A stretch of 31,420 nucleotides of DNA from a virus. Lineage: Duplodnaviria > Caudoviricetes. The stretch is from IMG/VR virus record IMGVR_UViG_3300012682_000011, positions 1 through 31,420 of that record. One strand, written 5' to 3'. The stretch's first letter is position 1. The number at the start of each line of letters is the position of its first letter. Shown one piece after another: positions 1-31,420 of the stretch. Below the pieces are notes generated by a model. That model had not been told where the DNA came from, ran no database searches, and saw only the letters and a list, made by a program, of their open reading frames with translations. Both the position numbers and the translations under genes were made by a program.

Positions 1-351
1 CAGTTACAGCGGATGTAGATGTGTTCACAACATCAGCTTCAACGACAGCATTATCAGCAGCTTGCCTAAGTTGGGTAATAACGTCTTGGGTTCCTAAGTT
101 GTGGGTCAGAGTGATTGTGGTAGCTACAGCGTCACCAATAGTAAATATTTTCTTTACAGGGAAGCTAGCAAGGGAAACTGGAGTTACAGCTACGGTGCTA
201 TCTGTTCTGGCTTCAGCTTCAGCGGCAGTAGCGTATTCAGCAAGACCAAGCGTGGTGTTCGTTGCTCTATCTACATTGGCCTGTACAATTGTCCAGTTAG
301 CCCCAACGGTTGCTTGATCTCCAGCGGCACTTCCGTCCACAGTACAGATGA
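1..351. repeat. Terminal direct repeat, copy 1 (imperfect match to 31070-31420)
   Basis: Manual alignment at offset 31069: 1-103 and 259-351 identical, 28 substitutions within 104-258, no indels. Confidence 0.95.
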
Positions 352-1273
352 TAGTATCACCAACGGTTACAGCTACACCTGATACGCCACCAACTTTACC
401 TGCAACACTGATCTTATAGGTGTGTCCAGCGGAAGCGGCTACATAGTTTGGATTAAGTGAAGCGTCAATTGCTCCCTTATATACCATTGCATCATTTGCC
501 CCAAGCAGTGAATCAGCATAGGTCTTTGCGGCAAGGGCTGAAGGGATTTGTGCATCAGTAGCACCTGTAAGAGTTCCGGCGGTGTTTAGTACGCCAGATG
601 CTAAATCAGCAGTTTCAAGGTTTATGATGCCGTTACCTGTGCCGTTTGCGTCAAAGGCTTTGTTGGTTAAGGTATTGGTGGAGGAACCTGTAAGGTAGTC
701 CGTACCTGCTATGGCTGCGACAAATGCGGTGGTTCCAGTTCCTTTAACCAACCCTGTAAGTGTTATAGCTCCTGTACCTCCGTTTGCTACGGCAACTGTA
801 CCTGTTACGTTGTTAGCGGTTCCGGTGGTGCTCTGGTTAAGGGTGGGGAAGTCAGCCGCAACAGCAATGGTCAAGGCTCCTGTAGTGGTGGTGGTCTTGA
901 CGATACCTGTAGCTAGAGCTGATGTGCCAGCTGAGTAATCCGTTCCAGAAGCAGCGGCACTTAATACGCCTGCTGCACCTTTTAATATACCCGTGGTGGT
1001 GGCTCTTTTAACTGCTTTACCTGTCGTTCCATTAAAGATAACTAGCTCACTATCTACTGAAACTGCGGTATTACTAGAAACATCACCTGTTGCAGCTCCC
1101 GTTCCCATCTCATCCCAGGTTGTACCATTGTAGTTGCGTTGCCTGTTGGTGGATGTATTAAAGTAGGCTTGCCCCTTTACTGGTGTAGAAGGGTCAGTAG
1201 CTAGATTTTGCAGAGCTACATTCTGAAGCTCATTTTTCGCTAGATCAATATGTGTTAAGAACCTTTTTGACAT
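1..1273 (-). CDS. Tail fibre / fibre-adaptor protein, 5' part (continues at 31069-31014; about 442 aa in total); missing from the ORF track
   Basis: ATG at 1273, MSKRFLTHIDLAKNELQNVALQNLATDPSTPVKGQAYFNT..., G/T/A-rich, VANGGTGA motif, open to the window edge and in frame with 31014-31409. Confidence 0.85.
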   Translation of the reverse strand, partial: MSKRFLTHIDLAKNELQNVALQNLATDPSTPVKGQAYFNTSTNRQRNYNGTTWDEMGTGAATGDVSSNTAVSVDSELVIFNGTTGKAVKRATTTGILKGAAGVLSAAASGTDYSAGTSALATGIVKTTTTTGALTIAVAADFPTLNQSTTGTANNVTGTVAVANGGTGAITLTGLVKGTGTTAFVAAIAGTDYLTGSSTNTLTNKAFDANGTGNGIINLETADLASGVLNTAGTLTGATDAQIPSALAAKTYADSLLGANDAMVYKGAIDASLNPNYVAASAGHTYKISVAGKVGGVSGVAVTVGDTIICTVDGSAAGDQATVGANWTIVQANVDRATNTTLGLAEYATAAEAEARTDSTVAVTPVSLASFPVKKIFTIGDAVATTITLTHNLGTQDVITQLRQAADNAVVEADVVNTSTSAVT

Positions 1274-1287
1274 GGTTGTTGATTAGA

Positions 1288-1719
1288 TTAATTACAATTT
1301 ACTGTTCCCGTAAAGGGTAGGTTAAACACTACGGTTAGACTGTTGTTCGATACGTGGTTAACATCACCTATAGCCTCATCACCAGCGCTATCTATTACAG
1401 TGACAGCAGGTTTTTTTCCGAGGTTATGGGTAACCGTAACGCTACTACTAGAAACAAAGTTATGAACAAAATTCTTATCTGGGCCAACTGCGCCCGTTGC
1501 CCCTGCATCTCCCTTTTGAGCTATGTACTGCCATTTACTCGTATCTGTAGGCAAGGTTCCTGCTACAGCTGTTGCAAAGAGAACATATGATGAGCCGTTA
1601 TATGATACTGAGTCACCAACAGTGTAGGTTGTGGCAGCATTAAACGTACCCTTAGGGACAAGTCCACCTATGACAATCGCTGTGGGGTCAATCAGTTTTA
1701 CAAGCTTGAAGTTTGACAT
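1288..1719 (-). CDS. Small tail-associated protein (short GxxGxxG collagen-like linker, C-terminal THNLG domain)
   Basis: GTFNAATTYTVGDSVSYNGSSY (CBM5/12-like), KGDAGATGAVGP, VTVTHNLGKKPAVTVID; lies in the tail cluster. Confidence 0.75.
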   Translation of the reverse strand: MSNFKLVKLIDPTAIVIGGLVPKGTFNAATTYTVGDSVSYNGSSYVLFATAVAGTLPTDTSKWQYIAQKGDAGATGAVGPDKNFVHNFVSSSSVTVTHNLGKKPAVTVIDSAGDEAIGDVNHVSNNSLTVVFNLPFTGTVNCN

Positions 1720-1964
1720 TAGATGTAGGTTAAGCTAACTCTATTTGCCCACACATTATCAAAGCGGTCATCACCATCAGCAAAACTAGTGGTATAGGGG
1801 TTGGTGAGACTAATTCTACTTATTTGAAATACAGCCTCAGCGGTGTTGCTATAAATAGGCATACTGCGCCCTACATAGACGTAGGAACTCGTAACGTCTA
1901 TGAGCTCTCTCCAGGTTGCATCCTGGGTATACGTTGTTGAATCACTCCGAGGGTAGGAGGGCAT
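1719..1964 (-). CDS. Small conserved virion/tail-associated protein
   Basis: YVYVG...FQISRI...FADGDDRFDNVWANRVSLTY pattern typical of small genes preceding phage fibre clusters; stop overlaps next start. Confidence 0.7.
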   Translation of the reverse strand: MPSYPRSDSTTYTQDATWRELIDVTSSYVYVGRSMPIYSNTAEAVFQISRISLTNPYTTSFADGDDRFDNVWANRVSLTYI

Positions 1965-2013
1965 AGTGTGGGGTTACTGCTGTACTAATGGTAGCACACG
2001 GTTGAGGTACTCA

Positions 2014-2940
2014 CTAGATGCCGTTTCTAGCTTCTCTCTCTAACAGCTTGAGAAAGTCAGGGTCAGCAAGTATCGACTTCAGCTTATTTCGAGCATCGTC
2101 ATAGACCATAGTAGTGGTTCCTTCTGGGATGTTGTCTGATTCTCCATACAGTTTGATGCGTGGCTTGTTTGGGTTGCGTCCTTTCAAGAAGTCGAGAGCG
2201 TCAGTGTTACTCATCTCATCATGCCTCGCAAATGAGTAGTCATTGATCTTTACAGGCTTACTGCCTTGGATAAAACCACCTCGCTCATTCCTCAAAACCC
2301 GTCCTGTGAAGTCTCTACTGTCATAGGGTTTATTTACTAGGTTTAAGGCATTGCTTAAAGCACTTCTCTCTCTAGTGTCTACATAGGCTGCTTTGGCTAG
2401 TTTTGGGCTCATTCCTACGTTTCCAAGAGCTGCTATAAGTGCACCTATACCTGCCTGTTTGGTAGCTTCTACCCTGTCACCAGATTCTGCGAGCTCGTGC
2501 ATACCTCCAAAAACACCACCTTCAGCACCTCTAAGAGCGCTGTACCTAGCGAGTTTTGGCAGCATTACCCTAGCTCCATCTAGCACCTTAACGGCACCTA
2601 GTCCTGGGGTAGCTAATGCACCTAACAGCTCACCTCCCGTAGTACCTGCATCTCCTGCCAGTTTTGGTATGATGCCTTGATTTACTAATGAGTTAGTGGC
2701 ATTGGTGGCAAAGTTCATTCTCGGTATTACTTTTCCTGCTGCCTTGATTCCTTCTAGAGCTCCTACACCTTCTGTTTCACCTAGTGCAGCACCTGCTCCT
2801 AGTACTCCTAAATCTCTGGCAGGGGAAAGTAGCCCCTGAAGAGGGGAGGTGATAGCCTGGGCAAAGGTTCCCGTTTCTCTACTGGCATCACTCAGTATCT
2901 TTTTCAGGTTTTTGGCACTCAGTGCGTTGCGTAAACTCAT
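2014..2940 (-). CDS. Putative internal virion (DNA ejection) protein
   Basis: 308 aa, Gly/Ala-rich amphipathic helices, last of four ORFs after the nozzle. Confidence 0.6.
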   Translation of the reverse strand: MSLRNALSAKNLKKILSDASRETGTFAQAITSPLQGLLSPARDLGVLGAGAALGETEGVGALEGIKAAGKVIPRMNFATNATNSLVNQGIIPKLAGDAGTTGGELLGALATPGLGAVKVLDGARVMLPKLARYSALRGAEGGVFGGMHELAESGDRVEATKQAGIGALIAALGNVGMSPKLAKAAYVDTRERSALSNALNLVNKPYDSRDFTGRVLRNERGGFIQGSKPVKINDYSFARHDEMSNTDALDFLKGRNPNKPRIKLYGESDNIPEGTTTMVYDDARNKLKSILADPDFLKLLEREARNGI

Positions 2941-2945
2941 GGCGA

Positions 2946-4547
2946 TTAATTAGACATACCACGGCTCATAAGTTTCGCAATCTCTCGCTTAATAGCTTCT
3001 CGGCCTGCCATATTGACTGGTATTTTACCACCTATCTTACCTGCTACTTTTCCTGCGGTATTCGCTACTTCACCCATTAAACGGGGTGAGTAGAGGGGAG
3101 CAGTGGCCAGAGCTAGGGGATTAAGGGCTGTAAGAGCTGCTGAGGCTGAACCTGTAGCAAGGGGTGCAACAATACCTCTTGGTACCCAGGAATTAAGCTG
3201 ATAGCCAGCTAGTGCGTCTTGCAAACTAGCACCAGTTCTCTCATCTAGCTCTTTAATAGCGTTTCTCCTAATATCATAGGTTGGGTTGTTGTTATTGGAG
3301 AGTAAAAGTTTTCTGAGAGCGGTTTCACGAGTTTTACCTTCACCCATAGAGAGGGATTTCTCGGCTTCATCTAGGAATTTAGCATCTCTGGCAAAGTTTC
3401 CTTTAGCGCCAGTGTAGCCGTCTACATCGTTTAACTGAGTAGCTACTGAGTCTCGCATACCTTTCAGTACGGCTTTAGCACGTTTTGATAGGGTAGGGCT
3501 GTAAAGGTTATCTAGTCTCTGCTTTAAGGTATCTACACCTTTTACACTGAGGTCATCCCAGTTCTCTACATCACTGATTGCTCGCTGGATGAGCCCTATT
3601 TCTGCAGGGTCTGATACGGCAGAGCGTCCAAATGTCATTTTTCCTGTATCATCCATTAAATCGAACTGCTGTAACGTCTTAGCGATACCTCGAGCCATCT
3701 TGTTTTGATCTGCCTCAAAGGGTCTACCCTGTACCTTTTCCCACGCATCACTATATTTCTTGAGCTGGGTGCCTCTGACTTGGCGCATTGCGTCTTGAGC
3801 ATTCTCTAAAATAGTTTCAGGGCTGGTGTTGCCTCGCATAGCATCTACTAGCTCAGTGCTTCCTTTTTTGCCAGCTCGGTAGGCTTGCTCGATACTGTGT
3901 TTGCCAGAACCTGTCGTAATTCCGAGTATTCCTGGTAGTGCGTTTCTTGCCACAGCACCAGCCGTAGCCATACCGCCACTTATGAGGGCTGTATTTTTGG
4001 CTTCAGTTAAGGCTTTTTTAGCGTCACCAGTTCTGGATGCTGCATCTACAAATGAGGTAGCACCTGAACCGCTTACGGCTTTTAGCGCTCCTAGTAATCC
4101 CTTGCCATAGGGCATCAGTACTTGGGGTACAGCTTTGGCTGTCTCTAGTTGTCCTTTACCAAGTAGTGAACCCCATTGACCAGCTGTACTTCCGCTCACT
4201 TCTCTGTCAGCAGTTCCCTGGTCTACAGCTGCTCGTTTCAGAGCTCCATCAATTTTAGCGTCAATAGAGTTAGGTGCTACCATTTTGCCAAGGTTGGCTA
4301 ACCCTCTAACCGCTCCACCGAAAAACGCATTATTGGAACTTTCGGCAAACTCAGCAATACCACCTCGCTTCTTAGTAGGAGTTGGGGTTTGGGTAAGAGC
4401 AGGGGAGGGTGCAGCTTGCTCTTCTGAGCCGTATTTGCTGGTAAAGTCTGACACTACCGCCTGTACATCTTCTTTAGGCGCTTTCTTCTCAGCCATCTTT
4501 ACCACTATGTCATCTAATTGTTTTCTACGGTCTTGAGTTAGGGGCAT
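2946..4547 (-). CDS. Putative DNA ejection/transfer protein (P22 gp16/gp20-like position)
   Basis: 533 aa, helical and Ala/Gly-rich, C-terminal hydrophobic segment followed by SPRLMGE; synteny. Confidence 0.7.
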   Translation of the reverse strand: MPLTQDRRKQLDDIVVKMAEKKAPKEDVQAVVSDFTSKYGSEEQAAPSPALTQTPTPTKKRGGIAEFAESSNNAFFGGAVRGLANLGKMVAPNSIDAKIDGALKRAAVDQGTADREVSGSTAGQWGSLLGKGQLETAKAVPQVLMPYGKGLLGALKAVSGSGATSFVDAASRTGDAKKALTEAKNTALISGGMATAGAVARNALPGILGITTGSGKHSIEQAYRAGKKGSTELVDAMRGNTSPETILENAQDAMRQVRGTQLKKYSDAWEKVQGRPFEADQNKMARGIAKTLQQFDLMDDTGKMTFGRSAVSDPAEIGLIQRAISDVENWDDLSVKGVDTLKQRLDNLYSPTLSKRAKAVLKGMRDSVATQLNDVDGYTGAKGNFARDAKFLDEAEKSLSMGEGKTRETALRKLLLSNNNNPTYDIRRNAIKELDERTGASLQDALAGYQLNSWVPRGIVAPLATGSASAALTALNPLALATAPLYSPRLMGEVANTAGKVAGKIGGKIPVNMAGREAIKREIAKLMSRGMSN

Positions 4548-4549
4548 GG

Positions 4550-5251
4550 TTAGTAGCTAAGCTCGTACTTGTTTTTGGTTTGCTCCACAAGATCGGCAAC
4601 AGGATCAACTGCGTCATACTGTTTTGTCTGCTTCTTCATGTTGGCTTGAGAGCGTATTACTGATGCTTCTAGGGTTTTTAATTTAGCTTTTAGCTCTTGT
4701 CTGGTATCAGTAATAGCTGGTAGGAATTTAGATAATCGCTCTACTTCTGCATCAGCTGCAGTAGCACCAGATATAGCCTTAATGAAGTTTGCCTTTAAGA
4801 TATTGGCAGATGCGTCAAACTCTAGTTCACTGTCTTTTACAGGAACCATGCTAGAGCCTCCAAGCTTTCTAATGAAGTTCTTAATACCCATTGTTCTACC
4901 TGTATCAAGCTCTTTATTGCTCTTTTCTAAGAGCTTTCGTAAATCAGAAACCCCACCTAAGAAGTTATCGGTAGCGGTTAAGCTCTCAATTTGGCTTGGT
5001 GCTATTTTCGGTTTGGCTGCAGGTTTAGGGTACAAGCGTTCTGCTTCTACCTTAGCCTTAGCCTCATTCACCGTCTTTTTAGTGATAAATTCAGGGTCTG
5101 CTTCTTGCAAGCGTTGTACGAGTTCCATTTGCTTCATCTGGTTCTCAAGTACACGCCCTTGATTCACGAGCCCTACATCACTGGTAGCTGCTTTCTGCGC
5201 TTTGGATGAGGCATGTAGTTTTAAATATTCGTCATAAGAGGGTAGGGGCAT
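4550..5251 (-). CDS. Putative ejection protein
   Basis: 233 aa, AISGATAADAEVERL motif typical of podovirus internal proteins; synteny. Confidence 0.6.
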   Translation of the reverse strand: MPLPSYDEYLKLHASSKAQKAATSDVGLVNQGRVLENQMKQMELVQRLQEADPEFITKKTVNEAKAKVEAERLYPKPAAKPKIAPSQIESLTATDNFLGGVSDLRKLLEKSNKELDTGRTMGIKNFIRKLGGSSMVPVKDSELEFDASANILKANFIKAISGATAADAEVERLSKFLPAITDTRQELKAKLKTLEASVIRSQANMKKQTKQYDAVDPVADLVEQTKNKYELSY

Positions 5252-5253
5252 GA

Positions 5254-5973
5254 TTAAACTCCATATACTTTACTAAATAGTTCATAGAGCTCTTTAGGCA
5301 TAGGCTTCTCAGCGTTTAGGAACTGCAAAAAGATACTAGAGGATTGGCTTGCTTTCTCACGCTGTACACTGGATTCTTGAGCAGTACGGTTGTAAGCTCT
5401 ATCCTCTAAGGCTATGCGCCTATCTTCTGTAGCGTAGCGGTTAGTATCACGCTCTTTGGAGAATCGCTGCTGCATACTCTCTAGTAATGCACTCTTCTTT
5501 TCGGTAGCTCCTTGGTTGGTATTAGTCAGTCTCTGCGCTATGTAGGAGAGTTTGTTGCCTAAATCTTGACCCACTTCACGAGTGTTTTTAACCTCTTCTT
5601 CAGTCTCAAAGTTTTGGGAAGCACCAGACACAATACCCTCACGGGCTAGAGGGTCATTCATGCGTTTGCGTTGGTACACCTGCGCTATACTGTCTTGCAG
5701 TCGCTTAGCTGAAGTCTCGGCTACTCTGCGCTCATTCTCCAGGTCGGCAGATACCCCTCTCACCTCTGGGTTGATTTGGGCATCAGCCTGTAGACTGGCA
5801 TTTCTTCTATCTTCATCAGCTAAGCTCTCTACTACGTCCGTTTGGCTGGCCATGTCAGTAGTGCCTGCGAGTCTGGCAAACTCATCAGCGCTGCTAATCG
5901 CACGTAAACTGCCTGCACCTTCTCTCAGGTATACAGTGGGGTCATTTTTTGCTCTCACAAAACGGGAGGCCAT
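5254..5973 (-). CDS. Putative ejection protein (coiled coil)
   Basis: 239 aa, charged and helical; synteny. Confidence 0.55.
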   Translation of the reverse strand: MASRFVRAKNDPTVYLREGAGSLRAISSADEFARLAGTTDMASQTDVVESLADEDRRNASLQADAQINPEVRGVSADLENERRVAETSAKRLQDSIAQVYQRKRMNDPLAREGIVSGASQNFETEEEVKNTREVGQDLGNKLSYIAQRLTNTNQGATEKKSALLESMQQRFSKERDTNRYATEDRRIALEDRAYNRTAQESSVQREKASQSSSIFLQFLNAEKPMPKELYELFSKVYGV

Positions 5974-5985
5974 AGGGGTATGTGG

Positions 5986-6546
5986 TTATGCTGCTTCGTA
6001 GAAAAAGTTTCCGTCAACACCCTTCGTTCCAAATGAGGTGAAGGGAGCCCCATTTCCACTTGTGTATAAGGTGGCAGTAGTGGAACCAGCAGTTAACGAG
6101 ATCATCCCAGCAGTTGACCACGTTCCGTTATCGTCCACGCAGATAACGCTCAACCGCCCAGTGCTTTTTGACGCTACCGGAAGCGTGGCGGTGAAGGACG
6201 TGGAGTTTGATGTTCCGTATGCAAACAGGCGGCAGTACACAAACTTTCCGAGCTGCTGGTTCCGAGCAGCTTCGATGGTGATGGTTCCTGTGAATCCAGT
6301 GAACGTGGGTGTCCATGTAGTCCAGGCTTCTGAGGCTATCTTAGATGTAGTTACCGAACTACTAGCAAGTTTGATGGCAGTTACTGAGCCATCTACCAAC
6401 TTGGCGGTAGTAACACTGGCATCTCGTAAATTGCTCTGGTCTATGTTGCCGTTCATCTCGTTAGCAAGAGAGTCAAAGTTGTTGTCAACGGTGGTAGCAT
6501 CTCCTGTGGTTCCGTTGCTGATTTGGGTGAGGGTTACTGTTGCCAT
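5986..6546 (-). CDS. Tail needle/short fibre-like protein
   Basis: GTTGDATTVDNNF N-terminus, three SVTxxK(L/I) repeats, beta-rich C-terminus WTTWTPTFTG. Confidence 0.7.
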   Translation of the reverse strand: MATVTLTQISNGTTGDATTVDNNFDSLANEMNGNIDQSNLRDASVTTAKLVDGSVTAIKLASSSVTTSKIASEAWTTWTPTFTGFTGTITIEAARNQQLGKFVYCRLFAYGTSNSTSFTATLPVASKSTGRLSVICVDDNGTWSTAGMISLTAGSTTATLYTSGNGAPFTSFGTKGVDGNFFYEAA

Positions 6547-6552
6547 AGGGGG

Positions 6553-9114
6553 TTAGGCTCTATTTTTACTGGTTTGATGTTTAACGCTGATTGAGAGAAC
6601 TGATATAGGCTGGTCTACTGCATTATTCCTAAATCTGAATTTGAAACCATTTCGAGTCAAATTGATGTGTACCACTCGCTCTACGTGGCTTGAGCCTCCC
6701 CATTGGAATGAACCCCAGGTCACAGCTCCCCATATAGGAGCGTTTGGGTTCAAGTTTATGGTGCGCTCTGTGAATGAGGTGAGGTTGGTTTGGGTACTCC
6801 AGCCTACCGTGAGAGGAAAATCACCCGTAGCTTCTGCTACTACTAGCATATCACGCAAGGTGGTGCGGTAAAAGGAAGAGCTAAAAGTTCGGATACCCGT
6901 TTGTACGTCCATATCTATAGCTTCTCCATTGTCGCTGTCTCCTATATTCATTTGGTAGACCGTTCCTACATTGCTTCTGGAATCACCATAGAACACCTGG
7001 GGAACTCCACTACTGTCAGGGTGGCTTGTGAAGCATGCGGCATACTTTCCTATATCAACTGAGAACCCACCATCTGGGCATTTCGTAGTATCCAGTACAA
7101 TCATCATGTCATTGTGGCCACTTGCTGATCTGGCTACTGAGAGTATGTACTCATCCCCATTTACCCCTGCAGAAGCAGTAGGAAGCAGTGGCAAGGCTAA
7201 ATCAGCAACTGTATCCTTTATAGGGTCTGATACTAATTCTGCATACTGGCTATTAGTGCGCATGATGTGTCCATCTGCTCGCTGATAGTAGACCCAGTAA
7301 CCTACTTGCTTGATGGTTTTAACACTAACCGCTCCAAAAGAGTTGGGAATAGCTCGTACTTTCTCACTCCCCACATTAGCTCCTGTATAATCATAGTTTT
7401 CAATGCGGTATATCTGCTTTTTGCCGAAAATAAGCAGTATTCTGTTCATATAGATTACAGCACCTATCGTATCCTCTGGTAAATCAAGGGTATTAGTTGA
7501 GGGGAATGTCCCTGTAAAGTTGTCAGAGCCTAAATTGGTGTATGATGTGCGGTTAGTGGTCTTATTTCCCATCCAGAGCCTGCCGTCATAAGCAATTATC
7601 CAGCTATTTACAGGAAATCCAGTAGCCGTGGCAGTACTCAAAGTCGTTCCATCCCACTTACGGGTAATAACCCCATCTACTATGTAGAGGGCATCAGTTC
7701 CACCAGCAGCTGTTGAGGGCATATGCGCCATTTCTACAGCGTTGGAAGTAGTAAGCGTGGCTCCGAGAGCAGCCCACTTAAGCGATGCGTTTATTTTAAT
7801 GGAGTAGGGGGCAACAGTACCCGTTACCCAGGCCACAGGAGCGAGTAGAGGTGAGCTATTCACGTACTCAGGTGCACTGGGGTAGCGGTTTTGCAGCGTA
7901 TCGTTACTGATTCTGGTAGGTAGCAGGTCAAGATTACCACCTATTAGGTTTCTATAGGTAATATCCTTATCGTTTACCGCATCCGTGGTGACCTCAAACT
8001 GCCTCAACTGCGCTCCTGTTAGGTTGCCAAATGCAGTGAGCACGATACCCTCTGATGCGGTAGAACTAGATGCGCCCCATTGGAGAGATGAGCCTACAAT
8101 AGTAGCGGTGAACATACCGTCTGTACTACTGCCGTAAGTGGCCAGTACTATTTGACTACTCCATCCAGATGAGTACGTACGGTAACAGTACTGAGTTGAG
8201 GGATTACCCACCTGGTACAGGATGCGTGGAGAGTCACCAGAACAAATAAGTAAAGGAAAGTGACGGGTGGAAGGGGTAGCGGTAGAAAGTCCTAGCGTAT
8301 TTATCCAGGTCGCACCGCTGTTGGCAGATTCACAAACCTTAACCTGGTAGTTCGTGCCGTCAAAATGGCGGTAGGCTACATAGAGAGTGCCTGTAGTACC
8401 TCTTGTGATAGAAGGTACACTTGCAGAATCACTGACCCCTGTACCTGCTACTGATCTCAAGGTTCCTAGTGTCCAGGTAGCACCAGAGCCCTTTACTGCT
8501 TGGATGTACTTCACGGCTGTTGCGCTGGAGGCAAAAATAATGTGTAGGTTGTCTGAGCTGTCAATTACAGCGCTGTACCCTATCTCGGTTGAAGCGTCTA
8601 TACTCAGGCTATTTGTCCAGGTAGTGTAGGCTGAGCCTCCTGTACTGTCGCTCCAGCGCAAAACCAGTCCTGTGCCTGTTTGGATAAGCAGTAAAAGATA
8701 CGGGTTTCCGTTTACGTCCAGTGTAGTGGTAAAGAATAGGTGACGATCTTTACTGTAGCCTGTAGCCTGAGCGTTGGTACTAGTGGTTACTACGGCAGGG
8801 GTACCACTCTCGGTGGAGCGGTAGAGATCAGTATTGTAGGCTGATACTAAGTAGCTGGTACCACCTTTTTTAACGTAGGATTCTAAGCCTCTCACACTGC
8901 TTATAGCTCCTATCTGCTCACCCTTTAGCTGGGTTCCTTTACGCTTAGCAAACCCACTCCCTGACTGGTTGACTCTAGCGTTTTGAAGCAGGCGCAGAGC
9001 AACCGTAGTTTCTGGGTCTCTCGTATTCATCCCTTGCGAAAAGTCAGTCAATGGGGTGATTGCTGGCAAGTTCGGCTCTGTGTAGCGGTAACTATGTCTA
9101 GGGGATAAGGGCAT
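6553..9114 (-). CDS. Tail nozzle / DNA stabilisation protein (P22 gp10 / T7 gp12-like) with an inserted beta-rich domain
   Basis: 853 aa; DFSQGMNT...LLQNARV...KRKG N-terminus, AYDGRLW, WGAVTWGSFQWG C-terminus; follows the adaptor gene. Confidence 0.75.
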   Translation of the reverse strand: MPLSPRHSYRYTEPNLPAITPLTDFSQGMNTRDPETTVALRLLQNARVNQSGSGFAKRKGTQLKGEQIGAISSVRGLESYVKKGGTSYLVSAYNTDLYRSTESGTPAVVTTSTNAQATGYSKDRHLFFTTTLDVNGNPYLLLLIQTGTGLVLRWSDSTGGSAYTTWTNSLSIDASTEIGYSAVIDSSDNLHIIFASSATAVKYIQAVKGSGATWTLGTLRSVAGTGVSDSASVPSITRGTTGTLYVAYRHFDGTNYQVKVCESANSGATWINTLGLSTATPSTRHFPLLICSGDSPRILYQVGNPSTQYCYRTYSSGWSSQIVLATYGSSTDGMFTATIVGSSLQWGASSSTASEGIVLTAFGNLTGAQLRQFEVTTDAVNDKDITYRNLIGGNLDLLPTRISNDTLQNRYPSAPEYVNSSPLLAPVAWVTGTVAPYSIKINASLKWAALGATLTTSNAVEMAHMPSTAAGGTDALYIVDGVITRKWDGTTLSTATATGFPVNSWIIAYDGRLWMGNKTTNRTSYTNLGSDNFTGTFPSTNTLDLPEDTIGAVIYMNRILLIFGKKQIYRIENYDYTGANVGSEKVRAIPNSFGAVSVKTIKQVGYWVYYQRADGHIMRTNSQYAELVSDPIKDTVADLALPLLPTASAGVNGDEYILSVARSASGHNDMMIVLDTTKCPDGGFSVDIGKYAACFTSHPDSSGVPQVFYGDSRSNVGTVYQMNIGDSDNGEAIDMDVQTGIRTFSSSFYRTTLRDMLVVAEATGDFPLTVGWSTQTNLTSFTERTINLNPNAPIWGAVTWGSFQWGGSSHVERVVHINLTRNGFKFRFRNNAVDQPISVLSISVKHQTSKNRA

Positions 9115-9128
9115 AGGGGTATTGCTCG

Positions 9129-9800
9129 TTAGAAGTTAGAAGGGAAACGAACCATGGGAACTGTAGAGTGTGTAGGTTGGAGCACCAGAGGTGCGTCTAC
9201 AGGTCTGCCGTCTTGCTGGTCTACCAAGTCGAGCAGTGCGTTCTCATAGAGATCATGACTGGCTACAGCTCGGTTATCTCCTTGAGAAGCAAAGTAGCTA
9301 CTCGTGGCGTAATAGGCAAGCATCCGGTGAAATGATTTAGGTATAAAAGGCACATCATCCGTAGAGGCTAGGTGTGGTATAGCTTTATACACAATAGCAC
9401 TCAAGGCTACAGCACTATTAGGAGTGGGGGAGAGCAGAAGTGTTGAGTACGGGGTATCACTCACAGCATCACGACTTAAGCCTGCTATACGGTAGTTCTT
9501 AATACTGCCTGTAGTGTCGTTTTGAGTATAAAAATCCTGGATACCTAAGTAGTGCAGTCCCTGGGTTTTACCGGTCTCTTTTACCAGGATAGGTCGTAAA
9601 ACCTCAACTCCTAGACTGTAAGATGCTATCCCATTAATGGTGGTAATGGGGATTATGGCTTCTTGGAAGGCAAATACATACCTGCTGTTTAAATCGTCTA
9701 TCCCATCATTGAGCCAGAGTGCTAAATCAGTATCGTAACTAGTATCCTCTTGCAAGCCTGCATCCCTACGGGCTTTTTGAAGAAGGATTGCTTGGTTCAT
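9129..9800 (-). CDS. Head-tail adaptor (P22 gp4 / T7 gp11-like); probable start at 9800 (MNQAILLQKARR)
   Basis: WLNDGIDDL, DDVPFIPKSFHRMLAYYA motifs; follows the capsid gene; the longer track start lies inside a terminator. Confidence 0.75.
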   Translation of the reverse strand: MNQAILLQKARRDAGLQEDTSYDTDLALWLNDGIDDLNSRYVFAFQEAIIPITTINGIASYSLGVEVLRPILVKETGKTQGLHYLGIQDFYTQNDTTGSIKNYRIAGLSRDAVSDTPYSTLLLSPTPNSAVALSAIVYKAIPHLASTDDVPFIPKSFHRMLAYYATSSYFASQGDNRAVASHDLYENALLDLVDQQDGRPVDAPLVLQPTHSTVPMVRFPSNF

Positions 9801-9822
9801 CGAGAGGTGCTTAAGGGTAAAT

Positions 9823-9848
9823 GAGAAAAGCCCTTTGCAGGGCTTCTC
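9823..9848 (-). terminator. Intrinsic terminator after the major capsid gene
   Basis: Minus strand GAGAAGCCCT-GCAA-AGGGCTTTTCTC: GNRA loop and U-tract. Confidence 0.7.
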
Positions 9849-9859
9849 CACAACTAACC

Positions 9860-10858
9860 TTACGCAATGATAGTTGTTACAGCACCTTGACGTGCACAGT
9901 TTGAAATATTAAACTCACCCATCCAGAGAATTTGGGCAACTCGTGCATCTTGGTTCTGAGGTCGGATAAAGTCAGTAGTAGCAAAATCTGCGTCTTTGTG
10001 AACAGTTAGGTGTAGGTACTTGCTGTTTAGGAAGTACTGAGTACCAGCTGGAAAGTAGGTATTGTTGTCAAACATGTAAACAGCACCCTTGAATTTCAAG
10101 TTCTCAAATCCAGCGTCAGCTGTTTTAGAGTCGGTGAAGCGTTCTTGTGACTGAAGTAGTTTTTCGTAGTATTGGAATACTACTTGATTAGAGATTACTA
10201 GGTCTGGGTGCTCATTTCCTTTAGAGATAGAGTTGTATTTGTCTCGCATGTTGTCGATACCAGTCGTTGCGAATGAACCACCAGCAGTAACATTAGCTCT
10301 CCACCAGATATTAGCAGCACGAGCGATTCCACCAACAGTACCAGTTGTACTGATCATGGTTTGAAGCCCTAACATGTCGAGTGTGGAGTCTGTACCGACA
10401 CCAGCAAGCTGTCGAGCCATTTCGTCAATAAGACTCATTTCAGCCTGAGTGATTTTAGATTTAAGTAGGCTGACAATTTGCTTTTCTCCTGCGTTCTGGC
10501 GCTCTTCTTTTCCACTAATAGATACTGATGCACTGTTCTGCTTCCAGTTGAACTGAGCAGCGGTGATACCCTCTTGAGGTGTTACGTCCAATAGGTCATA
10601 GCCGTTGTATGCCTTAGCAGTGGTGTTTTTACCGTACATAAGAGGCTGAACAATAGTATAGCCTCCATCTTTTAACTCTTTGCGTCCTACGTTTCCAGTC
10701 TCATTATGTGAGCCTTGAAGCTGGTCGCTGTCATTGAACTTTCCGACTAACCAATAAAGTAGAGGTACAGCGGTAAATACGTTGTCCTCAATCATGCTGC
10801 GTGAGTTTTGTAGCGTAGTTGATAGTACGCTATCTGGTACTGAATAGCTTAAAGCCAT
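9860..10858 (-). CDS. Major capsid protein
   Basis: 332 aa; AQFNWKQNSASVSISG, DAGFENLKFKGA, YFLNSKYL motifs; downstream of the scaffold. Confidence 0.9.
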   Translation of the reverse strand: MALSYSVPDSVLSTTLQNSRSMIEDNVFTAVPLLYWLVGKFNDSDQLQGSHNETGNVGRKELKDGGYTIVQPLMYGKNTTAKAYNGYDLLDVTPQEGITAAQFNWKQNSASVSISGKEERQNAGEKQIVSLLKSKITQAEMSLIDEMARQLAGVGTDSTLDMLGLQTMISTTGTVGGIARAANIWWRANVTAGGSFATTGIDNMRDKYNSISKGNEHPDLVISNQVVFQYYEKLLQSQERFTDSKTADAGFENLKFKGAVYMFDNNTYFPAGTQYFLNSKYLHLTVHKDADFATTDFIRPQNQDARVAQILWMGEFNISNCARQGAVTTIIA

Positions 10859-10889
10859 GGGGGTCTAACTTAGGGGTAAATAGTTGGTT

Positions 10890-11615
10890 TTAACCGTTCC
10901 AACCAGTTGATTTCTTGGCTCTCTCAAATGCTTCCTCAAACGATGTTACCCTCTTATTGCTGGTAACTGTTGTATTGGCACTGGTAGGGCTAGAGGCACC
11001 ATCTCGCTTTTCAGTTGCTTTAGTTCCTTTATCTACGCCTGCTTGGTAGCGTGCATCGTAAGTAACTATGCGGTATGCGTCCTCTGGGTCATATCCCTTT
11101 AAGACGTACTCGGCTACTTTGTCCTCATACTGAGGTAGATCAGGGTACTTGCTTAAGAGTTCGTTGTACGTGGTTTCGGCTTGCTTCTCTGAGCGTTCCT
11201 GGTAAAGAGGGTCTACTAGCTTCTTAGCTTCTTCCTGTATTAACTTGGTTAAGTTCTCAGGGTTCTCTAAGATTTGGGTTAGTAGCTCTTCACCTGATTG
11301 CTGAGGCTGGGCTTGTGGTTCGGTACCTGGTGTATCACCTGCTATGAGTTGCTGCACATAGGGCATTAACTCATCATAGGCGGTCGCTTTACTCTTGTAA
11401 CTGCTGATATCCTGGGTTTTCCTGGTGTAGTCTCCTTGGAGTGACTTATAGGTCTGGTTCCATAGTTCCTGTAACTCAGGTGGGAGGGTATCGGGGTTTA
11501 GCTCGGTAAACGAGCTCTCACTGGTTTCGGTTGTCGGTGCTTGTTCACCTACTGCTTCAGGAGTGCTTATCGCTGATTCCTCGGAAGTAGGGAGTGCGCC
11601 TATTTCTTCATCCAT
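10890..11615 (-). CDS. Capsid scaffolding protein
   Basis: Acidic, helical, SLQGDYTRKTQ motif, directly upstream of the capsid gene. Confidence 0.85.
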   Translation of the reverse strand: MDEEIGALPTSEESAISTPEAVGEQAPTTETSESSFTELNPDTLPPELQELWNQTYKSLQGDYTRKTQDISSYKSKATAYDELMPYVQQLIAGDTPGTEPQAQPQQSGEELLTQILENPENLTKLIQEEAKKLVDPLYQERSEKQAETTYNELLSKYPDLPQYEDKVAEYVLKGYDPEDAYRIVTYDARYQAGVDKGTKATEKRDGASSPTSANTTVTSNKRVTSFEEAFERAKKSTGWNG

Positions 11616-11694
11616 GTAGTGCGTTTAACTGGTTGTTAATGGGGCTGATATGCTCCTGGTGCTACCCCTCTTTAGAGGTAGCGTGAGTAGAATA

Positions 11695-11862
11695 CTAGCC
11701 TACATACGGTTCTGTCGCTGCTTTAATGTAGGTTGTGCCATTTTTTGGCTTCAGTTGTAGAGCTTTCTTTAGGGGTGTAGATTCATCCTTTTTAGGAGTT
11801 GCTTCACCTATGGTAATAGTGATAGCCTGTTTAAGATTTCCTCCGCTTAGGGTTATATCCAT
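11695..11862 (-). CDS. Hypothetical protein, 55 aa (MDITLSGGNLKQAITITIGE...); not in the track
   Basis: ATG preceded by TAACCCCC right after the previous stop; fills the gap. Confidence 0.55.
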   Translation of the reverse strand: MDITLSGGNLKQAITITIGEATPKKDESTPLKKALQLKPKNGTTYIKAATEPYVG

Positions 11863-11867
11863 GGGGG

Positions 11868-12113
11868 TTATTTAGTAGGCTCTTTAACAGGCTTCTCTTC
11901 AGGTTCTTTGGCTACTTCTAGCTCTTCAGGTGTCGGTTCTGCGTCAGGTGAGATAGTATAAATCATTCTGGATGAAAAGTACTCTTTAAGACCGTTCTCA
12001 CCAGTGATGCAAACCATTCTTTTCTTTTCAATCTGGTCGAGCACATTGTCTACTGATTCTACCACGTCACGGGTTAACTGCTGACTAGGGAGTGCTATAT
12101 ATACTCTACACAT
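11868..12113 (-). CDS. Hypothetical protein
   Basis: 81 aa, overlaps the portal stop. Confidence 0.65.
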   Translation of the reverse strand: MCRVYIALPSQQLTRDVVESVDNVLDQIEKKRMVCITGENGLKEYFSSRMIYTISPDAEPTPEELEVAKEPEEKPVKEPTK

Positions 12114-14031
12114 TGAGACGTGTTACGGATGATGTTAGTTGCGAATTACTAGGATTAGTAGGCGCTAGTCTTTGTTGGATAGCCTGTATGCGTCCTGTTA
12201 ATGCTTCTCGTTCATTGTCTGGCAATCCCTTAAGCTTGTCAATAAGCTCATCTGGGTCACTACTATTAACTAGTTCTTCTAACTCTTTGTCTGGGTCATT
12301 CTCACCACCTTCCTCTAGTGGAGCAGGGGGCTGATCAGAAGGTTCTGGCACAATACTGTCTATGTCTCTGGCAAAGGTTTCAAAGGTTTCTAGGTACTTT
12401 CGTGCCATTAAAGCGATACCAGGTATTTGGATAAGAGTCATACCTTGTGGATTAGGGGTTAAGAGTGGCACCAGGGTATTCAGCGCTTCTTGGGACTGTT
12501 TGCGGTACAATGCACTATTGTCTTTACTGCTCTCAGGGTCAGCTCCATAGCCGTACTCTCCTTGAATCTCTTTATTGTTGTAGTCTAGCCAGTCGGTAGG
12601 TTTTGAGCCGTCACCTGTAACCAGGATAACATCTGACTCTACCCAGTGCTGCTGGATGAACTGAGCGATGAGCCTAATAGCCCTACTATAGAACTGCTCT
12701 ACCGTGTCCTGCTTATCACCTTTACGGGTGGCAGAGTTGGATTCTATTATCTGGGCTTCTCCAAGCGTTCCAGGGGTTTGACCTACTCCCTTAAATACGC
12801 CTGTCGAGCCTGTGGCTTGCACTATATCAATATCTCGGTCTATAGAATCTTCTACCCTGTATACGTCAGCTGGCATGGGAGCGTCCTGTACGGTTTGGAA
12901 CACAGCAGGGCTAATATCTTCTTTAACCTCAACTACCGTACCATCTTCTCCATGGGTCAGGTCGTAGATGCCTTGATCATCCAAAAAGCGCTTTTTAGTC
13001 AGGTACTTACGGTTATAGCGCTTGATATGGTTGACTTGGTAGGTTCGGATACGGTTCTTTTCCTGTACTTGGGGCTCGATAGGTGCTATATCACCAAGGC
13101 CATAGGCTTGAGTAATCTGCTCTTCATTTACATAGAAGATAAACGGCCAATCAGCTGGGAACTCATCAGTCTCTTGTTTGAAGTTGTAGTCCTCAGTGAT
13201 GGATTTATTGTTGTACAGGTCTAAGTCTTGGCCGTCTGGTAACAGCATGTGTCTATCGTCTTGCTTGTTCCAGATATCCCACAGCACACCGTACTGGGTG
13301 GTGCTTCCTTTAATAGTGGACTTGGCAGGGGAGACTTTCAGGCGGTTGTCATTGAACCGTTTGTCAGCTTTTATCTCATCTAAAGGCTTTACGATGCGCC
13401 TACCTATCCAGGGTGAGTCGTAAATATCGAGTACCTCATGAGAATATATCAGGTCACGGGCTAAGATGCGCTCAAATTTAGGCACCTTGCTACCAGGCAT
13501 AGTGGTAATCATCAAGGTGCCAAGTCCTACGGGTATACCCTCTAAGATAGCTCTCTTGCTTGAGCGTTTGAAGTTGCTCTCTCTAATTACATAGTCTATG
13601 CAGGATTTGAGCTTCTTAGCTCCCTCTAGAGTGTCTATCTCTTGCGCTCCTGACAGCTCTACCCCTTGCTCATCCTTCTCAGCATCAAGCTTGTGGCTCT
13701 TTTTCTTAGGCTTTACTATCGCTGTAGGGTTCTTTAAATATACCTCAGCCAGTATCTGCCTGGTGTTCGCATAGGGTGTATTAACTTGGATACGGTCTGT
13801 ATTGGTTTCTAACTCTTCACCAGTCTCAGCGTTTAGGTAGTGGGCAAGCTCATAGTACTGGGTCATGCGCTTGGCCTGCTTGTGGAACTTCTTTTCTAGT
13901 ATCTTGCCGCTGGATTCTAGCGCACTCCTATACTTCTTGATCTGCTCTATGGTGCTTGTCTCGGCAGCCGTAATTTCAGGCTGCTTCCCGTCAGGGGTAA
14001 CAGGACTAACAGGTGGGGTGTTAACTGGCAT
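12106..14031 (-). CDS. Portal protein (P22-like)
   Basis: 641 aa, follows terL; YGLGDIAPIEPQVQEKN, TLGEAQIIESNS motifs. Confidence 0.88.
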   Translation of the reverse strand: MPVNTPPVSPVTPDGKQPEITAAETSTIEQIKKYRSALESSGKILEKKFHKQAKRMTQYYELAHYLNAETGEELETNTDRIQVNTPYANTRQILAEVYLKNPTAIVKPKKKSHKLDAEKDEQGVELSGAQEIDTLEGAKKLKSCIDYVIRESNFKRSSKRAILEGIPVGLGTLMITTMPGSKVPKFERILARDLIYSHEVLDIYDSPWIGRRIVKPLDEIKADKRFNDNRLKVSPAKSTIKGSTTQYGVLWDIWNKQDDRHMLLPDGQDLDLYNNKSITEDYNFKQETDEFPADWPFIFYVNEEQITQAYGLGDIAPIEPQVQEKNRIRTYQVNHIKRYNRKYLTKKRFLDDQGIYDLTHGEDGTVVEVKEDISPAVFQTVQDAPMPADVYRVEDSIDRDIDIVQATGSTGVFKGVGQTPGTLGEAQIIESNSATRKGDKQDTVEQFYSRAIRLIAQFIQQHWVESDVILVTGDGSKPTDWLDYNNKEIQGEYGYGADPESSKDNSALYRKQSQEALNTLVPLLTPNPQGMTLIQIPGIALMARKYLETFETFARDIDSIVPEPSDQPPAPLEEGGENDPDKELEELVNSSDPDELIDKLKGLPDNEREALTGRIQAIQQRLAPTNPSNSQLTSSVTRLNV

Positions 14032-14040
14032 TAGTGGGGG

Positions 14041-15594
14041 TTAGTTTCTGCCTATAATATGAGATTGTCTGTTCCTTGATTGTATACGAGCTAATGCTGT
14101 TTGAAAACTACTATCAACTTGTATCAGGTCTGTAGGGTTCCAATCTACGTTCACCCCAAAATACTCAAGCATTGATCTACTGTGGGAAGTCCAGTCATGT
14201 AATGGCTTGTCATTCTCGCTGGTTCGCTGTGAGCCGTCCCTAGTGTCAGGCAGCCTGGCGTTCTTAATGCGCTCTAAGAACAGCCTATTGTTTGGTGTGT
14301 CGTTGACATCCAGATTCATCAGTATTTTAGCTGCACCTGATCTCCTTGAGTAGTGGTCATTCAGTTTGCCATTGATACCTACTGAGATGTTAAATTCCAA
14401 GAGCCTGTCATAGACACTCTTGCCTGACACTTCATTTCCTATACGTCCTGCTGGGTCACCGAAATGGGTAGCACCTTTCCACTCTGACACTTTGGCAATG
14501 AGCGCTCGCTCTTCTTCATTGTAGGAGAACTGAGAATCTATAGGGTTGGCCTTATGTAAGTCAGGGTTATAGAACATGGGCAGATACCAGTCAATAACTC
14601 GGCTGTCACGCTCAAAGCTCTCTATAAGCATATACCGTCCTGTTTGGGGATTGATCTGGAACCAACCGAGCGAGTGGGGGTCAGGGAAGTGTCCAGGGTC
14701 GTGGGACACCCAGAGAGGCCAGCTAGGATTATACGGGAACTCACCCAGTCTCGTGTGAGCTACTTCAGGCATATAGCGTCCTGTAATAGAGCCTTCCCAG
14801 TTAATGTCTACCTCTCGGGCTAAGTCCTCTGGTAGCCTTGTTGCTTTCTCTTGCTCGTACCAGGCATCATCCTTTAAGGGGTGTACTCTCCAGTGCAGTG
14901 TGACTACAGGCACGATACCGCTATTGCGTAAGGCTTTGGAGAAGTGGGGCTTCTTGGCAGGTGTGGTGATAGCGATTACACAACTGCAGGAGTCCTGAGC
15001 ACTACCCCAGGCTTCAGCTGCATCATCCCAGAAGGCTATTTCATCCATAACACCTAACGTGTACCGACCAGACCGAGACCAGTTAGGGTTGCTTGATTCA
15101 CCCTTTAAGAGATTGCCATTCATTGGGTTCACGACTTTTAATTTGGTGCGGTTCTTCTTGCTGAAGCCATCAGGCGCAAAGGGCAGGTTATCCAGTATGA
15201 TGTCAACTTTGCCAAATAGAGAGTCAAATTGAAAGTTGTCTACTGCGTCCTCTACTCTTGACCCATAGATTGCTTGAAAGGCTGGTTCAAAGTTCCAGAA
15301 CCACGATGATATAGCCATTACTATCCAAGAGATACCCATATCTCGGCTCTTTTCGTAGAACAAATCCCTCCCCTGCCTGATATGGTTGACGATACGGGGT
15401 ATCTCACCCTCTTGGAATGGGTAGAGCTTAAATGGCATCAAGTTGTGACCCTTAGCCCTAATTAGTGGGTCAAAGGTATAGCAGTACTCATTGATATAGT
15501 ACACAGGGTCACTCATGATACGGGTAAACTCAGCAGGTGTGAGCCGTGTTACCTTTTCATTGGCGCTTTTAGGGGTATTGAGCTCTATTTGCAT
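14041..15594 (-). CDS. terL: Terminase large subunit (probable start MQIELN at 15594)
   Basis: FKLYPFQ (Q motif), EKSRDMGISW (Walker A), GVMDEIAF (Walker B), SHDPG and PLHDWTSH nuclease motifs. Confidence 0.95.
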   Translation of the reverse strand: MQIELNTPKSANEKVTRLTPAEFTRIMSDPVYYINEYCYTFDPLIRAKGHNLMPFKLYPFQEGEIPRIVNHIRQGRDLFYEKSRDMGISWIVMAISSWFWNFEPAFQAIYGSRVEDAVDNFQFDSLFGKVDIILDNLPFAPDGFSKKNRTKLKVVNPMNGNLLKGESSNPNWSRSGRYTLGVMDEIAFWDDAAEAWGSAQDSCSCVIAITTPAKKPHFSKALRNSGIVPVVTLHWRVHPLKDDAWYEQEKATRLPEDLAREVDINWEGSITGRYMPEVAHTRLGEFPYNPSWPLWVSHDPGHFPDPHSLGWFQINPQTGRYMLIESFERDSRVIDWYLPMFYNPDLHKANPIDSQFSYNEEERALIAKVSEWKGATHFGDPAGRIGNEVSGKSVYDRLLEFNISVGINGKLNDHYSRRSGAAKILMNLDVNDTPNNRLFLERIKNARLPDTRDGSQRTSENDKPLHDWTSHSRSMLEYFGVNVDWNPTDLIQVDSSFQTALARIQSRNRQSHIIGRN

Positions 15595-15604
15595 GGGTAG
15601 ATAC

Positions 15605-15641
15605 AAAAATAGGCGCATACCACCCCAGGTAAGCGTCTATT
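15605..15641 (-). terminator. Intrinsic terminator-like hairpin immediately upstream of terL
   Basis: Minus strand AATAGACGCTTACC-TGGGGT-GGTATGCGCCTATT followed by a T run. Confidence 0.55.
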
Positions 15642-15735
15642 ATGTGTTTTAAAAGAGAGAGAGAGCGAACATACCCCTATGTTCACTAATGAGTGTACTT
15701 CCATTGTTGGGTTTGATCTGTAATATATCATACGG

Positions 15736-15906
15736 TCATTGATTTAGGGGCAAAACTAAGAGCGTATACCTGGAACACTGAATGTTAACACAGGTTTTGA
15801 GCGTTATGTAGGCTTCTTCTTCAGGAAGTTTATCACTAGCCCACTCTACAGGTATCTCTACAGCATGTATGAACTGTGAGCACATAGCACAGGGGGTGAG
15901 TGTCAT
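15736..15906 (-). CDS. Small Cys-rich (Zn-ribbon-like) protein, 56 aa; not in the track
   Basis: MTLTPCAMC...KTCVNIQCSRY; ATGA overlap with the upstream gene stop. Confidence 0.65.
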   Translation of the reverse strand: MTLTPCAMCSQFIHAVEIPVEWASDKLPEEEAYITLKTCVNIQCSRYTLLVLPLNQ

Positions 15907-16184
15907 CCTACAGCTATTACGTTCTTCTCTTTAATAAGTCTATTGTAGTGGCCACGGTTCTCTACTACAGCGTCTAGTCCTACATTGTAGCCTGAGTAGA
16001 GTGTACCTGTATCAGCATCAGTTAAGAGGTAGTTTTTGTTCTTGGTGAGTTCGGCTTGCTCTTTACGAGTGGCTACACAGTCTGTATTGGAGCAGTAATA
16101 CTGATTCTGGGCTGGTATTCCTTCTTGCACACTATAGGTAAAGGGAGTGGAGCAGGCGTAGCATGAGGCTGATTTCTCTATCAT
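15903..16184 (-). CDS. Zn-ribbon protein (loosely FmdB-like)
   Basis: CYAC...CSNTDC; GLDAVVENRGHYNRLIKEKN tail; ATGA coupling with terS. Confidence 0.7.
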   Translation of the reverse strand: MIEKSASCYACSTPFTYSVQEGIPAQNQYYCSNTDCVATRKEQAELTKNKNYLLTDADTGTLYSGYNVGLDAVVENRGHYNRLIKEKNVIAVG

Positions 16185-16645
16185 TCTTGAGGCTTAAGAG
16201 TAAAGGTGGCTTTTTCGTAAGTGTTGTTGATCTGGTTCTGAATCATGATTTCTGGGTTCATGTGTCCTTTAAGCTTTAACCCTGTATCTAAATACTTATG
16301 CCTCACAGCATAGTCTGGCACATCTACAAAGTCATATGTGGCACTCGATGCGTCCTTACCGTCACCTGGTTGTACCATGGCACCCATTTGCTTAGTAGCT
16401 ATCAATCCTTCAGATAATATAGTAACTAAATAGTCATCTGTAAGACCATTTCTCTCCATTATTGAGCTCATGTCTAGTTTTGCAAGTGTTTCACTTCCAA
16501 TCTGTCTAGCAGATACAGGATTAGTATTATAGGCTACTAGAGCTGACTGTGTAGCATTCCCACCATTCTTAATATATTCTTTGACAAATTTCCGTTCCTT
16601 AAATGTCTTAGGAGGTCGTTTTGGTTTGGGTTCTTTAGCGGCCAT
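16181..16645 (-). CDS. terS: Terminase small subunit
   Basis: KERKFVKEYIKNGGNATQSALVAY...ARQIGSETL N-terminal HTH; PDYAVRHKYLDTGLKLKG. Confidence 0.88.
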   Translation of the reverse strand: MAAKEPKPKRPPKTFKERKFVKEYIKNGGNATQSALVAYNTNPVSARQIGSETLAKLDMSSIMERNGLTDDYLVTILSEGLIATKQMGAMVQPGDGKDASSATYDFVDVPDYAVRHKYLDTGLKLKGHMNPEIMIQNQINNTYEKATFTLKPQE

Positions 16646-16775
16646 GTTTGGTAGATTTCATGATTCGTTCTAGTTCTGCTCCCTCTGCATATAACTCACT
16701 AAGTAGGGAGTCTAGGAAGCAGTCATCACACCGTTCATCGAAGTTTTGCTGGTAGTCTTTCAGGATGAGTTTCAT
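16635..16775 (-). CDS. Hypothetical protein (probable start MKLILKDY)
   Basis: Short ORF overlapping the terS start; start codon uncertain. Confidence 0.4.
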   Translation of the reverse strand: MKLILKDYQQNFDERCDDCFLDSLLSELYAEGAELERIMKSTKHGR

Positions 16776-16933
16776 CTCGTCTGTTTCGTTTACAGCCGTG
16801 TAGCTTCCATCGTACCAGTCCCCATTACTTGTGTGATGGTTGTCCACGGCGGAAGAGGTTACGGATTCGGTTGAGGATACGTTTCAGCATAGTGGGTGTT
16901 TGTTATTGTTGTGTTCATAATGAGGTCTCTACC

Positions 16934-17176
16934 CTACTCTGTCAAGTCTCCTGGTGTTTGCGGCTTGGTACTTGTTTCTGCTCCTAGTGGGGATACAGTC
17001 GATTGTGCACGCTCTTTCATAGCTCGGTTCACTTTCTGCTCAAAGGCAGCGTCTCGGGTGTCCTTGATTCTAACGTAGGCATCCTTGACCATCTCGGGTA
17101 TCTGCGGATAAAGGCTTGTAGCTAATGCTCCTAGGATAAAGCCCACAGTGAGGAAGAGTAAGGCAAATGATTTCAT
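16934..17176 (-). CDS. Small membrane-anchored protein, first gene of the late operon
   Basis: N-terminal hydrophobic helix; CCCT-ATG start context. Confidence 0.7.
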   Translation of the reverse strand: MKSFALLFLTVGFILGALATSLYPQIPEMVKDAYVRIKDTRDAAFEQKVNRAMKERAQSTVSPLGAETSTKPQTPGDLTE

Positions 17177-17227
17177 AGGGCTGAGGTTAGGTTTCCTCTA
17201 GTAAAGCATAGTTTGTCCTTAGTAACC

Positions 17228-17262
17228 AAAAAAGCCCGTCATAGCTAGATGCTCAGGGCTTT
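17228..17262 (-). terminator. Terminator/attenuator in the leader of the late operon
   Basis: Minus strand AAAGCCC...CGGGCTTTTTT; long loop. Confidence 0.5.
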
Positions 17263-17310
17263 GGTGGTACAAGCGGGCTAACGAGTTGTGCCACTGCAGG
17301 TGGTAATCCA

Positions 17311-17378
17311 TTAATAGAACATTTACACCTGAAAGTCAAGAACGGCTATTGACAAAGCCCAGGCAGGGAAGGTGTAAT
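17311..17378. promoter_or_regulatory. Back-to-back sigma70-like promoters with an operator palindrome between the -35 boxes
   Basis: Minus: TTGACT(17339-17334)-17-TATTAA; plus: TTGACA(17349-17354)-18-TGTAAT; AGAACGGCTAT at 17339-17349. Confidence 0.6.
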
Positions 17379-17382
17379 AGGT

Positions 17383-17612
17383 GTAGCCGTGTACAAGCGG
17401 CGCAAAGCGAGTCGATGTGTGATTAGCTCCCTCCACTAAAAACAACAGCTACCCTGAACGGCACAACTAGGTCTACAGTATAAAAAATCCTAGCTCTGGC
17501 TACCCCCTGACCCGTTCATACCGCACCTGACTAATATACAGTGTTAGCGGACAACAGACTTGCCTCATAGCCTCGCTGAACAAACTCTCCTATCTGTAGA
17601 GTAAGGGGGGTT
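17383..17612 (+). ncRNA. Candidate structured non-coding RNA or origin-associated transcript
   Basis: About 230 nt without a credible ORF, downstream of a promoter; complementary pairs GTAGCC/GGCTAC, TAGCT/AGCTA, CTAGG/CCTAG, TGAACGG/CCGTTCA, CCGC/GCGG. Confidence 0.4.
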
Positions 17613-17617
17613 ATGTC

Positions 17618-17830
17618 CTAAACCAGTGCATACCACTCAGTACTTTGTCGCATTAATCGCTCCCAATCCTCTAACTCTCTCTTCACCTCTACCTGTTTCA
17701 CACTGTACTTCATCCGCTTCATATCTTTGAGGTAGGCTTCAAACTCACTGTCCCCTTGAAAGGTTAAGGTGGGCTTACATATGTGTTTGGGGTTGTGGTG
17801 GTCAGTGATGGTGAGTAAGGCAGTAATCAT
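17618..17830 (-). CDS. Hypothetical protein with its own promoter
   Basis: 70 aa ORF about 25 nt downstream of a consensus promoter. Confidence 0.65.
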   Translation of the reverse strand: MITALLTITDHHNPKHICKPTLTFQGDSEFEAYLKDMKRMKYSVKQVEVKRELEDWERLMRQSTEWYALV

Positions 17831-17854
17831 ATATTTGTTTTAGTAAATTAGACT

Positions 17855-17883
17855 ATAGTACCAAAATATAGCCCAGTTGTCAA
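17855..17883 (-). promoter_or_regulatory. Sigma70-like promoter
   Basis: TTGACA-17 bp-TACTAT on the minus strand. Confidence 0.75.
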
Positions 17884-17900
17884 TTAGTATCAGGTTCACA

Positions 17901-17978
17901 CCCTCCACTTTGCCCCACTCTATTCCACTTCTATCCTACTTTCGCTCTACTTTTAACCTACTTTTAACCTACTTTTAA
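17901..17978. repeat. Seven helically phased CYACTY repeats
   Basis: ACTY cores at 17907, 17917, 17927, 17938, 17949, 17960, 17971 (spacing 10,10,11,11,11,11). Confidence 0.8.
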
Positions 17979-17989
17979 TCACAGCCACC

Positions 17990-18022
17990 AAAAAACCACC
18001 CATTCAGCCGAGGTGGTTTTTT
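17990..18022. terminator. Bidirectional intrinsic terminator
   Basis: AAAAAACCACC-loop-GGTGGTTTTTT. Confidence 0.75.
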
Positions 18023-18115
18023 CTTGGTGTAACTAATATTCTCACTAAGGCAAACTGCAAGGAAAGTGCAAACCATCTGTAGTGGTTCTCCCCTAGTATA
18101 CATGAGGATGTCAAA

Positions 18116-18153
18116 ACAAAAAGAGCCCTGGAAACTGAGAAGGCTCTTTGTGT
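18116..18153. terminator. Terminator-like hairpin
   Basis: ACAAAAAGAGCC-loop-GGCTCTTTGTGT. Confidence 0.5.
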
Positions 18154-18221
18154 GCCCAGTACATTTCGGTACGGGATTTACGGCAACCATACACGATAAT
18201 GGCTAATCTGTAAAGTAGCTA

Positions 18222-18250
18222 TTGCCTAACAAGAACCGCTCTGCTACTGT
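18222..18250 (+). promoter_or_regulatory. Promoter giving a leaderless mRNA for 18257; operator in the spacer
   Basis: TTGCCT-17-TACTGT, ATG 6 nt downstream; AGAACCGCTCT at 18232-18242. Confidence 0.65.
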
Positions 18251-18256
18251 AGGCGC

Positions 18257-18439
18257 ATGATACCTTCATTTACCCAAGAAGAACTACAAGAGATAAACAA
18301 GATGCTGCAACGAGAGCGAGGCAGTAAAGGCGGCAAAGCCTGGTGGGCAAGTCTTGACGATGAGCAGAAAGAAGAGCGTAAACGCAAGCTCTTAGAAGGC
18401 CAAAAGAGAAAGATGAAACAAAACATAAAGCCGCTCTAA
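18257..18439 (+). CDS. Small basic putative DNA-binding regulator (GSKGGKA...L..EQKEE type)
   Basis: 60 aa, RGSKGGKAWWASLDDEQKEERKRK; flanked by operator-like palindromes. Confidence 0.7.
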   Translation: MIPSFTQEELQEINKMLQRERGSKGGKAWWASLDDEQKEERKRKLLEGQKRKMKQNIKPL

Positions 18440-18483
18440 TAGCGAGTAACTAAGGGTAACGACTTGAATACTAGCTGGAAAGA

Positions 18484-18511
18484 TTGACAGAGCCGTTCTG
18501 TATGATACTGT
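18484..18511 (+). promoter_or_regulatory. Main early promoter with operator
   Basis: TTGACA-16-TACTGT with extended -10 TGn; AGAGCCGTTCT at 18489-18499. Confidence 0.65.
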
Positions 18512-18719
18512 TAGTGTATTAGCAACGAAGGCAACAAGCCAGCTTGACAATTCGACCCCATGCCCTCTAACTCGAAATGGTCCAAGAGGGCTCCAATTCA
18601 TTCGTTCCTAGTGAGTCACTTCGTATTCATAGCTTGCCCCTCCTTTAAGCTAGTGAGTGCACCAGCGAAGTGGCTCAGTGGGTGTGAACCCAAAGCATAT
18701 AAGCATAAGCACAAGTACT

Positions 18720-18851
18720 ATGAGTGAAAAGAAACTCACGAAAGTTTGGTTAGTGATGTTAGTTGGCCTGTTTAGCATCTTCTATATGATGCCTGACAGT
18801 AACTACAGTAAAAACCGCTGCATCCAACTCGCAATGGAGTGTGCACGATGA
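18720..18851 (+). CDS. Small membrane peptide (MSEKKLTKVWLVMLVG...), 43 aa
   Basis: ATG at 18720, one hydrophobic helix, ATGA coupling to the next gene. Confidence 0.6.
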   Translation: MSEKKLTKVWLVMLVGLFSIFYMMPDSNYSKNRCIQLAMECAR

Positions 18852-19027
18852 TTACGAGCTACAGCGACCAGGCCGAAGATCAGACATTACTCAAAATGGA
18901 GCACGAGGCAACAATGAGCCCAGATGACGAGTATGTAACCGTTATTTCAAAGGGATTACATATTCTCATAAGGAAATCGTTGACACATTCACATCACACA
19001 CTAACAAGCATTACATACACGATATGA
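18848..19027 (+). CDS. Hypothetical protein
   Basis: ATGA overlaps at both ends. Confidence 0.55.
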   Translation: MITSYSDQAEDQTLLKMEHEATMSPDDEYVTVISKGLHILIRKSLTHSHHTLTSITYTI

Positions 19028-19737
19028 CACCAACCACTAAGGAACCATCTGGAATTTACGCTAAGCTCCTCGCATTCCAAAGACAGGGGTTAGCCGTTAA
19101 AAAAACCTCCACTAACCCAGCATTTAGAAGCCGTTACGCTGATTTAAATGAAGTGTTAGAAACGATAAAGCAACCCTTAACTGAGCTAGGGGTACTCATT
19201 GTCCAACTCCCTACTAATATTGGCCTTATTACCCGCCTCATTGACGTTGAGGATGGCTCGAATATTGAAAGCTTCCTCCCCTACGTTGATACATCCACCG
19301 CCCAGAAGTTAGGAGCCAATAACACCTACAATAGACGCTACGCATTAGTTACCATGCTTGGCCTGGAAGATGAGGACGATGACGGCAACACTGCTTCCTC
19401 CCCTACTCAGAGCGCGCCACAGCGACAATCTGCACCACCTACTCCCAAACAAATAGAACTAGAGCCCTTACCTAACCCAGACTTTACTCCGTCACAAAAT
19501 ACGGGTAGTTGGCAAGCAGGTGAGGTGAGAACCGTAACTATGCAAGTGTACGGCAAGGAAGAAAAGACCAGTAAGAATGGCTCACCATTTGCTGAGCTCC
19601 AAACTGACAAGTTTCAAAAGATCGTAGCATTCAAGAACACGATGGAGAAAATAAGCATAGGAGATGAAATTTCAGCCGAGGTTGAGTGCAAAGAGTTTGG
19701 CGGCAACCTCTCCTACAGTATTACTCGATTATATTAA
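19024..19737 (+). CDS. erf: ERF-family single-strand annealing protein with a C-terminal OB-fold-like domain
   Basis: KKTSTNPAFRSRYADLNEV, AQKLGANNTYNRRYALVTMLGL..EDDDGN hallmark ERF motifs. Confidence 0.9.
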   Translation: MTPTTKEPSGIYAKLLAFQRQGLAVKKTSTNPAFRSRYADLNEVLETIKQPLTELGVLIVQLPTNIGLITRLIDVEDGSNIESFLPYVDTSTAQKLGANNTYNRRYALVTMLGLEDEDDDGNTASSPTQSAPQRQSAPPTPKQIELEPLPNPDFTPSQNTGSWQAGEVRTVTMQVYGKEEKTSKNGSPFAELQTDKFQKIVAFKNTMEKISIGDEISAEVECKEFGGNLSYSITRLY

Positions 19738-19746
19738 CAAGCACCC

Positions 19747-19872
19747 ATGAATAACACAGAGTTTCTCACCAAGTTTAAGAGCGTTGTAGAGAAAGCCCAT
19801 ACTGAGCAAGAAGCACCCGATGAGTTGCTAGAGCACTTGTTCAAGACCTACTGCCGAACGGAGGAAGTATGA
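19747..19872 (+). CDS. Hypothetical protein, 41 aa; not in the track
   Basis: CCC-ATG context, ATGA coupling. Confidence 0.6.
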   Translation: MNNTEFLTKFKSVVEKAHTEQEAPDELLEHLFKTYCRTEEV

Positions 19873-20138
19873 GCATTGAAGAAGAGATCAGTAAGAAATT
19901 TGCAAGTTATACACCAGTAAATGAGATGGCCGAGTACGTCCGTTCCAAACTGCGAGAGGTGCTAGATAGGATTGAAACCCATCGTATTGACGATGTGGAA
20001 TCGAGGAGGATTCAACGAAAAATTCTAATGGGGTACGGGAATGAAGAAGCTTTAATTAGAGTCGGTAAAGTTGCACAGAACATGATGAAGGAAATAATCA
20101 CCATTCGCAAAGAGTTAGACACAAAGGAGCAGGAATGA
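19869..20138 (+). CDS. Hypothetical protein
   Basis: 89 aa, GAGGAAG upstream, ATGA coupling. Confidence 0.65.
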   Translation: MSIEEEISKKFASYTPVNEMAEYVRSKLREVLDRIETHRIDDVESRRIQRKILMGYGNEEALIRVGKVAQNMMKEIITIRKELDTKEQE

Positions 20139-20315
20139 ATACATCTGAGCATCGTAAGGTAAAACAATTTGCTGATAAAATTCGACCAATGCTTGTAGCA
20201 CTGGTAGCAGAAGCAAAGATTGAACAAGGAAATGTTGATTACGCCATAGATGCTACTATGAGCCTTGTTTTAATAGCAGCTTACGGAATATTCAAAGAAA
20301 AGGAGCAGGAATGAA
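20123..20315 (+). repeat. 17-bp direct repeat AAAGGAGCAGGAATGAA at two consecutive gene junctions
   Basis: Exact copies at 20123-20139 and 20299-20315. Confidence 0.85.
20135..20314 (+). CDS. Hypothetical protein, 59 aa (MNTSEHRKVKQF...); not in the track
   Basis: AAGGAG SD, ATGA overlaps at both ends. Confidence 0.7.
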   Translation: MNTSEHRKVKQFADKIRPMLVALVAEAKIEQGNVDYAIDATMSLVLIAAYGIFKEKEQE

Positions 20316-20916
20316 CGATGAACTACTGATACTCATGCGAAGTGTGGAGGCTATGGGTCGACACAAACACGCCAAAGACGGGTTGATTGCCCGCACCCCT
20401 GGCGTTGAACCAGAAGAAGCAGCAAAGAGAGTTGAAGAGTACGCAGCCTCTAGGTGTGCAGAGATGCTAGATGAGATTAAGACGGAGGTTGATTCACTTG
20501 ACTCTAGGTTAGATGAGGGAGATGTAACGTCTTACGAAATTACTAACGCAATCGACACCATAGCCAGAAAGAAGGATAGGATGGAACACCTAACAACTAA
20601 CCTGGAGCAATCGAAACTACTCAAGGAGTGGGGAGCACCGCAGAATACCGTTTATTTTTATGGAGACGGAACGCTGTACATGGGAGGCAAAAAACCGCCT
20701 GAATCGTATGTATTTGGGAAGAAAGAATATTGTTCAGCCTACACACTCCAAGAGCTTATAAACTGGCTAGGAGATGATTTTATTGATATAACCCACAATC
20801 GTGTAGACCCTTACTACTTTTGTTACTACGCTAGGGAAGAAAAGATGGTTCAGGGTTCAACCCCACTAGAAGCCGTCTTCTTACTTGCACAAGCCATAAA
20901 GGGAAAGGATACATAA
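20311..20916 (+). CDS. Hypothetical protein, possibly two fused genes (internal start at 20581)
   Basis: 201 aa; AAGGATAGG-ATG precedes MEHLTTNLEQSKLLKEWG. Confidence 0.65.
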   Translation: MNDELLILMRSVEAMGRHKHAKDGLIARTPGVEPEEAAKRVEEYAASRCAEMLDEIKTEVDSLDSRLDEGDVTSYEITNAIDTIARKKDRMEHLTTNLEQSKLLKEWGAPQNTVYFYGDGTLYMGGKKPPESYVFGKKEYCSAYTLQELINWLGDDFIDITHNRVDPYYFCYYAREEKMVQGSTPLEAVFLLAQAIKGKDT

Positions 20917-20993
20917 AATATTGTCTAATGATACATAATAATTTCATATTACAGGTTTAAATGATACATAATTTAAGTACCTATGGAACATAA
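20908..20993. repeat. AT-rich tract with three GATACATAA copies
   Basis: Copies start at 20908, 20930, 20963 (spacing 22 and 33). Confidence 0.7.
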
Positions 20994-21050
20994 CACTACT
21001 GAGATCTATGCTTTTAAACTTTAAACCAACCTAACCTAGAAAGGAGACCA

Positions 21051-21203
21051 ATGATTGACACAATAATACCCATTCGAGTAATCCCTAGAGAGCGCAGTAC
21101 CTTGTTACCCGTAACCCTTATGCTACTCGCACAAGCCGCAATCTGGTTTGTAGCAGGGATTGAATTTATCAGGCTTAATTCACCGTTACTTACTAATTAT
21201 TAA
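21051..21203 (+). CDS. Small membrane peptide, 50 aa; not in the track
   Basis: AAAGGAG SD, one hydrophobic helix. Confidence 0.65.
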   Translation: MIDTIIPIRVIPRERSTLLPVTLMLLAQAAIWFVAGIEFIRLNSPLLTNY

Positions 21204-21214
21204 TACTACTCATT

Positions 21215-21355
21215 ATGGACTACTCATACGCAATTCTTCTACTAGGCATCTACATCATAAGCAAGCAGTTTGACCGTACCATTCAGCTTATAATTGGTGC
21301 TGTACTAGTTGTTATAGGACTACTGCTACTAGGCACTATTAACCTCCCTCGATGA
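21215..21355 (+). CDS. Small membrane peptide, 46 aa; not in the track
   Basis: MDYSYAILLLGIYII...LIIGAVLVVIGLLLLG; ATGA coupling. Confidence 0.65.
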   Translation: MDYSYAILLLGIYIISKQFDRTIQLIIGAVLVVIGLLLLGTINLPR

Positions 21356-21483
21356 ACCACTTTAATACGCTAGTTAAAGAATGGATGCACTTTACCTTTC
21401 ACCTTACCCTCCTCCTGCTTGTGCTCTCTGTATCTGCTATCTCGGTAGCCGTTATTATCCGTGATGTAATTACTGCCCTATGA
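21352..21483 (+). CDS. Small membrane peptide, 43 aa; not in the track
   Basis: LTLLLLVLSVSAISVAVII; ATGA overlaps at both ends. Confidence 0.65.
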   Translation: MNHFNTLVKEWMHFTFHLTLLLLVLSVSAISVAVIIRDVITAL

Positions 21484-21719
21484 ATGACCCCACACTACCC
21501 ATAAATAACCGCTACCACGCTTCATACCTTAGAACTATGTGGCCTGAGCTCTTTTCCCACAAGCGAAAGGTAAGAGGAGAGTTGAGGTATCACTTTAAGG
21601 AGCCTAATAAAACTCAGCAGATTATTGATGATCTATACCCCAACAGCCTGTTTTTCCAGTACGCTAGCAACCTCAACGAGTTTATAGAAGATATTAAAGA
21701 CCCTAATTTAGAAGCATAA
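21480..21719 (+). CDS. Hypothetical protein
   Basis: 79 aa, CCCT-ATG. Confidence 0.65.
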   Translation: MNDPTLPINNRYHASYLRTMWPELFSHKRKVRGELRYHFKEPNKTQQIIDDLYPNSLFFQYASNLNEFIEDIKDPNLEA

Positions 21720-21728
21720 GCATACCCC

Positions 21729-22022
21729 ATGAAACCTAAGCAATCCTATGAAGACTACCTTCTCTGGTGTGAGCAGCAAGACGCTAAGCTAAAAGTTGAA
21801 CGCCAGATTAACTACCTCCACAAATACGAAGCATTAAAAGATAGAGTACTAACCCAAGCTGAGAAAGTAGTCAAGCGTTACGAGAAGAAGCGAGGCCGTA
21901 AGCCCGAAGAGTTCGACTTCTGTCATAAGCTAGCCTGTGATGCAGATTTTAGACACCACCACCTACTTGCTGTGAAGTTTCATCAGGTAGTGAATGATGA
22001 TGAGTTTTGGAATAAGTATTAA
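21729..22022 (+). CDS. Hypothetical protein
   Basis: 97 aa, CCCC-ATG. Confidence 0.7.
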   Translation: MKPKQSYEDYLLWCEQQDAKLKVERQINYLHKYEALKDRVLTQAEKVVKRYEKKRGRKPEEFDFCHKLACDADFRHHHLLAVKFHQVVNDDEFWNKY

Positions 22023-22040
22023 GCAACCTAATGAGTCCCT

Positions 22041-22331
22041 ATGAATGAAGATTTGAAAACACGCATTGATGAGTACATGAGTGAAACCGAATTTTTAGAC
22101 CACAAGAACCGCCTACTAAAAGACAACATCTTGGACAGGTTCTCGCAGTTCGTGGAGAGCGAGTGTGAGAACATGGTGCGCTACCACCATTTAGAGATGG
22201 AAACCACGAAAGAGTACTACGAGGATAAGCTGAAGAGCTTGCGAGTAGAAGTTAGTCTTATGGAGTCCCCTATAATTCCAACCCGACACGCTGCCCCACC
22301 AAAAGTACGAGCAAAGAAGGGGAAACGATGA
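22041..22331 (+). CDS. Hypothetical protein
   Basis: 96 aa, CCCT-ATG, ATGA coupling. Confidence 0.7.
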   Translation: MNEDLKTRIDEYMSETEFLDHKNRLLKDNILDRFSQFVESECENMVRYHHLEMETTKEYYEDKLKSLRVEVSLMESPIIPTRHAAPPKVRAKKGKR

Positions 22332-22669
22332 AAGCTCCAAAAACCCACAAAGTCTGTAAAGCCTGTGAGAGAGAGAAACCCATAGAAGAGTACTACATGC
22401 AGGGTAAGTATCGAGCCGCAAAGTGTAAGAAGTGCCATCAAATCTATCAAAAAGCTTGGCAAGAGCGTACAGGGTACATTATGCCGAGCCGAAACCCCAA
22501 CCCTGGCCCTCAAGGGTTCGCTAGTTTATCCCCTGAGCGCAGATCGCAAGTCTCCCGTTTAGGGGGTCATGCTGTGGCTATCAAGGGAACGGGACACCGT
22601 TTTACAACTGAGACCGGAAGAGTAGCAGGGAAAAAAGGTGGCTTGGTTAGAAAGAAGAATGAAGCATGA
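22328..22669 (+). CDS. Zn-finger protein fused to a KGG (YciG/Con-10-like stress) motif
   Basis: CKAC...CKKC followed by GFASLSPERRSQVSRLGG...HRFTTETGRVAGKKGG. Confidence 0.8.
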   Translation: MKAPKTHKVCKACEREKPIEEYYMQGKYRAAKCKKCHQIYQKAWQERTGYIMPSRNPNPGPQGFASLSPERRSQVSRLGGHAVAIKGTGHRFTTETGRVAGKKGGLVRKKNEA

Positions 22670-22812
22670 CTACCTTACGCTACTACTTAAAACAGTTATT
22701 GGGTATCCGCCCTCAATGCCCCAACTGTGACACTCCTATGATTCCAGTATATGGATGGGATAAAATTACCTGTGAGAGTTGCCTATTTACCTGTCATAAG
22801 TACGATGCCTAG
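22666..22812 (+). CDS. Small Zn-ribbon protein, 48 aa; not in the track
   Basis: CPNC...CESC; ATGA coupling. Confidence 0.7.
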   Translation: MTTLRYYLKQLLGIRPQCPNCDTPMIPVYGWDKITCESCLFTCHKYDA

Positions 22813-22843
22813 GTCTGCTATACTTAACCATAATCAACCCATC

Positions 22844-23029
22844 ATGCTCACCCTTGAACAACAGATCAAGCAGATCATCGACCAGGAATACTCGAAGGCG
22901 GACTACCGCTACTATGACGTGGTCAAGCCTCTTATGGCACTATTTGAAAACCGTAACTCTCTGGGTACTACTGATGCTATATCAAGGGATCAGGTTCCTA
23001 GTGGTAAGCGCGTTCGATCTCGGTCCTGA
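22844..23029 (+). CDS. Hypothetical protein (MLTLEQQIKQII...)
   Basis: C-rich start context; extended -10 TGCTATACT about 20 nt upstream; 3' part overlaps the next ORF. Confidence 0.5.
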   Translation: MLTLEQQIKQIIDQEYSKADYRYYDVVKPLMALFENRNSLGTTDAISRDQVPSGKRVRSRS

Positions 23030-23108
23030 TGCTGTCCCCATTCGCTACGTCCTCATTCCTGCTGGAGTGCTGGGCGTAGTGGGGTTTATCTATAACCTAT
23101 TTCAATGA
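22914..23108 (+). CDS. Small two-helix membrane protein (probable start MTWSSLLWHY)
   Basis: Two hydrophobic segments; ATGA coupling to 23105. Confidence 0.55.
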   Translation: MTWSSLLWHYLKTVTLWVLLMLYQGIRFLVVSAFDLGPDAVPIRYVLIPAGVLGVVGFIYNLFQ

Positions 23109-23272
23109 ACTACATACTGATCTTGGGCTGGTTCTTTATTATCATGCCTGCAACGATTATGTTTGTTACGCTGTGGAGGGATAAAGATTTTCGCCCTTAC
23201 GCCTATCTAATGCTGGGCTTTGTATCATTACTTCTTGGCGTTTACCTTATTAACAATGCTCTAAACTTTTAA
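23105..23272 (+). CDS. Small two-helix membrane protein, 55 aa; not in the track
   Basis: MNYILILGWFFIIMPATIMFVTLW...YLMLGFVSLLLGVYLI. Confidence 0.7.
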   Translation: MNYILILGWFFIIMPATIMFVTLWRDKDFRPYAYLMLGFVSLLLGVYLINNALNF

Positions 23273-23276
23273 CCCT

Positions 23277-23675
23277 ATGGAACTAAATGATACAAAACAA
23301 TCACCCAATAAAATCCAAGTTACGTACAACGGCTACTTTATGTGGACTAGGGCAAGAATGGGGAATATTATCTTTGCTCGACAGATGGCTAGACCTGAAC
23401 TTCTTGAGAAAGAGATCAATATAGATACCCCTATCCTAGTAGGTTATGAAGGTGCTATTGGAGAAGATTTAACTAAGATACTCGATGAAAGATCAGAGCT
23501 GCAAGAACGAGTAAAAGAACTTAACTCCCAGGTAGAAAATTACGAGGACAAATACTACAAGTCCATTGATATTGTACGGGAAATGCAACAGCGGCTTGAG
23601 CATCTTGAATTTCTAGCAGATCGTCAGCCCCGTTTTGGCTGGAAACCTAGCAAACCTGAATCCATAACTGAATAA
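23277..23675 (+). CDS. Hypothetical coiled-coil protein
   Basis: 132 aa, CCCT-ATG. Confidence 0.7.
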   Translation: MELNDTKQSPNKIQVTYNGYFMWTRARMGNIIFARQMARPELLEKEINIDTPILVGYEGAIGEDLTKILDERSELQERVKELNSQVENYEDKYYKSIDIVREMQQRLEHLEFLADRQPRFGWKPSKPESITE

Positions 23676-23676
23676 T

Positions 23677-24021
23677 ATGCCCCTACCCTACCCACCTGAC
23701 CCCAATAAAAAAGATGGAACCTCGATAGTCGAGTATCTGGTACAGCTCCACAAGTATTTAGAGGAGAAAGATTATTCATCATCTCACCGCTTCTTGACCA
23801 ATACGAAGGTACAGCCTGCCCCTTACTCTAACTCCCACATTGAGGGAGAGGATAGCACTGTAGCTGTGGGGACGGTTGTACCCCATGGGACTCCTGACCC
23901 TGATACGGGCATGAGTCCAATGGTGCGAATCAAGCGAGTCCACGGCTGGGACGCTATAACAAGATCAGCTTATGAAGAACAACTTACTGTAAAAGAGATA
24001 GACACAGAAGATAAGGCGTAG
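23677..24021 (+). CDS. Hypothetical protein
   Basis: 114 aa, abuts the previous stop. Confidence 0.65.
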   Translation: MPLPYPPDPNKKDGTSIVEYLVQLHKYLEEKDYSSSHRFLTNTKVQPAPYSNSHIEGEDSTVAVGTVVPHGTPDPDTGMSPMVRIKRVHGWDAITRSAYEEQLTVKEIDTEDKA

Positions 24022-24033
24022 TACGCTTGAGCT

Positions 24034-24387
24034 ATGCAGCAAACCCTCTCACCCGTTCATTTAGAGCAACTTGACTTCCGTGGGGTCTGGGAATTAACCA
24101 TGTGGTCAATGCGCTACCGTTCCAACGAAGTAGTGCGAATCACCGTTAAACGCCAATCTCCCCAAGGCAACGACACCAATATTCAGGCTCCTCTCTTAAC
24201 GATAGGCCAACTTATTGAATTTCTGCACCAGTGGTACGCTATTGACCTTTCTATTGGAAAACCCTGCATGGTTTCTTTGAAGCACATCTCCCCTATGGCC
24301 ACCAAGCTTCCGGTAGTCTTTAATGATGTTGACCTCCTAGAGGTGCTCTGGGCTGCTACCTACGCTATGCTAGAAACCTACCCATAA
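24034..24387 (+). CDS. Hypothetical phage protein (PLLTIGQLIEFL motif)
   Basis: 117 aa, operon-like spacing. Confidence 0.7.
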   Translation: MQQTLSPVHLEQLDFRGVWELTMWSMRYRSNEVVRITVKRQSPQGNDTNIQAPLLTIGQLIEFLHQWYAIDLSIGKPCMVSLKHISPMATKLPVVFNDVDLLEVLWAATYAMLETYP

Positions 24388-24393
24388 ACGCTT

Positions 24394-24594
24394 ATGAACG
24401 ACTATGAGCCCACAAAACAAGACAAGGTTATTGCCTGGATAATGCTGGCTATGATCGTCTTTACGGTGGGATTCATTTGGCGTATCTGGCCTACTGACGC
24501 AAGCAATCAGGTTACGGTTGAACGTGTAGATGAAGAATTTATCTGTCCCCTCTACCCCGTTAGTCTCTGCTATGAGGGACTACATGAAAAGTAA
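24394..24594 (+). CDS. Small single-pass membrane protein
   Basis: VIAWIMLAMIVFTVGFIWRIW helix. Confidence 0.7.
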   Translation: MNDYEPTKQDKVIAWIMLAMIVFTVGFIWRIWPTDASNQVTVERVDEEFICPLYPVSLCYEGLHEK

Positions 24595-24616
24595 TTAATT
24601 AACCTAAGTACATCCC

Positions 24617-24736
24617 ATGACAACCCCAACACCAGAAGAACAGCTACAGTCTCTACAGACAACAATCACGGTTGACGATTTTGAGTTAGGTAAGGCTTGT
24701 GACCGGACTGATGAAGCTTGTGAATCCTGCCAATGA
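24617..24736 (+). CDS. 39-aa acidic peptide ending ACDRTDEACESCQ (RNR C-terminal tail-like); not in the track
   Basis: CCC-ATG context; ATGA coupling to the next gene; terminal CxxC. Confidence 0.7.
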   Translation: MTTPTPEEQLQSLQTTITVDDFELGKACDRTDEACESCQ

Positions 24737-25233
24737 AATCAACTGCCCTCAAACGAAAAACCCCGTTAGTTTCTAAGTCTGCCCTTACCACAAAGAAACC
24801 ACTGAGGATTGGAACCACATTAAAAACCAAGCCCAAGAAGGCTAAGACTGTGAAGCGAGAAAAAGTGAAGAGTGCTAACTACCTAAAGAAACGCTGTGAC
24901 GAACTATGGCGTACATACATTAAGCGTGAGGGTAAGTGTGTATTTTTGGGAGTAGCTGGAATGGGGGACTGCAAGGGGCCACTTAATGCCGCTCACATCA
25001 TTAGTAGACGCTACGCTAGAACACGCTACAATCCTCGAAATGCTGTTAGTTGCTGTGTCCGTCATCATTGTTGTTTAGATGGGAAAATAGAGCCCGTACA
25101 TGTTGCCCGTGAGCACGTTGAGAAACTACACCCAGGCATTTATGCGGATATGTGGGCACTAGCCCAAACCCCAACCCCAATGAAACGAACTGACTGGGAA
25201 GACATACTAAACCAACTAAAACAACTTACATGA
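24733..25233 (+). CDS. NinG/Rap-like HNH-fold nuclease
   Basis: Basic N-terminus, KKRCDELWRTYIKR, LNAAHIISRRYARTRYNPRNAVSCCVRHH. Confidence 0.75.
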   Translation: MKSTALKRKTPLVSKSALTTKKPLRIGTTLKTKPKKAKTVKREKVKSANYLKKRCDELWRTYIKREGKCVFLGVAGMGDCKGPLNAAHIISRRYARTRYNPRNAVSCCVRHHCCLDGKIEPVHVAREHVEKLHPGIYADMWALAQTPTPMKRTDWEDILNQLKQLT

Positions 25234-25400
25234 CCGCAACACAGCGAGATCAATTAATACTCGAATCACTAACAGAAATACTAAAAGCTGTCGTAGCCAA
25301 GCACCATCCGTTCTCACCAAAACGCAAAACAATCATTCAATTAGTAGATAGGCTGGAGAGTGCCATCAATGAGACAGAGGAAGAGGCTTCACACACGTAA
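25230..25400 (+). CDS. Hypothetical protein, 56 aa; not in the track
   Basis: ATGA coupling; last early gene. Confidence 0.6.
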   Translation: MTATQRDQLILESLTEILKAVVAKHHPFSPKRKTIIQLVDRLESAINETEEEASHT

Positions 25401-25603
25401 GAGAGCGTCCCCTCTTCAAACCATGAGAGTACCCCTCTAACCTGATAGATCAATTGAGAGAGGGGGAAAGTGGGAGTGGGCGAGGGTGATCTACTCTGAT
25501 TTATGCCTCTACCGTCAAGGCATTAACGAAATGAGCCAGAGGACGGTGGGGGAGTGGTGTTTTGGCTATTGTGATAGGTGCTCAATCTATGTTACAGTTG
25601 AGC

Positions 25604-25664
25604 TGGTTCATGTGACATTCCCTCCATGACCACCCTGGATGCTCCAACTCATTCGGGGTTTTTT
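25604..25664 (+). ncRNA. Candidate sRNA of about 60 nt (hairpin with C-rich loop plus terminator)
   Basis: TTGTGA-18-TACAGT (extended -10) upstream; TGGTTCATG/CATGACCA stem; CCCTGGATG/CATTCGGGG followed by T6. Confidence 0.5.
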
Positions 25665-25723
25665 AATGGCTGAGGGCTGGGCACGTGAGAGCGATAGTAC
25701 TAGGTGTCTCCCTTCCCTTGGCC

Positions 25724-25773
25724 AATAAAAAACAACCTCTAACATTTCTGTTTCGAGGCTGTTTTTATTTTTT
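25724..25773. terminator. Bidirectional intrinsic terminator between the early and late arms
   Basis: AATAAAAAACAACCTC-loop-GAGGCTGTTTTTATTTTTT. Confidence 0.75.
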
Positions 25774-25876
25774 CGATACTGACGTGGCTCCTTCGTTGCA
25801 ATCCTTGTTCAGACGCTTTGTGTCTACGTACGCTGACACTCTGCAAGAACTTGGCCAGGAGGGGCGTACAGTGTCT
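25724..25876 (-). ncRNA. Candidate structured ncRNA of about 150 nt with its own promoter and terminator
   Basis: Consensus promoter upstream, terminator downstream, no ATG before the terminator, extensive self-complementarity. Confidence 0.6.
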
Positions 25877-25881
25877 TGCTT

Positions 25882-25910
25882 AGTGTATGACGAATAGCTG
25901 TGATTGTCAA
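25882..25910 (-). promoter_or_regulatory. Sigma70-like promoter directly after the holin stop
   Basis: TTGACA(25910-25905)-17-TACACT(25887-25882). Confidence 0.8.
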
Positions 25911-26198
25911 CTAGATAGCGATTTCTCCACTTACAGGAGCCGTGTTTTGAAGTCCTCCTTGAACAATGATACCTTCACGATATGCACCAATCGCTTTGTT
26001 GAGTTGTCGTGCAATGGTGTAGGCTGCAATCAAGAATCCTGAAAGCTTAATAAAGAGTGGGTACAGAGGGTTGTTAGGGTCAATGCTGCCGTTAGCGGTT
26101 ACTTGGTTGAATACTTCGGCGAGGCCCAGTAGTAGGCCAGGGAGGGCGGCAGAGAGGGTAAGCCAAAATTCGCTTCTTCGGTAGACAGGTTTGTCCAT
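25911..26198 (-). CDS. Putative holin
   Basis: KPVYRRSEFWLTL N-terminus, two hydrophobic helices, downstream of the endolysin. Confidence 0.7.
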   Translation of the reverse strand: MDKPVYRRSEFWLTLSAALPGLLLGLAEVFNQVTANGSIDPNNPLYPLFIKLSGFLIAAYTIARQLNKAIGAYREGIIVQGGLQNTAPVSGEIAI

Positions 26199-26215
26199 AG
26201 GGGTATGTTAGTTAA

Positions 26216-27133
26216 TTATTGATTAGTAAAATTTGTGCCAAGAGCGGCTAGATAGTTCCCTTGTTTGCTCTTCAGCCAAAGGGTACTAGTGTGCGCTCTT
26301 CCGTTTAACAAAATGGTGTACGATCCACCCTCTACACTTCCAAGGGCTGTCAACTCATCGCCTGGGACAAGAAGAGCCATAGGTGATCCGTTTATAATGG
26401 GTGCTCCTATCCAGGGCTCAGCTAATGGTGCGGTAGTATTTGGGGATGTGCGTACTTTAAGCCGCACTAATGCTTGTACCTTCCTCGGAAATCCAGAAAC
26501 TAAGGGAATTGGTGCAACCTCAATGGGTACATGTACGGTAACGGGGGCATAGTCCCAATTGTAGGTTTCAGGGTCTATGAAGTTGTTAACGTTGGTCCAG
26601 TATGTTCCTGTCCAGTTGGTGGCTATGTCTAAGTGTAAATGGTCACCTGTAGTATATATTCCGGTATTTCCTGTAAGAGCGATAATATCGCCTGCTTGTA
26701 CTTCACCTACCGTTTTTATCACTCTATCAAGGTGCATAAAGCGCATCATCACAGCGTCATGGTCGGGCTGGTAGTACACTTGCGTACCTCCTTGTAACCA
26801 TGCCCCTGAAACTACTTTAACAATACGTCCCTTAAACGGAGCTCTAAGTGGTGTCCCCTTAGGTGCTCGGTAGTCTACCCCTAAATGCTCACGGGTGTAC
26901 CAGGTACGTTGCTTGAATAAGTAGCCTCCAATTTGTCGATTCTGTAGGGGAAACATTGAGGTTTGATTAGAAGGTGGGGCATTAAGAAGTCTCAGTAACT
27001 CGCTCCTGAGTCGGTGGTACTTACGAACCCCTAGAATATAGAGGAATACATACAGTCCCGACTTCAGGTGTGTTTCGCTGACATGTGGCATAGCCAAGCC
27101 AACGAAAAGATCTATGGGAAGCGAGTCTAGCAT
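26216..27133 (-). CDS. M23-family peptidase endolysin with a C-terminal SH3-like domain (alternative start at 26956)
   Basis: HLGVD (HxxxD), FMHL, TGNTG.YTTGDHLH (HxH), FIDP motifs. Confidence 0.9.
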   Translation of the reverse strand: MLDSLPIDLFVGLAMPHVSETHLKSGLYVFLYILGVRKYHRLRSELLRLLNAPPSNQTSMFPLQNRQIGGYLFKQRTWYTREHLGVDYRAPKGTPLRAPFKGRIVKVVSGAWLQGGTQVYYQPDHDAVMMRFMHLDRVIKTVGEVQAGDIIALTGNTGIYTTGDHLHLDIATNWTGTYWTNVNNFIDPETYNWDYAPVTVHVPIEVAPIPLVSGFPRKVQALVRLKVRTSPNTTAPLAEPWIGAPIINGSPMALLVPGDELTALGSVEGGSYTILLNGRAHTSTLWLKSKQGNYLAALGTNFTNQ

Positions 27134-27136
27134 CCA

Positions 27137-27388
27137 TTACCCTTGTGACTGATCTACATGTTCTGGGTGAAGTAATGCGTTAAGCTCAGAGATTTCGCTG
27201 TCCATTGCCCCTGCTTCTTCCTGGTACTGTTGAGCGGCTCGCTCGAGTCGTTCCTCAAGACTTCCTCTACTGTTTCTCCGTTCTTCAAGGCTTCGTAACC
27301 GACTGTTCAGGCGTTCAGCGACAAGGCGGCTTCGCTCAGCAGCTAGCTGCTCTTCTACTTCCAACTCGATCTCATGGATAACAGACAT
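27137..27388 (-). CDS. Hypothetical coiled-coil protein
   Basis: 83 aa, E/R/L-rich heptads. Confidence 0.65.
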   Translation of the reverse strand: MSVIHEIELEVEEQLAAERSRLVAERLNSRLRSLEERRNSRGSLEERLERAAQQYQEEAGAMDSEISELNALLHPEHVDQSQG

Positions 27389-27562
27389 AGTGTCTACTTA
27401 TTGATAGGTATACTTATTGTACTACGCTAAAGCTCTACAATACTAGATAGCAGCCTCTTTTATCGGTTGCTCTACTTTCTCAGCATCTTTTATAATCTCT
27501 ACAATCTCTCGTCGTACGGCACTTAACTTTGCGTAGGGGATTGGTATACATTATGGTAATGG

Positions 27563-27850
27563 TTACACGTCTTGAGCGGCTTGAAATCTGGGGATGTTTT
27601 TCATCTCCATGTAGCATATCGTAACAGGGTTACTAACCTCCATGCTTTCAATGGTGAAGGGGATAGTGGTCTGCCACTCTACTACTTCAGTATGAGCTGG
27701 GTCTTTCCCTGTATCACTAGCCGCTTTGTTTGGATACCAGTATATAACAGCCCTGGAGCCTGTTTTTCCAGGGAAGAGAACAATGTGGTGTACTTTGCCG
27801 TACTCAATGGCTGTTCCGTTGGGTAAGGTTTGGGGGAGTAAGAAGGCCAT
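27563..27850 (-). CDS. Small protein after the tailspike (possible fibre assembly chaperone)
   Basis: 95 aa, C-terminal CYMEMKNIPRFQAAQDV; position. Confidence 0.65.
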   Translation of the reverse strand: MAFLLPQTLPNGTAIEYGKVHHIVLFPGKTGSRAVIYWYPNKAASDTGKDPAHTEVVEWQTTIPFTIESMEVSNPVTICYMEMKNIPRFQAAQDV

Positions 27851-27865
27851 AAAGGTAATTAGTGG

Positions 27866-30800
27866 TTAAATTTTACGAGCAGTCATGTATGATTTGTCGT
27901 ATACGCTTGAGGTTTGGGCGGCGGTAGTACTTGCAAACCGTAGTTCTACCGTTCCAGCTGTTGTGGCGTTTACAACACTACCTGTAATGCGTGTCCATCC
28001 CGTAGTTAAAGCAACAGCGTTGAAAGCAACTCCTGATAGCGTTCCTGAAACGGTAAGAACTGCTGAAGTTACAGCTGTTACAGCGGTTGACATACCCACG
28101 GCTACAGCTCTAAAGGTAGCTCCAGTTGGTACAACGATAGCAAACTTCACTCCACCTATGCCGCTACATCCATTCTGGAGAAAGAACTCAAAGCTCCAGG
28201 TTTCACTAGCAGGAATAGCAAAACTCATGCCTGTGACACTAGCTGCTGCAATTACCGTGGTTGTTACGGTAGTCGTAACAATAGCCTGTTTTGCATTAGC
28301 GAGTACGGCGTTACCGTTTTTATCTACAGAAGATAAAACTGTGCCAGCGTTATTCTTCCATTCGGTTAGGTTGCCTGTTTGACTCACAGCTCCAATCATA
28401 CATATACCCACATCGGCGGCGGCTCTGATGTTCATTTCAAGCGTTGCACCAGGGTCAACGGAGTAGGCTTTGTTCATGCCAATTTTCCCACCTCGAAGCG
28501 TTATGTCATCGCTCACTGAGTAGACTGAGGCACGCCCCATAACAATTGGTAAATTAACACCTGTACCACTTTGACTTGAAAAGATATTATATTGGCGTAG
28601 TCCTGGATGATACCCAATCTGTAGACGCTCAAAGTTTGCGATGCTTGCAATCGTGCCTTTCACAAAGAGGTTAAATTCAGCGTAGTCCGTACCATCCCCA
28701 TCTTTCGTAAAGATTTCAAACTGAGCGGATGCGCCACTGTTGACCGATTCAAAACTCAAAGCACCAGCGGTTCTAGTACTCATACGGTGAGCGGCTCCAC
28801 TAATAAGGTATGAACCATCCTTCTGGACACTGGCTAGGGGATTACCTATATTGTCTGTCCATTCAGTCAATGCCAATGTATGGCCTGAGCTTGCTTGAAT
28901 AACTAAGCGGCTTGAGTTTACTGCTCCTAATAGCGTTACTTTTTTATTCGTTGCGTCATAGCTGAAGCCAGCATCACCAGCCATAGCCCCTGCATTGTTG
29001 TACTGTACGTTCGTGGTAGTACCTCCAGGAGTTGCACTTGCAGTAACGGTATCCCATAAGCTATTTGTACCGTCTGTTTTAAGGTACTTACCAGCATTTG
29101 CGGTTTGAGTAGGAAGTACTTGATTTGCGGTTACGCTATGAGGGTTAGCGGTTGAAGCTATATGCGTATCCATCTGGGTATGGGTATGGCTTTGCGCTGC
29201 AACATCAGTACCAATTACTAAACCTAAGTTTGTTCTAGCGGTGGTTGCGGTTATTGCACCTGTTCCACCTTCTGCAACCTCCAATCCTGATTGTGCCGTT
29301 GCTCCTCGGTTGTTGCGAATAACACTACCTGTGACTGATACGCTATTGTCATAGACTATCTTGGCAGTGTTGCTTTCGTCCATGATGTTATCTTGAACAA
29401 GCATGTCTGAGTAAGACTGTAAGGTATCACCATTCCAGAAGCGGAGAGCAGTAGCACTGTTTTTAACCTCGTTATTGGTGATGATCTGGCTATTTGCCTT
29501 GAACACCATAATTGCAGCAGCATCAGCTCCCGTACCTCCACAGTTATCGAGGATGTTTCCTGTAACATGAGCCCCTATTTTAGATAGGAGTATTCCGCTC
29601 CCTAAGCCTCCCGTGACAGGTGCTAGCCCACAGTTACGGACAATGTTTCCTTTTATAAGTACGTTTTTAAGTACGTTATCAACAGCGTCATTACCTTCAG
29701 ACATGTAGGCAATACCATCACCTCCACAGTTGTAAACGGTGTTTCCTGTAACTACAATATCGTTGGTATCAGGTCGAGCGGCAGTTGCTTTGTAAGAGTT
29801 GATGCGGATACCTGTGTTTGAGGATACATTCAGGACAGTGTTACCAATCACAGATACGAATTGCGAACTAGCGACACGAATACCATTACCTCGATCATTT
29901 CCCTCTACGGTATTGCCAACTACTGAACCATAGCGAGAAGGCACAAGAGATGTGTTAAGGAAATCAAGGTCAATATCGATTCCGTCATCCAGGTGAAACT
30001 CCCCAGCAACGAATGAACTCAAGACGTAGTTCTTGATCTTATTCCCCTTAACGGTAAAGTAGTCGGTTCCGTTGACCTGTACACCATTTCCACTACTGTC
30101 ATGAATGTAGCAGTCGTTAATGGTGGCGTACTCACAGTGTTGGACAACGAGTGTTTCAGTGGTGTTCGTAAAGACGGTGTGATACGCTTCCACGTCAATG
30201 AATCCACAGTTACGAGTATTGCGGATGATGGCTGTGTGGCTGAGTGTTGCTCCCTTGATCGTGAGGTGCTTTATCCAGATGTTGGAGTTGGTGTTCTTAG
30301 CGGTTCCTGTAGTGTTGGTATCAAATGCCCAGGTGCTAATAGTTCCACTGAAACTAATAATCGTTACCCCTTGACCTTCTCCCTCTACAGTAACATTGCT
30401 CTTTAGGGTAATTTCAGCAGTAGTGTTGTAGGTTCCCTTAAGGATTCTTACAACACCTCCTCCAGCTGTATTTACAGCGTCAATTGCAGCCTGAATTTCA
30501 GTCTGGTCAGCGGTTCCGTCTGTTGTATAATCGGCATTCGTAGCCCCTACCGTAACCAATACTTTACCTTGCGCTGCTAGATTCGTTCTAGCTACACTGG
30601 CTGTACTTGCTCCCGTTCCACCATCAGTAACGGCTAAATCGGTGATTCCTGTAATTGTTCCTCCTGTAATAGCTACCCCTGTAGCATTTTGGGTGGAGAT
30701 AGTGCCGAGTCCGTGTACAGTGCTTCCTGTTGCTGCAAGGTGGGTATCAATTTGAGCGTGAGTGTTAGTACCAATATCAGCTATATTGTTGTGGGAAATA

Positions 30801-30991
30801 CCTGGCTGGACAACAGCAAATTCTAAAGCACCTACAGCATTAGCTACAGTTACAGTAGATGTTCCATTAATAGTCTTGTGCTCAACAGCTGTACCTGCTG
30901 AATTATTACCTAGAATCTGGTTACCTGTACCACTTGATGTACCAACTTTTCCGCTGGATATGTCTACACCATTTAAGAACTTTTTGGACAT
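27866..30991 (-). CDS. Tailspike / receptor-binding protein with a right-handed parallel beta-helix (pectate-lyase-like)
   Basis: 1041 aa; DGTADQTEIQAAIDAV..GGGVVRILKGTY helix cap and repeated V.GN.V.N...GI coils. Confidence 0.88.
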   Translation of the reverse strand: MSKKFLNGVDISSGKVGTSSGTGNQILGNNSAGTAVEHKTINGTSTVTVANAVGALEFAVVQPGISHNNIADIGTNTHAQIDTHLAATGSTVHGLGTISTQNATGVAITGGTITGITDLAVTDGGTGASTASVARTNLAAQGKVLVTVGATNADYTTDGTADQTEIQAAIDAVNTAGGGVVRILKGTYNTTAEITLKSNVTVEGEGQGVTIISFSGTISTWAFDTNTTGTAKNTNSNIWIKHLTIKGATLSHTAIIRNTRNCGFIDVEAYHTVFTNTTETLVVQHCEYATINDCYIHDSSGNGVQVNGTDYFTVKGNKIKNYVLSSFVAGEFHLDDGIDIDLDFLNTSLVPSRYGSVVGNTVEGNDRGNGIRVASSQFVSVIGNTVLNVSSNTGIRINSYKATAARPDTNDIVVTGNTVYNCGGDGIAYMSEGNDAVDNVLKNVLIKGNIVRNCGLAPVTGGLGSGILLSKIGAHVTGNILDNCGGTGADAAAIMVFKANSQIITNNEVKNSATALRFWNGDTLQSYSDMLVQDNIMDESNTAKIVYDNSVSVTGSVIRNNRGATAQSGLEVAEGGTGAITATTARTNLGLVIGTDVAAQSHTHTQMDTHIASTANPHSVTANQVLPTQTANAGKYLKTDGTNSLWDTVTASATPGGTTTNVQYNNAGAMAGDAGFSYDATNKKVTLLGAVNSSRLVIQASSGHTLALTEWTDNIGNPLASVQKDGSYLISGAAHRMSTRTAGALSFESVNSGASAQFEIFTKDGDGTDYAEFNLFVKGTIASIANFERLQIGYHPGLRQYNIFSSQSGTGVNLPIVMGRASVYSVSDDITLRGGKIGMNKAYSVDPGATLEMNIRAAADVGICMIGAVSQTGNLTEWKNNAGTVLSSVDKNGNAVLANAKQAIVTTTVTTTVIAAASVTGMSFAIPASETWSFEFFLQNGCSGIGGVKFAIVVPTGATFRAVAVGMSTAVTAVTSAVLTVSGTLSGVAFNAVALTTGWTRITGSVVNATTAGTVELRFASTTAAQTSSVYDKSYMTARKI

Positions 30992-31013
30992 AGGGGAGGA
31001 TTAAGTTAGGGGA

Positions 31014-31420
31014 TTAGCCCATTACAACTGCTTTGATTGCGTTTAAGGCAGGAGCTACGGCAAATGTAACAGTTACAGCGGATGTAGATGTGTTCACAAC
31101 ATCAGCTTCAACGACAGCATTATCAGCAGCTTGCCTAAGTTGGGTAATAACGTCTTGGGTTCCTAAGTTGTGAGTCAAGGTGATTGCGGTAGCTGTTCCG
31201 TCACCAATGGTAAAGGTTTTCTTTACAGGGAAACTAGCGAGAGAAACAGGGGTAACAGCTACGGTGCTATCTGTTCTGGCTTCAGCTTCAGCAGCGGTTG
31301 CGTACTCAGCAAGTCCTAGTGCTGTACTCGTTGCTCTATCTACATTGGCCTGTACAATTGTCCAGTTAGCCCCAACGGTTGCTTGATCTCCAGCGGCACT
31401 TCCGTCCACAGTACAGATGA
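31014..31420 (-). CDS. 3' part of the tail fibre gene starting at 1273 (variant allele)
   Basis: Same reading frame across the end overlap; ends ITLTHNLGTQDV...AIKAVVMG. Confidence 0.85.
   Translation of the reverse strand, partial: ICTVDGSAAGDQATVGANWTIVQANVDRATSTALGLAEYATAAEAEARTDSTVAVTPVSLASFPVKKTFTIGDGTATAITLTHNLGTQDVITQLRQAADNAVVEADVVNTSTSAVTVTFAVAPALNAIKAVVMG
31070..31420. repeat. Terminal direct repeat, copy 2
   Basis: Matches 1-351 with 28 substitutions. Confidence 0.95.

Follow-up and report, generated by a model that had tools for sequence, protein, structure and literature searches.

Some small phage RNAs are stand-alone units with their own sigma-70 promoter and an intrinsic terminator, for example lambda OOP and P22 sar. 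The unit described here resembles them in this respect, but lambda OOP and P22 sar overlap an mRNA to which they are antisense, and the unit has no such overlap. Racr, the viral solitary repeat units, are likewise phage-borne and intergenic, and each possesses its own promoter and a single repeat-like element without cas genes (Camara-Wilpert et al., 2023; PMC10651486). According to the available text of that report, the SRUFinder rule asks for at least 90% identity and at least 90% coverage of a known repeat together with a score of at least 41.1 bits, and the Racrs that were tested belong to types I-F, I-E, I-C, and V-A, with III-A units being listed in the supplement (PMC10651486). In the literature searched, as far as its available text goes, no type III-A Racr with an experimental test was found. 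The crlRNA/CreR-type RNAs contain one repeat-like segment that keeps the 5' handle, a spacer-like stretch, and a 3' hairpin instead of a second repeat. They are described in the available text as adjoining cas operons and as guiding type I Cascade to a promoter (10.1101/2024.12.27.630466). The vsgRNAs are small phage RNAs of 90–150 nt with a bulged stem and a terminator, and sequestration of a Cas protein is proposed for them in the text available (10.64898/2026.06.01.729453). The phage RNA is similar to each of these in general layout. In its shape it is also similar to 6S RNA (RF00013), which is a promoter-to-terminator rod with a central bubble.

The window, by which the whole stretch of DNA that was analysed is meant, comprises the 31,420 bases of a whole, linear virus record. 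The completeness of the record is estimated at 42%. It may be nearer to 80% complete, since close capsid relatives are present on contigs of up to about 40 kb. Capsid relatives at 55–64% identity include several on contigs of 31–40 kb. The stretches 21–317 and 31014–31409 suggest that the record is a permuted, incomplete genome. Near the end of the record, over 31173–31327, a contig of DNA run X1 differs at 28 positions. Genes on the minus strand encode terminase subunits, a P22-like portal, a major head protein, an SU10-type adaptor, a tail spike, and an M23 endolysin, and those on the plus strand are Erf-like, HNH-like, and NinG-like. The RNA unit follows a holin-like ORF (Table 1). No Pfam or PHROG match was found for this ORF, and it has one relative at 61% identity, on an 88-kb contig. 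Among the named atlas clusters, a holin cluster is the nearest (0.85), which is a lead only. The endolysin (26216–27133) probably starts at the Met at 26956, which is 59 codons into the longest ORF, and 20 of 20 relatives begin there or later.

Table 1. Features of the RNA unit and its immediate surroundings (nt 1 of the RNA = 25876).
Feature	Position	Strand	Remarks
Holin-like ORF, 95 aa	25911..26198	-	Upstream of the RNA unit; putative holin, from its position and hydrophobic stretches
-35 box TTGACA	25905..25910	-	Begins at the first base past the stop codon of the holin-like ORF
-10 box TACACT	25882..25887	-	17-nt spacer to the -35 box
Rod-shaped RNA body, nt 2–103	25774..25875	-	Predicted fold; putative start at 25875–25876
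5' arm, pairs with the spacer-like 3' arm	25857..25875	-	Forms the outer helices (duplex of -16.2 kcal/mol)
5' strand of the central bubble	25852..25856	-	CC pairs with GG ahead of the putative cut in the second-best fold
Apical loop region	25825..25834	-	Contains two 6-nt palindromes that overlap; compatible with chance
15 nt identical to the 3' end of 37-nt type III-A CRISPR repeats	25795..25809	-	Two-copy genome scan
8-nt tag-like segment ATTGCAAC	25795..25802	-	Putative Cas6 cut at 25803/25802, 73 nt past the predicted start
20-nt spacer-like segment	25775..25794	-	Paired with the 5' arm; no second genome match above 14/20
Intrinsic terminator hairpin	25724..25772	both (likely bidirectional)	Flanked by A/U tracts on either side
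Separate terminator of the convergent plus-strand operon	25632..25665	+	Terminator scan

An earlier note on this DNA had placed a promoter at the base after the holin stop, and this was borne out. The sequence TTGACA-17-TACACT is found at 25910..25882 (minus strand), directly 3' of the stop codon of ORF 25911–26198, and it matches 10 of 12 consensus positions. Loose promoter sites are not above chance by count in the window (13 found, 18.5 expected). Strict sites of the form TTGACA-N16-18-TANNNT number three where 1.36 are expected, and 18 of 100 shuffles reach three. Each of the three lies outside a list of 43 genes that covers 83% of the window, although this list omits three short doubtful ORFs, one of which (18392–18601) overlaps the strict site at 18484. 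Since the strict sites are all outside the listed genes, the position of the promoter, and not the count, is the evidence; the sites look selected by position, though not by number.

The terminator that the note had placed about 100 nt downstream was found as the hairpin at 25724–25772, which leaves 103 nt of body between it and the promoter. It folds at -17.8 kcal/mol on the minus strand, with its A/U tracts, and at -12.7 kcal/mol on the plus strand. Because the hairpin folds well on both strands, it looks bidirectional. It is absent from the nine sites called by the terminator scan. Close to it, a 24-nt inverted repeat (79%) at 25658–25733 links the two convergent terminators through their U tracts. 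The same stretch also repeats an 8-mer and a 6-mer that are present in the RNA body; the inverted repeat and these recurrences are chance-compatible. There is no ATG ahead of the terminator loop, as had been reported, and the 24-codon GTG frame is present. A 35-codon TTG frame (25739–25846) had been missed. Both of these non-ATG frames have their start codons in paired regions. A promoter-to-terminator scan identified the unit at 25724–25910 as the only ORF-free unit of this kind that was found in the phage genome. The proposal of a stand-alone non-coding unit is thus supported by the promoter position, by a rod that extends from the predicted +1 to the terminator, and by the lack of a credible ORF. 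This is probably a real small RNA gene of some kind.

The region from 16900 to 19000 is a divergent control region with seven TTGACA sites. The TTGACA site at 17349 (+) faces about 250 nt that do not contain an ORF of 50 aa, and a second non-coding transcript is possible there. On the plus strand, 25400–25665 is a second stretch largely without genes. It has a G-quadruplex-like run at 25462–25486 and several hairpins (z -1.1). An ORF of 32–47 codons with a CxxC-like motif is also present on this strand (25486/25531–25629).

The 103-nt body is predicted to fold into one unbranched rod that begins at the predicted +1 and reaches the terminator's A tract (minimum -30.0 kcal/mol). The first paired base, G25875, is the seventh base past the -10 box. 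The rod consists of an outer duplex (nt 2–20/85–102), a bubble of 5 by 7 nt, and an inner stem of 17 pairs with two bulges. The inner pairs are nt 26–33/70–77, 34–37/64–67, and 38–42/53–57, and the pair probability is nearly everywhere above 0.9. A rod had been drawn in the earlier note as well, but with inner UUGCA/UGCAA and AGAC/GUCU pairs that score -16.0 against -30.0 kcal/mol for the fold given here. The promoter motif, the terminator, and a predicted rod are confirmed for the unit as first described, and its inner pairs are not. The two helices of the crossing pairing that had been offered as an alternative can be drawn. Each appears by itself as a folding intermediate, at 45 and 52 nt, and formation of the rod then displaces the two of them.

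The folding energy of the rod body alone is not significant (z -1.54; 12 of 200 shuffles), and that of the body with the terminator gives z -3.52. The shape of the rod is unusual. An end-to-end rod of equal stability was obtained in 9 of 2000 shuffles and an equally narrow ensemble in 0 of 2000, both measures having been picked after the fold was seen. Among 3132 native windows, five approach the rod shape, and the RNA's own window is one of them. Four palindromic hexamers, two of which overlap, are present in the loop and bubble of the 103 nt, where about 1.6 are expected. In the modelled structure, they could weakly hint at kissing-loop dimers.

The collections searched yielded no relative of the RNA. 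Phages gave no match with blastn, and plasmids gave four weak matches. The first 15-mer of the RNA has eight matches in viral contigs, none of which extends. The promoter together with the 5' end of the RNA was found at 20 loci, none with a similar rod, and the apical 20-mer has one coding-looking match in genomes, about one being expected. Searching by the endolysin alone was empty or at chance level. A profile of the holin, used in viral, genome, and metagenome contigs, recovered only the window's own contig and two false matches. Relatives of the phage were found by protein, at seven endolysin loci and at 80 capsid loci with 40–51% identity. The RNA was searched for in 49 of the 87 endolysin- or capsid-related records, in which BLAST returned six matches of 14–25 nt (E 0.02–0.2) and a single-sequence RNA model returned none. 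A promoter-to-terminator scan of 19 of these 49 records (two in part) found 11 other units and no comparable rod among them. In Patescibacteria, the single-sequence model matched 0 of 151 genomes, and BLAST matches were at chance level only, in 11 of 401. The RNA model is weak because it is built on one sequence, and therefore the blank searches do not show absence. DNA run X1, which may be the source of the record, contains no variant across the RNA. The unit is probably a stand-alone phage sRNA that belongs to no known family.

Known RNA families were also explored. CsrA/RsmA sponges carry several GGA motifs in loops; the RNA has two GGA motifs, and both are paired. The cores of known ribozymes do not seem to fit it. 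Rfam, including ribozymes, SRP, Y RNA, C4, and riboswitches, as well as tRNA and tmRNA, gave nothing at the gathering threshold, and ARAGORN was also blank. This agrees with the earlier statement that the RNA resembles no known family, and no published family was described for it in the literature searched. TIGR guides, as the available text presents them, form an array of CCA/UG-flanked spacers of 8–12 nt beside a Nop-domain gene (PMC12045711). Neither an array nor a Nop family match was found in the phage record.

One part of the RNA points to a possible function. Nucleotides 68–82 had been noticed, ahead of the genome scan, to resemble the end of a CRISPR repeat. A two-copy scan of 185,579 species genomes then identified nine loci, seven of which are arrays of 37-nt repeats and two of which are tandem coding repeats. 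The arrays belong to four genomes, those of Methanocalculus, a Methanocorpusculaceae archaeon, Methanoculleus, and an Aquificaceae bacterium. Type III-A genes adjoin the arrays in 4 of 4 genomes, and the last 15 nt of all five array repeat sequences are identical to 25795–25809. There is no reason to take any of these three methanogenic archaea or the Aquificaceae bacterium for the host. The 37-mer that ends at 25795 begins with GT, as do 5 of 5 repeats and 5 of 120 viral control matches. Given 17,823 repeats, which is the size of the SRUFinder library in the available text (PMC10651486), the rough chance of a terminal 15-mer within 103 nt is 0.002, uncorrected. A larger library and the approximately ten other hypotheses that were tried would raise this value, perhaps to a few per cent. 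In viral contigs, the 15-mer occurs about 160 times, and 85 of 120 occurrences examined are in open frames. The layout of the unit was found in other phages at 0 of 64 loci with promoter plus motif and at 0 of 120 loci with the 15-mer.

Cas6 is described in the available text as cutting 8 nt before the end of the repeat (PMC5965381). In the minimum fold of the phage RNA, nt 70–77 are paired. Opening nt 68–82 is predicted to cost 8.8 kcal/mol, and opening the spacer-like part 12.3 kcal/mol. These costs argue against a Cas7/Csm3 filament on single-stranded RNA. The second-best fold, at -27.3 kcal/mol, is 2.7 kcal/mol above the minimum. In it, C23C24 pair with G73G74 and nt 75–84 are open. This exposes the 8-nt tag at the base of the CC/GG stem and resembles the CC...GG that precedes the tag in natural repeats. 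No target for the spacer-like stretch was found in the phage (best match 14 of 20), no anti-CRISPR neighbour was recognised, and no CRISPR array linked to the phage was found in DNA run X1. Two short X1 contigs match the phage at 25322–25356 and 27397–27446, with 4 differences over 35 nt and 3 differences over 50 nt, respectively, and the flanks of both do not look like CRISPR repeats.

The phage RNA can now be compared with the described systems. It is solitary and intergenic. Searches for repeats and k-mers found no second copy, and no cas family was found among 47 ORFs; these results cover the record only, which may lack roughly a fifth of the genome. A promoter, recognised by its motif, is located within the 250 bp of upstream sequence used for Racr. 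The distance from the start to the putative cut is about 73 nt, and the upstream products of RacrIF1 are about 70 and 76 nt in the available text (PMC10651486). The phage RNA differs from Racr in that its match is limited to the last 15 of 37 nt, the mimic sits within a long rod, and the spacer-like part is already paired. Over the whole repeat, identity to the five repeat sequences from the four genomes is 19–21 of 37, and upstream of the 15-mer, the other 22 nt show no more than chance similarity to the repeats (p 0.23 gapped, 0.77 ungapped). For these two reasons, the RNA falls outside the published solitary-repeat rule of identity, coverage, and bit score. By analogy, it would work like Racr, yet the published test does not make it a member. 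The supplementary text on Racr, which is possibly incomplete, does not contain the 15-mer (PMC10651486). In the phage RNA, 20 nt separate the repeat-like end from the A tract and the terminator, an arrangement reminiscent of the crlRNA/CreR-type RNAs with their 3' hairpin. Unlike the crlRNA/CreR-type RNAs, the phage RNA has no cas gene and no phage target, and its repeat-like end is of type III-A. It differs from the vsgRNAs in that no cognate type II repeat was found among the matches listed, no Acr gene was recognised beside it, and its putative guide is base-paired.

The scarcity of Shine-Dalgarno sites and the TTGACA promoters may point to a host among the Patescibacteria. Shine-Dalgarno sites were found at 5 of 42 genes, with a background of 9%. 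Strong GGAG-type sites cluster at four early genes (19869, 20135, 20311, and 21051), and many of the 42 ORF starts are preceded by a C-rich motif (CCCCT, CCCC) directly 5' of the ATG. A close relative of the endolysin was present in 0 of 401 Patescibacteria genomes. Some Patescibacteria are reported, in the available text, to carry type III-A systems (PMC6509639). Cas10/Csm1 was found in 6 of 386 Patescibacteria genomes, and arrays with the exact repeat end were found in 0 of 401. One of the six (G106) possesses a Cas10/Csm1 gene and a short array ending in CAAGGATTGGAAC, which is identical at 12 of 13 positions. This array (L473:16300–16546) has four repeats, partly degenerate, and is beside the Cas10/Csm1 gene, which contains two internal TAG stops. 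Among the six, one genome besides G106 showed an array in the stretches examined, and its repeat is unrelated.

The exact last 15 nt of type III-A repeats are the one specific clue to function, and for this reason the RNA of about 150 nt is tentatively read as a decoy for the Cas6/Csm of a host type III-A system. The guess in the earlier note of an anti-defence RNA or decoy gains from this repeat end, but its suggestions of a switch or an antitoxin, and of self-cleavage as in a ribozyme, found no support. The rod itself could instead be the working part of a real phage sRNA, soaking up another host protein such as a dsRNA-binding sensor, a nuclease, or a regulator, and the 15-mer would then be due to chance. 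This is conceivable, if somewhat doubtful: the rod spans exactly the distance from the predicted +1 to the terminator and its ensemble is very narrow, but no partner is named, the 15-mer is left unexplained, and the searches of Patescibacteria (model and BLAST) found no match beyond chance. Doubt is greater that there is no separate gene at all, in which case the hairpins would be the 3' end of the late lysis transcript, made up of a stability or RNase III-type processing element and the terminator, and the promoter motif would be weak or due to chance. The late operon does need a terminator, and no other is called between the stop of the holin-like ORF and the hairpin. The count of promoter-like sites, the modest z of the body energy, and the lack of any conservation found are also consistent with a transcript end. 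However, a strict promoter is found within the first 29 nt past the stop, the rod begins at the expected start site, and no other ORF-free unit from promoter to terminator was found by the scan.

Because its shape invites the comparison, 6S RNA was tested carefully. An unbranched rod with a central bubble would be expected if the RNA were a minimal 6S-like mimic of a promoter, binding sigma-70 RNA polymerase and dampening transcription in the host. Patescibacteria possess short 6S RNAs of 142–197 nt with conserved GGGA and CCCACCT motifs, and therefore hosts of that kind use the 6S mechanism. RF00013 matches were found in 23 of 151 Patescibacteria genomes, seven of them above the cut-off. At E values up to 10, however, RF00013 does not match the phage RNA. 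A model made from 18 Patescibacteria 6S RNAs recovered 5 of 5 held-out loci, one of which is nearly identical to a training sequence, and found nothing at the phage RNA. The phage RNA is also shorter (103 nt), its bubble is small (5 by 7 nt, whereas about 15–20 nt of the 5' strand are open in several Patescibacteria 6S folds), and it lacks both conserved motifs, so that a 6S-like role appears distinctly unlikely. It is very unlikely that the RNA acts as an antisense or antitoxin RNA by pairing with an mRNA of the phage or the host. It has its own promoter and terminator, it is convergent with the plus-strand operon, and an 11-mer is common to it and the leader of ORF 20135. However, shared 10-mers and 11-mers are at chance level (5 and 1 seen, about 6 and 1.5 expected; a 10-mer in common with 18522 was selected post hoc and is not counted), and no start region stands out by duplex energy. 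In addition, a separate terminator about 60 nt away serves the plus-strand operon, the RNA is not faced by any small hydrophobic ORF of the toxin kind, and the arms are locked in the rod. The chance is slimmer still that the RNA is a viral single-guide RNA for Cas9 or a compact Cas12. Two layouts were considered, a 25-nt guide followed by a repeat:anti-repeat stem starting with GUU, and an anti-repeat and repeat followed by a 20-nt 3' guide. The bulged stem does begin with GUU at nt 27, there are exactly 20 nt from the repeat-like end to the A tract, and the available text describes vsgRNAs of about 90 nt that consist of a guide, a stem, a tail, and a terminator (10.64898/2026.06.01.729453). 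But among the matches listed (at least 121 loci), there is no CRISPR array starting with nt 27–33. The arrays with the exact 3' end are all of type III-A and none is of type V, and either putative guide is paired in the rod, with a probability mostly above 0.9 at nt 2–20.

Under the decoy reading, the host RNA polymerase would transcribe the unit apart from the late operon. The RNA would shift from its minimum into the second-best fold, in which CC/GG closes the stem and the 8-nt tag is single-stranded. Cas6 could then bind and cut there, which would leave a 5' piece of 73 nt and a second piece with the tag, 20 nt, and the terminator. These products would tie up Cas6 or Csm in complexes without a useful guide. 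Immunity would thus be lowered, as Racr RNAs do for type I systems. In a more specific and unlikely version, the RNA would be a crRNA that is pre-annealed to its own dud target, a self-poisoning anti-CRISPR mimic of the type III-A crRNA:target pair. A single Cas6 cut at 25803/25802 would leave the tag and spacer-like piece paired to the 73-nt 5' piece, which is mismatched beside the tag. Csm would load this occupied guide and would never switch on Cas10 signalling. Such a mimic would retain the terminal 15 nt of the repeat alone and would therefore escape current solitary-repeat searches.

If the RNA is a plain rod that acts as a decoy for some other protein, it is one more orphan phage sRNA and is of modest interest until relatives appear. 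If it is a decoy for type III-A Cas6/Csm, RNA anti-CRISPRs would extend to type III-A. A mimic may then keep just the Cas6 site and the tag inside an unrelated rod, and searches that demand 90% of a repeat would miss the whole class.
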